From Porphyrobacter sp. IPPAS B-1204 (lineage in GTDB: Bacteria; Pseudomonadota; Alphaproteobacteria; Sphingomonadales; Sphingomonadaceae), in the NCBI GenBank assembly GCA_003724185.1, contig RHGM01000004.1:59466-123465 (forward strand): a DNA stretch of 64,000 nucleotides, given 5' to 3'. Positions 1 through 64,000 of this stretch are shown piece after piece; position 1 is the first letter of the stretch; each line of letters opens with the position of its first letter. The position numbers and the translations under genes were made by a program. Under the pieces are notes generated by a model. It saw only the letters and a list, made by a program, of their open reading frames with translations. It was not told the origin of the DNA and searched no databases.

Positions 1-648
1 AACCTCGTCGATATAGGTCAGCGCGTTGTACTTATCGGCCAGATCGCAGATCGCGTGGATCGGGGCGATGTCCCCGTCCATTGAATAGACGCTTTCAAAC
101 GCGATCAGCTTGGGCGTGTCGATGTCCACGCTGGCGAGCAGTTCTTCAAGATGGGCCACATCATTGTGGCGGAACACCTTCTTCTCGCAGCCCGAATTGC
201 GGATGCCCGCGATCATGCTGGCGTGGTTCAATTCGTCCGAGAAGATCACGCAGCCCGGCAGCAGCTTGGCGAGCGTGGACAGGGTCGCATCGTTCGACAC
301 GTAACCGCTGGTGAACAGCAGGGCTGCATCCTTGCCGTGGAGGTCGGCAAGTTCCGTTTCCAGCTCGACATGCAGGTGCGTGTTGCCGCCGATATTGCGC
401 GTGCCGCCGCTGCCTGCGCCGACATCGTGCAGCGCGGCTTCCATCGCGCCGATCACCTTGTCGTGCTGGCCCATGCAGAGGTAATCGTTCGAGCACCACA
501 CGGTGATCGGCTTGGGGCCGTTGTGCCCGTGAAAACAGCGCGCGTTGGGGTAGGCGCCCTTGTTTCTGAGGATGTCGATGAAGACGCGGTAACGGCCTTC
601 CTCGTGCAGCCGGTCGATCGCGGAATCGAAAATCTGGTCGTAGTTCAC
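1..648 (-). CDS. hemA: 5-aminolevulinate synthase (runs off the window start)
   Basis: Manual minus-strand translation from GTG at 648: VNYDQIFDSAIDRLHEEGRYRVF...WCSNDYL...GAGSGGTRNIGG...LFTSGYVSN...FSDELNHASMIAGI...FRHND...AFESVYSMDGD...TYIDEV. These are ALAS family motifs. The gene is absent from the ORF track because it has no stop in the window. Confidence 0.95.
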   Translation of the reverse strand, partial: MNYDQIFDSAIDRLHEEGRYRVFIDILRNKGAYPNARCFHGHNGPKPITVWCSNDYLCMGQHDKVIGAMEAALHDVGAGSGGTRNIGGNTHLHVELETELADLHGKDAALLFTSGYVSNDATLSTLAKLLPGCVIFSDELNHASMIAGIRNSGCEKKVFRHNDVAHLEELLASVDIDTPKLIAFESVYSMDGDIAPIHAICDLADKYNALTYIDEV

Positions 649-827
649 TCGCGTCTCGCTGCTCTCGCGGCCACCCTGGTGGAGGTGGGCGCGGTGTTCC
701 TGCCCTGCTGTTTTGTCCCGCCATAACGAGCCAGCGGCCTGTTGGTTTCGCGATGGTTATTTAGGGACGAGGGCGCGCTTTTGAAACAGCGATCTTTGCG
801 AGCGTTTCGCAAGGAATTGTGCGGTTT

Positions 828-1628
828 TCAGAACACCTCGGCTGGGCCGAAACCGCGCGATGCCAGCGCTGCCTCCAGCCCCTCAGCCCCGGCCAGTGGC
901 CCGGTCACGATGAAGCGGTTGGGGCCTTGTGCGGCGAATTCCTGCCCCTCCAGCAGATGGGCGATCCGCCGGGCTATGCCGGCTGCACCGTCCACCTGCC
1001 GCACATCAGACCCGAAAGCGGCGGCGAGTTCTTCGCCAAGCAGGGGAAAGTGCGTGCAGGCCAGCACCAGCGCGTCGATGTCTGGGCCACCGGGCATGGC
1101 GGTCAGCCGATCGCGCACATCATCAATCAGCGCCGGATCGACCGCTTGCCCGCGCAGCTTGGCTTCGGCCGCGGCGACAAGCCCGGGGGCAGCAACACGC
1201 AGCAGACGCTTGCCATTGGCAAACTGCGCTTCCAGTTCATCAACATAGGCCTGCCGGATCGTCGCCTCCGTGCCGACGAGGCCGATGGTGCCGGTCTGCG
1301 TCAGCGCGGCCGCAGGCTTGATCGCGGGCACGGTGCCGACCACCGGAAGCTCCAGCACATCGCGCACCATGCCCAATGCAATGGTGCTCGCCGTGTTGCA
1401 GGCGATGCAGACCAGCCGCGGCCGGAACCGCTCCGCCATCCGCCCGAGCAATCCCGCCACCCGCGCCGCGATCTGGCTTTCCGTCTTGGAGCCATAGGGC
1501 AGGCCCGCAAGGTCGGCGGCGTAGATCACCGGAGCTTCGGGCAGCACCTTGCGCAGGGCGTCATAGACGGTCAGCCCGCCGACGCCGGAATCGAACAGCA
1601 GAATGGGGGAGGCGGGGTTATCCGACAA
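828..1628 (-). CDS. murI: glutamate racemase
   Basis: FDSGVGG, IACNTAS and LACTHFP motifs; TTG start. Confidence 0.95.
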   Translation of the reverse strand: MSDNPASPILLFDSGVGGLTVYDALRKVLPEAPVIYAADLAGLPYGSKTESQIAARVAGLLGRMAERFRPRLVCIACNTASTIALGMVRDVLELPVVGTVPAIKPAAALTQTGTIGLVGTEATIRQAYVDELEAQFANGKRLLRVAAPGLVAAAEAKLRGQAVDPALIDDVRDRLTAMPGGPDIDALVLACTHFPLLGEELAAAFGSDVRQVDGAAGIARRIAHLLEGQEFAAQGPNRFIVTGPLAGAEGLEAALASRGFGPAEVF

Positions 1629-1636
1629 AAAAAACT

Positions 1637-1731
1637 CCGTTCGGGCTGAGCTTGTCGAAGCCCTGTCCTTTTCTTTTCAATGTTGGCCATTAGAAGAAAG
1701 TGCAGGGCTTCGACAAGCTTGGCACCAACGG
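1637..1731. repeat. palindromic REP/MITE-like intergenic element with 17-bp perfect inverted arms
   Basis: AGCTTGTCGAAGCCCTG (1649-1665) is the exact reverse complement of CAGGGCTTCGACAAGCT (1703-1719). The spacer is A/T-rich and the ends read CCGTT...AACGG. A related half copy lies at 8686-8712. Confidence 0.8.
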
Positions 1732-1743
1732 GACGGGGTTTTG

Positions 1744-2331
1744 ATGGATTGGGTTTTCGCCGCCGTGCTTGGCTTTGCCTTGGGCTCGATCCCCTTCGGC
1801 CTGATTCTGACCCGTGCCGCCGGGCTGGGCGATGTCCGCCAGATCGGCAGCGGCAGCATCGGGGCGACCAATGTGCTGCGCACCGGCAACAAGGGGCTGG
1901 CGGCGGCGACGGTGCTGCTCGATGCGGCCAAGGCGGCGGTGCCGGTGCTGGTGGCGGGGGCCTTGTGGTCCGGCACGGAAGGCATCGCAGCCGTGGCTGC
2001 CGTGGCAGGTCACTGCTTCACCCCGTGGCTGATGTTCAAGGGCGGCAAGGGCTTTGCCAGCGCAGCAGGCGCACTGCTGGCGCTGGCGTGGCCCGCGATG
2101 CTGGCCTGCGCCGCGATCTGGGCGATCACGCTGTTTGTCAGCCGGATTTCATCGGTGTCGTCGCTGGTGACGGTTGTTGCCGCGCCTGTCGTGGTCTGGC
2201 TGATGGGCTACCCGCAGGCCATCGCGCCGCTGCTTGCCATCGCCGCCATCGTCATCGTCCAGCACCGCGCCAATATCGGGCGGTTGATGCGAGGGGAGGA
2301 GCCGCGTGTCGGTTCCTCGGCCAAGCCGTGA
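1744..2331 (+). CDS. plsY: glycerol-3-phosphate acyltransferase PlsY
   Basis: GSIPFG, GSGSIGATNVLR, GHCF..W..FKGGKG and HRANIGRL motifs; ATG at 1744 chosen over the upstream start in the ORF track. Confidence 0.93.
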   Translation: MDWVFAAVLGFALGSIPFGLILTRAAGLGDVRQIGSGSIGATNVLRTGNKGLAAATVLLDAAKAAVPVLVAGALWSGTEGIAAVAAVAGHCFTPWLMFKGGKGFASAAGALLALAWPAMLACAAIWAITLFVSRISSVSSLVTVVAAPVVVWLMGYPQAIAPLLAIAAIVIVQHRANIGRLMRGEEPRVGSSAKP

Positions 2332-2347
2332 TGCGGGGCATCATCTG

Positions 2348-3484
2348 ATGGAGCAACAGGGGTCGCAGCCGGTGCTCTCGCAACAGGAGGCTTTTGCGCG
2401 CATCCGCCTGCTGCGCTCGCCCAATATCGGCCCGATCAGCTATCGCCAGCTGATCGCCCGCTTCGGCACGGCAGCGGCGGCGCTGGATGCGCTGCCCGAT
2501 CTCGCCAGCCGGGGGAGGGGGCCATACCGTCCCGCCGCCGCTGACAGCATCGAGCGCGAGGTGGCGGCGGTGCGCAGGGCCGGGGCGCGGTATCTGTTCC
2601 ATGATCAGCCCGATTACCCCGCGCTGCTGGCTGAACTCGACAGCGCTCCGCCGATTGTGACGTGCCGCGGCAGGCTGGCGCTCGCGTCCGAACCCTGCGT
2701 CGCGCTGGTCGGCGCCCGCAACGCCAGCGCCGCCGCCGTCAAGCTGGCCCGCGATTTCGGCAGCGCTCTGGCCGAGGCGGGGTTCACTGTCGTCTCGGGC
2801 CTTGCGCGGGGCATCGACGGGGCGGCGCATGAGGGCGCGTTCCCGCACACCATCGGGGTGATCGCCAGCGGGATCGACATCACCTATCCGCCGCAGCACG
2901 TGGACTTGCAGGAGCGGATCGCGACAGAGGGCCTGCTGATCGCCGAGCAGCCCCCCGGCACCGAACCACGCGGGCGGCATTTCCCGTCGCGCAACCGCAT
3001 CATCGCAGGCCTTGCGTCAGGAACATTGGTCATCGAGGCCGCACCGCAATCAGGCTCCCTCATCACCGCAAGGCTGGCGGGCGAGGCGGGGCGCGAGGTT
3101 ATGGCCATCCCCGGCTCCCCGCTCGATGCGCGGGCGCTGGGGTGCAACCAGCTGATCCGCGAAGGCGCGGTGCTGGTGCAGACGCCGGACGAGGTGGTGG
3201 AACTCCTCCAAAGCTTCACCGGCGCGCCGCGCTCGCAATTCCGGGTGGGCGAAGGTGCGGTGGATTTCGATTACGCCGAACTCGCCAAGCTGGACTGGGG
3301 GGAGTCGCGGGCCGACCTCAGCACCGACATCGCCAACCTGCTGACCAACGCGCCGGTCGCGGTGGACGAACTGATCCGCCAGTCAGGCGCGGGCGTGGCG
3401 GAGGTGCACATGGCGCTGCTGGAACTGGAACTGGCAGGCGATCTGGTGCGCGAAGTGGATGGGGCGGTGCGGCGCGCCGGGTAA
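2348..3484 (+). CDS. dprA: DNA-processing protein DprA
   Basis: VALVGARNAS, VVSGLARGIDGAAH, FPSRNRIIAGL and SGSLITA motifs; classic plsY-dprA-topA synteny. Confidence 0.93.
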   Translation: MEQQGSQPVLSQQEAFARIRLLRSPNIGPISYRQLIARFGTAAAALDALPDLASRGRGPYRPAAADSIEREVAAVRRAGARYLFHDQPDYPALLAELDSAPPIVTCRGRLALASEPCVALVGARNASAAAVKLARDFGSALAEAGFTVVSGLARGIDGAAHEGAFPHTIGVIASGIDITYPPQHVDLQERIATEGLLIAEQPPGTEPRGRHFPSRNRIIAGLASGTLVIEAAPQSGSLITARLAGEAGREVMAIPGSPLDARALGCNQLIREGAVLVQTPDEVVELLQSFTGAPRSQFRVGEGAVDFDYAELAKLDWGESRADLSTDIANLLTNAPVAVDELIRQSGAGVAEVHMALLELELAGDLVREVDGAVRRAG

Positions 3485-3572
3485 GCAGACCATTTGCACA
3501 ACCCGCTTGACGCTGTAAGCGCCGCAGCCCCACCCTCGCGCGTACACACGTAAGGGACACCCCGGCACCATC

Positions 3573-6143
3573 ATGCAGCTTGTCATCGTTGAATCCCCCG
3601 CCAAGGCGAAAACCATCGAGAAATATCTCGGCAAGGACTTCAAGGTTCTCGCATCCTATGGCCACGTCCGCGATCTGCCGCCCAAGGATGGCAGCGTCGA
3701 TCCGGATGCGGACTTCGCGATGGAGTGGGAACTCTACCGCGACAAGCAGAGCCGCTTCAAAGAGATTTCCGACGCCGCCAAGAGCGCAAGCCGCCTCGTG
3801 CTGGCAACTGACCCTGACCGTGAGGGCGAGGCGATCAGCTGGCACGTGCTGGAGCTGCTGAAGAAGAAGAAAAGCGTCCCCGCCAACGTCCAGCGCGTGA
3901 CCTTCAACGCGATCACCAAACAGGCCGTGACCGAAGCGATGGCCCGCCCGCGTGAACTCGATCAGCCGCTGATTGACGCCTATCTGGCGCGCCGTGCGCT
4001 CGACTACCTGTTCGGCTTCACCCTCTCGCCCGTGTTGTGGCGCAAGCTTCCCGGCGCCAAGAGCGCGGGCCGCGTGCAATCGGTCGCGCTGCGGCTGATC
4101 GTCGAGCGCGAGCGCGAGATCGAGGCGTTCCGGGCGGACGAATACTGGAGCGTCGTTGCGCGGATGATGCACGATGGCACCGAGTTCGATGCGCGTCTGG
4201 TCAAATTCCGCGGCGACAAGCTGGAGAAGCTCAGCCTCGGCAAGGAAGGCATTGCGATGGAGGCCAAGGCCGCTGTCGAAGCCGGGCGCTTCACGGTCGA
4301 AGGTGTCGAGACCAAGCCGGTCAAGCGCAACCCCGCCCCGCCGTTCACCACCTCCACGCTCCAGCAGGAAGCTGCGCGCAAGCTTGGCTACTCCGCGCAG
4401 CACACGATGCGGCTGGCGCAGAGCCTCTACGAAGCGGGCGCGATCACATACATGCGGACCGATGGCGTGCAGATGGACATGAGCGCCATCCACGCCGCGC
4501 GCGATGCCATTGCGGCGCGCTTCAGCGAGGATTACCGCCCCGAAAAACCGCGCTTTTACAGTACCAAGGCGAAGAACGCGCAGGAAGCGCACGAGGCGAT
4601 CCGCCCGACCGATTTCACCCGTGAACGGGTCGGCAGCGGGGATGAGGCCAAGCTGTATGACCTGATCTTCAAGCGCGCGATGGCCAGCCAGATGGCGACC
4701 GCGCAGCTTGAACGCACCATTGTCACCTTCCGCGATGCGACCGGCCAGCACGAACTGCGCGCCACCGGCCAGGTGATCCGCTTTCCGGGTTTCCTCGCGG
4801 TGTATCAGGAAGGCTTTGACGACGCCGATGATGATGAAAGCGGGCTGCTGCCGGTGATGAAATCGGGCGACTGCCCGGCCAAGCGCGCCGTGGATGCCAC
4901 CCAGCACTTCACCCAGCCGCCGCCGCGTTTCTCCGAAGCGTCGCTGGTGAAGCGTCTGGAGGAACTCGGCATCGGGCGCCCGTCCACCTACGCCTCGACC
5001 ATCCAGACCCTGCGGGATCGCAGCTACGTCCGCATGGAGAAGAACCGCTTCTTCGCCGAGGAATCCGGCCGCCTGCTGACCGCCTTCCTCGAACGCTTCT
5101 TCCCGACCTATGTCGCCTATGATTTCACGGCCGGGATGGAGGACGAACTCGACATCGTTTCCGACGGGCGCGAGGATTATAAGCTGCTGCTCGCCCGGTT
5201 CTGGAAGGACTTCAAGCCCAAGGCCGACGAGGTGATGGAAAAGCTGCCTTCGGAAGTGACCGAGGCGCTGGACGAATACCTCTCCGACTTCCTGTTCCCG
5301 CCGCGTGAAGACGGCGCAGACCCGCGTGCCTGCCCGCTGTGCGCCAGCGAGGGCCGCGCCAATGGCCGCCTGTCCCTGCGCGGCGGCAAGTTCGGCGCCT
5401 TTGTCGCCTGCGTGAACTACCCCGAATGCAAATTCACCCGCCGCTTTGCCCAGCCGGGCGGCGAGGGCGCGGACGGGGCGGATGATGGCGTGATGGGCCA
5501 GCACCCGGAAACGGGCGAGGATATCCACCGCAAGACCGGGCGCTTTGGCCCCTATGTCCAGATGGGCGATGGCAAGGAAGCGAAACGCGCCAGCATCCCC
5601 AAGGATCTCGATGATTTCGATCTCGATTGGGCGGTCAAGCTGCTTGATCTGCCCCGCATCGTCGGCGCGCACCCTGACACGGGGCTGGAAATCGAAGCCA
5701 ATATCGGGCGTTACGGCCCGTACCTGCGGCATGACGGCAAGTACGGGAAGCTGACCAACACCCGCGATGTGTTCGAAGTCGGGATGAACCGTGCGGTCGC
5801 GCTTCTGGCTGAAGCCGCCAATCGCGGCGGGGCGTCACGCGGCAAGTCCGAACCGATGGCGACATTGGGCGCGCACCCCGTCAGCGGGGGCGAGATCAAG
5901 GTCATGCCGGGCCGCTTTGGCCCCTACGTGACCGACGGCACCACCAACGCCACCATCCCACGTGACACCAAGCCCGAAGACGTGACGCTGGAAGCCGCGA
6001 TCGCGCTGATCGATGCCCGCATTGCCAAGGGCCCGCCGGCCAAGAAGGGCAAGAAGAAAGCGGCGCCCAAAAAGGCCGCTGCCAAAAAGCCCGCCGCCAA
6101 GAAAGCGCCTGCGAAAAAGAAAGCTCCGGCCAAGCAGGCCTGA
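3573..6143 (+). CDS. topA: DNA topoisomerase I
   Basis: LVIVESPAKAKTI, LATDPDREGE, SAGRVQS and ITYMRTD (catalytic Tyr) motifs; one Cys4 zinc ribbon, C-terminal repeats and a Lys/Ala-rich tail. Confidence 0.97.
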   Translation: MQLVIVESPAKAKTIEKYLGKDFKVLASYGHVRDLPPKDGSVDPDADFAMEWELYRDKQSRFKEISDAAKSASRLVLATDPDREGEAISWHVLELLKKKKSVPANVQRVTFNAITKQAVTEAMARPRELDQPLIDAYLARRALDYLFGFTLSPVLWRKLPGAKSAGRVQSVALRLIVEREREIEAFRADEYWSVVARMMHDGTEFDARLVKFRGDKLEKLSLGKEGIAMEAKAAVEAGRFTVEGVETKPVKRNPAPPFTTSTLQQEAARKLGYSAQHTMRLAQSLYEAGAITYMRTDGVQMDMSAIHAARDAIAARFSEDYRPEKPRFYSTKAKNAQEAHEAIRPTDFTRERVGSGDEAKLYDLIFKRAMASQMATAQLERTIVTFRDATGQHELRATGQVIRFPGFLAVYQEGFDDADDDESGLLPVMKSGDCPAKRAVDATQHFTQPPPRFSEASLVKRLEELGIGRPSTYASTIQTLRDRSYVRMEKNRFFAEESGRLLTAFLERFFPTYVAYDFTAGMEDELDIVSDGREDYKLLLARFWKDFKPKADEVMEKLPSEVTEALDEYLSDFLFPPREDGADPRACPLCASEGRANGRLSLRGGKFGAFVACVNYPECKFTRRFAQPGGEGADGADDGVMGQHPETGEDIHRKTGRFGPYVQMGDGKEAKRASIPKDLDDFDLDWAVKLLDLPRIVGAHPDTGLEIEANIGRYGPYLRHDGKYGKLTNTRDVFEVGMNRAVALLAEAANRGGASRGKSEPMATLGAHPVSGGEIKVMPGRFGPYVTDGTTNATIPRDTKPEDVTLEAAIALIDARIAKGPPAKKGKKKAAPKKAAAKKPAAKKAPAKKKAPAKQA

Positions 6144-6256
6144 CAACGCGACGAACCGAGTGGCGGGGCGGTGCAAAATGCCGCTCCGGCCCTCGGGCGT
6201 TTGCAAATAATAAAGCATTTGAACCTTACCACGGTGGCCGGAAAAAGGGCTGCGCC

Positions 6257-7216
6257 GTGATCGAAATCGAAGTCCAGAACGAGACACACCAAACCCAGGC
6301 ACGCATCCGCTTTGCTGCGGTGCCCCGCATCGGCGAAGGCATCCGCCTGCGCGAACCCGATGGCATGTGGGCGAGTTATGATGTGCTCGACGTATGGTAT
6401 CAAAAGGCCGAATTCGGCGATGTGTGGATGCCCTATCTCCACATTCGCATGACGCCCGGCGAAGAGGTCGGCACGCTCGATTCCGCCGATCCCTATTCCG
6501 ACGATTACGCTGCCAAGGCCTTCGAGGCGGGCTTTGCGAGCATGGGCGGGGGGGCGATAATCGTGCAGAACCTGATCAAGCGCAATTCCGGCCCCAACCG
6601 CCGCACCGGCCTTGAAGGCAAGACGCTGGCGGAAAAGCTGGCGCAGAACGAAAAGGTGCTCGCCGCCGCTGCTGACGAGGACGAGGCCCGCGTTGCCGCC
6701 GAGGCTGCGGCCCCGCCGCGCCCGGCCAAAGCGGCGCCGGCTGCTCCGGCCGCTGCCGGAACACCGCACGTTGACGATACCGCCGCCATCGTCGCTGCCG
6801 CCAAGGCGATGCGCGACCGTTACGCCGGCACCTCCGTGTCCGCCGCGACCGCCAAGACCTGCCTGATCGTCGATGACAGCCGGGTGATCCGCAAGGTTTC
6901 CAGCAAGATCGCGCTCAGCCTCGGCTATGTCCCGGTGGAGGCCGAAAACGGCGAGGAAGCCTTGGCGCGTTGCAAGAAATCCATGCCCGATCTGGTGCTG
7001 ACCGACTGGAACATGCCCGAAATGGACGGGATCGAATTCGTCACCAAGCTCCGCTCCATCCCCACACCCAAGGAGCCGGTCGTGGTGTTCTGCACCTCGA
7101 ACGGCGAGGCGAAGGACATTCACGACGGCATCGCGGCGGGCGCGGACGATTACATCGTCAAGCCGTTCGACGAGGCTGCCCTGAAGGCGAAGCTGGAGAA
7201 GCTGGGGCGGGGGTAG
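6257..7216 (+). CDS. CheY-like receiver protein with a ~200-aa N-terminal extension (unknown domain plus Ala/Pro linker)
   Basis: The C-terminal ~120 aa (TCLIVDDSRVIRK...LTDWNMPEMDG...FCTS...YIVKPFD) form an intact receiver domain. There is no output domain. GTG start. Confidence 0.85.
   Translation: MIEIEVQNETHQTQARIRFAAVPRIGEGIRLREPDGMWASYDVLDVWYQKAEFGDVWMPYLHIRMTPGEEVGTLDSADPYSDDYAAKAFEAGFASMGGGAIIVQNLIKRNSGPNRRTGLEGKTLAEKLAQNEKVLAAAADEDEARVAAEAAAPPRPAKAAPAAPAAAGTPHVDDTAAIVAAAKAMRDRYAGTSVSAATAKTCLIVDDSRVIRKVSSKIALSLGYVPVEAENGEEALARCKKSMPDLVLTDWNMPEMDGIEFVTKLRSIPTPKEPVVVFCTSNGEAKDIHDGIAAGADDYIVKPFDEAALKAKLEKLGRG
7189..7215 (+). repeat. 27-bp direct repeat, copy 1 (3' end of the regulator gene)
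   Basis: GAAGCTGGAGAAGCTGGGGCGGGGGTA; 26/27 identical to 7586-7612. Confidence 0.9.
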
Positions 7217-7228
7217 GCCCGCGCCAGG

Positions 7229-7489
7229 TTACGGCCTGCCGCGACGGACCATATTGAGCAGCAGCAGCAGCAGGACCGATCCAAGCAGCGAGACCGCAAT
7301 CGCGCTGAGGCTGAGATCGCCGCTCATGATGTTGCCGCCGCCGATGAGCGGATTGAGCAGAAAACCGGCAAGCAGCGCGCCGACAATCCCGACGACGACG
7401 TTCATCAGGATACCGCCGCCGCCGCCCACCAGCATGCTGGCCACCCAGCCGATAAGGCCGCCGACGACCAAAAGAATGATAAGGTTCAT
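7229..7489 (-). CDS. GlsB/YeaQ/YmgE family stress-response membrane protein
   Basis: 86 aa with three hydrophobic Gly-rich helices (GGLIGWVAS...NVVVGIVGALLAG...SLLGSVLLL). Confidence 0.85.
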   Translation of the reverse strand: MNLIILLVVGGLIGWVASMLVGGGGGILMNVVVGIVGALLAGFLLNPLIGGGNIMSGDLSLSAIAVSLLGSVLLLLLLNMVRRGRP

Positions 7490-7518
7490 TGCATTTTTCC
7501 CATGATTGTCTCCGTTCT

Positions 7519-7543
7519 ACCGGAGAACAGTCGTCCTTGTTCC
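7519..7543 (-). promoter_or_regulatory. possible EcfG/sigmaT general-stress promoter
   Basis: Minus strand reads GGAAC-N16-CGGT, one mismatch from GGAAC-N16-CGTT, 30 nt upstream of the GlsB/YeaQ start. Confidence 0.45.
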
Positions 7544-7585
7544 GTGACGGTGCGAATTCCGCCATGGGCACGCGGGGGGAAGAGT

Positions 7586-7612
7586 GAAGCTGGAGACGCT
7601 GGGGCGGGGGTA
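7586..7612 (+). repeat. 27-bp direct repeat, copy 2
   Basis: GAAGCTGGAGACGCTGGGGCGGGGGTA; followed by A, giving KLETLGRG-TAA in the same frame as copy 1. Confidence 0.9.
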
Positions 7613-7622
7613 AGCCACCCCT

Positions 7623-7647
7623 CGTCGCCCCGGACTTGATCCGGGGC
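7623..7647 (+). repeat. CGTC-tagged palindromic (REP-like) repeat
   Basis: CGTC-GCCCCGG-ACTTGAT-CCGGGGC hairpin; same family as 20420 and 21296. Confidence 0.75.
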
Positions 7648-7729
7648 TTGGCTTATTTTTCTTCAACATGCGCCGGAAGTAGCCAGGCTCCGTTTGAAAC
7701 ACGGGGCGACGAAAACGATTCGCTCGCAC

Positions 7730-8671
7730 CTAACGCACCCAATCGAGCCCCATTTCCTCGAAAATCTCCTTGTCCTCGGCCCAATTCTCAAGCTGCTTCA
7801 CATGGAGATACAGGTGCACCGGCACGCCCAGCACTTCGGACAATTCCTTGCGCGCCGCAGCCCCGATCTGCTTGATCCGTGAGCCGCCCTTGCCGAGCAC
7901 GATGGCGCGCTGCGTTTCGCGGGCGACCACGATCTGCTGGTGGATTTCGATGCTGCCGTCGGCGCGCACCTCGTATTTCTCGGGCCGCACCGCGCTGTCA
8001 TAGGGCAGTTCTTCGTGCAGCTGCTGGTAGAGCTGTTCGCGGGTGATTTCGGCGGCGAGCAGGCGTTCGGATGCGTCCGACACCTGATCTTCGGGGTACA
8101 TCCATTCGGCTTCGGGCATCATGCCCGCCAGCGCGTCCTTCAGCTCGGGCACCCCGTCACCGTTCAGCGCCGAAACGAAGTAGATCTCCGCAAAATCGAC
8201 CTTGCCCGAAAGCTCCTGCGCCAGTGCCAGCAGGGGTTCTTTCTTGGCGCGGTCAACCTTGTTGAGGACGAGGATCTTGCGTTCGGGCCGGTTCGCCAGC
8301 GCCTCCAGCAGCGGTTCCAGCTCGTGGCGGCGCTGCTTGATCGGATCGACCAGCAGCAGCACCGCATCGGCGGCCTCCGCGCCTTCCCATGCGGCGCTGA
8401 CCATCGCGCGGTCCAGCCTGCGGCGGGGGGCGAAGATGCCGGGCGTATCGACCAGGATCATCTGCACCCCGGCGCCGTTCAATTCGTGCAGCGCAATGCC
8501 GAGCATCCGCGCACGGGTGGTCTGGGCCTTGGCGCTGGTGATGGCGACCTTCTGGCCGACAAGCTGGTTCACCAGAGTCGATTTGCCGGCGTTCGGCGCG
8601 CCGATCACGGCAACCATGCCGCAGCGGGTCGGGGCGGTGTCGGGGTCGGAAAGAGGGGGTGTGTCTGTCAT
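7730..8671 (-). CDS. era: GTPase Era
   Basis: GAPNAGKST, QTTR, DTPG and NKVD motifs plus a C-terminal KH domain (VLGKGGSRIKQIG). Confidence 0.97.
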   Translation of the reverse strand: MTDTPPLSDPDTAPTRCGMVAVIGAPNAGKSTLVNQLVGQKVAITSAKAQTTRARMLGIALHELNGAGVQMILVDTPGIFAPRRRLDRAMVSAAWEGAEAADAVLLLVDPIKQRRHELEPLLEALANRPERKILVLNKVDRAKKEPLLALAQELSGKVDFAEIYFVSALNGDGVPELKDALAGMMPEAEWMYPEDQVSDASERLLAAEITREQLYQQLHEELPYDSAVRPEKYEVRADGSIEIHQQIVVARETQRAIVLGKGGSRIKQIGAAARKELSEVLGVPVHLYLHVKQLENWAEDKEIFEEMGLDWVR

Positions 8672-8685
8672 GAAAAGAACAATAT

Positions 8686-8712
8686 CCGTTTGGGTGAAGC
8701 TTGTCGAAGGGC
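8686..8712 (+). repeat. degenerate half copy of the 1637-1731 element
   Basis: CCGTTTGGGTGAAGCTTGTCGAAGGGC versus CCGTTCGGGCTGAGCTTGTCGAAGCCC. Confidence 0.65.
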
Positions 8713-8806
8713 AGAGTGGGGTTGGGTGCGGTTTGCGCAGGCTTGATCCGGCTTAGACCCCGTCTCAGCCCCTGCCAGATGAGGGTGTGTTATCCGAATA
8801 AGTCAG

Positions 8807-8822
8807 TGTTTCACGTGAAACA
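8807..8822. promoter_or_regulatory. parS centromere site (ParB binding)
   Basis: Perfect 16-bp palindrome TGTTTCACGTGAAACA, identical to the canonical chromosomal parS consensus, in intergenic DNA. Confidence 0.88.
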
Positions 8823-8837
8823 TTAAGGGAACAAATC

Positions 8838-9521
8838 TCACCCGAACCGTTCCAGAAACGCCTTGGCCGCGAGCCGTTCAGCCTCACCCTTGCTGGTGGC
8901 GGTGGCCTCGGCGCTGCCGACATTGCGGACGCTGACCTGCACGGTGAAGCGGGCGGCGTGATCGGGGCCGCTGCGGTCGGTCACCTCGTAAAGCGGGGGC
9001 GAGCGGCGATTGCCTGCGGCCCATTCCTGAAGCGCGCTTTTCGGGTGCTTGGCCTTGCCCTCGTCACCCTCCAGTTCATGCGCCCAAAGGCGGTAGATCA
9101 GGGCCTGCGCGGCGTCGAAACCGTTCTCGATGAAGCAGGCGCCGATCAGCGCCTCCATCACATCGCCGAGGATCTTGTCGCTGTCCGCCCCGCCATCGTC
9201 ACGCGCCTGTTTGCCGAGGCGGATGTGTTCGGGAAGGCCGATGTGGCGGGCAATGCGCGCACAGGTCGCCCCGCTGACGAGCGCGTTCAACCGCTGCGAA
9301 AGCTTGCCTTCGGGCGCATCGCCCGCGCGGAACAGCCACGCTGCCACCGACAGGCCCAGCACCCGGTCACCGAGGAATTCGAGCCGCTGATAATCGGCTG
9401 CAGCCACGCCCGATCCGTTGAAGCTGCCGTGGGTCAGCGCCTCAAGCCACGGGGCCTCCTTGCCGATGACGAAGCCCTGTGCCTCAAGCCATGCGCGGGT
9501 GTCTGGCGCAAGACCGGTCAC
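8838..9521 (-). CDS. rnc: ribonuclease III
   Basis: YQRLEFLGDRVLG signature, DVMEALIGA and a C-terminal dsRBD; GTG at 9521 overlaps the lepB TGA (GTGA). Confidence 0.95.
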   Translation of the reverse strand: MTGLAPDTRAWLEAQGFVIGKEAPWLEALTHGSFNGSGVAAADYQRLEFLGDRVLGLSVAAWLFRAGDAPEGKLSQRLNALVSGATCARIARHIGLPEHIRLGKQARDDGGADSDKILGDVMEALIGACFIENGFDAAQALIYRLWAHELEGDEGKAKHPKSALQEWAAGNRRSPPLYEVTDRSGPDHAARFTVQVSVRNVGSAEATATSKGEAERLAAKAFLERFG

Positions 9522-10354
9522 AGCGTTTCTCCGATCCGGCTCCAGCGTGCAGCGGAAAACCATGTCCAGGGCTTGCCCCAATCGGCGCTGCCATCGGTCG
9601 ACCAGACGATAATGCTTGCCCGGCCAACCAGCAGGTCCTGCGGCACCATGCCGACGCCGAATCCGGCTGCGGCATCGAAGCGGCTGTCCAAGGAACTGTC
9701 GCGGTTGTCGCCCATGACGAACAGCCTGCCGGGGGGCACGGTGACTTCTTCGAACCGGTCATACCCCGGCAATGCCCCCAGTTCGATCACGGTGTAGCTC
9801 TTGCCGCCGGGCAGGGTTTCGCGGAACGCAGCGTAACGGCAGGCCTCGCCTCCATCACCGCGCCGTTCGACATCGCCCGAGGCGCAGCGGGTGTTGTCCG
9901 ACATCGGCACCAGCACATCGGCCATTCTGCGGCGCGGCACAGGCACGCCGTTAAGCGCCACCTGCCCACCGATCACCGCCACCCGGTCTCCCGGCAGGCC
10001 GATCACGCGTTTGATGTATTCCACCCCGTCAACCGGGTGCTTGAAGATCACGACATCCCCGCGTTCGGGTGTGCGGGGCATCAGCCGGCCATCGGGCAGA
10101 GACAGATCGAAGGGCAGCGAATGGCGCGAGATCCCGTAAGGCCATTTGGCCGCCAGCAGATAATCGCCGGTCATCAGGCGCGGCAACATGCTCTCGGTCG
10201 GGATCGAGAAGGGGGAGAATACGAATACCCGAAAGGCCAGCACCGCCAGCAACAGCTTGACGAGAAACCAGACGAACCCGCTCCAGCTATCGCGAGCACG
10301 TGCGCCATGTGCGGCAGGCGGCTGTGCCTCAAGCGATTGGGTCTTAACATCCAT
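9518..10354 (-). CDS. lepB: signal peptidase I
   Basis: PFSIPTESM, YIKRVIGLPGD and FVMGDNRDSSLDSR motifs; ATG at 10354. Confidence 0.95.
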   Translation of the reverse strand: MDVKTQSLEAQPPAAHGARARDSWSGFVWFLVKLLLAVLAFRVFVFSPFSIPTESMLPRLMTGDYLLAAKWPYGISRHSLPFDLSLPDGRLMPRTPERGDVVIFKHPVDGVEYIKRVIGLPGDRVAVIGGQVALNGVPVPRRRMADVLVPMSDNTRCASGDVERRGDGGEACRYAAFRETLPGGKSYTVIELGALPGYDRFEEVTVPPGRLFVMGDNRDSSLDSRFDAAAGFGVGMVPQDLLVGRASIIVWSTDGSADWGKPWTWFSAARWSRIGETL

Positions 10355-10403
10355 CGCCTCTGCCCTTACTCGCAGCCGCACACATGCGTAAAGGGAAACG
10401 GCG

Positions 10404-11978
10404 ATGAGCACTTCGGGGAGCACTTCGGGCGGGGCACAGCAAGTAGCTGCGCTGGCGGATATCTGGGCTTCGTTGCGGGCGCTGGAGCAGCCGACCCTGG
10501 CCGAGCTGTTCGCCGCCGATCCGGCTCGCCCCGCCACGCTGACCCGCACCATCGGCTGGCCGGTGGCTCCGGACAGCGGGGCCGAGGCGGGCATGAGAAT
10601 CGATTTCTCCAAGACCCACCTCAGCGATGCGGCCCTTACCGCGTTCGAGGCGCTGGCCGATGCGGCAGGCTTCGGCGCGGCGCGTGATGCGCTGTTCGGC
10701 GGCGGCATCGTCAACCCGACCGAAGGCCGCGCTGCCACCCACGGCGCGCTGCGCGGCAGCGGCACGCCCGCACAGGTGGACGAGGCCGAGGCGCTGCTCA
10801 CCCGCATGGGCCTGCTGGTCGAGGCGATCCACGAAGGCGCGCTGGGCGAAGTGCGCCACTGCATCGCCATCGGCATCGGCGGATCGGCATTGGGCCCGGC
10901 GCTGGCGATCGACGCGCTGACCCGCGATCTGGCGCTGGTCGATGTGCACGTGGTGTCGAATATTGACGGGCTGGCGCTGGAACAGGCCTTCCGCGCCTGC
11001 GATCCGGAAACGACGCTGATCGCGGTCGCTTCCAAGACCTTCACCACCATCGAGACAATGACCAACGCCGCCAGTGCGTTGAAGTGGCTGGCCGATAATG
11101 GCGTGGAAGACCCCGGCGGGCGGGTGGTCGCGCTGACCGCTTCGCCGGAAAAGGCGGTGGAATGGGGCGTTGATGAAACCCGCGTGCTGCCTTTTGTCGA
11201 AAGCGTTGGCGGGCGCTATTCGCTGTTCTCCAGCATCGGCTTTCCGGTCGCGCTGGCGATCGGGATGGACGAATTTCGGGCGATGCTGGCCGGGGCCAAG
11301 GCGGTCGATGATCACTTCCGCGCCGAGGAGGGCCGCGCCAACGCCCCGCTGCTCGCGGCATTCTGCGACCAATATTACACGCGCCTGCGCGGCTGCCAGA
11401 CCCGTGCGGTCTTCGCCTATGACGAGCGGCTGGCGCTGCTGCCGGACTATCTCCAGCAGCTCGAAATGGAATCGAACGGCAAGAGCGTGACGGTGAGCGG
11501 CGCTCCGGTTGACGGGCCGACCGCGGCGATCACGTGGGGCGGGGTGGGCACTGATGCGCAGCACGCCGTGTTCCAGTTGCTGCACCAGGGCACGCACCTG
11601 ATCCCGGTCGATTTTCTGGTCAGCATCGCGCCGGGCGACGCGCTGGATCCGGCGCATCACCGTATCCTTCTGATGAACTGCCTCGCTCAGGGTGCGGCGC
11701 TGATGGCGGGCAAGCCGTCGGACGATCCGGCGCGTGCCTATGCCGGCGACCGGCCTTCCACCACCTTCCTGCTCGACGATTGCGACGCGGCGGCGCTGGG
11801 CGCGCTGATCGCGTTTCACGAACACCGCACCTTTGCCAATGCCGTGCTGATGGGGATCAACCCCTTCGACCAGTTCGGCGTGGAGCTGGGCAAGGCCATC
11901 GCCAAGCAGATCGAATCTGGCGAGGGTACCTTTGATCCGAGCACGCGGGCGCTGATGGCTGCGGCAGGACTGGGGTGA
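10404..11978 (+). CDS. pgi: glucose-6-phosphate isomerase
   Basis: IGIGGSALG, VASKTFTTIET, VGGRYSL, LQQLEMESNGK and NPFDQFGVELGK motifs. Confidence 0.96.
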   Translation: MSTSGSTSGGAQQVAALADIWASLRALEQPTLAELFAADPARPATLTRTIGWPVAPDSGAEAGMRIDFSKTHLSDAALTAFEALADAAGFGAARDALFGGGIVNPTEGRAATHGALRGSGTPAQVDEAEALLTRMGLLVEAIHEGALGEVRHCIAIGIGGSALGPALAIDALTRDLALVDVHVVSNIDGLALEQAFRACDPETTLIAVASKTFTTIETMTNAASALKWLADNGVEDPGGRVVALTASPEKAVEWGVDETRVLPFVESVGGRYSLFSSIGFPVALAIGMDEFRAMLAGAKAVDDHFRAEEGRANAPLLAAFCDQYYTRLRGCQTRAVFAYDERLALLPDYLQQLEMESNGKSVTVSGAPVDGPTAAITWGGVGTDAQHAVFQLLHQGTHLIPVDFLVSIAPGDALDPAHHRILLMNCLAQGAALMAGKPSDDPARAYAGDRPSTTFLLDDCDAAALGALIAFHEHRTFANAVLMGINPFDQFGVELGKAIAKQIESGEGTFDPSTRALMAAAGLG

Positions 11979-12228
11979 GGCAAAGCTGATGCAGAATCAT
12001 CACAGACCGAGGCAGGCATTGCGCCGCCGGGTTGTGATATTCTGCGTGCCTGTTGCAAAAATTCACTGTTCAGCAATATTTCTGTAACAGCTGGCGCGGG
12101 CTTGTAACAATCTGCTGATTTGAACGGGTCGTCGCGTTCGAATTGCACACCTGCTGTAATATCGTATTCTTGCAGTCATCTGGCGTTAACAAAAAACGCC
12201 GCCCCCTGATGATCGGCAAGGCCTTACC

Positions 12229-12627
12229 ATGAAATCTGCTATCGTTCTGTCCGCCGTTGCCGCACTTGGCGTGCTTTCAGCCCCCGTTTTTGCGCAGCAG
12301 CAGGCCCAGAATGACGGTACCGCCCGGTCAAAGGTCAAGCCGGCGCGGCTGATCGAATTCACCGGTGACCGGGAGTTCCTCAAGGAATCCTCCCGCCTGC
12401 GTGTGTGGCGCGGCGAGGTGGGTTACACCCTTGCGGTCGATGCCGCCGGCACACCGGTCGATTGCGAACTGACCGAAGAATTCCGCATGAACTACGTCAA
12501 TGACAAGCTGTGTGAGGTGCTGATGAAGCACCACAGCTTTGAACCCGCCAAGGACGACAGCGGCGCGCCGGTGGAAGGCAGCTACGAAGGCCGGCTCAAC
12601 TACATGGAAATGCGCGCCAAGGATTGA
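12229..12627 (+). CDS. exported protein with a TonB C-terminal-like domain
   Basis: Signal peptide (..APVFA|QQ) followed by YTLAVDAAGTPVDC...C...FEPAKDDSGAPVEG, a TonB_C-like pattern. Confidence 0.65.
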   Translation: MKSAIVLSAVAALGVLSAPVFAQQQAQNDGTARSKVKPARLIEFTGDREFLKESSRLRVWRGEVGYTLAVDAAGTPVDCELTEEFRMNYVNDKLCEVLMKHHSFEPAKDDSGAPVEGSYEGRLNYMEMRAKD

Positions 12628-12690
12628 CCGTTTGGCGGAACTGTGATGTATTTCAGTCGTTTCCATGATCGCAGAATGGAAGGGACTGAA

Positions 12691-13125
12691 ATGACGCCGA
12701 CCTCGCTCAAGCGCATTGCAATAGGTGCCGCAGCGCCAATCGCTCTGGTAGCGGCAAGCCCCCTGTCCGCCGAAACAGCGGTGCCGATGTCGGCAAGTTT
12801 CAACCCGTCGGCCGGCACCGTGGCCGATGTCGCTCAGTCCCCCCAGCTCACGTCCATCAACTACGTGCGGCTCTACCGCCGGTTGGTGCAGGCCGGTATG
12901 GTTTCGCAGGTTCTGGGGTACAGTCTGACTGTCGATGCCGATGGCAAGCCGGTGGGTTGCAGCTTCTCACGCGACTTCCGGATGCTCGCCACAGAGCGCG
13001 AGGTTTGCCGGTCGTTTATCCGCTCTGTCACCTTCGAACCCGCGCGCGATGCACAGGGAAATCCGGTGGCCGGCACCTATGGTGGCGAGATCGAAATCGC
13101 GTCTTTCTTTCAGCCGAGCCGATAA
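12691..13125 (+). CDS. exported protein with a TonB C-terminal-like domain (paralogue of the upstream gene)
   Basis: Signal peptide followed by YSLTVDADGKPVGC...C...FEPARDAQGNPVAG; ATG at 12691 preferred. Confidence 0.65.
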   Translation: MTPTSLKRIAIGAAAPIALVAASPLSAETAVPMSASFNPSAGTVADVAQSPQLTSINYVRLYRRLVQAGMVSQVLGYSLTVDADGKPVGCSFSRDFRMLATEREVCRSFIRSVTFEPARDAQGNPVAGTYGGEIEIASFFQPSR

Positions 13126-13361
13126 TCCTTTGACTTTTTCGCGTTGAGCGCCCATCTGGCGCCCTATCGAAGCGCGCTAGCCATGCGTGAAGCGGCGGAC
13201 CTCTGACAATATCCGCCCCGGCCGCACTTCGGTTCTACCCCCAAGACTTCCCTTTTCACGCGGGCGGTTTCAACCCCCGCGCCGCGCGTGGCGTGCCCGT
13301 GAACGTTTGGCGTTTGGGCAGCCCAGCGCGCGTCGCAGATTATTTGCGAGTTTTTTTTCAT

Positions 13362-14891
13362 ATGACGACTTTTGCTGACCTCGGGCTGTCGCAGCCCGTG
13401 CTCCAGGCTCTTGACCTCAAGGGCTATTCCACCCCGACCCCGATTCAGGAACAGGCGATCCCCGCCGTTCTGAAGGGCCGTGATCTGCTCGGCATCGCGC
13501 AGACCGGCACCGGCAAGACGGCTGCTTTCATGCTTCCCAGCATTGACCGGCTGCGCGAAGCCGACAAGCAGATCCCGTTCAAGTCCTGCCGCATGCTGGT
13601 GCTGGCCCCGACCCGCGAGTTGGCGGTGCAGATTGCCGACAGCGCCAAGGATTACGGCGCGCTCGCCGGCCTGAAGGTGCAATGCATTGTCGGCGGCACC
13701 AGCGTGGGCAAGGATCGCAACAAGCTCCACCGTGGCACCGATATCCTCGTCGCCACGCCGGGCCGCCTGCTCGACCTGATCGACCAGAAGGCGCTGAACC
13801 TCGCCGGGATCGAGATCCTGGTGCTGGACGAGGCTGACCAGATGCTCGACCTCGGCTTCATTCACGCGCTGCGCAAGATCCGCGAACTGGCGCCCAAGGA
13901 TCGCCAGACGCTGTTCTTCAGCGCCACCATGCCCAAGGCGATCAAGGAACTGGTGAGCGGGTTCTGCAACAACCCCGTGCAGGTTTCGGTCACACCCGAA
14001 AGCACCACCGCCGAACGGATCGACCAGTACCTGTTCATGGTGCAGCAGGACGAAAAGCTCGCCTTGCTCGAAATGATCCTCAAGGGCCGTCACACCGTGC
14101 CCGGTTCGATTGAACGCGTGCTGATCTTCACCCGCACCAAGCATGGCGCGGACCGCGTGGTGAAGAAGCTGGAGCAGGCGGGCATCCCCGCAAACGCGAT
14201 CCACGGCAACAAGTCGCAGCCGCAGCGCCAGCGCGCTCTGGATGAATTCCGCAAGGCCCGCGTGCCGGTGCTGATCGCCACAGACGTTGCCGCGCGCGGG
14301 ATCGACATTCCGGGCGTTTCCCACGTGATCAATTACGAACTGCCCAACGTGCCGGAACAATATGTCCACCGCATCGGTCGCACCGCGCGTGCAGGCAAGA
14401 GCGGGATCGCGATTGCCTTCTGTGCCGAGGACGAACGCGCATATCTGAAGGACATCCGCAAGGTGACCGGCGCGGAGCTTGAGCGTCTGCCCCTGCCGGA
14501 CAATTTCCGCGCCGTGGTGGAGGGCGAAGGCCCGACCAAGCCTGCCGCCCGCGTGCCGATGAAGCGCGTCAATCCGCGCCCGCTTGGCCAGCGCCCGCAA
14601 GGTGATCGCAAGCCGCAGGGCGATAACCGTGGCGAGCGTCGCCCGCAGCAGGGCGAACCGCGCCGCGCTGAAGGCGAACGCCGTCCGGCACCTCAGGGCG
14701 AACGTCGTCCGCAGGGCGATCGCAAGCCGCAGCAGGCGCATGGTCAGGCCCGTCCCGGCGGGAATGGTGGCGGCGGTGATCGCCGTCAGCCCGGCGGCGG
14801 TAGTCGTCCCGGTGGCAACGGCGGCGGCGGTCGCGGTCGTGGTCGCCCCGGCGGCGGTGGGGGCGGTCGTCCCCGCGCTGCCAGCGTCTGA
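13362..14891 (+). CDS. DEAD-box RNA helicase (RhlE-like)
   Basis: Q motif, AQTGTGKT, PTRELA, DEAD, SAT, ARGID and HRIGRTAR motifs; Arg/Gly/Gln-rich tail; ATG at 13362. Confidence 0.95.
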   Translation: MTTFADLGLSQPVLQALDLKGYSTPTPIQEQAIPAVLKGRDLLGIAQTGTGKTAAFMLPSIDRLREADKQIPFKSCRMLVLAPTRELAVQIADSAKDYGALAGLKVQCIVGGTSVGKDRNKLHRGTDILVATPGRLLDLIDQKALNLAGIEILVLDEADQMLDLGFIHALRKIRELAPKDRQTLFFSATMPKAIKELVSGFCNNPVQVSVTPESTTAERIDQYLFMVQQDEKLALLEMILKGRHTVPGSIERVLIFTRTKHGADRVVKKLEQAGIPANAIHGNKSQPQRQRALDEFRKARVPVLIATDVAARGIDIPGVSHVINYELPNVPEQYVHRIGRTARAGKSGIAIAFCAEDERAYLKDIRKVTGAELERLPLPDNFRAVVEGEGPTKPAARVPMKRVNPRPLGQRPQGDRKPQGDNRGERRPQQGEPRRAEGERRPAPQGERRPQGDRKPQQAHGQARPGGNGGGGDRRQPGGGSRPGGNGGGGRGRGRPGGGGGGRPRAASV

Positions 14892-14916
14892 CCGGTAACA
14901 CATCAAGGATCATCGG

Positions 14917-14943
14917 GGCGGGGGCCACAAACCCCCGCCTTTT
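14917..14943 (+). terminator. intrinsic terminator
   Basis: GGCGGGGG-CCACAAA-CCCCCGCC-TTTT downstream of the helicase. Confidence 0.8.
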
Positions 14944-15033
14944 CCTTGTCTGAAAACACCCTTTTCACGCCAGCACGGTTGTCGCCCCCGCTGCGCGCCG
15001 CCATATGCGTCCCCGACACGACGGGAGCGAATA

Positions 15034-16386
15034 ATGGCCGACGCATACGACTTTGACCTCTTCACCATCGGCGCGGGTTCGGGCGGCGTGCGCGCCAGCC
15101 GGGTCGCCGCCGCGCATGGCGCGCGGGTCGCGGTGGCGGAAGAATACCGCGTCGGCGGCACCTGCGTGATCCGCGGCTGCGTGCCCAAGAAGATGCTGGT
15201 CTACGGCGCGCACTTCGCCGAGGATCTGGTTGATGCCGAGCATTTCGGCTGGACGATTGGCGAAAAGAGCTTCGACTGGGTGAAGCTGCGCGATCATGTC
15301 CAGAACGATGTGACCCGTCTGGAAGGGCTCTATGGTCAGACCCTCTCCAACCATGATGTAACCGTGTTCAACGAACGCGCCGTCATCACCGGCGATCACC
15401 AGATCACGCTGGCCAGCGGCAAGGTGGTCACTGCTGCACACATCCTGATCGCCACCGGCGCGCGACCCTTCGTTCCGCAGTTCCCCGGCAGCGAGCACGT
15501 CATCACCTCGAACGAGGCGTTCCATCTGGACGCCCTGCCGCGCCGCATCCTGATCGCGGGCGGTGGCTACATCGCCAATGAATTTGCAGGCATCTTCAAC
15601 GAATTCGGCTGCAAAGTGACGATTGCCAACCGTTCCGACACGATCCTGCGCAGCTATGACGCCAGCGTGCGCGACCGGCTGCTGCAAATCTCGATGGTCA
15701 AGGGCATCGCCTTCCTGTTCCACGCCGAGTTCGAGAGTATCGAAAAGCAGGACGATGGCACCTTGCTGGTCAAGCTGACCGGGCAGGATCCTTGCGAATA
15801 TGACGCGGTCATGGTCGCCACCGGGCGTGTGCCGAATGTCGAAGGGCTCGGGCTGGAGACGATCGGGGTCGACATCGGGCAGCGCGGCGAGATTGTGGTC
15901 GACGCCTTCAGCCGCACCAATGTGCCCTATGTCTATGCCGTGGGCGATGTCACCGACCGCGTGCAGCTCACCCCCGTTGCTATCCGCGAAGGCCAGGCCT
16001 TTGCCGATTCCGTGTTCGGCAATTGCGAGCCCTACGCGGTTGACCATTCCTGCGTGCCCAGCGCGGTGTTCAGCCACCCGCCCATCGCCGCTGTCGGCAT
16101 GACCGAGGGCGAGGCACGCAACCAGCTTGGCAACGTCAAGGTCTATCAGGCCGATTTCCGCCCGATGAAGAACGTGGTGGCGGGCCGGAACGAACGCAGC
16201 CTTTACAAGATGGTCGTCGATGCCGCGAATGACCGGATCGTGGGCATCCACATGATCGGCCCCGAAGCGCCCGAGATCATGCAGGCCGCCGCCATTGCGG
16301 TGAAGGCGGGCCTGACCAAGGCCGATTTCGACGCGACGGTTGCGATCCACCCGACAATGGCCGAGGAGTTGGTGCTGTTCAAATAG
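15034..16386 (+). CDS. gor: glutathione reductase
   Basis: GGTCVIRGCVPKK redox disulfide, GGGYIANEFAG and C-terminal HPTMAEE motifs. Confidence 0.95.
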   Translation: MADAYDFDLFTIGAGSGGVRASRVAAAHGARVAVAEEYRVGGTCVIRGCVPKKMLVYGAHFAEDLVDAEHFGWTIGEKSFDWVKLRDHVQNDVTRLEGLYGQTLSNHDVTVFNERAVITGDHQITLASGKVVTAAHILIATGARPFVPQFPGSEHVITSNEAFHLDALPRRILIAGGGYIANEFAGIFNEFGCKVTIANRSDTILRSYDASVRDRLLQISMVKGIAFLFHAEFESIEKQDDGTLLVKLTGQDPCEYDAVMVATGRVPNVEGLGLETIGVDIGQRGEIVVDAFSRTNVPYVYAVGDVTDRVQLTPVAIREGQAFADSVFGNCEPYAVDHSCVPSAVFSHPPIAAVGMTEGEARNQLGNVKVYQADFRPMKNVVAGRNERSLYKMVVDAANDRIVGIHMIGPEAPEIMQAAAIAVKAGLTKADFDATVAIHPTMAEELVLFK

Positions 16387-16414
16387 CGGGCAGGCCGCGA
16401 ACGGGGGATTTGCA

Positions 16415-17137
16415 ATGGATGTGATGGGCAAGACAGTGCTGCTGACAGGCGGCAGCGCCGGGATCGGTCGCGAAATCGCCCGCCAGCTTCAGGCCAAGGG
16501 CGCGGCCGTGATCCTGACAGGCCGCGATCCTGCACGCCTGGCGGCAATGCGCGCCGAGGGGTTCGAGGTCCTGGCCGCCGATCTGTCGAACGCCGCCGGG
16601 GTCGATGCGCTGGTGGAGGCTTTGGGTGATCGCAGCGTCGATATCCTCATCAACAATGCCGGCCAGCTGATCGAGCATGATTTCCGGAAAGGTGCCCCCG
16701 ATGCCGATGCAGCGGATGAAGGCATCTATGCCAATCTCACCGCGCCGATCCGGCTGATCACCGCGCTCGTCCCGCGCTTGCGTGACCGCCCTCAGGCCGC
16801 CATCGTCAATGTCACCAGCGGCCTCGCCATTGCGCCTGCTGCGCGTCAGCCGGTCTATTGCGCCACCAAGGCGGGGCTGCGGTTCTACACTTTGGCCCTG
16901 CGCGAACAGCTCAAGCGCACATCGGTCAAGGTGATCGAAGCGCTGCCGCCTGTGGTCGACACCCAGATGAATGACGGCAATCCGATGAAGAAGATGCCGG
17001 CAGAGGAATGCGCCCGGCAGATCATCGAAGCCATCGAGCGCGGGCGGGACGAGGCCAATATCGGCATGACCCGGACATTGCGGATCGTCGAATCGATGGC
17101 CCCATCGCTGGCGCGGCGGATGACCTTGCGGTTCTGA
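16415..17137 (+). CDS. short-chain dehydrogenase/reductase
   Basis: TGGSAGIG, NNAG and YCATK motifs. Confidence 0.9.
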   Translation: MDVMGKTVLLTGGSAGIGREIARQLQAKGAAVILTGRDPARLAAMRAEGFEVLAADLSNAAGVDALVEALGDRSVDILINNAGQLIEHDFRKGAPDADAADEGIYANLTAPIRLITALVPRLRDRPQAAIVNVTSGLAIAPAARQPVYCATKAGLRFYTLALREQLKRTSVKVIEALPPVVDTQMNDGNPMKKMPAEECARQIIEAIERGRDEANIGMTRTLRIVESMAPSLARRMTLRF

Positions 17138-17138
17138 T

Positions 17139-18242
17139 CTAGGCGCCGAAGCGCACGGGCGAAAAGGTTTCGAAACTGAGGCCCGCGCCCGCGCAATCAT
17201 CGGGGAAACGCAGGCCAAGCGCCGCTGCTGCAGCGATGCGCGACAAGGCAGGCGCCGTCTGGAACCCCGCGCCGCCTTGGCCGGCACACCACACGAAACC
17301 CGGTGCATCGCCCGCATGGCCGATCACCGGAACTTCGTCGGACACAAAGCTTCTGAGGCCTGCCCAGCTGTGGGCAACACGGCGGATGGCAAGCGAGGTG
17401 GCCTGTTCCACCCGGTCTGCGGCGATGGCGATGTCGAGCTCCTCCGGCGCGGCATCGCAGGGAACGGACGGGGTCTGATCCATCGATGATGCGAGGATTT
17501 GTCCCCGGCCCTCGGGCAGGAGGTAGAACCCTTCGCCAACGGTCTTGGTGAAGGGCCAGCCATGCACATCCTCGCCATCCGGTGCGGCAAAGCTGATCAC
17601 GGTGCGGCGGCGAGGCTGAAGGCCAACGGGGGTGACACCCGCCATCTGCGCCACCACATCCGCCCAGGCGCCCGCGGCGTTGACGATGATCGGGGCGGCA
17701 TAGTCGCCCGCGCCGGTTGCAACCCGCCAATCGCCGCCCTCCTGTGCAATCGCCGTAACCCGTGCGCCTGTCACCAGCGTGCCGCCGGCCGCCTTCAGCG
17801 CCGCCGCATGGGCCTGCAACATCGCGTTGGTGTCCAGTTTCAGCGATCCGTGATCGACCAGCGCCGCCGCGCATGCCTCGGGGCGCAGCACCAGCAACAG
17901 CGCGCGGGCCTCGTCCGGCTTGATGCGTGCATAATCGCAGCCGAAATGGCGGTGCACATCCTCCAGCGCGTCCAGCTCGCCCACTTGTGCGGCGTTGGCG
18001 ATATGCAGCGCCGGGTGCACCGTCCCGTGCGCCGCCAGCTCTGCGATGCTCAGCGCGGTCAGTGTGCGCACCACTGTCTCGCCCAGCCCGTAATGCGCAA
18101 AGGCGACGCTGCGTCCCGACGAATGGTATCCGGGCGCGCTTTCGCCCTCCAGCACCACTACCCGCGCATGGGTCGCGATCCGCGCCGACACGCTCAGCCC
18201 TGCGATCCCGCCGCCGATCACCACCACGTCTGCCCGATGCAT
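17139..18242 (-). CDS. FAD-dependent oxidoreductase (DAO/glycine oxidase family)
   Basis: VVVIGGGIAG, VNAAGAWAD, WAGLRSF and GQGGAGFQTAP motifs. Confidence 0.88.
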   Translation of the reverse strand: MHRADVVVIGGGIAGLSVSARIATHARVVVLEGESAPGYHSSGRSVAFAHYGLGETVVRTLTALSIAELAAHGTVHPALHIANAAQVGELDALEDVHRHFGCDYARIKPDEARALLLVLRPEACAAALVDHGSLKLDTNAMLQAHAAALKAAGGTLVTGARVTAIAQEGGDWRVATGAGDYAAPIIVNAAGAWADVVAQMAGVTPVGLQPRRRTVISFAAPDGEDVHGWPFTKTVGEGFYLLPEGRGQILASSMDQTPSVPCDAAPEELDIAIAADRVEQATSLAIRRVAHSWAGLRSFVSDEVPVIGHAGDAPGFVWCAGQGGAGFQTAPALSRIAAAAALGLRFPDDCAGAGLSFETFSPVRFGA

Positions 18243-18336
18243 CGCCATCCTCGTTCCGACCGCCATTTTTGCCACGTTGACGCTTGCAGCGCGCTAAGGC
18301 AACGCATCTGGCAAAGCCAATGAGAGAGGAAGTCCA

Positions 18337-19869
18337 TTGTCCGCCAACATCGCCGAAATGGAGCGCCGCCGCGAAGCTGCCCGGATGGGCGGCGGGGCCA
18401 AGCGCATCGAAGCCCAGCACGCCAAGGGCAAGCTGACCGCGCGCGAACGGCTCGACGTGCTGCTCGACGAGGGCAGCTTTGAAGAAGTCGATACCTATGT
18501 CGAGCATGATTGCATGGACTTCGGCATGGAAACCCAGCGCATCCCCGGCGACGGGGTGGTGACGGGCAGCGGCACCATCAACGGCCGGCTGGTTTATGTG
18601 TTCAGCCAGGATTTCACCGTGTTCGGCGGCTCGCTGTCGAAGCGCCATGCGGAGAAGATCTGCAAGGTGATGGACACCGCGATGAAGGTCGGCGCGCCGG
18701 TGATCGGCCTCAACGATTCGGGCGGGGCGCGAATTCAGGAGGGCGTGGCGAGCCTCGGCGGCTATGCAGAGGTGTTCCAGAGGAATGTGCTCGCGTCGGG
18801 CGTGGTGCCGCAGATCAGCCTGATCATGGGGCCGTGCGCGGGCGGGGCGGTTTACTCGCCTGCGATGACCGACTTCATCTTCATGGTGAAGGATTCCAGC
18901 TACATGTTCGTCACCGGCCCCGAGGTGGTGAAGACCGTCACCAACGAGGTCGTGACGCAGGAGGAACTGGGCGGCGCGATCACGCACACCACCAAGACGT
19001 CCGTCGCCGATCTGGCTTACGAGAACGACATCGAGGCGCTGCTGGCGACCCGGCGCTTTGTCGATTTCCTGCCCCTGTCGAACCGCGAGGGCGTGCCCGA
19101 ACTGCCGACCAGCGATCCGTGGGACCGGCTCGACATGAGCCTCGATACGCTGATCCCCGATAATGCCAACCAGCCCTATGACATGCACGAAGTCATCAAT
19201 AAGGTGCTGGACGAGGGCGATTTCTTCGAGATCCAGCCGATGCACGCGGGTAATATCCTGTGCGGTTTCGGCCGGGTGGAAGGCCGCACCATGGGCGTGG
19301 TGGCGAACCAGCCGATGGTGCTCGCCGGCGTGCTCGACATCAACTCCTCGAAGAAAGCCGCGCGCTTCGTGCGCTTCTGCGATGCGTTCGAGATTCCGAT
19401 CATCACCTTCGTCGACGTCCCCGGCTTCCTCCCCGGCACCGCGCAGGAATTGGGCGGGATCATCAAGCACGGCGCGAAGCTATTGTTCGCCTATGCCGAG
19501 GCGACCGTGCCCAAGATCACCGTCATCACCCGCAAGGCTTACGGCGGGGCCTATGACGTGATGGCGAGCAAGCACCTGCGCGGCGATTTGAATTACGCCT
19601 GGCCGACCGCCGAGATCGCGGTGATGGGCGCGAAGGGCGCGGTGGAGATCATCTTCCGTCAGGACCGCGACAACCCCGAAAAGATCGCCGAGAAGACCAA
19701 AGAATACGAAGACCGCTTCGCCAACCCCTTCGTGGCGGCCCAGCGCGGCTATATCGACGAGGTGATCCACCCGCACTCGACGCGGCGGCGGATTGCCTTG
19801 GGGCTACGCAAGCTGCGGACGAAGCAGTTGGAGAACCCTTGGAAGAAGCATGACAATATTCCGCTGTGA
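18337..19869 (+). CDS. pccB: propionyl-CoA carboxylase beta subunit
   Basis: [42 protein letters not shown] and KKHDNIPL motifs; TTG start. Confidence 0.93.
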
Positions 19870-19967
19870 GTAAGCGCGGCATCTTGATCGTGCTGCTTCT
19901 AACGGCAGCGGTTTTTGCGCTGATGCTTTACAGCGGAATGTTCATGCACGGAGATCCCATCCAATGA
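19866..19967 (+). CDS. putative 33-aa single-pass membrane protein (not in the ORF track)
   Basis: GTG...TGA frame encoding [33 protein letters not shown]; the start overlaps the pccB stop (GTGA) and the stop overlaps the mce start (ATGA). Confidence 0.6.
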
Positions 19968-20416
19968 AACTCGGCCGCTTGAACCACATCGGGGTCGCCA
20001 CGCCCTCCATTGCGGACTCGATCGCGTTCTACCGCGATGTCATGGGCGCGACGAAAATCCACACGCCTTTCGACCTTGAGGAGCAGGGCGTGAAGGTCTG
20101 CTTCGTCGATACGCCCGGCGCGGACGGGGCGATGAACGGGACGCAGATCGAGCTCATCGAGCCGCTGGGGGAGAACTCCACGCTCGCAGGCTTCCTCGCG
20201 AAGAACCCGCTCGGCGGGCAGCATCACCTGTGCTTTGAAGTGCCCGATATCGCAGAGGCCCGCACCGCGTTTGAAGAACTCGGCAAGCGCATCCTCGGCC
20301 CCACCCGCATCGGCGCGCACGGCACCCCTATCTTTTTCGTCCATCCCAAGGACATGGGCGGCATGCTTACCGAAATCATGGAGACCCCGCGCGAGGATGC
20401 GCACTGGTCGAATTAA
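19964..20416 (+). CDS. mce: methylmalonyl-CoA epimerase
   Basis: LNHIGVA, IELIEP, GQHHLCFEV and FVHPKDMGG motifs (VOC fold); operon context. Confidence 0.92.
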   Translation: MKLGRLNHIGVATPSIADSIAFYRDVMGATKIHTPFDLEEQGVKVCFVDTPGADGAMNGTQIELIEPLGENSTLAGFLAKNPLGGQHHLCFEVPDIAEARTAFEELGKRILGPTRIGAHGTPIFFVHPKDMGGMLTEIMETPREDAHWSN

Positions 20417-20419
20417 ATC

Positions 20420-20485
20420 CGTCACCCCGGCCACCGAGCCGGGGTCGCTTGCCGCCAGAGATCCCTGATCACGTCCGGGATGACG
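20420..20485. repeat. head-to-head pair of CGTC-tagged palindromes (BIME-like)
   Basis: CGTCACCCCGGCCACCGAGCCGGGGTC ... GATCCCTGATCACGTCCGGGATGACG. Confidence 0.75.
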
Positions 20486-20502
20486 AAAAGTGAGAGAGAA
20501 GA

Positions 20503-21288
20503 ATGTCCTACGAAACCATCCGCGCTGACCGCGAAGGCCCGTTGCTGACCATCACCTTGAACCGCCCCGAGCGCCTCAACGCTATGCCGCCGCAGATGGC
20601 GGATGAACTGGGACAGGCGTTCTATGATCTGGGCGATGCGCGTGCGGTGCTGATCACCGGCGAGGGCAAGGGTTTCTGTTCGGGCGCCGACCTTTCGGCG
20701 CGGGGCAGCGGCAGCGCGCTCGGCGGGAAGGGCGGCAGCCACGAGGCGCTGATCAACCACTACAACCCCGCGATCAGCCAGCTGATCCGCGCCAACGTGC
20801 CGGTGATCTGCGCGGTCAACGGCCCGGCGGCGGGCGTGGGGTGCAGCCTCGCTCTGGCGGCGGATTTCACCATCGCGGGCAAGAGCGCCTATTTCCTCCA
20901 GGCCTTCGTCAACATCGGGCTCGTGCCAGATGGCGGATCGACCTGGCTGCTCGCCCGCGCTATCGGCCGCGCGCGGGCCACGCGGATGATGATGCTGGGC
21001 GAGAAGATCTCGGGCGAACAGGCTGAGGAATGGGGCCTCATCTACAAGTGCGTCGATGATGCCGCGCTGATGGACGAAGCCCGCGCACTGGCGACCAAGC
21101 TGGCCAACGGCCCGACCATCGCCTACGCCCAGATGAAGCGCAACATCGCCGTCGCGATGGACAACAACCTCCAGATGGTGCTGCTGGCCGAAGCCGAGGC
21201 CCAGCGCGTCGCGGGCGGCACCAAGGACGCGATGGAGGGCGGAATGTCGTTCCTCCAGAAGCGCAAACCGGAATTTAAGGGGGAGTAA
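20503..21288 (+). CDS. enoyl-CoA hydratase/isomerase family protein (PaaG-like)
   Basis: TLNRPERLNA, FCSGADL, VNGPAAGVG and GLVPDGG motifs. Confidence 0.9.
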   Translation: MSYETIRADREGPLLTITLNRPERLNAMPPQMADELGQAFYDLGDARAVLITGEGKGFCSGADLSARGSGSALGGKGGSHEALINHYNPAISQLIRANVPVICAVNGPAAGVGCSLALAADFTIAGKSAYFLQAFVNIGLVPDGGSTWLLARAIGRARATRMMMLGEKISGEQAEEWGLIYKCVDDAALMDEARALATKLANGPTIAYAQMKRNIAVAMDNNLQMVLLAEAEAQRVAGGTKDAMEGGMSFLQKRKPEFKGE

Positions 21289-21295
21289 GGGAGCG

Positions 21296-21380
21296 TGTCA
21301 TCCCCGCGCAGGCGGGGATCCAGCCGCCTTTCTCCCGCGTTACCGAACCAAGCTGGACTCCCGCCTGCGCGGGGGTGACG
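21296..21380. repeat. head-to-head pair of (C/T)GTC-tagged palindromes (BIME-like)
   Basis: TGTCATCCCCGCGCAGGCGGGGATCCAG ... CTGGACTCCCGCCTGCGCGGGGGTGACG. Confidence 0.8.
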
Positions 21381-21400
21381 GATAGTGGACAGATAAGCCG

Positions 21401-23554
21401 ATGACCCAGAAACCGACCCTCTCCGACTGGAACGCCCTCGCCGCCAAGGAGGTGAAGGGCCGCGATCTCACCTGGCACACGCCGGAAGGTATCGCAGTCA
21501 AGCCGCTCTACACGGCTGAGGATCACGCCGGTTTCGACCCCGGCCTGCCCGGCTTCGCGCCCTTCACGCGCGGGGTGAAAGCCTCGATGTATGCAGGCCG
21601 CCCGTGGACGATCCGGCAATATGCGGGTTTCTCGACCGCCGAGGAATCGAACGCGTTCTACCGCCGCAATCTGGCGATGGGGCAGAAGGGGCTGAGCGTC
21701 GCCTTCGATCTCGCCACCCACCGCGGTTACGATTCTGATCATCCGCGCGTCGTCGGCGATGTCGGCAAGGCAGGTGTGGCGATCGACACGGTTGCGGACA
21801 TGCAGATCCTGTTCGACCAGATCCCGCTCGATGCCATGAGCGTCAGCATGACGATGAACGGCGCGGTGATTCCGGTGCTGGCCTTCTTCATCGTCGCGGC
21901 GGAGCGTCAGGGCGTGTCGCAGGACAAGCTGGAAGGCACGATCCAGAACGACATTCTGAAGGAGTTCATGGTCCGCAACACCTACATCTACCCGCCCGAA
22001 CCTTCGATGCGGATCATTTCGGACATCATCGCATATACGTCCGCCAACATGCCGAAATTCAATTCAATTTCGATTTCTGGCTACCACATGCACGAGGCCG
22101 GGGCGACGGCGGTGCAGGAACTCGCCTTCACCATCGCTGACGGCAAGGAATACGCTGCCCGCGCAATGGCTGCGGGGCTGGATATCGACGCCTTCGCGGG
22201 CCGCCTCAGCTTCTTCTTCGGCATCGGCATGAACTTCTTCATGGAGATCGCCAAGCTGCGCGCCGCACGCACGCTGTGGTACAAGGTGATGGACGATCTG
22301 GGGGCGAAGGACGAACGCTCCAAGATGCTGCGCACCCACTGCCAGACGTCTGGCGTGAGCTTGCAGGAGCAGGACCCCTACAACAACGTCATCCGCACCA
22401 CGGTGGAAGCGATGGCGGCGGTGCTGGGCGGCACGCAATCGCTGCACACCAATGCGCTCGATGAAGCCATCGCGCTCCCCACCGATTTCAGCGCCCGCAT
22501 TGCGCGGAACACCCAGTTGGTGCTGCAAGAGGAAAGCGGCATCTGCAACGTCGTCGATCCCCTCGGCGGCTCGCATTACATCGAGGCGCTGACGGCGACC
22601 TTGGTGGCCGAGGCCGAGGCGATGATGGCCGAGGTCGATGCGGCAGGCGGCATGACCGCCTATGTCGCCACCGGCGCGCCCAAGGCCGCGATCGAGCGTG
22701 CGGCGGCGGAAAAGCAGACCAAGGTCGACAAGGGCGAGACGGTGATCGTCGGCGTCAACAAGTACCGCAAGGACGCCGAGGACGCGCTGGAGACGCTGGA
22801 GGTCGATAACCAGATGGTCCGCACCGGCCAGATCGCCCGCCTCGCCAAGGTGCGTGAAGGGCGTGACGAGGCCGCCTGCCGTGCTGCGCTGGCGGCGTTG
22901 ATGGCGGGCTGCGCGGACGGCGCAAACGTGCTGGCGCTGGCGGTCGAAGCGGCTCGCCACGATGCCACGCTGGGCGAAATCTCCTCGGCGATGGAAGAGG
23001 TCTTCGGCCGCCACGATGCGACCCCGGCGCCGGTCAGCGGCGTCTATGCCAGCGCCTATGAATTCGACCGCCGCTGGGCGCAGGTCACTGACGGCGTCGA
23101 GGCCGTGGGCCGACGGTTGGGTCGCAAGCCCCGCATCATGATCGCCAAGATGGGCCAGGACGGCCATGACCGCGGCGCGAATGTGATTGCGAGCGCGTTC
23201 GGTGACATGGGCTTCGAGGTGGTCTCCGGCCCGCTGTTCCAGACGCCCGAAGAATCCGTTGCCATGGCGCTTGAACACGATGTCGACGTGGTCGGCGCGT
23301 CGTCACTGGCAGCAGGCCACAAGACTCTGATCCCCGAACTGATCCGCCTGCTGCGCGAAGCGGGTCGCGGCGATATCAAGGTGACAGCGGGCGGCGTGAT
23401 CCCCCCGCAGGATTACGACTACCTGCGCGAGGCGGGGGTGCAGGGGATTTACGGGCCGGGCTCGAACGTGGTGGAGTGCGCGGCGGATATCCTGGTGCTG
23501 CTGGGGCACAACATGCCGCCGCTGGGTGAGGGGCTGGACGAGGCGGCGGAGTAA
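21401..23554 (+). CDS. scpA: methylmalonyl-CoA mutase
   Basis: [26 protein letters not shown] and B12-binding [10 protein letters not shown] motifs. Confidence 0.96.
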
Positions 23555-23556
23555 TC

Positions 23557-23790
23557 ATGCCGACAGTCATGCGGATCGGCGCGTTTCGGTTCTACTTCTA
23601 CAGCCACGAACCCAACGAGCCGCCGCATATCCACATCGACAAAGGCGAAGCGACGATAAAGGTCTGGCTCGGCAGCCTCGAAGTCGCCCGCAGCCGGGGC
23701 TTTCGCGCGCACGAGATCAATGGCATTGTGGCGATGGTCGCCGAACACCAAACGGCGCTGACGGAGGCATGGCATGAATATTTCGGCTAA
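23557..23790 (+). CDS. DUF4160-like protein (putative toxin)
   Basis: MPTVMRIGAFRFYFYSHEPNEPPHIHI...W pattern, 77 aa, paired with the downstream gene. Confidence 0.75.
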   Translation: MPTVMRIGAFRFYFYSHEPNEPPHIHIDKGEATIKVWLGSLEVARSRGFRAHEINGIVAMVAEHQTALTEAWHEYFG

Positions 23791-24034
23791 GGTGACCGAC
23801 GAGCGAGTGCTCGACGTCCGCTTTGATGACGCCAGCCTGATCGTCGATCTGATGGATGGGCGGACGATTGCCGTGCCACTGGCGTGGTATCCACGCCTTC
23901 TCAATGCGACGACTGAACAGCGGGCGCATTGGGAGAAGGCCGGAGCGGGCTATGGCATCCACTGGCCGGAAATCGACGAGGACCTCAGCACCGAAGGTCT
24001 GCTGCGAGGTGCGCCTGCGCCTAAGGCGGCGTAA
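23774..24034 (+). CDS. DUF2442-like protein (putative antitoxin)
   Basis: L.V.L.DGR.I.VPL.WYPRL..AT..QR..W...G.GIHWPEIDEDLS.EGLL pattern; overlaps the upstream gene by 17 bp. Confidence 0.8.
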   Translation: MNISAKVTDERVLDVRFDDASLIVDLMDGRTIAVPLAWYPRLLNATTEQRAHWEKAGAGYGIHWPEIDEDLSTEGLLRGAPAPKAA

Positions 24035-24046
24035 GGACAAGGAAAC

Positions 24047-24277
24047 GTGAGTTACGGTGACCGAGCCCCCCTCTCCGGCTTGCAAAAGGCCGGATGCGCG
24101 CTTGTGGCAGTGGTCGGCCTCATCTGTACAATCGCCTCCGGATTGCTGGCTTACATTTTTACGTGCCGTGGATGTGAATCCAATCAGGCTGTTTTGCTGA
24201 TCATTTTGGGGGTGCCCTTAGCCTTCATCATCATCGGCATCCTAATGATCCGACACTTCATGCGAGAAAAGAATTGA
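24047..24277 (+). CDS. small two-helix membrane protein with CRGC between the helices
   Basis: 76-aa ORF with two hydrophobic segments and visibly A/T-richer codons; its stop overlaps the bioB TTG. Confidence 0.55.
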
Positions 24278-25284
24278 CCAATCCCCGCACCGACTGGACC
24301 CGCACCGAAATCGCAGGCCTCTTTGACCTCCCCTTCACCGAGCTGCTGTTTCAGGCCGCCAGCGTCCACCGCGAATATCACCCCGCCACCGAAGTCCAGC
24401 TTTGCACCCTGCTCAGCATCAAGACCGGCGGGTGTCCGGAGGATTGCGGCTATTGCTCGCAGTCGGTGAAGGCTGACTCCGGCGTGGAAGCCACCAAGCT
24501 GATGGACGTGCAGGCCGTGCTCCAGCGCGCGGCGCAGGCGAAGGATGCGGGTTCGCAGCGCTTCTGCATGGGCGCGGCGTGGCGCAATCCCAAGGACCGC
24601 GACATGCCTGCGATTGTCGAGATCGTGAAGGGTGTGCGCGACATGGGGCTGGAGACCTGCATGACGCTGGGGATGCTCGAACCGCATCAGGCCGAGATGC
24701 TGGCCGAGGCGGGCCTCGATTACTACAACCACAATATCGACAGCAGCCCTGAGTATTACGAGCGCGTCATCTCCACCCGCGATTTCCAGTGCCGGCTCGA
24801 TACGCTGGATCACGTCCGCAAGGCGGGGATCAACGTGTGCAGCGGCGGGATCGTCGGCATGGGCGAGACGCGCGAGGACCGGGTGGGCTTCATCCACACC
24901 CTTGCCACCCTGCCGCAGCATCCCGAAAGCGTGCCGGTCAACGCGCTGGTGCCGGTGAAGGGCACGGTGCTGGGCAATATGCTGGCCGATACGCCGCTCG
25001 CCAAGATCGACGATATCGAGTTTGTCCGCACTGTCGCGGTCGCGCGGATCACCATGCCGCGCTCGATGGTGCGGTTGTCGGCGGGGCGCGAGTCCATGTC
25101 CGAGGCGACGCAGGCCCTGTGCTTCTTCGCAGGCGCGAATTCGATCTTCACCGGCGACAAGCTGCTGACCGCGCCCAACGCAGGCGATGACAAGGACGGC
25201 GCGCTGTTTGCGAAGCTGGGCCTCACTGCGCTGAAGGGTGAGGAGCCCGCACGGGCGTGCAAGGTGGCGGTGGCGGCGGAGTGA
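24274..25284 (+). CDS. bioB: biotin synthase
   Basis: Radical SAM motif CPEDCGYC, plus [22 protein letters not shown] and RLSAGRE. Confidence 0.96.
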
Positions 25285-25676
25285 TCGGACTGCTGGCACT
25301 CGCACTCGCGGCAAGCGAACCTGCGCCGGATGTGCCCGCCGGTTGCGAGGAGCGGGCGCCGATCCGCGACCCTGCCGTATGCGCGCCACTTTATGCCGAA
25401 GACGGCTACGTTATCCAGAACATGGAGAGCGTCGCAGTCGGCACGATCGCCGAAATGCAGCGCATCCGCGAAATGACGCGGCATTGCGGCCTTGCCAACC
25501 GGATCGATGGTGTCGGGCTGGCCGATCTGGCCGTCTATGACATTGTCAACGCGACCGAACAGTCGCGAGCCTGCGTTATTGAGGCGATCCGCGAGAATGC
25601 GCCCGCCCTCGCGTTCACGCAGCAGCGGTTCGACCAGAAGTTCGATGCTGCGGCGGCAAATCAGGATCAGCCATGA
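25281..25676 (+). CDS. hypothetical exported protein
   Basis: GTG overlapping the bioB TGA; short signal-like N-terminus; four Cys. Confidence 0.6.
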
Positions 25677-26542
25677 CAGCGCGCGTGCGGGCACTCTGGG
25701 TCAGCGGCGCTTTGGCCGCACTGGCACTGGGCGGGACGGCAGCGGCGAGGGCCGATACGCCGCAGCCCCAGCCGCTCACCATCGGCGAGACGGTGATGCT
25801 GGAGGCGCTGGGGGCGGAGCGCTCCATCAACATCGTCCTGCCGCCCGACTACGCCGCCGAACCAGACAAGCGCTGGCCGGTGATCTACCTGCTCGACGGG
25901 GCGCTAAAACAGGACCTGATGATGGGCGCAGGCCTGATGCGCTGGGGTGCGCTATGGGGGCGCAGCAAGGATGCGATCATCGTCGGGATCGAGACGAAGG
26001 ACCGCCAACGCGAATTGCTCCCGCCGACAGGCGACAAGGCGGAGCTTAAACGCTGGCCCACGGCGGGCGAGAGCGCCGCGTTCCGGACGTGGCTGGCGGG
26101 CACGGTCAAGCCGATGATTGAGGCGCGCTACAGCCATGATGGCACCGCCTTCCTCGTCGGCGAAAGCGCGGCGGGGCATTTCGTGGTCGAAACCTGGGCG
26201 ACCGCGCCGCAGATGTTTACCGGCTACGCCGCGATCTCACCGAGCTTGCAATGGGACGGCGAGGCGCTGAGCCGCCGCCCGCTAGGCGAGGGCAAGCGCC
26301 CGCCGCTCTACTTCAGTCTAGCCGACGAGGGCGGGGCGACTGAAACGGGCATGGAGCGCCTGCTGGGCGTGCTGCCCAAGGATCAGCCTTTTTGCTTCTC
26401 CGACCGCCGCAAGCAGCTGCGCCACGCCACCAGCTTGCACGGGCTATTGCCCGAGGCGCTGCAATATCTGATACCCACAAGGGCAGACTGGCTGAAGGAA
26501 TACGGCATGATCCTGCGCTGCGACAGGCGAGGAGGGGCGTAG
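25673..26542 (+). CDS. exported alpha/beta hydrolase (IroE/Fes-like esterase)
   Basis: Signal peptide, PVIYLLDG, GESAAG nucleophile elbow and ISPSLQW motifs. Confidence 0.82.
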   Translation: MTARVRALWVSGALAALALGGTAAARADTPQPQPLTIGETVMLEALGAERSINIVLPPDYAAEPDKRWPVIYLLDGALKQDLMMGAGLMRWGALWGRSKDAIIVGIETKDRQRELLPPTGDKAELKRWPTAGESAAFRTWLAGTVKPMIEARYSHDGTAFLVGESAAGHFVVETWATAPQMFTGYAAISPSLQWDGEALSRRPLGEGKRPPLYFSLADEGGATETGMERLLGVLPKDQPFCFSDRRKQLRHATSLHGLLPEALQYLIPTRADWLKEYGMILRCDRRGGA

Positions 26543-26979
26543 TGTTCCGCCGCGCCGCCCTGCTGCTGGCGCTGGCGGCCTTGGCAGCGCCTAATGCCGC
26601 CGTGGCTTGCAGCGTATCGCCGTCGCCCGAGATCAGGGCCGAGCAGTACAAGGACGATCCCGAAAACCGCCGGGTCAAGGGCCATTTCTCTGTTACCGAG
26701 ACGCTGATCAATGGGTATGGGCGCGGCATAATTCGTGGACGGATCGAAACAGCGCGGGGCACCGGCTGGGATGTGTGGGTCGATTACGATGAGTTCATGA
26801 TCGACTGCGTCTATTTCTTCGCGCCGACCATCGATGCGACGGGCACCTTCTGGATCGCGCGCCGCGCAGTCGACGGGCGCTACGAAATCCGGCTGTGGGA
26901 AGGCGAATACACCCCCGAAGCGCTCGAGCGTCACCGGCGCGCGCAAGAACTAGCCGAAGCGCAAGAGCCAACGTCGTGA
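26542..26979 (+). CDS. hypothetical exported protein
   Basis: GTG overlapping the upstream stop; signal peptide ending ..AAVA|CS; no family recognised. Confidence 0.6.
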   Translation: MFRRAALLLALAALAAPNAAVACSVSPSPEIRAEQYKDDPENRRVKGHFSVTETLINGYGRGIIRGRIETARGTGWDVWVDYDEFMIDCVYFFAPTIDATGTFWIARRAVDGRYEIRLWEGEYTPEALERHRRAQELAEAQEPTS

Positions 26980-27767
26980 CCCTCGGCTTCTCGGTCGATA
27001 CCCTGCTGCCGAAAGCGCGCGGCGGCGGGCAGTTGCGGATGGGGCTGGTGAAGCTGGAGGAGCGCGACTGGCTCCAACCCGCGCCTGATCTGGCCGCGCG
27101 CGCGGCGGGATTTGCCGACTGGCCACAGGGCGTGCAACTCACCCCGGAGGTGGACGCTCCGGGCCGCGAACTGGCGTTGATGATCGGCACCCAAGGCGCA
27201 CTCCCGGAAGCGGCGCTGGCGACCCACGAAGACCTCTGCCTGCTCACCAAACGCGAAAACGAGGACGTCTACCGCCTGATCGGCGCAGCGGTCGCATGGC
27301 CATCCGACTGGCACCCCGCCGAGAAAATCGGCCTCCCCCTGCGCGCGCTCCATGCGCCGATTGCGGGGTATGAGGAGCAACTCGCCACCGGGGTGGATCG
27401 CTTCATGGATACCCTGCGCGCAGGGCCGATTTACGCCCGCTGCAACTGGTTCATCGCCGCGACGGGCGAGCGCCGCTGGCTCCCCGACCGCCCTCCGCAG
27501 GAAGCCTTCGCCCATGTCACACCCGACAACGCCGGCGAGACCCTGTTCGTGCGCTCCGAACGCCAGACCCTGCGCCGTCTGCCGAAGACGGGCGCGATCC
27601 TGTTCAGCATTGGCATTTACGTAGAGCCGCTCGAAATGCTCTCCCCCGCTAACATCGCGATGCTGGGCAAGGCGGTGCAACACCTTGTCGCAGGCGAGGG
27701 TGACCGCCGGGGCGCACCCGCCTATGCTGACAGCCTGATCGGTTTCGCTGAAAGGAACGCCGCATGA
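26976..27767 (+). CDS. DUF3445 / heme-dependent oxidative N-demethylase alpha-subunit-like protein
   Basis: EDLCLL, AVAWPSDW...EKIG..L..LH.P, RCNW, RSERQTLRRLPKTGAILFSI motifs. Confidence 0.78.
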   Translation: MTLGFSVDTLLPKARGGGQLRMGLVKLEERDWLQPAPDLAARAAGFADWPQGVQLTPEVDAPGRELALMIGTQGALPEAALATHEDLCLLTKRENEDVYRLIGAAVAWPSDWHPAEKIGLPLRALHAPIAGYEEQLATGVDRFMDTLRAGPIYARCNWFIAATGERRWLPDRPPQEAFAHVTPDNAGETLFVRSERQTLRRLPKTGAILFSIGIYVEPLEMLSPANIAMLGKAVQHLVAGEGDRRGAPAYADSLIGFAERNAA

Positions 27768-28213
27768 TCGCCTCGCTGCTCCTCCCGCTGCTTGTGCAGT
27801 CCGTTGAGCCGCCAGTGCCGGGCTGGAACTGCGACGATCCGATGGTGCAGCAGGAAATGAACTGGTGCGCCGGGCAGGACTATGCCGCCGCCGATGCCGA
27901 ACTGAACGCACAGTGGAAAATCACTGCGTCCATCATGAAGGAGCGCGACATCGGAATGGAGGCCGATTTCGGCCCGATCAACCCCGTGACCCCGCGCGAG
28001 GATGCAGCGGCGCGGATGGCCTATACCGGCCACTTCCAGACCTTGCTTGAGGCCCAGCGCGCATGGCTCGCCTATCGCGATGCGCAGTGCCGGTTGGAGG
28101 GGTACAGTTTCTTCGGCGGGTCAGCGCAGCCGATGATCGTTTACGGATGCCTCGCCACGCTCACCCGCCAGCGCACACAGGAGTTGCGCGATCTCGCCGA
28201 AGTCCTCGGCTGA
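27764..28213 (+). CDS. lysozyme inhibitor LprI-like (DUF1311) exported protein
   Basis: QQEMNWCA...AD.ELN..W...L..AQRAWLAYRDAQC...CL..LT..R pattern. Confidence 0.8.
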   Translation: MIASLLLPLLVQSVEPPVPGWNCDDPMVQQEMNWCAGQDYAAADAELNAQWKITASIMKERDIGMEADFGPINPVTPREDAAARMAYTGHFQTLLEAQRAWLAYRDAQCRLEGYSFFGGSAQPMIVYGCLATLTRQRTQELRDLAEVLG

Positions 28214-28300
28214 ACGCCCAAATCCGCTAGCTTGCCTGCCAGCCAAACCCTCGGCATAGCCCGGTGATAAGATAACGCGATAGCACGAGAGGTCCTACCC

Positions 28301-30361
28301 TTGTTCTCGAAAATCCTGATTGCCAACCGCGGCGAAATCGCCTGCCGGGTTATCACCACTGCCCGCAAGATGGGGATCAAGACCGTCGCGGTCTATTCCG
28401 ACGCTGACGCCCGCGCGCCCTTTGTGGCGATGGCGGACGAGGCGGTGCATATCGGGCCGTCGCCAGCGGCTGAAAGCTACCTGCTCGCCGACAAGATCAT
28501 CGCTGCCTGCAAGCAGACCGGGGCCGAGGCCGTGCACCCCGGCTATGGCTTCCTGTCGGAGCGCACCTCATTCGCCGAAGCGCTGGCGAAGGAGAACATC
28601 GCCTTCATCGGCCCGCCGGTCGGCGCCATCGCCGCAATGGGCGACAAGATCGAATCCAAGAAACTCGCCAAGCAGGCGGGCGTCAATGTCGTCCCCGGCT
28701 TTGTCGGCGAGATCGAGGATACCGAGCACGCGGTGCGGATTTCGGACGAGATCGGCTACCCGGTGATGATGAAGGCCAGCGCAGGCGGTGGGGGCAAGGG
28801 GATGCGCCTTGCGTATAGCGAAGCCGATGTGCGCGAAGGCTTTGAAGCGGTAAAGCGCGAGGGGCTGAGCAGCTTCGGTGATGATCGCGTCTTCATCGAG
28901 AAGTTCATCCTCAACCCGCGCCATATCGAAATCCAGATCCTCGGCGACCAGCACGGCAATATCCTCTACCTCAACGAGCGCGAATGCTCGATCCAGCGCC
29001 GCCACCAGAAGGTGGTCGAGGAAGCGCCGTCGCCTTTCGTCACGGCGAAAATGCGCAAGGCGATGGGCGAGCAATGCGTCGCGCTGTCGCGCGCGGTGGG
29101 GTATTACAGCGCGGGCACGGTCGAACTGATCGTCAGCGGCGCGGACCCGACGGGGGAGAGTTTCTACTTCCTCGAAATGAACACACGTTTGCAGGTGGAA
29201 CACCCCGTCACCGAGGCGATCACCGGCATTGATCTGGTCGAACAGATGATCCGCGTCGCAGCGGGCGAAAAGCTCGCCTTCACGCAGGACGATATCGGGA
29301 TTGACGGCTGGGCGATCGAAAACCGTGTCTATGCCGAAGACCCCTATCGCGGGTTCCTGCCGTCCACCGGGCGGCTGGTGCACTATTCGCCGCCACTGGC
29401 TGGCTGGACGGAGGATGAAACCGTCGGCGGCAAGGCACGGCGCGGGGTTGCGCGTGGCGCAGGCTCGGTGCGGGTCGATGACGGGGTTTACGAAGGCGGC
29501 GAGGTTTCGCGCTTCTACGATCCGATGATCGCCAAGCTGATCACCTGGGCACCCACACGCGATGAGGCGGCCGATCTGCAGATCGAGGCGCTCGACAATT
29601 TCCGGATCAAGGGGCTGGGGCACAATGTCGATTTCCTCAGCGCAATCATGCAGCACCCGCGCTTCCGCTCGGGGGAGCTCACCACCGGGTTCATCGCCGA
29701 GGAATATCCCGAAGGCTTCCACGGCGCGGCGACTTCCGACGCGGTGATGCGCCTGCTGGCTGCCGTCTGCGCGGGCAATGAATTCACGCTGCAAAGCCGC
29801 GCACGCCGCATCTCCGGGCAACTTGATGGCGACGACGGGCGCGAGGGCGTGCAGCGGGTGACCAGCGAATGGCTGGTGAAGATCGGCGACCAGCGCTTTG
29901 AAGTGATCCTCGGAGATGGCCACGCGATGGTGGACGGCGTCAGGGTCGATGGCACTTGCGATTGGCGGCCGGGGATGGCGCAGGCCACCGCGACCGACGG
30001 GACAGGCCAGAGCTATGGCCTGATCGTCGAACGGATTGGCAACCGCTGGAAGGTGACCACGCGCGGCGCGGCGCACACTGCGCTGGCGTTGCCGCTGCGG
30101 CTTGCCCGGCATGAAACTCTGATGCTGGAAAAGGTGCCGCCCGATCTGTCGCGCTTCCTGATCTGCCCGATGCCGGGGATGCTGGTGAAGCTCCACGTGG
30201 CCGAGGGCGAAACGGTGCAGCCGGGTCAGCCGCTCGCCACGGTCGAGGCGATGAAGATGGAAAACATCCTGCGCGCCGAGAAAGAGGGCGTAATCGCCAA
30301 GATCAACGCTGCCGAAGGCGAGAGCCTCGCGGTGGATGCGGTGATTCTGGAGCTGGAATAG
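28301..30361 (+). CDS. pccA: propionyl-CoA carboxylase alpha subunit (biotin carboxylase plus biotin carrier)
   Basis: ILIANRGEIACR, HPGYGFLSE, RECSIQRRHQK, FLEMNTRLQVEH and EAMKM biotinylation site. Confidence 0.93.
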   Translation: MFSKILIANRGEIACRVITTARKMGIKTVAVYSDADARAPFVAMADEAVHIGPSPAAESYLLADKIIAACKQTGAEAVHPGYGFLSERTSFAEALAKENIAFIGPPVGAIAAMGDKIESKKLAKQAGVNVVPGFVGEIEDTEHAVRISDEIGYPVMMKASAGGGGKGMRLAYSEADVREGFEAVKREGLSSFGDDRVFIEKFILNPRHIEIQILGDQHGNILYLNERECSIQRRHQKVVEEAPSPFVTAKMRKAMGEQCVALSRAVGYYSAGTVELIVSGADPTGESFYFLEMNTRLQVEHPVTEAITGIDLVEQMIRVAAGEKLAFTQDDIGIDGWAIENRVYAEDPYRGFLPSTGRLVHYSPPLAGWTEDETVGGKARRGVARGAGSVRVDDGVYEGGEVSRFYDPMIAKLITWAPTRDEAADLQIEALDNFRIKGLGHNVDFLSAIMQHPRFRSGELTTGFIAEEYPEGFHGAATSDAVMRLLAAVCAGNEFTLQSRARRISGQLDGDDGREGVQRVTSEWLVKIGDQRFEVILGDGHAMVDGVRVDGTCDWRPGMAQATATDGTGQSYGLIVERIGNRWKVTTRGAAHTALALPLRLARHETLMLEKVPPDLSRFLICPMPGMLVKLHVAEGETVQPGQPLATVEAMKMENILRAEKEGVIAKINAAEGESLAVDAVILELE

Positions 30362-30404
30362 CGCGCTTTCCTAACGCCGGGGCGGGTGGCAGATTGAGGG
30401 TCAG

Positions 30405-30441
30405 GAGTGATTTCGCGGTGAAACCAAGCGCGAAATCACTC
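30405..30441. terminator. 13-bp perfect inverted repeat between convergent genes (terminator or repeat element)
   Basis: GAGTGATTTCGCG-N11-CGCGAAATCACTC. Confidence 0.55.
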
Positions 30442-30526
30442 AACGCTCTGATAAATCATGGGAATTGAAAATGCAGGGCGTGTCTAGGCGCGTTCTAGAC
30501 CCCTGCCAGACCGCTTTTGGCCCCTG

Positions 30527-30985
30527 CTAGACCAGTGCCAGATGCAGGCACTGGTTGAAGTCGGTCAGGGTGTAATCGGCAAACGCCTCGCCATTCACGA
30601 ACCCGCGTTGGCGGTAGAGCGCCAGCGCCGGATCAAAGGTCGGGCCGCTGCCAGTTTCAAGGCTGAGCCGGATGATGCCGCTCTCGCGGGCATGATCGAT
30701 GATCGTCTCCAGCAACCGCGCCGCAATTCCGCGCCGCAGGAACGAAGGATGGGTGCGCATCGATTTGATCTCGGCCTGACCACCGTCGAGGCGCTTGAGC
30801 GCGCCAATTCCCGCCACCTGCTGATCGACCCACACCGCCCAGACAGTCACCGCCGGATCGGCCAATCCCGTCAGGTCGAGGGCAAAGCTGAGACCGGGCG
30901 GGGAACCGGCCTGCATTGCCTGCTGGTGATAGGCAATCAGCGACTGAACCTGACAGTCGGCAAGGTCGGCGTGCGCGATGATCAT
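30527..30985 (-). CDS. GNAT family N-acetyltransferase
   Basis: [19 protein letters not shown]...LSLETG...ALALY...GF motifs; start overlaps the aroB stop. Confidence 0.88.
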
Positions 30986-32109
30986 GCAGGCAGCGGCGTC
31001 AGTTCCGCATCGAGAAACGCAGCGATATCAGCCAGATCGACATCGCGGGCAACATAGGCCTCGCCCAGTGCGCGCAGCAGCAGGAAGGGCAGGGTGGTCG
31101 CTTCGGCCTTCTTGTCGTGGCGCATATGTTCGACCAGCCGCGCTCCGTCGCAGGTGAGGCCCAGAGCGGGAAGGTCGGCCGGCAATCCCGCCGCAGCAAT
31201 CGCCCGCGCTGCCCGTTCGGCATCGGCGCTGGAAATCTCCCCCCGCCGCGCCGAGTAACGCGCTGCCAAAACCATGCCCAGTGCCACGGCCTCGCCATGG
31301 AGCAGTCGGTCGGAAAAGCCCGTCTCCGCCTCCAGCGCATGGCCGAAAGTGTGCCCGAGATTGAGCAGGGCGCGCAGGTCATCGGTCTCGCGCTCGTCAG
31401 CGGCGACGATGCGGGCCTTCATCGCGATGCTGGTGGCGATGGCGTGTTCGAGCGCTGCAGGCTTGCGCGCCAGCACCGCCGCGCCGTTGGCTTCCAGCCA
31501 GCCGAAGAACGCTGCATCGCCCAGCAGCCCGTATTTCAGCACCTCGGCAAACCCGGCGCGCATTTCGCGGTCGGGCAGGGTGGCGAGCACCAGCGGATCG
31601 ATCAGCACCAGAGATGGCTGATGGAAGGCGCCGATCAGGTTCTTTCCCGCCGCCGTGTTGATCGCGGTCTTCCCGCCGACCGAACTGTCCACCTGCGCCA
31701 GCAAAGTCGTCGGCAATTGCACGAAGCCCACCCCGCGCTTGGTAATGGCGCAGGCAAAGCCGACCAGATCGCCGACCACCCCGCCGCCCAGCGCAAAGAC
31801 GTGATCCTTGCGCGTGACGCCGAGCGCCAGCAACCAATCGGTGAGCTGTTCCAGAACGCCCCAGGTCTTGGCGTCCTCGCCCGGTTCGACCACGAACCAG
31901 TCAACCTTGAAACCCTGCGCGGCCAGATCAGCCTCCACCCCCGCGCCATACAGGCGGTGCGTGTTGGTATCGGCCACAAACGGCACAGCGCGCCCGCTGG
32001 CATAACCCTTCAGGAACGGCGCGGCAGCCTCGGCAAGGCGTGCGAGCAGCCCTTCCTCGATCACCACATCATAAGCGCGCCCAGCCAGCGCGACGGGAAT
32101 TACAGCCAT
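30982..32109 (-). CDS. aroB: 3-dehydroquinate synthase
   Basis: [45 protein letters not shown] and HGEAV motifs. Confidence 0.96.
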
Positions 32110-32669
32110 TGGTCAATCGCCTCGATAATCGCGCGGGCAGTGTCGGCATGGGGGCCGGTTTCGCTGACGACACGGATGTGGGCCTGTCCATAGAAAGGTG
32201 CGCGTTCCCGCGCCAGCCGGGTGAGGATTTCCTTGGGATCCCCCTGTTTCAGCAGCGGACGGTTGCCGCGCCGCGATGTGCGTTCGACCAGCGTATCGAT
32301 GTCGCAATCGATCCACACCGCTATGCCCTGATCAAGGATCAGCGTCCGGGTCGCCGGATCGACGAACGCGCCGCCGCCGGTCGCGATTACGCCGTGGGCT
32401 TCGTCCATCAGGCGGGCGATCACGCGGCGTTCGCCATCGCGGAAATAGGGCTCGCCGAAGGTTTCGAAGATTTCGGGGATGGAACGCTGGGCGGCCTCCA
32501 CAATCGCTTCGTCGGCATCGACGAAATCGCGCCGCAGCAGGCTGGCAAGCTTGCGCCCGACGGTGGATTTGCCGACGCCCATCAGGCCCACCAGCACCAC
32601 CGGGCGGGTGATGCGCTCGGCGATGGCAGCGAGCGCGGCAGGATCGTTGAGTGGAGGCGCGGCGGTCAT
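32100..32669 (-). CDS. aroK: shikimate kinase
   Basis: [26 protein letters not shown] and RPLL motifs. Confidence 0.95.
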
Positions 32670-32707
32670 TGCGGCAGGGCCTATAGATGGGCTAGGGCAC
32701 GCGCAAT

Positions 32708-32908
32708 ATGCGAAACTCGCGTCATCCGCGTCTCTCCCCGACCGGCCTTCAGGAGGCTGCCGCTCCGCGTGTTCCTGCGGGGCGGCGCTGGATCGTGATC
32801 GCCAGCGTGGTGGTGGCCGCGCTGCTCGCGCTGGCGTGGTTTGACGGCGGGGAAAAGCCGCTCCGTCCGATTGCAGAGGATGTGGCGCTGCCGGAGCAAG
32901 GTGAATGA
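32708..32908 (+). CDS. small single-pass membrane protein
   Basis: 66 aa with a basic N-terminus and one TM helix (WIVIASVVVAALLALAW); stop overlaps the next start. Confidence 0.6.
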   Translation: MRNSRHPRLSPTGLQEAAAPRVPAGRRWIVIASVVVAALLALAWFDGGEKPLRPIAEDVALPEQGE

Positions 32909-34809
32909 GAGGTCAGCGGTTCGGCGCCAGCGTGCTGGCGATGGCTGTGGCGGGTGCGCTGGGCGGAGCCGGACTGGCGGGGTTTGCCGCTGCACAGGGC
33001 AAGCCCGAATCGCTGTTGCCGCCGGGGTTTGACGATCCCGCACCTGCGCCTACCCCGCGCCCGACATCAGCCCCTTCGCCGCAGCCCGGGACCACGGCAC
33101 CGCCGCCCGCAACGCAGCCCGGTGCCGTGCCGCTTCCCGGCGCGCCAGTTGACCCGGCCACACTGCCGCCGATGCCCACCATCACCCGCGACGATCTGTC
33201 GCGCCTGCCGAGCCTTGAAAAGCTTGAAAACATGTCGACCGAGGAGCTTGACCAGCTGCTCGGCCTGAAACCCAAGTCCGATATTCCCCCCGGCGCGCAG
33301 CGGGCACTGACCCGCGTTGGTGTGCTTGCGGTGGAGGAGGGCGGGCTGCCTCCGGTCGCCCTGTCGAACCAGTCGGACAAGCTGGTGCGCGCGGTGCTGG
33401 CCGGCACGCAAGGCCAGATGGTGTCGCGCTGGGGCCATATCCTGATGCGCCGTGCGCTCGCGAGCCGTCTGGCCGCGCCATTGGGCATGGACCCGATCGA
33501 ATTTGCCGCCCTGCGCGTGGGCGTGCTCAACCGCATCGGCGAATTCGCGCTGGCCCGCGCCGTGGTGCAGGACATCGACAGCGCCCAGTGGTCGCCCGCG
33601 CTGACGCAGGAGGCGCTGGCCGCCTATCTCGGCAGCGGGGACATTACCGGGGCCTGCCCGGCGGTGCGCCTGCAAGGCTCTGCGCGGGAGGATGGCGAGT
33701 GGCAGATGTGGCAGGCGATCTGCAACGCCTATGCCGGCGAAGCCGCGCTCGCCGCCTCGCAGCTTGACCGGGCGCTGGGGCGCGGGGTGGCGCCGCGGAT
33801 CGATGTGCTGCTGGCGCGGCGCTTTGCCGGAGCGGCAGGGCGCGGCCAGCGGGCGGTGCAGATCGAATGGCAGGGGGTGGATGATCTCAACCCCTGGCGC
33901 TTTGGCCTTGCGACCGCGCTGGGCGAGCCGTTGCCCGAAGGGCTGCTGGATGGGGCGATGACCGCGCAGGGCGGGGCCTATTACGCCCGCGCCGGCGCGC
34001 TGCTGCCGATGCTTCCTGCCACCCAGCGTGCGCCCTTTGCCGGGCGGGCCGCGCGTGAAGGGATCATGTCGGCCGATGCGATGGTCGATCTCTATTCCGA
34101 GGTTTACGCCGATTCCGCTGCCACTGGCGATCCGCAGACCCATGCCGCCGCTTTGCGCGAAGCCTATCTTGCGGCAGAGCCTTCTGCGCGCATCGCCGCG
34201 ATGGAGCGGCTTTGGGCGGCAGGCGCGACGCTGGGCGGCGGGGACGGTTACGGCGCGCGGGTGCTGACCGCCTATGCCGCCGCGCGCATTCCGGCGGACG
34301 AGGCCCATGCCGATGCGGCAGGCGATCTGATCGCGGCGATGTTGGCAGCCGGGCTTGATGCCAATGCGGTGCGCTGGGCAAATGTGGTCGAGGAAGGCTC
34401 GCTCGGCTGGGGCCTCTTGGCGCTCGGTGCCCCGCGTGGCGGGACGGTGGGTCAGGGCGCGGTCGATAGTTTCATCGGAAATGACGACAGCGAAAGCAGC
34501 CGCAAATCCGCCTTTCTGGTCGCAGGCCTCGCCGGGCTGGGCCGGCTGAGTGACGGTGACGCCAGCGCATTGGCCGGCGATCTTGACGTTGACCTTGCCC
34601 GCCAGACCCGCTGGACCCGCGCCATTGCGCGGGCTGCCGAGGTCGGCAATCCGGCGCTGGTGGTGTTTCTTGCAGGCCTCGGGATGCAGGGATCGAGCTG
34701 GTCGCAGATGACCCCGCTGCATCTCTATCACATCACTTCCGCCCTCAACCGTGTGGGGCTGGAGGCTGAGGCCCGGATGATCGCCGCCGAGGCCGTGGCG
34801 CGCGGGTAA
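32905..34809 (+). CDS. large exported alpha-helical hypothetical protein
   Basis: Signal peptide, ESLLPPGF motif, Pro-rich linker and Ala-rich helical body; operon position upstream of xerD. Confidence 0.75.
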   Translation: MRGQRFGASVLAMAVAGALGGAGLAGFAAAQGKPESLLPPGFDDPAPAPTPRPTSAPSPQPGTTAPPPATQPGAVPLPGAPVDPATLPPMPTITRDDLSRLPSLEKLENMSTEELDQLLGLKPKSDIPPGAQRALTRVGVLAVEEGGLPPVALSNQSDKLVRAVLAGTQGQMVSRWGHILMRRALASRLAAPLGMDPIEFAALRVGVLNRIGEFALARAVVQDIDSAQWSPALTQEALAAYLGSGDITGACPAVRLQGSAREDGEWQMWQAICNAYAGEAALAASQLDRALGRGVAPRIDVLLARRFAGAAGRGQRAVQIEWQGVDDLNPWRFGLATALGEPLPEGLLDGAMTAQGGAYYARAGALLPMLPATQRAPFAGRAAREGIMSADAMVDLYSEVYADSAATGDPQTHAAALREAYLAAEPSARIAAMERLWAAGATLGGGDGYGARVLTAYAAARIPADEAHADAAGDLIAAMLAAGLDANAVRWANVVEEGSLGWGLLALGAPRGGTVGQGAVDSFIGNDDSESSRKSAFLVAGLAGLGRLSDGDASALAGDLDVDLARQTRWTRAIARAAEVGNPALVVFLAGLGMQGSSWSQMTPLHLYHITSALNRVGLEAEARMIAAEAVARG

Positions 34810-35696
34810 TGTCCGCCGCGACCGACGCGTTCCTTGCCATGCTGGCTGCCGAACGCGGGGCTGCCGTTAATACACTCGCTGCCTACCGCCGCGATCTGGC
34901 GCAGGCTGAAGAGGCGATTGGCGATCTGGCCGAATCATCGCGCGATGCGGTCGCCAGCCTTGCCGGGGAATGGTCCACCCTTGCGCCTGCCAGCGTTGCG
35001 CGCAAGGCTTCGGCCTTGCGGCAGTTCTTCGGTTTTGCCGTGGACGAGGGCTGGCGCAAGGACGATCCATCGGGCGCGCTGCCCGCTCCCCGCGCACGCC
35101 GTCCGCTGCCCAAGGTGCTGGGCCATGACGCCATCGCAGCCCTGTTCGCCCGGGCCGAGGACGAAGCGGCCACGGATGATCCCCGCGCCGTGCGGCTGCT
35201 GGTCCTGATCGAATTGCTCTATGGCTCCGGCCTGCGCGCTACCGAACTCGTCAGCCTGCCCCTGTCCGCCGTGCCGCGTGATGCGCCGTTCCTGACCGTG
35301 ACGGGCAAGGGCGGGGCGAGCCGGATGGTGCCGGTCGGTCGCCGTGCGCTCGAAGCTCTTTCCCGCTGGCTGGCGCTGCGCCCGCAGGTGCCTGCATCGC
35401 GCTATCTGTTCCCGTCGGCAAAAGGCCAGCATCTCAGCCGGGTGCGCCTGTTCCAGCTGATCAAGGCACTGGCGGGCCGCGCCGGTCTTGACCCTGCTGC
35501 GATCAGCCCGCACGTGCTGCGCCACGCCTTTGCCACCCATCTGCTGGAGGGCGGGGCTGACCTGCGCGTGCTCCAGACATTGCTTGGCCATGCCGACATT
35601 TCCACCACCCAGATCTACACCCACGTGGATGCCGCAAGGCTGGTTGCCCTCGTCAATTCCCGCCACCCGCTTGCAACGCGTTCAACATCGGACTAG
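34809..35696 (+). CDS. xerD: tyrosine recombinase XerD
   Basis: LYGSGLRATEL, HVLRHAFATHLL and LGHADISTTQIYTH (R-H-R-H-Y catalytic residues); housekeeping context upstream of accA. Confidence 0.85.
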   Translation: MSAATDAFLAMLAAERGAAVNTLAAYRRDLAQAEEAIGDLAESSRDAVASLAGEWSTLAPASVARKASALRQFFGFAVDEGWRKDDPSGALPAPRARRPLPKVLGHDAIAALFARAEDEAATDDPRAVRLLVLIELLYGSGLRATELVSLPLSAVPRDAPFLTVTGKGGASRMVPVGRRALEALSRWLALRPQVPASRYLFPSAKGQHLSRVRLFQLIKALAGRAGLDPAAISPHVLRHAFATHLLEGGADLRVLQTLLGHADISTTQIYTHVDAARLVALVNSRHPLATRSTSD

Positions 35697-35705
35697 CGCC
35701 GCGCG

Positions 35706-36650
35706 ATGATTTCCTACCTCGATTTCGAGAAGCCGGTTGCCGCGCTGGAAGAGCGCATCGCACAATTGCGCAGCGTCAACGCGCTGCATGATGTCGATGT
35801 CGCCAGCGAGATTGGCCGGCTTGAGGCCAAGAGCACCGAACTGCTGGCCAGCACCTATGCCTCGCTCACCCCGTGGCAGAAGACGCAGGTCGCCCGCCAC
35901 CCGCAGCGCCCGCATTTCCGCGACTATGTTGCCCATGCTTTCAGCGAATTCGTGCCGCTGGGCGGGGACCGCCTGTATGGCGATGACCTTGCGATCATGG
36001 GCGGCTTTGCGCGGCTGAACGGGCGGCGGGTGATGCTGATCGGGCACGAAAAGGGCCACGACACCAAGACCCGGATCGCCCACAATTTCGGCATGGGCAA
36101 GCCGGAAGGCTACCGCAAGGCGATCCGCCTGATGCAGCTGGCCAGCCGATTCGGCCTGCCAGTGGTGACGCTGGTGGACACCTCGGGCGCATTTCCGGGG
36201 ATCGAGGCGGAAGAACGCGGCCAGGCCGAAGCCATCGCCCGGTCGACCGAAGCCTGCCTTGCGCTGGAAGTGCCAATGGTGGCCGCGATTGTCGGCGAAG
36301 GCGGATCCGGCGGCGCGGTTGCGTTGGCGTCGGCCAACAAGGTGCTGATGATGGAGCACGCGGTCTATTCGGTCATTTCGCCCGAAGGCTGCGCCTCGAT
36401 CCTGTGGCGCACGTCGGAGCGGGCAGCCGATGCCGCGCAGGCGATGAAGGTCACAGCCCAGCACCTCAAGCGTGACAATGTGATCGATCGCATCGTGAAA
36501 GAGCCGGTCGGGGGCGCACACCGCGATCCGGCCGCAGCGGCGCGGATGCTGGGCGCGGCTCTGACCGAGGAGCTTGATCTGATGGCGGCCAAGACCGGCG
36601 CCGAGCTTATCGCCCAGCGCGAAGACCGTTTTCTCGGCATCGGCGGCTAG
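35706..36650 (+). CDS. accA: acetyl-CoA carboxylase carboxyltransferase alpha subunit
   Basis: YLDFEKP, ARHPQRP, NFGMGKPEGYRKA, GEGGSGGA and YSVISPEGCASILW motifs. Confidence 0.96.
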   Translation: MISYLDFEKPVAALEERIAQLRSVNALHDVDVASEIGRLEAKSTELLASTYASLTPWQKTQVARHPQRPHFRDYVAHAFSEFVPLGGDRLYGDDLAIMGGFARLNGRRVMLIGHEKGHDTKTRIAHNFGMGKPEGYRKAIRLMQLASRFGLPVVTLVDTSGAFPGIEAEERGQAEAIARSTEACLALEVPMVAAIVGEGGSGGAVALASANKVLMMEHAVYSVISPEGCASILWRTSERAADAAQAMKVTAQHLKRDNVIDRIVKEPVGGAHRDPAAAARMLGAALTEELDLMAAKTGAELIAQREDRFLGIGG

Positions 36651-36761
36651 ATCGGGCAGAAACAGCCCATCCCACGTTAAGGTTACGTTTGCCAAGGCTT
36701 CCCGCTTGGCTGCTTTGCCACTAGGCTGGCAGCACGATAAAAACAGCGGGAGAAGCTGAAA

Positions 36762-38240
36762 ATGGCACGCATTTCACGCAAGATACTGGCGCTTGGCGCT
36801 GCGCCGCTGGCGCTCACCGGGTGCATGGGCGCAGGCGCACCGATCCCCTCGGCCTCGACCCCGATCACCCCGTCCGAAGCCCAGATGGGCGCGCAATACC
36901 ATCCCCAATTCCTTGCCGAATTCGGCGGGGCGATGACTGGCACCCACGCCCAGTATGTTGAGCAGGTGGGCAAGAACATCGCGGTGCAATCGGGCCTCGG
37001 TAATGCACGGGAAAGCTTCACCGTCAGCCTGCTGAATTCGCCGGTGCACAATGCCTTCGCGGTCCCGGGCGGCTATATCTACACCACCCGCCAGCTGGTC
37101 ACTCTGATGAACAACGAGGCGGAGCTGGCCGGCGTGCTTGGGCATGAAGTCGGTCACGTTGCCGCACGCCACAGCCAGCGGCGGCAGCAGGCGGCGCAGA
37201 AGAACTCGATCTTCGGGTTGCTCGGGGCGATCGGCTCGTCGATCCTGCTGGGCGATTCGGGGTTGGGTCAGACCTTGTCACGCACCTTCATGGAAGGCTC
37301 GCAGCTTTTGACGCTGAAGTTCTCGCGCTCGCAGGAACTGGAAGCGGATGATCTGGGCATCCAGTATCTCGGCCGGGCGGGCTATGATCGTAGGGCGATG
37401 GGAACCGTGCTGGCCAGCCTTGCTGCGCAGAACAGTCTTGATGCGCGTATCGCCGGGCGCAACGCCAGTGTGCCCGAATGGGCATCGACTCACCCGGACC
37501 CGGCCAGCCGCGTGCAAAGCGCGCTCGCCAAGGCAGGAGCCGCGGGAGCCGGCACCGGCGTCACGAATCGCGACACCTTCCTCACCCGGATCGACGGGCT
37601 GTTGTATGGTGACGATCCGGCACAGGGCATGATCGAGGGCAGCACCTTCATCCACCCCGAATTGCGCCTCGCTTTTACCGCGCCGCAGGGCTTCTACATG
37701 GTCAACGGCACCAGCGCGGTCAGCATTCAGGGGCAGGGCGGGCAGGCGCAGATGAAGTTTGCGCCCTATAACGGCAACCTTGAAACCTATGTGCGCCAGC
37801 AGTTCACGGCGCTTGGCGGGCAGAACAGCACGCTGGCACCGGCAGAAATGCAGCGCACCACGGTCAACGGCCTGCCAGCGGTTTATGGCACGGCACGGGT
37901 GAATAATGGCCAATCCCAGGTCGATGTCGTGGTGTTCGCCTACGAATTCGCGCGCGACCGGGCCTATCACTTCACAGCGATTGCGCCTGCCGGACGGGCG
38001 GGCACTTTCAACGCGATGTTCCAGTCGATGCGGCGAATCACCCAGACTGAAGCGGCCAGCATCGTGCCGAAAAAGCTTCAGGTGGTGACCGTGGCCCGCG
38101 GCGATACGGTGGCGAGCCTCGCTCGGCGGATGGCCTATCCCAGCGCGCAGGAAGATCGCTTCCGCGTGCTCAATGCGTTGGGCAGCGGCGACACTGTCAC
38201 GCCGGGGCAGAAGGTCAAACTGGTCGTGCGCGGACGCTGA
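36762..38240 (+). CDS. M48 family zinc metalloprotease lipoprotein with a C-terminal LysM domain
   Basis: Lipobox-like LALTG|C, NAFAVPGG, HEVGH, FSRSQELEAD, STHP and a C-terminal VARGDT...LN...PGQKVK. Confidence 0.88.
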   Translation: MARISRKILALGAAPLALTGCMGAGAPIPSASTPITPSEAQMGAQYHPQFLAEFGGAMTGTHAQYVEQVGKNIAVQSGLGNARESFTVSLLNSPVHNAFAVPGGYIYTTRQLVTLMNNEAELAGVLGHEVGHVAARHSQRRQQAAQKNSIFGLLGAIGSSILLGDSGLGQTLSRTFMEGSQLLTLKFSRSQELEADDLGIQYLGRAGYDRRAMGTVLASLAAQNSLDARIAGRNASVPEWASTHPDPASRVQSALAKAGAAGAGTGVTNRDTFLTRIDGLLYGDDPAQGMIEGSTFIHPELRLAFTAPQGFYMVNGTSAVSIQGQGGQAQMKFAPYNGNLETYVRQQFTALGGQNSTLAPAEMQRTTVNGLPAVYGTARVNNGQSQVDVVVFAYEFARDRAYHFTAIAPAGRAGTFNAMFQSMRRITQTEAASIVPKKLQVVTVARGDTVASLARRMAYPSAQEDRFRVLNALGSGDTVTPGQKVKLVVRGR

Positions 38241-38266
38241 AAAGGCGCGCACCGGATGCAAACGAA

Positions 38267-38300
38267 AAACGGCGGGGATTTCTCCCCGCCGTTTCTTTTT
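38267..38300. terminator. bidirectional intrinsic terminator (repeated at ~38674-38710)
   Basis: AAACGGCGGGGA-TTTC-TCCCCGCCGTTT with A/T tracts on both sides. Confidence 0.85.
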
Positions 38301-38319
38301 CGTCTTGCGACGGGATGAA

Positions 38320-38496
38320 TTAGGCGGTCACGCCCGGCTTCATCTTGGTGTTGACGTTGTTGAAGGTGCCCGAAAGGGTCGTGCCCAGCGCCGTCATGGC
38401 GGTGATCGCGGCAACCGCGATGAGGGCGGCGATCAGGCCGTATTCGATGGCAGTGGCGCCCTGTTCGTCACGGGCGAGATTCTTGAAAAAGGTCAT
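38320..38496 (-). CDS. Flp/Tad (type IVc) pilin, copy 1 (not in the ORF track)
   Basis: Manual translation MTFFKNLARDEQG|ATAIEYGLIAALIAVAAITAMTALGTTLSGTFNNVNTKMKPGVTA (58 aa), with the Flp G|ATAIEY motif. Confidence 0.95.
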   Translation of the reverse strand: MTFFKNLARDEQGATAIEYGLIAALIAVAAITAMTALGTTLSGTFNNVNTKMKPGVTA

Positions 38497-38574
38497 GGTC
38501 GGTCTCCTGTTTGGTCTTCGGTACCCAAGTCCACCTGGTCAGTGATGGACCGGTCGGAGGATAGTCGCCGTAAG

Positions 38575-38589
38575 TTGAAGAAGACTTAA
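38575..38589. promoter_or_regulatory. CtrA-like box upstream of pilin 1
   Basis: TTGA-N7-TTAA, one mismatch from TTAA-N7-TTAA. Confidence 0.55.
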
Positions 38590-38670
38590 TAATTCCAGCG
38601 AAATCAGCCTGGTAATTCTACGAAATGGCGAAGTTCTTCGATGCGAACCCGCCATTGTGTTTTGCACAAA

Positions 38671-38952
38671 GAAAAACGGCGGGGATTTCTCCCCGCCGTT
38701 TCCTTTTTTCGTCTTGCGACGGGATGAATTAGGCGGTCACGCCCGGCTTCATCTTGGTGTCGACGTTCTGGAAGGTGCCCGACAGGGTCGTGCCCAGCGC
38801 CGACATCGCGGTGATCGCGGCAACCGCGATGAGAGCAGCGATCAGGCCGTATTCGATGGCGGTGGCGCCCTGTTCGTCACGGACGAGGTTCTTGAAAAAG
38901 GTCATGTGTAGTCTCCTGTTCTGGTCTTCGGTACCCAAGCCCAGCTGGTCAG
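38671..38952. repeat. ~280-bp tandem duplication, copy 2
   Basis: See 38264-38542. Confidence 0.92.
38729..38905 (-). CDS. Flp/Tad pilin, copy 2
   Basis: MTFFKNLVRDEQG|ATAIEYG...MSALGTTLSGTFQNVDTKMKPGVTA; 54/58 identical to copy 1. Confidence 0.95.
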   Translation of the reverse strand: MTFFKNLVRDEQGATAIEYGLIAALIAVAAITAMSALGTTLSGTFQNVDTKMKPGVTA

Positions 38953-38984
38953 CGGCGGGCATTGGAATTGTTAGGCGATACGTA

Positions 38985-38999
38985 TTGAGAAATTCCTAA
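38985..38999. promoter_or_regulatory. degenerate CtrA-like box upstream of pilin 2
   Basis: TTGA-N7-CTAA (two mismatches) at a similar distance from the start as the pilin 1 box. Confidence 0.4.
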
Positions 39000-39017
39000 T
39001 GCGTAACGATACGTGAT

Positions 39018-39200
39018 TTATGCGGTTATTGCGGTCGTGCTGCGGTTCTCAACGTTTTCCCACATGAGGATCGTGGAGTCCGCAACACCGCTCAAAGCCG
39101 CGATCATGGCCACTACGATAAGAGCAGCGATCAGGCCGTATTCAACTGCAGTGGCACCCGACGTGTCATCGACAAGCTTCTTCATGAATGTCGACAACAT
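39018..39200 (-). CDS. Flp/Tad pilin, divergent third copy
   Basis: ..DDTSG|ATAVEYGLIAALIVVAMIAAL.. Flp motif with a different C-terminus. Confidence 0.92.
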   Translation of the reverse strand: MLSTFMKKLVDDTSGATAVEYGLIAALIVVAMIAALSGVADSTILMWENVENRSTTAITA

Positions 39201-39253
39201 GCCTGAACCCCCTGTTTCCTGCGGCTTGACCTCCCCTAAAATCGGGGGATCGC

Positions 39254-39269
39254 GTTAACAAAAGGTTGA
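39254..39269. promoter_or_regulatory. CtrA-like box upstream of pilin 3
   Basis: The minus strand reads TCAA-N7-TTAAC, one mismatch from TTAA-N7-TTAAC. Confidence 0.6.
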
Positions 39270-39300
39270 AGCGGCGCGCATAGATGGAAAGAAATCCGAC

Positions 39301-39711
39301 ATGGCACATGTGAAGATGCTGGTGGCCGCAGGTGCCCTGCAACGTGCAGATGGGCTGTGGCTGATGCACCGCAGGCCGCCAGGCAAGCACCATGCAGGCT
39401 TGTGGGAGTTTCCCGGCGGAAAGGTCGAAGCGGATGAAATGCCAGCATTTTCCTTGTGCCGTGAACTTGCAGAGGAGCTGGGCATAACTGTGTCCAGCGA
39501 TGCCTGTGTACCCGCCGGGTTTGCTGAAAGCGCGGCTGATGGCGGTGAGCGCGCGATTGTTCTTCTGCTTTACAGATTGCACGACTGGCAGGGCGAGGCG
39601 CGCCCGCTGGAGGGCGGGGCAGTGGACTGGTTCACTCCGGCGGAGGTGCTGGCCTTGCCCAAACCCCCGCTGGACATCGTGCTGGCCCGCCAGCTGTTCC
39701 AAAATGTCTGA
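39301..39711 (+). CDS. NUDIX hydrolase (MutT/NudG-like)
   Basis: WEFPGGKVEADE.....L.RELAEELG Nudix box. Confidence 0.9.
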   Translation: MAHVKMLVAAGALQRADGLWLMHRRPPGKHHAGLWEFPGGKVEADEMPAFSLCRELAEELGITVSSDACVPAGFAESAADGGERAIVLLLYRLHDWQGEARPLEGGAVDWFTPAEVLALPKPPLDIVLARQLFQNV

Positions 39712-39771
39712 CTTCAGGCAAAAGACGCTTGCCAAGCCCGGACGACCCCCCTATCTGGCGCCCCTCAGCGC

Positions 39772-39848
39772 GCACCCGTAGCTCAGCTGGATAGAGCATC
39801 AGACTACGAATCTGAGGGTCGGACGTTCGAATCGTTCCGGGTGCGCCA
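39772..39848 (+). tRNA. tRNA-Arg (ACG)
   Basis: Acceptor stem GCACCCG/CGGGTGC, anticodon arm TCAGA-CTACGAA-TCTGA, TTCGAAT T-loop and encoded CCA; upstream TTGCCA-N17-TATCTG promoter. Confidence 0.97.
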
Positions 39849-39885
39849 AAACAGCCCGCTCCTTGCAAAAGGGGCGGGCTGTTTT
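39849..39885. terminator. bidirectional intrinsic terminator
   Basis: AAACAGCCCGCTCC-N8-GGGGCGGGCTGTTTT. Confidence 0.85.
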
Positions 39886-39901
39886 GGTTCTGGGGCAAAG
39901 A

Positions 39902-40342
39902 TCAATCTCCAGCGCTGTCCTCAAGCGCGTGCATGTCGTCATCCGACAGGCCGAAATGGTGCCCTGCCTCATGGATCACGACGTGGCGAATCAGCGCGTC
40001 AAAGGTGACGCCGGTTTCCTCCATCTCGGCCAGCAGGGGCTGGCGGAACAGGGTGATAACCGGCGGCAGCCCGTCGCTGTCCCACTGCGATCGTTCGGTG
40101 AGAGCGACGCCTTCATACAGGCCGGTCAGCTCCCACCTGTCAGCGATGCCGACGGCATCGAGCTGCTCGGCCGTGGCAAATTCCTCGATCCGCAAGACCA
40201 CACCAGCCAGCTCGCGGCGGAAGGCATCGGGCAGGCGCGCCAGCACGGCATGAGCGGCGGCTTCGAAGTCGGCTGTGCTCGGTTCGTACAAAATTGCTGC
40301 CCTTTTCCGCATCCCGAGGGGGTGAATTGCGCGTATGTGCAA
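39902..40342 (-). CDS. zincin-like metallopeptidase (DUF1025-like)
   Basis: LTGLYEGV.L...ITLFRQPL...VVIHEAGHHFGLSDDD (HExxH); the true start may be slightly downstream. Confidence 0.85.
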   Translation of the reverse strand: MHIRAIHPLGMRKRAAILYEPSTADFEAAAHAVLARLPDAFRRELAGVVLRIEEFATAEQLDAVGIADRWELTGLYEGVALTERSQWDSDGLPPVITLFRQPLLAEMEETGVTFDALIRHVVIHEAGHHFGLSDDDMHALEDSAGD

Positions 40343-40466
40343 CTACATCCATCAAGATGGAGACGGCAGGCGCGGGACGCAATGGCAGGATTATGCTGGA
40401 ACGCCTTGGATGCTTGCGGGTTGACGTCACTCGGGATCGACAGGTGAGGGGGCTCCGACCGGGCCA

Positions 40467-41117
40467 ATGAGTAAAGAAAGACGACAGACCATGAATTACA
40501 TCTCGGCCCACGATCACGACGACGAATTCGATCCTGAGAACCCCCTCGGCAAGCCCGAAGTGCCCCAGCATGTCCAGGACGCGATTCGCACCTTGATCCA
40601 GTGGGCAGGTGACGATCCGGAGCGTGAGGGCTTGCGCGATACGCCCAAGCGCGTAGGGCGCGCGTGGCTGGAATACTGCGAAGGGTACAAGGAAGATCCC
40701 GCGATTCACCTCAGCCGCATCTTCGAGGAAGTGGGCGGCTATGACGAGATCGTGCTGCTCAAGGATATTCCGTTCCAGTCGCATTGCGAACATCACATGG
40801 CCCCGATCATCGGCAAGGCGGCGATTGCCTATCTGCCGAACAAGAAGGTAGTGGGCATCTCCAAGCTGGCGCGCGTGCTGCACGGCTATGCCCAGCGCTT
40901 GCAGATCCAGGAGCGGCTTACGGCGGAAGTTGCCCAGTGCATCTGGGACAATCTCGAACCGCATGGCGTGGCCGTGGTGATCGAAGCGCAGCACGGCTGC
41001 ATGACGGGGCGCGGTGTGAAGACGCCGGGGGTCGGGATGATCACCAGCCGGATTCTGGGCTGTTTCCTCGACAATGACAGCAGCCGCAAGGAAGTGATGA
41101 GCCTGATGGGGTATTGA
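40467..41117 (+). CDS. folE: GTP cyclohydrolase I
   Basis: REGLRDTPKRV, SHCEHH, GISKLAR, LQIQERLT and HGCMTGRGV motifs; alternative start at 40491. Confidence 0.96.
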   Translation: MSKERRQTMNYISAHDHDDEFDPENPLGKPEVPQHVQDAIRTLIQWAGDDPEREGLRDTPKRVGRAWLEYCEGYKEDPAIHLSRIFEEVGGYDEIVLLKDIPFQSHCEHHMAPIIGKAAIAYLPNKKVVGISKLARVLHGYAQRLQIQERLTAEVAQCIWDNLEPHGVAVVIEAQHGCMTGRGVKTPGVGMITSRILGCFLDNDSSRKEVMSLMGY

Positions 41118-41265
41118 CCCTTGATATCTGCAAATCTTCTTACTGAGACATTTTTTGCTTGCATGTGTTAATTCAGCATCATCTGCGCTTGGTTTTTGCG
41201 TGTCGTGCTGGTAGACCAGACAGGTCAACGGCCCCAACGGCCGGGATCATGCAGGAGAAGCTACG

Positions 41266-41712
41266 ATGAAGAAGTTCGTCCTTGCCGGGATGCTGGGTGC
41301 CGCCCTTGCGACGCCCGCTCTCGCGCTCGAACATGAGGTCATGATCGATCACGAAGACGGCCCGATTGCGGCAGATTACAAGGGCTCGGTCACCATCGAA
41401 ACCACGCAAGTCGGCTCGGCCGGGGTCGCAGGTCGTCCCAGCACGCTGCGCTGCAACTGGACTGCCTCGCTCAATGTCGAACGAGTTGCGATGGTGGGCG
41501 AAAGCCTGCGTTCGCAGCGCTCGCTGACCACCGAAGATGTGGCCAGCGGAACGCGTCCGGGCTGGTGCGAAACAAGCGCCAAGGCGATCGACAAGCTGGT
41601 CGACAGCCGCAGCGACCGTTTCCGCACCGCCATGCTGGCGCTGGTCGAGCAGGATCGCAGCGCCATCCTCGCCGAAGCCGAAAGCGCGCAGAACAACAGC
41701 CTCGGCGGCTGA
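41266..41712 (+). CDS. hypothetical exported protein
   Basis: Signal peptide MKKFVLAGMLGAALATPALA, two Cys, and an AGGAG RBS. Confidence 0.75.
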   Translation: MKKFVLAGMLGAALATPALALEHEVMIDHEDGPIAADYKGSVTIETTQVGSAGVAGRPSTLRCNWTASLNVERVAMVGESLRSQRSLTTEDVASGTRPGWCETSAKAIDKLVDSRSDRFRTAMLALVEQDRSAILAEAESAQNNSLGG

Positions 41713-41736
41713 TCCAGCCTCAGGATTGCAGAGACA

Positions 41737-41766
41737 AGGGGCGCTCCTGTACGGGGCGCCCTTTTT
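41737..41766 (+). terminator. intrinsic terminator
   Basis: AAGGGGCGCTCC-TGTA-CGGGGCGCCCTTTTT. Confidence 0.7.
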
Positions 41767-41842
41767 CGTGTTTGCCGTTAGCGGCAAAGCGGCATAGCTT
41801 GCTTGCGGGATCAGCCTGATGGCCTTTCGAAGGAGTTTCCCG

Positions 41843-42355
41843 ATGCTGCGCACCTCTGCCTCTCGTCTGTTTGTTGCTGCTGCTCTTGCCAGCGCGCTCG
41901 CCGCCTGTTCGGGCGAAGGCGCCTCGGACACTGCCGCCAGCGGTGATGCCGCGCCGGCAGGCGAAGTGCCGCCCGTGCTCAAGGAACGGCACGACAATTT
42001 CGAAGGCATCGGCGATGCGTTCAAGGCTGTGCGCGGCGAGCTGGAAAAGGATGCCCCCGATTTCGCCCTGATTGCCGCCAAGGCCACGGACATCAACACC
42101 CGGGCAAAACTGATCGAAACCCATTTCCCCGCAGGCACCAGTGTCGATGATGGTTATGACACCGAAGCTCTGCCGTCGATCTGGCAAAAGCCCGAGGAAT
42201 TCACGGCCGCCGGCCAGAAGCTGATCGACGAAAGCGCCAAGCTGATGACCGTCGCAGGCGGCGGCGACAAGGCCGCCACTGGTGCGCAGGCTTTGGCGAT
42301 GGGCGGCGCGTGCAAGGGCTGCCACGACCAGTTCCGGCTCGACGACAAGAAGTAG
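41843..42355 (+). CDS. cytochrome c' (class II), lipoprotein
   Basis: Lipobox LAA|C, IW..PE.F and a C-terminal CKGCH heme motif. Confidence 0.9.
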   Translation: MLRTSASRLFVAAALASALAACSGEGASDTAASGDAAPAGEVPPVLKERHDNFEGIGDAFKAVRGELEKDAPDFALIAAKATDINTRAKLIETHFPAGTSVDDGYDTEALPSIWQKPEEFTAAGQKLIDESAKLMTVAGGGDKAATGAQALAMGGACKGCHDQFRLDDKK

Positions 42356-42361
42356 CCTGCC

Positions 42362-43048
42362 ATGACCGAGCCAGCTGCCGCGCCCGCCGCAGGCTTGCGC
42401 GATGTGATAGTCTGGGATCCGCTGATCAGGATCACGCATTGGAGCTTTCCGCTGCTGATCCCGGCGATGTGGTGGACGGCGGAGAATTCCAAGTGGGCCT
42501 TGCACCGCCAGATCGGACTGGTGCTGCTGGGCCTGCTGGTGTTCCGGTTGCTGTGGGGTTTCCTTGGGCCTGAGACGGCGCGATTTTCAAGCTTTGTGAA
42601 GGGGCCGGGTGAGGTGATCGCCTATCTGCGCGGCGGCACCGAAGGGCACACCATCGGCCATTCGCCGGTGGGCGGTTGGAGCACGATGGTGCTGCTTGGC
42701 GCGATGCTGTTGCAGGTCAGCATGGGGCTGTTCGCGGGCGATCCCTATGACGGAATGACCGGGCCGCTCAACCCGCTGGTCGGCGTGATGACCGCCGATA
42801 CAATCACCGACCTTCACGAGACGTTTTTCTGGGTGATCGCTGGGCTGATTGGCCTGCATCTGGCTGCGATCACGTTTTATGCCGTCAGGGGCGATGATCT
42901 GCTCAGCCCGATGGTGGGCGGTGATCGCCCGCCGATGGCAGGTGTGACCGGGATTGGGCCAATGCCGTTGGGCCGGGGGCTGCTGGCCGTTGCGCTGGCG
43001 GCAGGCTTTGCCTTGTGGGTGGCCTATGGCGCGCCGCCGCTGACGTGA
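42362..43048 (+). CDS. cytochrome b/b6 domain membrane protein
   Basis: WDPLIRITHW, FRLLWGF.G...ARF, GHSP.GG and LHLAA motifs. Confidence 0.88.
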   Translation: MTEPAAAPAAGLRDVIVWDPLIRITHWSFPLLIPAMWWTAENSKWALHRQIGLVLLGLLVFRLLWGFLGPETARFSSFVKGPGEVIAYLRGGTEGHTIGHSPVGGWSTMVLLGAMLLQVSMGLFAGDPYDGMTGPLNPLVGVMTADTITDLHETFFWVIAGLIGLHLAAITFYAVRGDDLLSPMVGGDRPPMAGVTGIGPMPLGRGLLAVALAAGFALWVAYGAPPLT

Positions 43049-43054
43049 GACGAA

Positions 43055-43090
43055 AAAGGGGCGCTCCCCGATCCGGGAAGCGCCCCTTTC
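43055..43090. terminator. bidirectional terminator
   Basis: AAAGGGGCGCT...AGCGCCCCTTT between convergent genes. Confidence 0.8.
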
Positions 43091-43108
43091 GCCATTTTTC
43101 GTCCGGTC

Positions 43109-43588
43109 TTAAAGCTGGCCGAGCATGTGGTCGGCGCTCGACACCTTGAAATCGCCCGGCTCTTCGACATTGAGCTGTTCGACCACGCCATCATTGATGA
43201 CCATCGAAAAACGCTGCCCGCGCTTCCCCATGCCGAAGCCCGATCCGTCCATCGTAAGGCCGATCGCTTCGACGAATTCGGCGTTGCCGTCCGCCAGCAT
43301 GGTGATGTCATCGCTGCCGGCAGCCTTGTTCCAGGCACCCATCACGAAGGCATCATTGACGGCGGTGCCAACGATCTCGTCAACGCCCTTGGCCTTGAGG
43401 TCGCCGGCTTTCTCCACGAAGCCCGGCAGATGCTTGGCCGAGCAGGTCGGGGTGAAGGCTCCGGGGACCGAGAACAGCGCAATGCGCTTGCCTGCGAAAT
43501 AATCGCTCGACTTGACCGCCTGCGGGCCTTCTGCGGTGGCCTTGACCAGGGTTACTTCGGGGATCTTGTCGCCAACGGAAATCGTCAT
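43109..43588 (-). CDS. peroxiredoxin (Prx5-type)
   Basis: FSVPGAFTPTCSAKHLPG, VNDAFVM.AW and RGQRFSM motifs. Confidence 0.93.
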   Translation of the reverse strand: MTISVGDKIPEVTLVKATAEGPQAVKSSDYFAGKRIALFSVPGAFTPTCSAKHLPGFVEKAGDLKAKGVDEIVGTAVNDAFVMGAWNKAAGSDDITMLADGNAEFVEAIGLTMDGSGFGMGKRGQRFSMVINDGVVEQLNVEEPGDFKVSSADHMLGQL

Positions 43589-43660
43589 GGTGAGTGGTTC
43601 CTCTCTTGGGGGTAGGGGGCGCTCTCTATCGTGCGTGGCGGGGAGGGGCAACAAATAGAC

Positions 43661-43680
43661 ATATAAAGATAAGTTTATAT
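43661..43680. promoter_or_regulatory. 20-bp A/T-rich palindrome, candidate SahR-type operator
   Basis: ATATAAAG-ATAA-GTTTATAT (7/8 arm match) abutting a TTGCCC -35-like hexamer upstream of ahcY. Confidence 0.65.
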
Positions 43681-43771
43681 TTGCCCTTTCGCGCTCGGCT
43701 CGCTAGGGGGCTAGGCGCATAAGCAGACCCTCGCAATCGCGGGTGCCGGTCTGCGCTTAGGAGATACGACA

Positions 43772-45196
43772 ATGGCCACCCTCGCTGCCGCCCCGACCCA
43801 AGAATATGTGATCAAGGACATCGCGCTTGCCCAGTTCGGCCGCGACGAGATCATGATCGCCGAGACTGAAATGCCCGGCCTGATGGCACTGCGCGAAGAA
43901 TACGGCGCGTCGCAGCCGCTTAAGGGTGCGCGCATTACCGGTAGCTTGCATATGACGATCCAGACCGCGGTGCTGATCGAAACGCTTGTGGCCCTGGGCG
44001 CGGAAGTGCGCTGGGCGACCTGCAACATCTTCTCCACGCAGGACCACGCCGCTGCTGCGATCGCTGCGCAGGGCATTCCGGTGTTCGCGATCAAGGGCGA
44101 GACGCTGGGCGAATACTGGGATTACGTGGGCCGCATCTTTGATTGGGCGACCGACGAAAACCCTGATCTGACCTGCAACATGATCCTTGATGATGGCGGT
44201 GATGCCACCATGTTCGCGCTGTGGGGCGCGCGCATCGAAGCGGGCGAGGAAATGGGCGAGCCGACCAACGCCGAGGAAATCGAATTCCAGCGCGCGCTGA
44301 AGGCCTTTGTTGCCGCGCGTCCGGGCTACCTCACCAAGACGGTGAAGGCGATCAAGGGCGTCTCGGAAGAAACCACCACGGGCGTGATGCGCCTCTACCA
44401 GATCGCCAAGCAGGGCAAGCTTCCCTTCCCGGCGATCAACGTGAACGATTCGGTCACCAAGTCGAAGTTCGACAACCTCTACGGCTGCAAGGAATCGCTG
44501 GTCGACGCGATCCGCCGCGCCACGGACGTGATGCTGGCCGGCAAGGTCGCCTGCGTCGCGGGTTACGGCGATGTCGGCAAGGGTTCGGCAGCCAGCTTGC
44601 GCGATGGCGGTGCCCGCGTGATGGTCACCGAAATCGACCCCATCTGCGCGCTTCAGGCAGCGATGGATGGCTTTGAAGTCGTCACCATGGAAGACGCCGT
44701 GAAGCGCGCCGACATCTTCGTGACCGCGACCGGCAACGAAGACGTCATCACCGCCGATCACATGATGAACATGAAGCCGATGGCGATCGTGTGCAACATC
44801 GGCCACTTCGACAGCGAGATCCAGATTTCGGCCCTTTCCAACTACAACTGGAAGGAAATCAAGGAAGGTACCGACATCGTGACCTTCCCCGATGGCAAGT
44901 CGATCATCATCCTCGCCAAGGGCCGTCTGGTGAACCTCGGCTGCGCCACCGGCCACCCGAGCTTCGTGATGAGCGCGAGCTTCACCAACCAGACGCTCGC
45001 CCAGATCGAACTCTTCACCAAGGCCGACGAATACGAGAACGACGTCTACGTCCTGCCCAAGCACCTCGATGAAAAGGTTGCCGCGCTGCATCTGGAAAAG
45101 CTGGGCGTGAAGCTGACCCAGCTTTCGGGCAAGCAGGCCAGCTACATCGGCGTGCCGCAGGCTGGCCCGTTCAAGCCGGACCACTACCGCTACTAA
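43772..45196 (+). CDS. ahcY: S-adenosylhomocysteine hydrolase
   Basis: [43 protein letters not shown] and [18 protein letters not shown] motifs. Confidence 0.97.
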
Positions 45197-45298
45197 GCCA
45201 CGCAATCCGCCCGCTCTCCCCCGAATTATCGCGGGGCGGTGAGCGGGCGGACGCTTCCCCCGTTGCAAGCCTGCGCGCACACGCATAGCGGTTAGGCA

Positions 45299-47668
45299 AT
45301 GGACGTCTCGCCTCTTTCACTGGTGCTGATTGCGCTTGTGCTCGCCGCCTGGGCGGTGGGGGCGGCGATGGTGGTGCTGCGCGCCAATCGCAGCGTCAAA
45401 CGCGCAAAGGCGATGCGCACCAGTTTGAAGCGGATGCAGACGCTGCTTGATGTGGCGCCCGCGATGCCGCTGCTGGTGCGGGTCGATGGGCGGATCGAGG
45501 CGCCCGACAAGCTGGCGCGGATGCTTGGCCTTACCGCCATGCCCAAATACCTGTCGGAACTGGCCGCACCTGCGGGCAAGGCCAAGGGCGGCGGGCTGGC
45601 GCAGGCGCAGGTCGATCAGCTTTGGACCAGAATTCAGGCCACCCAGAAAAGCGCCGCGCCGTTCCGCATGGCGATCAATCTGCCCAACTCGCAACGCAGC
45701 CTTGCACTTTATGGGACGCTCGCCGATCCACAGGTTTCGCCGGGCGGTGCGGCGCTGGTGTGGGTGTTCGACTTTACCGAAAGCCACGCCGAGATGGCCC
45801 GCCTGCGCGCTGCTGCTGCGCGGGCCACGGGCGATTTTGCTGCTTTGGTGGGCCTGATCGAAGCGGCTCCCATGCCGATGTGGTTTCGCGGCAGCGACCT
45901 TACCTTGCAGCTCGTCAATCAGGCCTATGTCGATGCCGTGGGGGCGACCGCAGCGGCCGAAGTGGTGCAGGGCCAGATCGAACTGCTTGAGCCCGAGGAC
46001 GGCCGCTCCCCCGGCGATATCGCGGGCGCGACCCTGCTCAGCCAGCAAAAGTCCGAACGCATTGTCGCTGCCACCATTCACGGTGCGCGGCGCACGCTGC
46101 GGGTCAGCGATCTGCCACTGGGGCTCGAAGGGGTCGCGGGCTATGCCATCGACATCGAGGAACAGCAGCAGGTCGCCCGCGAATTCCGCGCCTTCCGCGA
46201 TGCGCAGCGTGCGCTGCTTGATCAGCTTTCGGTCGGCGTCGCGCTGTTTGATGCCGACGAGCGTTTGACCTTCGCCAACCGCCCGTTCCGCCGCCTGTTC
46301 AGCCTCACCGACGAGGCGATCGAGGCGCATACGCCGTTCGAACGCTTCCTCGCCGAAGGGCGTGAACGCGGGCGCACGCCCGAAGTGCGCGACTTTCCCG
46401 AATGGCGGCGCGAACGCACCGGCTGGTTCGGGATGCAGGATTCGATCGAGGAGGCATGGCCACTGCCCGGTGGCACCCATCTGCGTGTGGTGGCCCAGCC
46501 GATGCCTGACGGCGGGCTTGTGCTCATCACCGAGGACCGCACCGAAAGCCTCGCGCTTTCCGCTGTCCGCGACACCCTGCTGCGGACCCGCACAGCAACG
46601 CTCGACAGTCTGTTCGAAGCCTTGGCGATCTTCGCGCCCGATGGTTCGGTGCAGCTGTGGAACCGCAGCTTTGCCGGCACCTGGGGGCTTTCGCCCGAAC
46701 TGCTTGACCGGCACCCCAGCGCCGATGAACTGCTGGGTGCAATCGGGCGCAATCTGGTGAACCCGCAAGAGGCAGGGCTGATCGGCGCGGCGGTGCGCGC
46801 CGCCACGCTCGACCGGCGCGAAAAGGGCGGGCAGGTCGATCTGGCGGACGGACGCACCTTGCGCTTTGCGGGCATCCCGCTGCCAGACGGCAACGGGCTG
46901 CTGACGGTGCTCGACATCACCGCTTCGCAAAAGGCCGAACAGGCCCTGCGTGAGCGGGCCGAGGCGCTGGAAGAGGCCGACGCGGTCAAGGCCAAGTTCC
47001 TCGCCAATATGTCCTATGAATTCCGGACGCCGCTCACCACAATTGGCGGCTATGCCGAACTGCTGAAATCGGGGGCAGCGGCGGATGCCGAGGCGGCCGG
47101 CGAATATGTCGACGCGATCCTGAGCGCGGTCGAACGCTTGACCGAACAGGTCGAAAACGTGCTCGACCTGTCCCAGAGCGAGGCCGGGCTGCTGCCGATC
47201 CGCAAGGAACGGCTTGATGTGCTCGATTTCCTCACCACGCTGGTGCGCGAGCGGGAACAGGCGATTATCGCTGCAGGGCTGAGCCTTGATCTGAAGGGGC
47301 GGCGCGGGCGCGTGATCGCCGCCGATCCGCGGCAATTGGGCCGGGCGGTGGGCAATCTTCTCGACAATGCCATCGCCGGAACGCCAGACGGCGGCCGCAT
47401 CGTGATCGAGATCAGGAAGGCAGCGGAAGGGTCTGGCGATGGCGGTGCCTGGACGGTCGAGATCGTCATTGGCGATAATGGCCGGGGCATGACCTCCAAG
47501 GAACTGGCGCGGGCACAGGGCGGTATCAAGGCCGCGGGGGCCGCGCCGGAACGCCGCACCGGGCTGGGCATTCCGCTCGCCCGGCAGTTGATCGCCGCCC
47601 ATGACGGGACGCTGGAAATCACCAGCCGCAAGGGTGCGGGCACCACCGCAACGATACGCCTGCCGTGA
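45299..47668 (+). CDS. divL: DivL-type pseudokinase (N-terminal TM, PAS domains, HisKA with Tyr in place of His)
   Basis: The H-box reads NMSYEFRTPLTTIGGY (Tyr codon 47015-47017); conserved ahcY-divL-tsaE-addBA-trxA synteny. Confidence 0.85.
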   Translation: MDVSPLSLVLIALVLAAWAVGAAMVVLRANRSVKRAKAMRTSLKRMQTLLDVAPAMPLLVRVDGRIEAPDKLARMLGLTAMPKYLSELAAPAGKAKGGGLAQAQVDQLWTRIQATQKSAAPFRMAINLPNSQRSLALYGTLADPQVSPGGAALVWVFDFTESHAEMARLRAAAARATGDFAALVGLIEAAPMPMWFRGSDLTLQLVNQAYVDAVGATAAAEVVQGQIELLEPEDGRSPGDIAGATLLSQQKSERIVAATIHGARRTLRVSDLPLGLEGVAGYAIDIEEQQQVAREFRAFRDAQRALLDQLSVGVALFDADERLTFANRPFRRLFSLTDEAIEAHTPFERFLAEGRERGRTPEVRDFPEWRRERTGWFGMQDSIEEAWPLPGGTHLRVVAQPMPDGGLVLITEDRTESLALSAVRDTLLRTRTATLDSLFEALAIFAPDGSVQLWNRSFAGTWGLSPELLDRHPSADELLGAIGRNLVNPQEAGLIGAAVRAATLDRREKGGQVDLADGRTLRFAGIPLPDGNGLLTVLDITASQKAEQALRERAEALEEADAVKAKFLANMSYEFRTPLTTIGGYAELLKSGAAADAEAAGEYVDAILSAVERLTEQVENVLDLSQSEAGLLPIRKERLDVLDFLTTLVREREQAIIAAGLSLDLKGRRGRVIAADPRQLGRAVGNLLDNAIAGTPDGGRIVIEIRKAAEGSGDGGAWTVEIVIGDNGRGMTSKELARAQGGIKAAGAAPERRTGLGIPLARQLIAAHDGTLEITSRKGAGTTATIRLP

Positions 47669-48129
47669 CCGAGAGCCGGGCTAGCCTCCCCGACCTGCCG
47701 TCAATGGCGGCCTATGGCGCCGCTATCGCAGAGCGGCTGCGGGCAGGCGATGTGGTGGCGCTGACCGGCGGGCTGGGGGCCGGCAAGACCACGCTGGCGC
47801 GCTCCATCCTTGCCGCCTTGGGGCACGAAGGCGAGGTGCCATCGCCGACTTTTACCATCATCGAAACTTACGATTCGCCTGCGATGCGGGTTCCAGTCGT
47901 CCATGCTGATTTCTATCGACTGAAAGACCCTTCCGAACTCGCCGAAATCGGGCTTGATGATTACCGCGAGGGCGCGGTGCTGCTTGCCGAATGGCCCGAT
48001 CATGCGGGCGGGTTCGGGCACGAGCCGGGGTGTTTGTCGATCACGCTCGAACCGCAAGGAGAAAGCGGGGAAGGCGGACGGATTGCGATTGCCCGGGGCG
48101 GGGCGGATTGGGTAGGGCGGATGCCATGA
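47665..48129 (+). CDS. tsaE: tRNA threonylcarbamoyladenosine biosynthesis ATPase
   Basis: GGLGAGKTT, VPSPTF, HADFYRL and EWP motifs. Confidence 0.93.
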   Translation: MTESRASLPDLPSMAAYGAAIAERLRAGDVVALTGGLGAGKTTLARSILAALGHEGEVPSPTFTIIETYDSPAMRVPVVHADFYRLKDPSELAEIGLDDYREGAVLLAEWPDHAGGFGHEPGCLSITLEPQGESGEGGRIAIARGGADWVGRMP

Positions 48130-49112
48130 GCGCGCTTCCCGAAGGTCTTGCCGAATTTGTTGCCCACGCCGGATGGACGGGCGCCGCAGTCGAACCGCTA
48201 CCCGGCGATGCCTCGTTCCGGCGTTACTTCCGGCTGACGCGGGATGAGCAAACCGCGATGCTGATGCACGCGCCCCCGCCGCACGAAGACCCCGCTCCGT
48301 TCCTTCATGTGGCCCATTGGTTGAACGCGCACGGGATGCGCGCACCTGCGATTCTGGCCGAGGACGCGGGCGCAGGCTGGGTGCTGACCGAGGATTTCGG
48401 CAATGACCGGATGCGTGACTGGCTCGATCTGCACGCAGCGGACGAACGCGCCGCTTATGAGGCCGCGGTTGAGGCGCTGGCCGCGCTCCACCGCCTGCTG
48501 CCGGGGCCGTTTCCCGCTTACGATATGGCGGTTTATGCCCGCGAGGCGGCGCTGCTGACCGAATGGTATTGCCCGGCGCAGGGTCTGGAAGTGGACGCCG
48601 AAGGCTATGCTGCGGCGTGGGAGGAAGCCCTCGCGCCGCTGCTCGCCCGCCAGAACCCCGGCGTCACCGTTTTGCGCGATTACCATGCCGAAAACATCAT
48701 GCTGCTGGGCGGCAAGGCCACCGCGCCGCAGGGCCTGATCGACTTTCAGGACGCGCTGGTGGGGCACCCGGCCTATGATCTGGTGTCCTTGCTGCAGGAC
48801 GCGCGCCGCGATGTCTCCGAGGAATTGGAAGCAGCCATGCTGGCCCATTACAGCGCGGCGGCGGCGATAAGCGGGGACGATTTCCATGCCGATTATGCCC
48901 GCCTCGGCGCACAGCGGAATGCCAAGATCGTCGGCATCTTCACACGGCTCAATGTGCGCGATGGCAAGCCCAAATATCTCGGCATGATCCCGCGTGTCTG
49001 GGCGGCGCTTGAACGCGATCTGGCGCACCCGGCACTTGCCCCCGTGGCGCGCTGGTTCGATACGAATATTCCGGTGGCCTTGCGCGCCGCAAACGGGGCC
49101 TTCGCGGCGTGA
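48126..49112 (+). CDS. amgK: aminoglycoside-phosphotransferase-family sugar kinase (AmgK-like)
   Basis: GDASFRRYFR, RDYHAENI, IDFQDAL.G..AYDL.SLLQDAR motifs; adjacent murU-like gene. Confidence 0.8.
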   Translation: MSALPEGLAEFVAHAGWTGAAVEPLPGDASFRRYFRLTRDEQTAMLMHAPPPHEDPAPFLHVAHWLNAHGMRAPAILAEDAGAGWVLTEDFGNDRMRDWLDLHAADERAAYEAAVEALAALHRLLPGPFPAYDMAVYAREAALLTEWYCPAQGLEVDAEGYAAAWEEALAPLLARQNPGVTVLRDYHAENIMLLGGKATAPQGLIDFQDALVGHPAYDLVSLLQDARRDVSEELEAAMLAHYSAAAAISGDDFHADYARLGAQRNAKIVGIFTRLNVRDGKPKYLGMIPRVWAALERDLAHPALAPVARWFDTNIPVALRAANGAFAA

Positions 49113-49825
49113 CCAAGCTCGCTTCCCACACGGCGATGATCCTTGCGGCGGGGCTGGGCAAGCGGATGCGGCCGCTGACCGCCAGCCAGCCCAAGCCGCT
49201 GGTCCGCGTCGCGGGCAAGGCGCTGATCGACCATGCGCTGGACCGCCTCGCCGATGCGGGCATCACCAAGGCGGTGGTCAATGTTCATTATCTTGCGGAC
49301 GCGCTGGAAGCCCATGTGCTGGCCCGCAAGTCGCCGCAGGTGACGGTGTCAGATGAACGCGCCTTGCTGCTGGAAACCGGCGGCGGGATGGCGCGCGCGC
49401 TGCCGCAACTGCCCGATCCATTCTTTGCGTTGAACGCCGACAACATCTGGCTCGATGGGCCGAAAAGCGCGTTTCACGACCTTTCGCGGCGCTGGAACCC
49501 GGATACGATGGACGCGCTGCTGCTGGTTGTACCGCACGCCCGCGCCTGCAATTTCAACGGGCCGGGCGATTTCCACATGGACCCGCTGGGCCGCCTTTCG
49601 CGCCGCCGCGACGGGCGGATTGCGCCCTTCATCTACACCGGTATCCAGCTGGTCAGTCACCGGCTGATGCGCGATGCGCCGGAAGGGCCGTTCTCGACCA
49701 ACATCCTCTGGAACCGGGCGATGGCAGAAGGGCGGCTTTACGGCATCAGCTTCACCGGCCTGTGGTTTGAAGTCGGCACGCCGCAGATGATCCGCCCGAC
49801 CGAGGAGGCGCTGCTGGGTGGCTGA
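49109..49825 (+). CDS. murU: nucleotidyltransferase (MurU-like)
   Basis: AMILAAGLGKRMRPLT...PKPL, LETGGG and W..VGTP motifs. Confidence 0.8.
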   Translation: MTKLASHTAMILAAGLGKRMRPLTASQPKPLVRVAGKALIDHALDRLADAGITKAVVNVHYLADALEAHVLARKSPQVTVSDERALLLETGGGMARALPQLPDPFFALNADNIWLDGPKSAFHDLSRRWNPDTMDALLLVVPHARACNFNGPGDFHMDPLGRLSRRRDGRIAPFIYTGIQLVSHRLMRDAPEGPFSTNILWNRAMAEGRLYGISFTGLWFEVGTPQMIRPTEEALLGG

Positions 49826-52800
49826 GCCGCGCAAACCCGGCCCGCTGGTCTATTCCATCGCCGCGCACCGCGGGTTTGCCGATGCGCTGGTTGCAGGGCT
49901 GGTGCCGCGTTACCGGGAGCCGGGTGTCGGCCTCGCACGCCTCACCCTGCTGGTGCCATCAAGCCGTGCGGCGCGCACGCTGTCCGAAGCCTTTATCCGC
50001 CACGCCGGCGCGAGCGGTGAGGGCGGGCTGCTGATGCCACGGATGATTGCGGTGGGCGATCTCGATCTGGACGAAAAGCTTGGCGCGGCGCTCGATCCGC
50101 TGGGGGCGGCGGATATTCCTCCGGCCAGCGATCCGGTGGCGCGCTGGCTGACGCTGGACCGCCTGATTGCCGAGGAACGCGAGGCAGAGGGCATGGAAGC
50201 CTTGCCGGGCCGTTCGCGGCTGAACCTTGCACGCGAGATAGCGCGGACGATGGACCGGCTGCTGGTCGAGGAAAAGGCCCCCGCCGATCTGATGGCGGAC
50301 GATGTGCTCGACCAGCTTGGCAATCTGGCCGATCACTGGAAGCGCGCCATTCGCCTGTTTGCGCGGGTCAATACGCGCTGGCTGGCAGAGCTGGCCGCAC
50401 GCGGCGAGGTCGATGCCGCAACCCGGCGCAACCTGCTGTTTGACCGCGCCGCACGCCGTTGGCGGGATGCCCCGCCGCCGCACCCGATTGTGGCCGCCGG
50501 GGTGACCAGCGCCTCGCCCGCGCTGGCGCGGTTGCTGAAGGTGGTCGCCGAACTGCCCGAGGGCGCAGTGGTGCTGCCAGACCTCGATCTGGCGATGGAC
50601 GATGCGGCCTGGGCAGAACTGGGTCTGGCGGGCGCGTCGGACGAACCCGGCGGGCCGGTGTTCGCCAGCGGCGATGCGCTCAGCCATCCGCAATATCACC
50701 TCAAGCTGCTGCTGAACCGCATGGGCGTGAACCGCGCCGAGGTGCAGCCGTGGCACCGGCGCGGGATTGCGGCGGCTGAACCTGCGCGCAGCCGGGCGAT
50801 ATCCTCGCTTTTCCTGCCCCCGCAGGCGAGCCGCGCATGGATCGGGCTCGATGCGGACCGGCGGCGGCTGGCAGGCGTGCGTCTGATGACAAGCGCCACC
50901 ATCGAGGAAGAAGCGCAGGCTATCGCGCTGCTGGTGCGTGAGGCGCTGGAGCAGCCGGAAAAGCGGATCGCGGTCGTCACCGCTGACCGGGGGCTGGCGC
51001 GCCGCGTCGGCCAGCATCTGGAACGCTGGAACATCACCGCAGACGATACCGCCGGCCGGCCCCTGTCGCTGACCCCGGCGGGGCGGCTGATCGGTCTGTT
51101 GGCGGAGATTGTTGCGAACGGGCCTGACCCGGCCAATCTGGTCGCCGCTTTCGGCCATCCGCTGGTGCATGGCTGGGACGGGGAGGCGCGGCGTGACTGG
51201 CTGGCGGGCCTGCGTGCCTTCGACCGCCAGTTGCGCGGGCCCGCGCCTGCACCGGGGATGGAACCCCTGCGCAAGGCCGCTGGCAAGGCCGGTGTTGCCG
51301 AATGGTGGGCTTCGGCCGAGGCGCTGATTGCCCCGCTCGCCGACTGGCCGCCACAGGTTGCGCTCGCCGAAGCCCTGCGTCTGCTGGGCGAGGTGGCCGA
51401 GGCGCTGGCCCGCACCGCCGTGTGGGAGCGCGAGGATGGGCGGGCGCTGGGCTCCATGATCGCCGACCTGCGCGATTCTGCGGAGGCAGCGGGCACGGTC
51501 ATCGAAACCGCCGATCTGGCCGGAGCCTTGCGGGATGCGATGGATACAGTGGCGGTGCGCCCCGGCTATGGCGGGCACCCGCGTGTCGCGATCTACGGCT
51601 TGCTCGAAGCGCGCATGGCGCGGGCCGATCTGGTGATCTGCGGCGGCTTGAACGAAGGCAGCTGGCCGCAGCCGCCGGGGGCTGACGCGCTGCTGGCCCC
51701 TGCGATCCTGCGCGCGCTCGGCGTGCCGGGGGCGGAGTTCCGGATCGGCTTGGCCGCACATGACCTGGCGGGCGCGATGGGCGCGCCCGAGGTTGTTCTC
51801 AGCCGGAGCTTGCGCGATGCCGAGGGGCCGACGCTGCCTTCGCGGTTTCTGCTGCGGGTCGAGGCGTTGCTGGGCGATGATCTGGGCAAGGACCACCGCG
51901 AGACAGCGATTCCCGCGCTACTCCCGCACCTCGACCGCTTGCGCCCGCCAGCGCCCGAATATCCGCGCCCCGCGCCCGATCCCGCGCCTGACAAGCGCAA
52001 TGTGCCGATCAAGGTCACCGCGCTCGACCGGCTGCTTGGCGATCCGTACCAGTTTTATGCGCTGGCGATCCTTGACCTCAGGCAGATGCAACCGCTTGCC
52101 GCCGATCCCTTCAGCGATCCGGCGCTGCGCGGGACGCTGGTGCACAGGATTCTCGAAAAGTGGCACAAGGCGAAGGTCACGCAGCCCGGCCTCGCGCTGG
52201 CGCCCTTTGCGGCGGACTGCTTCGCGGCGGAGCGTGTCCATCCTCTGTTCCGCGCCCTGTGGCAGCCGCGTCTGATCGCCGCGATGGAGCGTTTCGAGCA
52301 GTGGATTGCCGAGGACGCCGCCGCGGGCCGCACGGTGCTGGCGAGCGAGATTGACGGAGAGATGGTGGTGGACGGCGTCAAGGTGATGGGCCGCGCCGAC
52401 CGCATTGACCGGCTGGCCGACGGCAGCCTTGGGATCGTCGATTACAAGACCGGCGCGCCTCCGTCCAAGCAGCAGGTGACGGCGGGCTATGCGCTGCAAC
52501 TTGGCCTGCTCGGGCTTATCGCGGGACAGGGGCGGTTCGCCAATGACAAGATTGGTCAAACCGTCACCGGCACGGCGACACGCTTCGATTACTGGTCGCT
52601 CGGCAAGGCAAAGAAGGAGGACGGCTTCGGCTACCGCGAAACCCCGATGAAGGAGGGCAATGCCCGCACGGGACTGCTGCCCGACGAATACCTGCCCTTC
52701 CATGCCGAAAAGCTGTCTGAAGCCATCAGTCTGTTCATCAAGGGCAGCAAGCCTTTCATCGCGCGCGAGAATCCCGACTACAAGGGCTACAACGAGTATG

Positions 52801-52862
52801 ACCAGCTGATGCGGCTGGAAGAATGGGCGATCCGTCTCACCGATCAGGAGGCCAAGCCATGA
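49818..52862 (+). CDS. addB: double-strand break repair protein AddB
   Basis: Inactive helicase-like N-terminus and C-terminal GRADRID...IVDYKTG nuclease motif. Confidence 0.92.
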   Translation: MAEPRKPGPLVYSIAAHRGFADALVAGLVPRYREPGVGLARLTLLVPSSRAARTLSEAFIRHAGASGEGGLLMPRMIAVGDLDLDEKLGAALDPLGAADIPPASDPVARWLTLDRLIAEEREAEGMEALPGRSRLNLAREIARTMDRLLVEEKAPADLMADDVLDQLGNLADHWKRAIRLFARVNTRWLAELAARGEVDAATRRNLLFDRAARRWRDAPPPHPIVAAGVTSASPALARLLKVVAELPEGAVVLPDLDLAMDDAAWAELGLAGASDEPGGPVFASGDALSHPQYHLKLLLNRMGVNRAEVQPWHRRGIAAAEPARSRAISSLFLPPQASRAWIGLDADRRRLAGVRLMTSATIEEEAQAIALLVREALEQPEKRIAVVTADRGLARRVGQHLERWNITADDTAGRPLSLTPAGRLIGLLAEIVANGPDPANLVAAFGHPLVHGWDGEARRDWLAGLRAFDRQLRGPAPAPGMEPLRKAAGKAGVAEWWASAEALIAPLADWPPQVALAEALRLLGEVAEALARTAVWEREDGRALGSMIADLRDSAEAAGTVIETADLAGALRDAMDTVAVRPGYGGHPRVAIYGLLEARMARADLVICGGLNEGSWPQPPGADALLAPAILRALGVPGAEFRIGLAAHDLAGAMGAPEVVLSRSLRDAEGPTLPSRFLLRVEALLGDDLGKDHRETAIPALLPHLDRLRPPAPEYPRPAPDPAPDKRNVPIKVTALDRLLGDPYQFYALAILDLRQMQPLAADPFSDPALRGTLVHRILEKWHKAKVTQPGLALAPFAADCFAAERVHPLFRALWQPRLIAAMERFEQWIAEDAAAGRTVLASEIDGEMVVDGVKVMGRADRIDRLADGSLGIVDYKTGAPPSKQQVTAGYALQLGLLGLIAGQGRFANDKIGQTVTGTATRFDYWSLGKAKKEDGFGYRETPMKEGNARTGLLPDEYLPFHAEKLSEAISLFIKGSKPFIARENPDYKGYNEYDQLMRLEEWAIRLTDQEAKP

Positions 52863-55800
52863 GCGGTGGCGGCGGCCTCGTCTTTCCCTTGCAGGACAAC
52901 CAGCTCAAGGCGGCGGAGCCTGAGGACAATGTCTGGCTGTCGGCCTCGGCCGGGACGGGCAAGACGCAGGTGCTCTCTGCCCGCGTGCTGCGGCTGCTGC
53001 TGCGCGAGGATGTGACGCCGGGGCAGATCCTGTGCCTGACCTTCACCAAGGCGGGCGCGGCGGAGATGGCGAACCGCATCAACGCGGTGCTGGCGCGCTG
53101 GGTGCGTCTGCCCGCCGTCGCGCTGGCAAGGGAGCTTGGCTATCTCGGCGCGGATATCGATCCCGCCACGCAGGAACGCGCGCGCAGCCTGTTTGCGAGC
53201 GTGCTCGATTGCCCCGGCGGCGGTCTTCGGATCGACACGATCCACGCCTTCGCGCAGTTCCTGATCGGCAATTTCCCCGAAGAAGCCGGCCTTGCGCCCG
53301 GCACGCGGGTGATGGACGATCGCAGCCGCGAACTGCTCGCCCGCGAGGTGCTGACCGATCTGGTCGAGGAGGCAGAGCGCACCCATGATGTGCAGGTGCT
53401 GGATGCGATCGAGCAGTTCACCATGCGCAAGGATCCCGCCGCGCTCCACAAGTGGCTGATGCGCGCCGCCGATGCGGCTGACATGTGGGAAGGGACGGGC
53501 AGCTGGCAATCGCCGATGGCGGCGCGGGTTCGCCAGACGCTGGGGATGCCTGCGGACGCGGACGAGGCGTGGGCCAGCCAGCCGCTCGATCCCGATCTGT
53601 TTCCCGACGATCTTATCATGGCGATACTGCCCGCGCTCGATGGCTGGAAGGCCAAGACGGGGCAGGAGGCAGCCGCGTTTCTGCGGCATTGGCTGACGCT
53701 GGATCTGCCCGCACGGGTGGATGCGGCAGCGCAGTTCCGCAAGACCATCCTCAAGGCCGATGGTGAGCCGCGCAAGATGGATGGCGCGGCCAAGAACGAC
53801 CCCGATTTTCCCCGTCATCAGGAGGACATCGCCGAGGCCCTGCGCGAATACGAAGATCGCCGCGCTCTGCTCGCCTGCGCCGAGATCGTGGCATCCGCGC
53901 TCGAAATCGGGCGCGCCTTTGCGGTTCGCTGGGAGCAGCGCAAGGCCCGCGAAGGCCTGCTCGATTTCGGCGATCTGATCCGCAAGGCCGCTGCTCTGCT
54001 CGGCGACAGCGAGGCTGCCGACTGGATCCGCTACAAGCTGGACCGCCACTTCGACCACATCCTGATCGACGAGGCGCAGGACACCAACCAGAGCCAGTGG
54101 GACATCGTCGAGGCGCTGATTGATGATTTCTTCGTGGGCGAGAGCGCGCGCGGGGACAAGCTGCGCACGATCTTCACGGTGGGCGATTACAAGCAGGCGA
54201 TCTTCGGCTTTCAGGGCACCAGCCCCGAAAACTTCGCCCGCGCCAAGGCCCGTGTCCACGCCCGCATCCGCGCCGCGCAGGATGGCATCCGCGCCGGGCG
54301 GGTGAACCGCCGCGCGCCCGGCTGGCAGGATCTCGACCTCGGCCAGTCCTTCCGCACGGCTGACATCGTGCTTGGCTTCGTCAACCGGATGATTGCGCTG
54401 CTGGGTTTTCCCGCCTTCGGCCTTGACCGCGAACCTGCGCCGCACGTGGGCGCCCAGCGGGCCGGTCTCGTCACGCTCTGGCCACCGGTGGTGCCCGAGA
54501 AGGCCGATGCCGACGATGACGAGGAAGCCTGTGACGACAGTGAAACCCGCGACTGGCTGCCCCGGCATGACACGCTGCTCGCCGAACGCATCGCCGATCA
54601 GGTGCAACGCTGGGTGAGCGGAGCCGATCCCTTTGTGCTGGAAAAGGGCCAGCGCCGCCTCGCGCAGGCGGGCGATATCATGGTGCTGGTGCGCCAGCGC
54701 AAGGAACTCGCCGCCCAGATCGTTGCCAAGCTTTACGCGCGCGGCGTGCCGGTGGCGGGGGTTGACCGGCTGCGGCTGGGCGCGCCGCTAGCGGTGAAGG
54801 ATGTGCTGGCGGCTTTGCGCTTTGCCGCGCAGCCGCAGGATGATCTCAGCCTTGCGAACCTGCTGGCGTCTCCACTGATGGGCTGGAGCCAGGACGATAT
54901 CCTCGCCCATGTCCCGCGCGCGCCGAAACAACGCCTGTGGGATCACCTGCGCCGCACGGATGCGCCTCCCTTCGTGGCTGAAACCGCCGAGCGGTTGCGC
55001 GACCTTTTGCGCCGCGCCGATTACCAGACACCGCAGGCGCTCGTGTCGTGGCTGCTGACCGGCCCGTGGCAGGGTCGTGCCCGGCTGCTCGAACGGTTGG
55101 GGAGCGAGGCCAACGATCCGCTCGACGAGCTGATCAACGCGGCCTTTGCTTATGAGGCCGAACACTGGCCCAGCCTTGCGGGGTTCATCGCCTGGTTCGA
55201 TGCCGGGACGGGCGATCTGAAGCGCGATTCCGACGGCGGGAGCGGACAGGTGCGGGTGATGACGGTGCATGGCTCCAAGGGCCTTCAGGCGCCGATCGTG
55301 ATCCTTGCCGATGCCACCGGCGCGCCGGGCGATGCGGGCGATCTGGCGCTGGAGGACGATCCGCTTGGCCTGAAGCCTGATCGCAAGCGGATGGTACCGC
55401 TTCCCCCGCTGAGCAAGGACGAGAAAAGGGGCCGCATTGTCGAGGCCGAGGAAGCAAAGAAGGCAGCGGCACTTCAGGAACACTGGCGACTGCTCTACGT
55501 CGCGCTGACGCGCGCCGAAGAAGCGCTGTTCATTGGCGGGTCGCTCAATAAGAACGAGGCGAAGAAGGGCGTTCCCCACGAAGACAGCTGGTATGCGCGC
55601 CTCGCGCCGCTGTTCGAAGGCGAAGAGTTGACCGATCCGATCTGGCACTGGCGCAAGGAATGGGGTGAACGCGCCGCGCCGCTGGTGCCCGATGACAACG
55701 CTGCCGCGGGTGAGGGCACTGTGCCTGATCTGCCGCGCTGGGCCACCACCCCCATCGGCCCCGAACCGCGCCCGCCGCGCCCGCTTGCGCCATCATCAGC

Positions 55801-56389
55801 GGGCGAGGACAGTGGTGCGGAACCGCCCTTGCCGTCCGATGCCATGCGCGATGCGGCGCGGCGCGGCAGCCTGATTCACGCACTGCTTGAACGTTTGCCC
55901 GATGTGCCGGTTGCGGATCGCGAGGCTGCTGCACAAGGCTGGCTCGCGCGGCAGGCGGGCGATCTGTCCGATCCGGTGCGCGCCGAGATGCTGGCGTCGG
56001 CGCTGGCGGTTCTGGATCACCCCGATTTTGCCCCGATATTCTCCCCCGGCGCGCTGGCGGAGGTGCCGTTGGCCGCCACGGTCGATGGCGTGGTGGTGGC
56101 AGGCACGGCAGACCGGCTGCTGATCGAAGAGCATCGCATCACCGTGGTCGATTTCAAGACCACCCGCCGCCCGCCCGCCAGCGCCGCCGACATACCGCTC
56201 GCAACGCTGCGCCAGATGGCGGCCTATGTTGCTGCACTGCAAACGATCTATCCGGGCCGCGATATGCGCGCAGGGGTGCTTTACACCCATGCTCCGGTGC
56301 TGTTCGATCTCGCCCAGGATGCGCTAGCCTTGCACAAGAACGCGTTGCAGACCGGACAGCAATCCTTGCCGCTCCCCGATATTGAGTGA
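52859..56389 (+). CDS. addA: double-strand break repair helicase AddA
   Basis: ASAGTGKT, LTFTKAGAAEM, ILIDEAQDT, VGDYKQAIFGF, MTVHGSKGLQ, YVALTRA and GTADRL...VDFKT motifs. Confidence 0.94.
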   Translation: MSGGGGLVFPLQDNQLKAAEPEDNVWLSASAGTGKTQVLSARVLRLLLREDVTPGQILCLTFTKAGAAEMANRINAVLARWVRLPAVALARELGYLGADIDPATQERARSLFASVLDCPGGGLRIDTIHAFAQFLIGNFPEEAGLAPGTRVMDDRSRELLAREVLTDLVEEAERTHDVQVLDAIEQFTMRKDPAALHKWLMRAADAADMWEGTGSWQSPMAARVRQTLGMPADADEAWASQPLDPDLFPDDLIMAILPALDGWKAKTGQEAAAFLRHWLTLDLPARVDAAAQFRKTILKADGEPRKMDGAAKNDPDFPRHQEDIAEALREYEDRRALLACAEIVASALEIGRAFAVRWEQRKAREGLLDFGDLIRKAAALLGDSEAADWIRYKLDRHFDHILIDEAQDTNQSQWDIVEALIDDFFVGESARGDKLRTIFTVGDYKQAIFGFQGTSPENFARAKARVHARIRAAQDGIRAGRVNRRAPGWQDLDLGQSFRTADIVLGFVNRMIALLGFPAFGLDREPAPHVGAQRAGLVTLWPPVVPEKADADDDEEACDDSETRDWLPRHDTLLAERIADQVQRWVSGADPFVLEKGQRRLAQAGDIMVLVRQRKELAAQIVAKLYARGVPVAGVDRLRLGAPLAVKDVLAALRFAAQPQDDLSLANLLASPLMGWSQDDILAHVPRAPKQRLWDHLRRTDAPPFVAETAERLRDLLRRADYQTPQALVSWLLTGPWQGRARLLERLGSEANDPLDELINAAFAYEAEHWPSLAGFIAWFDAGTGDLKRDSDGGSGQVRVMTVHGSKGLQAPIVILADATGAPGDAGDLALEDDPLGLKPDRKRMVPLPPLSKDEKRGRIVEAEEAKKAAALQEHWRLLYVALTRAEEALFIGGSLNKNEAKKGVPHEDSWYARLAPLFEGEELTDPIWHWRKEWGERAAPLVPDDNAAAGEGTVPDLPRWATTPIGPEPRPPRPLAPSSAGEDSGAEPPLPSDAMRDAARRGSLIHALLERLPDVPVADREAAAQGWLARQAGDLSDPVRAEMLASALAVLDHPDFAPIFSPGALAEVPLAATVDGVVVAGTADRLLIEEHRITVVDFKTTRRPPASAADIPLATLRQMAAYVAALQTIYPGRDMRAGVLYTHAPVLFDLAQDALALHKNALQTGQQSLPLPDIE

Positions 56390-56460
56390 AAAGCCCTGCG
56401 CACTAGATTGCATTGGACGCCCGTGCGCTTCTATGGTCGCCGGGATAAGGAGATAGAATA

Positions 56461-56781
56461 ATGGCCACCGTCAACGTCACCGATGCCAGCTTTCAGGCCG
56501 ATGTGCTGGGCAGCGATATTCCCGTGCTGGTCGATTTCTGGGCGGACTGGTGCGGCCCCTGCAAGATGATCGCGCCCGCGCTGGAGGAAATCAGCGAGGA
56601 GCTGGCGGGCCAGGTCAAGATCGCCAAAATCGATATCATGGAAAACACCGATATCGCCGCGCAGATCGGCGTGCAGTCGATCCCGCTGATGGTGTTGTTC
56701 AAGAATGGCGAGGCAGTCGCCCAGAAGCTCGGCGCAGCGCCCAAGGGACAACTGAAGGCCTGGCTCGAAAGCGAGCTGTAA
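56461..56781 (+). CDS. trxA: thioredoxin
   Basis: WCGPC active site. Confidence 0.96.
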
Positions 56782-56784
56782 GCT

Positions 56785-57597
56785 CTACCCCGTCAACCGC
56801 GCCACAAACGCATCCCAGATCGCCGGGCTGGACGCGCCAAGAAGCCCCTTCATGGTGTCGTCCCGCCCGTGCTGGTCCACGCGGTAGGCGCTGCCATCAA
56901 GCCGTGCAGCCTTGCCGCCTGCCTCGTTGAGCCACAGCACGCCTGCCGCATGATCCCATGCGAGCGTGCGCTTGAAGCTGGAGATGTCGTTTTCGCCCAG
57001 CGCAAGGCGCGGATATTGCTCGGCCGCGCAGCGGGGAATGTCGACCAGAGTGTAGTGGGGCGCGAGTTTTGCGTCGACCATCGCCGATTGTTCGGGGGTA
57101 AGGAAGATGCGGCTGACAGCGGTGACGGGCGGGGTCTGGCCGGTGGTGCGCGCCGCGATCCGCTCGCCGTTGATAAAGGCGCCTTCGCCGGCGCGGGCGT
57201 GGCAGAAGCGATCTTTCACGGGATCATAGATCCACCCCGCCACCGTCTCTCCGGCGTCAGCCAGCGCGATGATGATACCGAACGGCTCCTTGCCTTCCGC
57301 GAAGTTCGCGGTGCCATCCAGCGGGTCGATGATCCAGCATTGGCCGGACAGGTGATCGAGCACGCTTTTGTCAGCGTGCACCGCTTCCTCGCCCACCACC
57401 GCAACACCGGGGGCTAGGCGCGTCAGGGCTTCGGTAAGGAACGCCTCGATTTCGCGGTCGACAATGGTGACGGGATCATCCGCGCCCTTCATCTCGACAT
57501 CGCCTGCCGCAAGGTTGCGGAAGCGCGGCAGCATCGAACGCTGCGCGGCAAAGCGCATCAGGTCGCGGATTTCGGCGTCAAGGGCGGAGAGGCTCAC
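56785..57597 (-). CDS. inositol monophosphatase family protein
   Basis: DPVTIVD..E, GEE, WIIDPLDGTANF and WDHAAG motifs; GTG overlapping the argJ TGA. Confidence 0.9.
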   Translation of the reverse strand: MSLSALDAEIRDLMRFAAQRSMLPRFRNLAAGDVEMKGADDPVTIVDREIEAFLTEALTRLAPGVAVVGEEAVHADKSVLDHLSGQCWIIDPLDGTANFAEGKEPFGIIIALADAGETVAGWIYDPVKDRFCHARAGEGAFINGERIAARTTGQTPPVTAVSRIFLTPEQSAMVDAKLAPHYTLVDIPRCAAEQYPRLALGENDISSFKRTLAWDHAAGVLWLNEAGGKAARLDGSAYRVDQHGRDDTMKGLLGASSPAIWDAFVARLTG

Positions 57598-58820
57598 GAA
57601 CGATAGTCCGCGTTGATCGCGATGTAGCCATGCGTGAGATCGCAGGTCCACACAGTGGCGCGGCCATCCCCGAGGCCCAGATCAACCGCAATGTCGATGT
57701 CCTCGCCCTTCAGATGCGCGGCGACGGGCGCTTCGTCATAGTCATCTACGGGCAGGCCATCGCGCGCGGCCCAGACACCGCCGAATGCGATCGACAGCCG
57801 GTCGCGGTCCGCAGGCTCGCCCGCTTTGCCCACCGCCATGACCACGCGGCCCCAATTCGCGTCCTCGCCCGCAATCGCGGTTTTCACCAGCGGTGAGTTG
57901 GCAATGCTGAGGCCCACGGTGCGGGCGCTGGCATCGCTCGCCGCGCCGGACACGCGGATGGTGATGAACTTGACCGCGCCTTCACCGTCGCGCACCACCA
58001 GCTGCGCCAGATTGCGACACACATCGGCAAGCGCGGCGGCGAAGGCATCGGCGCCGGGGCTGTCCCAGCTGTCGATCCGGGCATTGCCCGCCTTGCCGGT
58101 GGCGAAGGCCATCACCGTGTCGCTGGTTGACGTGTCGCCATCCACCGTGATGCAGCTGAAGGTCGCCGCATTGGCGCGCTCCAGCGCCTCTTGCAGGAAC
58201 GCCGGGGCGACGTCTGCATCGGTAAAGATGTAGCCGAGCATCGTTGCCATGTCGGGCGCAATCATGCCGCTGCCCTTGATGATCCCGGCGAGCTCCACGC
58301 GGGTATCGCCGATCATCGCGCTCGCGCCCGCGCCCTTGGGGAATGTGTCTGTGGTGCCGATCGCGTTCGCTGCATCCTCCCAGCCGCAGGGCTCTGCCTG
58401 CAGCGCGGCGGCGATCCCGGCTTCGGCCTTGTCGATGGGCAGCGGCACGCCGATCACGCCTGTGGAGGAGACGAACACCTCGTCCACGCCGCAGGCCAGC
58501 GCCGCACAGACCTGCGCGCGGATTGCGTCCACCGCCGCGCGCCCGCGCCAGCCGGTGAAGGCGTTGGAATTGCCCGCGTTGACGATCAGCGCCCGTGCGC
58601 GGCCCTGTTTCACCGCCTCGCGCCCCAGTTCCACCTCTGACGAAGCGCAGGCGCTTTGGGTGAACACGCCCGCCGCCGCCGTGCCTTCGGCCAGCTCGGC
58701 GAAGGTCAGGTCGCAGCGGTCCCATTGCTTGTAACGCGCCCGTGCGACGCGCAAGCTGACGCCCGCAATCGCAGGCATGTCAGGGAAGGGGCGGGCGAGG
58801 GGTGAGCGGGTGGTCTGCAT
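57594..58820 (-). CDS. argJ: bifunctional ornithine acetyltransferase
   Basis: NAGNSNA, SSTGVIG, KGSGMIAPDMATML, DTSTSD, DGEGA, NWGR and WTCDLT motifs. Confidence 0.95.
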   Translation of the reverse strand: MQTTRSPLARPFPDMPAIAGVSLRVARARYKQWDRCDLTFAELAEGTAAAGVFTQSACASSEVELGREAVKQGRARALIVNAGNSNAFTGWRGRAAVDAIRAQVCAALACGVDEVFVSSTGVIGVPLPIDKAEAGIAAALQAEPCGWEDAANAIGTTDTFPKGAGASAMIGDTRVELAGIIKGSGMIAPDMATMLGYIFTDADVAPAFLQEALERANAATFSCITVDGDTSTSDTVMAFATGKAGNARIDSWDSPGADAFAAALADVCRNLAQLVVRDGEGAVKFITIRVSGAASDASARTVGLSIANSPLVKTAIAGEDANWGRVVMAVGKAGEPADRDRLSIAFGGVWAARDGLPVDDYDEAPVAAHLKGEDIDIAVDLGLGDGRATVWTCDLTHGYIAINADYRS

Positions 58821-58870
58821 GGGCCAAGCCTCTAAGCGGGGGAGAGGGCGGCGTAAATCCGCAAATCAGG

Positions 58871-58899
58871 TGGACGAAACGCGCACAAATGCCTATCTG
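58871..58899 (+). promoter_or_regulatory. putative sigma70 promoter for the uORF-secA transcript
   Basis: TGGACG-N17-TATCTG; the same -10 hexamer and spacing occur at the tRNA-Arg promoter; ATG follows 8 nt later. Confidence 0.5.
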
Positions 58900-58907
58900 G
58901 GCCGACG

Positions 58908-59183
58908 ATGACCCGGCACTTTCTCGCCTTTCTGGCCCTGCTTTCCGGCCTTGCTGCGTTTGGCAGCCCGGCGCAGGCGTCGCTGGTCGATGCCTTTGCT
59001 TGCGGGTCGAGCATTGCTGCCGCCGCCGGAAACGAGGCTGCGGTTGCCGAGCATGTGGCGGTGCAAGCCGTGCCTGCAACCGTGCAGGAAAGCCGCCAGA
59101 TCGAAGCGCCTGCAAGCCGCCCGGCCACGCCGCAATCGCTGCGCCTGCCGGTGCTGATGGGGATCGAACGCGCCTACGAATAG
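58908..59183 (+). CDS. 91-aa exported peptide upstream of secA (candidate secretion-monitor leader)
   Basis: Signal peptide MTRHFLAFLALLSGLAAFGSPAQA|S, a low-complexity Ala/Pro spacer and C-terminal PVLMGIERAYE. Confidence 0.7.
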   Translation: MTRHFLAFLALLSGLAAFGSPAQASLVDAFACGSSIAAAAGNEAAVAEHVAVQAVPATVQESRQIEAPASRPATPQSLRLPVLMGIERAYE

Positions 59184-59309
59184 GCAGTGCGTGACCGTTC
59201 TCCCCGTGCTTTTCCGCGCGCCGATCCTTGATGAGGACAGCGCGCAACCCACCCAAACAGATTGCGCGCTCCGCTCGCCGGGCTGCCGCCGAATCAAAGG
59301 TTTACACCC

Positions 59310-62072
59310 ATGTTCGATACGCTTCTCAAGTCGGTGTTCGGTTCCTCGAACGACCGTTACATCAAGTCGGCACGCAAGACCGTAGACCAGATCAACGCGC
59401 TGGAGCCGCAAATCCAGGCGCTTACCGATGCCGAGCTTCAGGGCCAGACTGCCAAGCTGCGCGGATTGATTGATGGCGGGGCGAGCCTTGACGATATCCT
59501 GCCCGAAGCTTTCGCCACCGTGCGCGAGGCTTCGGTGCGCGTGTTCGGGATGCGGCACTTCGATGTGCAGTTGATCGGCGGCCTCGTGCTCCACCGCGGC
59601 GAGATCGCGGAAATGCGCACGGGTGAGGGCAAGACCCTGATGGCGACGCTGGCCGTGTATCTCAATGCGCTTGAAGGCAAGGGCGTCCACGTTGTCACGG
59701 TCAACGATTACCTTGCCCGGCGCGACGCGGCGGAGATGGGCAAGCTGTACAACTGGCTGGGCCTGACCGTTGGCGTGATCGTCCCCGGTATGCCGGAAGA
59801 GTACAAGCGCGATGCCTACAACGCCGACATCACCTACGGCACCAACAATGAATTCGGCTTCGATTACCTGCGCGACAACATGAAGCACGAGCGCGCCCAG
59901 ATGGCGCAGCGCCCCTTCAATTTTGCCATCGTCGACGAAGTGGATTCGATCCTGATCGACGAGGCGCGCACCCCGCTGATCATCTCTGGCCCGACCGAGG
60001 ACAAGTCGGAACTGTACGTCCAGCTTGATCAGGTCGCGCGCGAGATTCCGCTCGAATGGCTCGACATCGATGAAAAGGTGAAGCGCGTCCAGCTGACCGA
60101 AGAGGGTATGGAAGAGGTCGAAAAGCTGCTGATCGAAAAGGAGCTGCTAGCCACCGACAACCTGTTCGATGTCGAAAACACGCAGGTCGTCCACCACCTC
60201 GATCAGGCGCTGGTCGCCAACTTCGCCCGCAAGCGCGACACCGATTACATCGTCAATGATGGCAAGGTCATCATCATCGACGAATTCACCGGTCGCATGA
60301 TGGATGGCCGCCGCTGGTCGAACGGGCTGCATCAGGCGGTTGAGGCCAAGGAAGGCGTGCGGATCGAGCCGGAGAACCAGACGCTCGCCTCGATCACCTT
60401 CCAGAACTATTTTCGCATGTATCCCAAGCTGTCCGGCATGACCGGGACGGCCGCGACCGAAGCGGCGGAATTCTGGGACATCTACAAGGTGGGCGTGGTC
60501 GAAATTCCCACCAACCTGCCCGTCGCCCGGATCGACGAGGAAGACGAGTTCTACAAGAACACCGCCGACAAGTTCGGCGCGATTGCCAAGTCGATCAAGG
60601 AAAAGCAGCAGATCGGCCAGCCGGTGCTGGTTGGCACGGTGTCGATCGAAAAGTCCGAACTGCTGAGTGAATATCTCGACAAGGAAGGCGTGACGCACTC
60701 GGTGCTCAATGCCCGCTTCCACGAACAGGAAGCCCGGATCGTGGCGCAGGCGGGCCGTTATGGTGCGGTGACGATTGCCACCAACATGGCGGGCCGCGGG
60801 ACTGACATCCAGCTGGGCGGCAACATCGAATACCGCATCCTCGATGAACTCGGCGATATGCCGGATGGCCCCGAACGCGATGAAGCCGTGGCGCGGATCA
60901 AGGCTGAAGTCGCTGCGGAAAAGGAACGCGTGAAGGCCGCAGGTGGCCTGTTCGTGCTTGGCACCGAACGGCATGAATCCCGCCGCATCGACAACCAGCT
61001 GCGCGGCCGTTCGGGCCGTCAGGGCGATCCGGGCCTGTCGCGCTTCTACCTGTGCCTTGAAGACGACCTGCTGCGCATCTTCGGCCCCGACACGCTGTTT
61101 TCGAAGATGATGAACTCCAACCTCGCCGATGGTGAGGCGATTGGTTCCAAGTGGCTGTCCAAGGCGATCGAGACCGCGCAGAAAAAGGTCGAAGCGCGCA
61201 ATTACGACATGCGCAAGCAGGTCGTGCAATATGATGACGTGATGAACGACCAGCGCAAGGTGGTCTATGAACAGCGCTCCGAAATCATGGATTCCGAGGC
61301 CGTGGACGATGTGGTGCTGGATATGCGGCACGACACGATCAACGCCATCGTCGGCACCGCCTGCCCTCCGGGTTCTTATCCCGAACAGTGGGACGTTGCC
61401 GGGCTGAAGGCCCGCGCCGAGGAAGTGCTGGGCTTCAACCCGCCGATCGACGATTGGCTCGCGGAAGACGAGGTCGAACCTGAACTGATCGAGGAACGCC
61501 TGCGCGAACTGACCGATGCCATGATGGACGAAAAGATCGCTGCCTCCGATCCGGCGATCTGGCGCGTCGTCGAAAAGGACGTGCTGCTGCGCCAGCTCGA
61601 TCACCACTGGAAGGAACACCTCGCCACGCTGGACGCGCTGCGTCAGGTGATCTGGATGCGGGGCATCGCCCAGAAGCAGCCGATCAACGAATACAAGCAG
61701 GAAGCCTTTGCCCTGTTCGAAACGATGCTGGAAACCCTTCGCGAGGAAGTGACCAAGATCCTGTTCCGCTCCGAACTGCGCTTTGAACAGCCGCAGCCGC
61801 AGGCGCTGCCCGATCTGCCCGACTTCCTCACCGGCCATATCGATCCCTTTACGGGGATGGACAATTCGGCCGATGGCGACGGGTCGGAACTGCGCCCTGA
61901 GCTGTTCGGCTCGCTGGCTGGCAGCCCGCGCGCGGCCTTCGGTCCGGGCGGGGCGAACCCCGACAACCCCTACGCCAACCTCGACATCAGCCGCAACGCG
62001 CCGTGCCCGTGCGGGAGCGGGAGCAAGTACAAGCATTGCCACGGCGCGGTGGGCGCAGGCGCGATTGTCTGA
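59310..62072 (+). CDS. secA: preprotein translocase ATPase SecA
   Basis: [55 protein letters not shown] and C-terminal SEC-C motif [13 protein letters not shown]; ATG at 59310. Confidence 0.97.
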
Positions 62073-62100
62073 CCCTTTGCGCGGGGCCTAGGCGAGAGCG

Positions 62101-62859
62101 GTGATGATCGGAGCGGTTCCGGCGCTGCTGGCGCTGGCCTTTCTGGTCACCGCGCTGCTCTATGCCAGCGTCGGTTTTGGCGGCGGATCGACCTATGCGG
62201 CGTTGCTGGCGTTGTCGGGGCTCGATTACCGGCTGCTGCCATTGGTGGCGTTGGCCTGCAATATCGTGGTCGTGGCAGGCGGCAGTTTTCGCTTTGCGCG
62301 TGCCGGCCTCACCCCGTGGCGGCGCGCAGCGGTGATCGTTGCCGTGGGCGCCCCGCTGAGCTTCCTCGGCGGGCTGACCCCGATCAGGGAGGCGACCTTC
62401 CTGACGCTGCTGGGCGGCAGTCTGGTGCTGACGGCGCTGACCATGTTGATCCCGGTGGGTGAAGGCGGGGAGGGCGGTCCGACGCGCCTCGCCCGATGGA
62501 TGCCGCTGACCGCCGCACCGCTGGGCTATCTTGCCGGGCTGGTGGGGATTGGCGGGGGCATTTTCCTTGCCCCGCTGCTGCATCTGGTGCGCTGGCACCA
62601 GCCCCGCGCAATTGCCGCAACCGCGAGCCTGTTCATTCTGGTCAATTCGCTGTTCGGGCTGGCGGGCCAATTGCTCAAGAACGGCCCCGGCCTGTTCGGC
62701 CAAGCGCTGGGCGCGGCCCTGCCGCTGTTGCTGGCGGTGGTGATCGGCGGCCAGATCGGCAGCCTGCTTGCTGCGCGCTTGCTCCCGCCAAAGTGGATCA
62801 GGTGGCTGACAGCGCTGCTGGTTCTGGTGGTTGGCGTGCGGTTGCTGGCGGGGGTGTGA
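62101..62859 (+). CDS. TSUP (TauE/SafE) family transporter
   Basis: YASVGFGGGS.Y and duplicated GLVGIGGGIFL.P motif; multiple TM helices. Confidence 0.88.
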   Translation: MMIGAVPALLALAFLVTALLYASVGFGGGSTYAALLALSGLDYRLLPLVALACNIVVVAGGSFRFARAGLTPWRRAAVIVAVGAPLSFLGGLTPIREATFLTLLGGSLVLTALTMLIPVGEGGEGGPTRLARWMPLTAAPLGYLAGLVGIGGGIFLAPLLHLVRWHQPRAIAATASLFILVNSLFGLAGQLLKNGPGLFGQALGAALPLLLAVVIGGQIGSLLAARLLPPKWIRWLTALLVLVVGVRLLAGV

Positions 62860-62935
62860 GCGTGCGGGGCGCATTGCGGCGCCTGCGTGATTGCCAGATA
62901 GGGTAAGCAGCGAAGCCTAACGAGCCCTGCGCGGC

Positions 62936-63098
62936 TGCGCACACAGGCCCTGATGATAGCCTCGACAGTGCAGAAGGCCCGACCGCAACCGTCGCCCATC
63001 GCAACGGTTAGCCGGACGGTGACCGACCGGCGAAGGCACAATTGCTGCGGGAAGAGATCCGGCAGCCTTAAGCCTTTCGGCTGTCGAACCTGTGCGCA
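62936..63098. other. candidate structured non-coding element (long closing stem plus three hairpins)
   Basis: Six properly nested helices identified by eye (see findings); no RNA family recognised. Confidence 0.35.
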
Positions 63099-63148
63099 CG
63101 GCTCTGTCCTGGCGAGGAGAGCCTTCGTCTGCAGCCCTCCAACTATGC

Positions 63149-63177
63149 TTAACCGAACGTTATCAATTCGACCTTAA
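63149..63177. promoter_or_regulatory. two overlapping CtrA-like boxes
   Basis: TTAA-N7-TTAT (63149-63163) and TCAA-N7-TTAA (63163-63177), each one mismatch from consensus, ~50 nt upstream of the next ATG. Confidence 0.5.
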
Positions 63178-63224
63178 GTACTGCGTTCATGCCCTAATTC
63201 GTCCAGTCAGGAATGTCTTAGCCC

Positions 63225-64000
63225 ATGTCAGTCAACAACACCGCACCCGTCAGGCCCAATGCTTTTGGCCTGGGCAACATCAGCATGCTTGCGCTGCCCG
63301 TCTATACGGTCACCATCTTTTTGTCGGCGTTCCTGCTGTTTGGCGTGCAGCCGATGTTCACCAAGATGGTGATGCCGGTCCTGGGCGGCACCCCTGCGGT
63401 GTGGTCGGTGGCTATGGTGTTCTTCCAGACGGTTTTGCTGCTGGGATATGCTTATGCCCACGGGCTGACCCGCTGGCTTGATCCGCGCATGGCGGCCGGG
63501 CTCCATCTGGCCGTGATGTTGATCGCTATGGCATTTGGTTTGCCGATCGCCTTTGGCAGCCAATGGGGCGCGCCTCCGGAAGAGGGCCATGCGCTCTGGC
63601 TGATCGGTGTCTTCACCGTGTCGGTGGGTCTGCCGTTCTTTGCCGTTTCGGCGAATGGTCCGCTTTTGCAGGCATGGTTTGCGCGCACGGGCCACCCGCA
63701 TGCCAATGATCCCTACTTTCTGTACGGGGCATCGAATATCGGGTCGCTGCTGGCGCTGCTCGCCTATCCTTTCGTGATCGAGCACATGTTCACGCTCGAC
63801 CGCCAGTCCGCGCTCTGGAGCGCCGGGTTCTTCGCGCTGTTCGTTGCCATCGCGGCAAGCGCGGTGTTTCTGCGACCCGGCATCACGGCTGGCAGCACCG
63901 ATGCCAATGCGGCACCTGCCGAAACCGAAGAGAACAGGGCACCGATCACGCTGAAGGACAGGCTGGAGTGGATCGGCCTGTCACTGGTGCCTTCGGCGCT
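63225..64000 (+). CDS. fused MFS/spermidine-synthase-like membrane protein (N-terminal part; runs off the window end)
   Basis: Manual translation: ...TIFLSAFLLFGVQPMFTKMVMPVLGGTPAVWSVAMVFFQ..LLLGYAYAH...GLPFFAVSANGPLLQAWF...DPYFLYGASNIGS. Confidence 0.85.
   Translation, partial: MSVNNTAPVRPNAFGLGNISMLALPVYTVTIFLSAFLLFGVQPMFTKMVMPVLGGTPAVWSVAMVFFQTVLLLGYAYAHGLTRWLDPRMAAGLHLAVMLIAMAFGLPIAFGSQWGAPPEEGHALWLIGVFTVSVGLPFFAVSANGPLLQAWFARTGHPHANDPYFLYGASNIGSLLALLAYPFVIEHMFTLDRQSALWSAGFFALFVAIAASAVFLRPGITAGSTDANAAPAETEENRAPITLKDRLEWIGLSLVPSA

Follow-up and report, generated by a model that had tools for sequence, protein, structure and literature searches.

Does the small open reading frame directly upstream of secA in Porphyrobacter sp. 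IPPAS B-1204 encode a peptide that monitors protein export, and if so by what kind of mechanism? The question is raised by a 64,000-nucleotide stretch of contig RHGM01000004.1 (hereafter the window), for which an original prediction, made from the sequence alone, had described a candidate SecM-like secretion monitor with a Pro-less tail, possibly acting at translation termination. Judging from comparative sequence analysis, the secA leader peptide looks like a putative secretion sensor of a new kind, which may arrest its own ribosome at a stop codon held in a conserved mRNA hairpin.

A leader gene upstream of secA

The leader gene, its promoter and secA occupy the following positions of the window:

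58871..58899, + strand: leader gene promoter, with -35 element TGGACG (58871-58876), 17-nt spacer and -10 element TATCTG (58894-58899)
58908..59183, + strand: leader peptide gene (uORF), 91 codons from ATG to TAG
59310..62072, + strand: secA, with Pfam SecA_DEAD (4e-130) and P-loop, PP_bind, SW and SEC-C domains

These coordinates agree with the predicted 91-aa frame on the secA strand, separated from the secA ATG by 126 nt. A full-length homolog of the uORF, with no internal stop in any case, precedes secA in all 25 genomes of the genus (Erythrobacter/Porphyrobacter), and homologs are also present on 79 further public contigs, retrieved by a search for related loci that was seeded with 11 closer sequences. 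At the level of the family, they were detected in 60 of 151 sampled genomes, representing 47 of 112 sampled genera, and approximately 20 extra diverged copies were found among 79 HMM-negative genomes. Wherever the sequence around a homolog is long enough, secA lies 3′ of the uORF, at a distance of 85-155 nt. Note that the homolog sets used below comprise 123 distinct sequences for protein length and alignment, 122 for stop codon identity and 120 for the leader analyses.

Nucleotide diversity in the signal and C-terminal parts of the uORF follows the order 3>1>2 by codon position, and the pattern GTGGAC(G)-N17-(C)TATCT-N8-9-ATG is found at constant register in 95 homologs from the genus and 28 from the family. 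The stop-free, full-length homologs in front of secA, this ranking of codon positions and the constant distance between promoter and ATG together take the uORF far beyond chance, and the ORF at 58908-59183 is thus a genuine gene. The promoter is the single conserved one and abuts the uORF ATG; a strict sigma-70 scan gave it no score. As the original prediction had read directly from the sequence, TGGACG-N17-TATCTG stands 8 nt ahead of the ATG and no Shine-Dalgarno (SD) sequence accompanies it. Since the -10 element ends this close to the start codon and an SD is missing, the uORF mRNA is apparently leaderless or nearly so.

Signal peptide, spacer and C-terminal tail

The coding sequence can be divided into three parts and a stop codon:

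58908..58979, + strand: signal peptide, residues 1-24 (MTRHFLAFLALLSGLAAFGSPAQA), with AxA cleavage predicted by eye after A24
58980..59135, + strand: hypervariable low-complexity spacer, residues 25-76, conserved in length and not in sequence
59136..59180, + strand: conserved C-terminal segment SLRLPVLMGIERAYE, residues 77-91, candidate arrest motif
59181..59183, + strand: TAG stop codon, read by RF1 alone

By eye, the N-terminus MTRHFLAFLALLSGLAAFGSPAQA|S opens with a basic n-region, continues with 15 hydrophobic core residues and closes with the cleavage site AQA|S, an arrangement that is kept in all homologs and bears out the clean Sec signal peptide with AQA cleavage predicted earlier. 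Little or no variation is seen at G14, L15, A17 and A10, and the core 'ALL(S/T)GL' is retained even in the diverged subfamily. The middle of the protein, rightly predicted to be of low complexity, is rich in Ala, Pro and Glu, and its nucleotide sequence is highly diverse whatever the codon position (0.41/0.43/0.62). Total protein length nevertheless stays within 87-95 aa in the 123 homologs. Alignment of the ORFs upstream of secA, which had been proposed as a check, revealed in these 123 sequences the anticipated pattern: around a hypervariable middle, both the signal peptide and the final ~14 residues are kept, as are the position of the stop and the synteny with secA.

The leader peptide appears to have no independent fold, because AlphaFold2 (AF2) scores are low (mean pLDDT 58.5, pTM 0.22), with pLDDT below 60 in the hypervariable spacer and a confident helix restricted to the signal peptide (pLDDT 76-81). 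No Pfam family matched at E<=1 and no NCBIfam family was found, the sole match in the latter search being a chance similarity to DsbB (E 0.079). One might ask if the uORF encodes just a small protein of the periplasm or the secretome that has its own function, residing for example in the C-terminal tail or in cysteines, and whose co-transcription with secA would be historical or stoichiometric and would not regulate secA. Although the clear signal peptide, the exclusive naming of homologs as 'hypothetical protein' in RefSeq and UniProt, the presence of at least one conserved Cys past the signal peptide (with Cys pairs in many family members) and a constant length, which is possible for small exported proteins, would all suit such a protein, the middle two thirds of its mature part are hypervariable and of low complexity, no confident fold is predicted by AF2, and the linkage to secA holds in every homolog across dozens of genera. 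The nucleotide-level constraint on the stop codon, the hairpin and the leader composition described below would likewise be unexpected for a plain structural gene, and we regard this explanation as quite unlikely.

The C-terminus reads PVLMGI(E/D)RAxE in the genus, where LRLPVLMGIERAYE is found and V82, R88 and A89 are invariant, and the core shared across the family is (D/E)-R-x-x-E-stop. The terminal tetrapeptide R-A-Y-E varies as RAFE, RALE, RAHE, RARE and RRRE among homologs, and Pro is found among the last four residues in 0 of 123. At positions -14 to -5 (counted from the stop) and at Ala-3 the residues are conserved and the synonymous sites variable, and in the diverged subfamily Arg-4 is encoded by CGC, CGG, CGT and CGA; selection has thus acted on the amino acids of the motif.

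The stop codon, its hairpin and the leader of secA

The identity of the stop codon is also conserved. Among 122 distinct homologs, the uORF ends with TAG in 120 cases, with TAA in two and with TGA in none; in this genome, 1,169 long ORFs, crudely collected, give a stop usage of 0.58 for TGA and 0.21 each for TAA and TAG. Of the approximately 21 sequences of the diverged subfamily, one ends with TGA. Owing to the dominance of TAG and TAA and this single TGA, all stops of the superfamily but one are readable by RF1. This near-absolute conservation of TAG fits the earlier suggestion of a Pro-less arrest class that would act at termination.

Codons adjacent to the stop are frozen as well: Arg-4 is CGC in 120/120 homologs, Tyr-2 is TAC 71 times and never TAT, and Glu-1 is GAA in 111 cases and GAG in seven. 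The RNA elements that surround and follow the stop are:

59168..59192, + strand: hairpin H1, with 5′ arm ACGCGCCUA from the Arg-Ala-Tyr codons, loop CGAA and 3′ arm UAGGC..GCGU
59184..59309, + strand: C-rich, G-poor 126-nt leader between uORF and secA
59214-59222, 59239-59247 and 59262-59270, + strand: self-complementary GCGCGC boxes in the leader
59239..59270, + strand: hairpin H2 (AGCGCGCAA ... UUGCGCGCU), the strongest predicted stem of the leader, not followed here by a U tract
59296..59300, + strand: secA Shine-Dalgarno sequence AAAGG

H1 encloses the uORF stop, with GAA-UAG in its loop, and is predicted in nearly all homologs. Covariation links the wobble base of the Ala codon to the nucleotides immediately downstream of the stop (GCC with GC..; GCG or GCT with CGC), and cognate arms fold at -11.5 kcal/mol, compared with -6.5 when the 3′ arm is shuffled. 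Diverged homologs form other stem sequences around a GAA-UAR loop. Because H1 encloses the stop, conservation of the last five codons is partly of RNA-level origin, and the hairpin could account for the frozen last codons without any effect of the peptide. We also would like to note that coding for Arg and Ala is unavoidable in GC-rich stems. H1 does not represent a dispersed palindromic repeat, as just eight of 698 genomic GAATAG sites have a stem of at least 7 bp and these share no common sequence. Bypassing of the T4 gene-60 type was rejected too: the 5′ arm of H1 lies upstream of the P site, the spacer has no conserved GAA landing codon, and its sole GAA in this genome is out of frame with secA.

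An RNA-centred explanation can be built on these observations, in which H1 and the C-rich leader would be the active elements and the uORF would merely deliver a ribosome that opens or closes H1; the device could couple transcription to translation, act as a pause site or bind a protein, for instance SecA itself. The GC-rich stem and its GAA-UAG loop would then largely determine the C-terminal residues, and peptide-specific arrest would be needless. In agreement with this, frozen synonymous sites coincide exactly with the codons of hairpin and loop, the stems covary, the hairpin persists with different stems and a conserved GAA-UAR loop in the diverged subfamily, the use of TAG or TAA and not TGA could reflect a requirement of the loop sequence, and an SD-unmasking switch is not predicted. 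However, positions -14 to -5, which are conserved as amino acids with free third positions, do not belong to the hairpin, Arg-4 and Asp/Glu-5 survive codon changes, and a conserved signal peptide and fixed length would be superfluous for an ORF serving to deliver ribosomes. We consider this RNA-centred explanation to be rather improbable.

Concerning the leader itself, mean C content is 0.38 and mean G content 0.25, and C exceeds G in all 120 homologs; control co-directional spacers of this genome have a median C/G ratio of 1.02, and 10% of them reach 1.5. The genome encodes rho, and from its composition the leader is a possible Rho loading region. An Rfam search of the leader detected no RNA family at E<=1. 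RNAalifold returned no consensus structure for the whole-spacer alignment, as the MAFFT alignment is heavily gapped. A second GC-rich hairpin occurs in the leaders of most homologs. The original observation that no terminator-like hairpin with a U tract separates uORF and secA was correct, none being found in 59184..59309. The canonical combination of hairpin and U tract occurs in just 17/120 leaders and is absent here, which led us to discard an intrinsic-terminator attenuator with alternative 1:2, 2:3 and 3:4 pairing of the GCGCGC boxes.

A classical SecM-type switch, in which ribosome arrest frees the secA SD from a stem that otherwise masks it, would be suggested by the position and layout, which resemble secM-secA, and by a slight excess of complementarity between uORF codons -8 to -4 and the spacer (-14.0 vs -13.0 kcal/mol). 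Stalling was modelled by partition-function folding of 120 homologs, with the ribosome footprint masked at six positions (P site at codons 0 to -8). The unpaired probability of the secA ribosome-binding site (RBS) was unchanged (0.54 vs 0.54-0.555; mean change <=0.02), and the downstream hairpins showed no consistent change. Moreover, in 70% of homologs the spacer and the RBS are less complementary than in shuffled controls, and the poorly aligning spacer provides no RNAalifold consensus. Because the thermodynamic models show no effect of the ribosome and the RBS is depleted of complementarity to the spacer, the classical read-out appears to be missing, and we consider unmasking of the SD to be very improbable. 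A read-out by Rho is proposed instead on the basis of leader base composition; with a ribosome at the uORF stop, however, no more than some 12 nt of the leader are covered, which counts against the favoured mechanism outlined below.

Known arrest systems and the favoured mechanism

The 170-aa SecM protein arrests translation through FxxxxWIxxxxGIRAGP, the Pro of this motif occupying the A site. SecM is encoded upstream of secA, carries a signal peptide and a C-terminal segment with an essential Arg, and exerts export-feedback control of SecA (PMC10951299). The uORF product shares with it the location, the signal peptide and an Arg that stands three positions ahead of the residue in the A site (R-A-G|P in SecM, R-A-Y|E here). 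Differently from SecM, it has only 91 residues, contains no Pro after RA and ends its motif at the stop, whereas the SecM motif ends four codons before the stop; in addition, one residue separates PVL from GI, compared with five in SecM, and no stem over the secA SD is predicted to be opened by a ribosome. Family members replace GI by GP, GA, GS or GV, and the A is also not kept family-wide. Homology of the leader peptide to SecM was consequently rejected: the spacing differs, GI and A are lost across the family, and neither Pfam (where SecM is PF06558) nor NCBIfam gives a match, so that the PV....GI.RA 'echo' noted originally is not a sign of common ancestry. What endures of the SecM-like monitor is its layout and its pattern of conservation; SecM homology finds no support in Pfam, and the SecM-type SD read-out none in the folding models.

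Four in-silico criteria have been used for Sec/YidC monitoring substrates [Sakiyama et al., 2021; Fujiwara et al., 2024 (Nat Commun 15:2711, PMC10987492)], and all four of the corresponding features are found here: (i) a small ORF without known function directly before secA and in the same orientation; (ii) an N-terminal signal peptide, recognised by eye; (iii) a conserved C-terminal motif, LRLPVLMGIERAYE in the genus and (D/E)-R-x-x-E-stop family-wide; and (iv) about 66-67 residues from the signal peptide to the end of the motif (67 here, residues 25-91), more than 30 being required. In the published stop-codon arrest classes, the stop codon occupies the A site and arrest depends on it; two of the three classes end in Pro, uDF_DGMK-stop being the exception (Fujiwara et al., 2024; PMC10987492). 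These uORFs resemble ours in being small, on the same strand as and ahead of a sec gene, and in carrying a localisation signal at the N-terminus and a motif that extends up to the stop, with more than 30 residues of spacer in between. However, they belong to another phylum and show no sequence similarity, and the tail described here, R-A-Y-E or (D/E)-R-x-x-E without Pro, matches none of the three motifs; its TAG or TAA stop lies in a conserved hairpin loop, its mRNA is apparently leaderless, and its arrest is a candidate one. The lack of Pro at or near the C-terminus counts against the arrest reading. No Sphingomonadales candidates were found in the text of Fujiwara et al. (2024; PMC10987492) or in those of its supplements that were searched.

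A second precedent is TnaC of the E. coli tnaCAB operon, whose nascent peptide blocks the release factor so that the parked ribosome prevents Rho termination (PMC10941005). A block of release at the stop codon, with a ribosome parked beside a C-rich untranslated spacer, is proposed here too. TnaC, however, has 24 aa, is not exported, senses free tryptophan and ends in Pro-UGA (RF2), whereas the uORF would respond to export force and has a stop of the RF1 type; the role of Rho is suggested here by C>G composition only. ApdP, of the RAPP type, is likewise an alphaproteobacterial exported uORF product encoded before a Sec component, with Arg-Ala opening its terminal motif, but it precedes secDF and arrests elongation on R-A-P-P (Sakiyama et al., 2021; PMC7897499). 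The uORF has no RAPP-like tetrapeptide, and RAPP-like/RQH tetrapeptides (RAPP, RAGP, RAPG, RGPP, HAPP, QAPP) are found at the C-terminus of 0/123 homologs.

We consider it somewhat probable that the uORF product is a Sec-monitoring arrest peptide with a new class of motif, possibly dependent on RF1, whose output is likelier to involve transcription or Rho than unmasking of the RBS. According to this scheme, transcription would begin at or just before the uORF ATG from the conserved promoter, and the 91-residue nascent chain would carry an N-terminal signal peptide followed by a spacer whose length is fixed at ~66 residues. Once translation arrives at the final codons, the last ~14 residues (..P-V-L-M-G-I-E-R-A-Y-E) would occupy the exit tunnel, and the tail may retard or prevent one of two steps, either release of the peptide at the RF1-type UAG or the final round of elongation; for the latter variant, the layout R-x-x|E corresponds to R-A-G|P in SecM and to R-A-P|P in ApdA/ApdP. 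With working export, the translocon would pull on the chain and the ribosome would be released quickly, whereas with limiting export it would remain on the last uORF codons. Parked there, it would keep H1 from forming and cover the start of the C-rich leader, and might promote transcriptional read-through into secA by hindering Rho, as in the tna operon, or else protect the mRNA; unmasking of the secA ribosome-binding site is not thought to be the route. The most specific form of this idea, which we hold to be rather unlikely as a whole, is that the (D/E)-R-x-x-E tail would block RF1-dependent release at the UAG in the hairpin loop, the parked ribosome holding the hairpin open and shielding the start of the leader from Rho until released by force, in a tna-like manner on a leaderless mRNA, such that secA would be set at transcription elongation and not at translation initiation; this circuit would then date back to the ancestor of much of the Sphingomonadaceae.

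To our knowledge, nearly all characterised bacterial examples of Sec-monitoring arrest peptides, which are models of how a nascent chain switches the ribosome off and mechanical force switches it back on, depend on proline or RAPP-like motifs. If the favoured explanation is true, the uORF family would add to them a Pro-less Glu-stop motif, a stop codon limited to those read by RF1, an mRNA hairpin built around that stop, and a read-out apparently other than SD unmasking. As a candidate arrest class, the family would show that the 2024 genome-wide survey left arrest classes uncovered. It is directly testable, since it is carried by dozens of genera that include cultivable Erythrobacter, Porphyrobacter and Pelagerythrobacter, and it would account for the control of secA in an alphaproteobacterial order for which no regulator was found in the literature.

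A leader gene linked to secA

The leader peptide gene studied here (uORF) lies upstream of secA and of the 126-nt spacer, also called the leader, that separates its stop from the secA ATG in the window.

Features around uORF (window coordinates)
57594 to 58820, minus strand: argJ, upstream of uORF and divergent from it (Pfam ArgJ, 1e-133)
58871 to 58876 and 58894 to 58899, plus strand: promoter, TGGACG, 17-nt spacer and TATCTG, ending 8 nt before the ATG
58908 to 59183, plus strand: uORF, 91 codons, ATG to TAG
59168 to 59176 and 59181 to 59192, plus strand: H1, a predicted hairpin enclosing the uORF stop, with 5' arm ACGCGCCUA, CGAA loop and 3' arm UAGGC..GCGU
59214 to 59222, 59239 to 59247 and 59262 to 59270: self-complementary GCGCGC boxes of the leader
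ATG at 59310, plus strand: secA, downstream of uORF, with the full set of SecA Pfam domains

The peptide reads MTRHFLAFLALLSGLAAFGSPAQA up to an AxA cleavage site, continues with SLVDAFAC and ends in SLRLPVLMGIERAYE; a basic n-region and a hydrophobic core thus precede the AxA site, and an Ala/Pro/Glu-rich stretch and a distinct tail follow it. No Shine-Dalgarno (SD) sequence precedes the uORF ATG and no terminator (hairpin plus U tract) is found in the spacer of the window. Every sequence feature described in the original prediction (placement, peptide layout, promoter-like hexamers without SD) is present there.

Since this high-GC genome abounds in spurious ORFs, conservation is the real test of uORF. 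One such ORF, of 331 codons, overlaps uORF and the start of secA in antisense (58893-59888, minus strand); we rejected it as a high-GC shadow ORF, codon-position diversity favoring the plus-strand frames. A six-frame search of 40 relatives returned a full-length, stop-free uORF match in each of the 24 remaining members of the genus (Erythrobacter/Porphyrobacter), with identities from 79% to 36%, and in 25/25 genus genomes uORF has 88-95 codons, with secA ~100-150 nt downstream. A scan of public genomes yielded 79 further loci, with record titles naming Erythrobacter, Porphyrobacter and Erythrobacteraceae/Sphingomonadales MAGs. Within the GTDB family Sphingomonadaceae, a profile search detected uORF in 60 of 151 genomes, which represent 47 of the 112 genera sampled; across the order it was found in 94 of 301 genomes, clear matches being confined to this single family. 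Homologs are called 'hypothetical protein' in NCBI/UniProt (Erythrobacter, Porphyrobacter, Parerythrobacter, Pelagerythrobacter), and no Pfam or NCBIfam family matches the protein. Among 70 ungapped genus-level sequences, nucleotide diversity at codon positions 3, 1 and 2 decreases in that order in the signal peptide (0.40/0.22/0.08), is 0.31/0.14/0.07 in the C-terminal 15 codons and is high throughout in the middle (0.62/0.41/0.43). Judged from sequence variation, uORF is a translated gene, both ends of which are under purifying selection; a chance origin is excluded.

Two motifs, CCTCTA(A/G)G and GTAAATC, are kept across the genus between argJ and uORF (58829-58859). Read on the opposite strand, the former is the argJ SD; the latter (58853-58859) may serve argJ as a minus-strand promoter or operator element. 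In some uORF-less family genomes (L141, L166, L186, L187), trxA is the gene immediately before secA; in the window it is found ~2.5 kb upstream (56461-56781), which suggests local rearrangement around secA.

Conserved ends and a hairpin at the stop codon

Alignment of the ORFs upstream of secA gave the pattern that had been predicted, with signal peptide, C-terminus, stop position and secA synteny conserved around a divergent middle. The 123 distinct proteins have 87-95 aa and a nearly invariant N-terminal core, M-x-R-x-x-L-A-x-L-A-L-L-(T/S)-G-L-A-A; the ~50 residues that follow could not be aligned from one genus to another. Genus members end in LRLPVLMGI(E/D)RA(Y/F/H/L)E, and the family-level tail reads (I/V)-x-(I/V)-P-(T/P)-V-x-x-G-x-D-R-A-x-E. 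When the secA-upstream region was read in 79 family genomes missed by the profile, in addition to 12 read earlier, about 20 contained a diverged copy (80-114 aa, 70-160 nt before secA) with the N-terminus (M)xLLLFLSALLSGLTG and ends such as ERRRE, DRARE, GRRRE, DRLRE or DRPLE. What the family shares is thus a (D/E)-R-x-x-E-stop core preceded by an 'ALL(S/T)GL' signal or anchor. The remaining genomes have trxA, a TonB-C-like ORF or nothing recognizable at this place. Five uORF-less loci (L134, L140, L147, L149, L181) carry, ~100-130 nt before secA, an ORF of ~110-155 aa with a hydrophobic N-terminus and an end like ..GDKHELEEGAP, which could encode a different secA-linked exported protein.

It is improbable that uORF encodes a small periplasmic protein with its own function: the mature part is hypervariable, no confident fold is predicted (AF2 mean pLDDT 58.5, pTM 0.22, >70 in the signal helix only), the gene is strictly linked to secA, and it has the RNA-level features described below. 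A Cys shortly after the cleavage site (residue ~32) is kept across the genus, and many family members have two to four Cys at residues ~45-70 of the variable region (e.g., CxC, C-K-P-R-K-P); periplasmic disulfide formation might add to pulling force or stability.

The last codons are nearly frozen. Among 122 distinct homologs the stop is TAG in 120, TAA in two and TGA in none; in a crude set comprising 1,169 long ORFs from the genome of the window, usage is TGA 58%, TAA 21% and TAG 21%. Diverged copies stop at TAG or TAA, except for a single TGA (L150), so that every superfamily stop but one is readable by RF1. Counting back from the stop, Arg-4 is CGC in 120/120, and four codons serve for Arg-13 of the same peptides; Tyr-2 is written TAC in 71 and TAT in none (52:48 in the crude set), and Glu-1 is GAA in 111 and GAG in seven (54:46).

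When the 34 nt around the stop were folded for 117 distinct sequences, an H1-type hairpin was the minimum-free-energy structure of nearly all of them. The hairpin stems covary, the Ala codon GCC occurring with GC.. after the stop, and GCG or GCT with CGC. Cognate arms reach -11.5 kcal/mol, versus -6.5 with the 3' arm shuffled (cognate more stable in 96%) and -10.4 with arms swapped between homologs (P about 1e-4). In the diverged subfamily stems of quite different sequence (CGCCGGCGCG/CGCGCCCGGCG, GCUGGCUGG/UCCGGCCCGGC, GGCCGGCGG/CCGCACGGCC) still enclose a GAA-UAR loop or a close variant. A genome check ruled out a dispersed repeat, and no Rfam family matches H1. The last five codons are therefore under a double constraint, which weakens the argument from 'RAYE' alone.

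An RNA-centered leader, where translation serves only to place a ribosome at H1 and the tail sequence simply follows from the stem, would account for the frozen codons. We nevertheless consider it unlikely, as it leaves unexplained the signal peptide, the fixed length and the residues at positions -14 to -5, outside H1, where amino acids are conserved and third positions are free (four codons for Val, four for Gly, five for Leu). Nor does it explain the use of CGC, CGG, CGT and CGA for Arg-4 in the diverged set, from which it follows that Arg-4 is selected as an amino acid.

Relation to known arrest peptides

The layout of uORF argues for a monitoring substrate, i.e., an arrest peptide sensing Sec export, and all four in-silico features of such substrates (Sakiyama et al.; Fujiwara et al., PMC10987492) are found. 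As an exported nascent chain, it would act through its C-terminal ~14 residues inside the exit tunnel, the ribosome stalling either at peptide release at UAG or at the last elongation step, R-x-x·E.

Among experimentally characterized systems, the stop-codon arrest peptides described by Fujiwara et al. (2024; PMC10987492) come closest; they share the genomic logic but differ in phylum and motif. They are followed by SecM, with secA as common target gene, and by TnaC, for the suggested read-out. The Arg register is shared with SecM, R-A-G·P (as well as R-A-P·P of ApdA/ApdP) being in the same register as R-x-x·E; otherwise the echo of SecM noticed originally is superficial, as uORF is non-homologous, has no Pfam match and its motif has no Pro. 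The 2024 survey spanned 30,175 genomes, Sphingomonadales included, and no candidate from this order is listed in the text and supplementary material examined (PMC10987492). We found no literature linking arrest peptides with sphingomonads.

The leader transcript and a possible read-out

GTGGAC(G)-N17-(C)TATCT-N8-9-ATG is kept in register in genus and family sets, the 8-9 nt just before the ATG being unconserved, and a leaderless or near-leaderless uORF mRNA is probable. The spacer showed no second promoter-like block under conservation; secA is therefore probably transcribed through uORF.

The read-out is the weak part of the proposed model. With a 28-nt footprint forced single-stranded in 120 homologs (P site at codons 0, -1, -2, -4, -6 and -8), the secA ribosome-binding site (RBS) had a mean unpaired probability of 0.54-0.555, versus 0.537 on free RNA, and downstream hairpins did not change systematically. 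In 70% of cases the spacer was less complementary to the RBS than its shuffled versions, as though this site were held accessible. Modeling thus makes SD unmasking an improbable read-out, and a true SecM-type SD switch at secA is disfavored, to the point of being very doubtful. Many family homologs (L020, L024, L108, L116, L118, L119, L121, L126, L127) have a small hairpin in the ~25 nt that precede the secA ATG; its arms covary (GUCC-N5-GGAC, GUCU-N6-AGAC, GUCC-UGAC-AGGGC), and the 3' one contains the secA SD. This predicted hairpin could tune secA initiation independently of uORF.

Across homologs the spacer measures 85-155 nt (median 120), and it holds a second GC-rich hairpin. It contains 38% C and 25% G, with C>G in 120/120 and a mean C/G of 1.54; the median is 1.02 in 198 co-directional 80-200-nt spacers of the genome of the window, only 10% of which reach 1.5. 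The GCGCGC boxes, the CGCGC of the Arg-Ala codons and the GCG after the stop permit many alternative pairings, among which modeling gave no consistent switch.

A canonical hairpin plus U tract occurs in 17/120 leaders. With intrinsic attenuation being rare and no masking of the SD predicted, a tna-like reading, for which uORF is likened to TnaC, is the most economical one left. A ribosome parked on the stop would hold H1 open, cover the 5' edge of the C-rich, G-poor leader and hinder Rho; after normal release H1 would re-form, Rho would load and transcription would end before secA. It is base composition that suggests this read-out; rho is present in the genome. Part of the tail conservation is at the RNA level, and the best-supported reading, itself only partly supported, is that uORF would represent a new, Pro-less class of secretion monitor.
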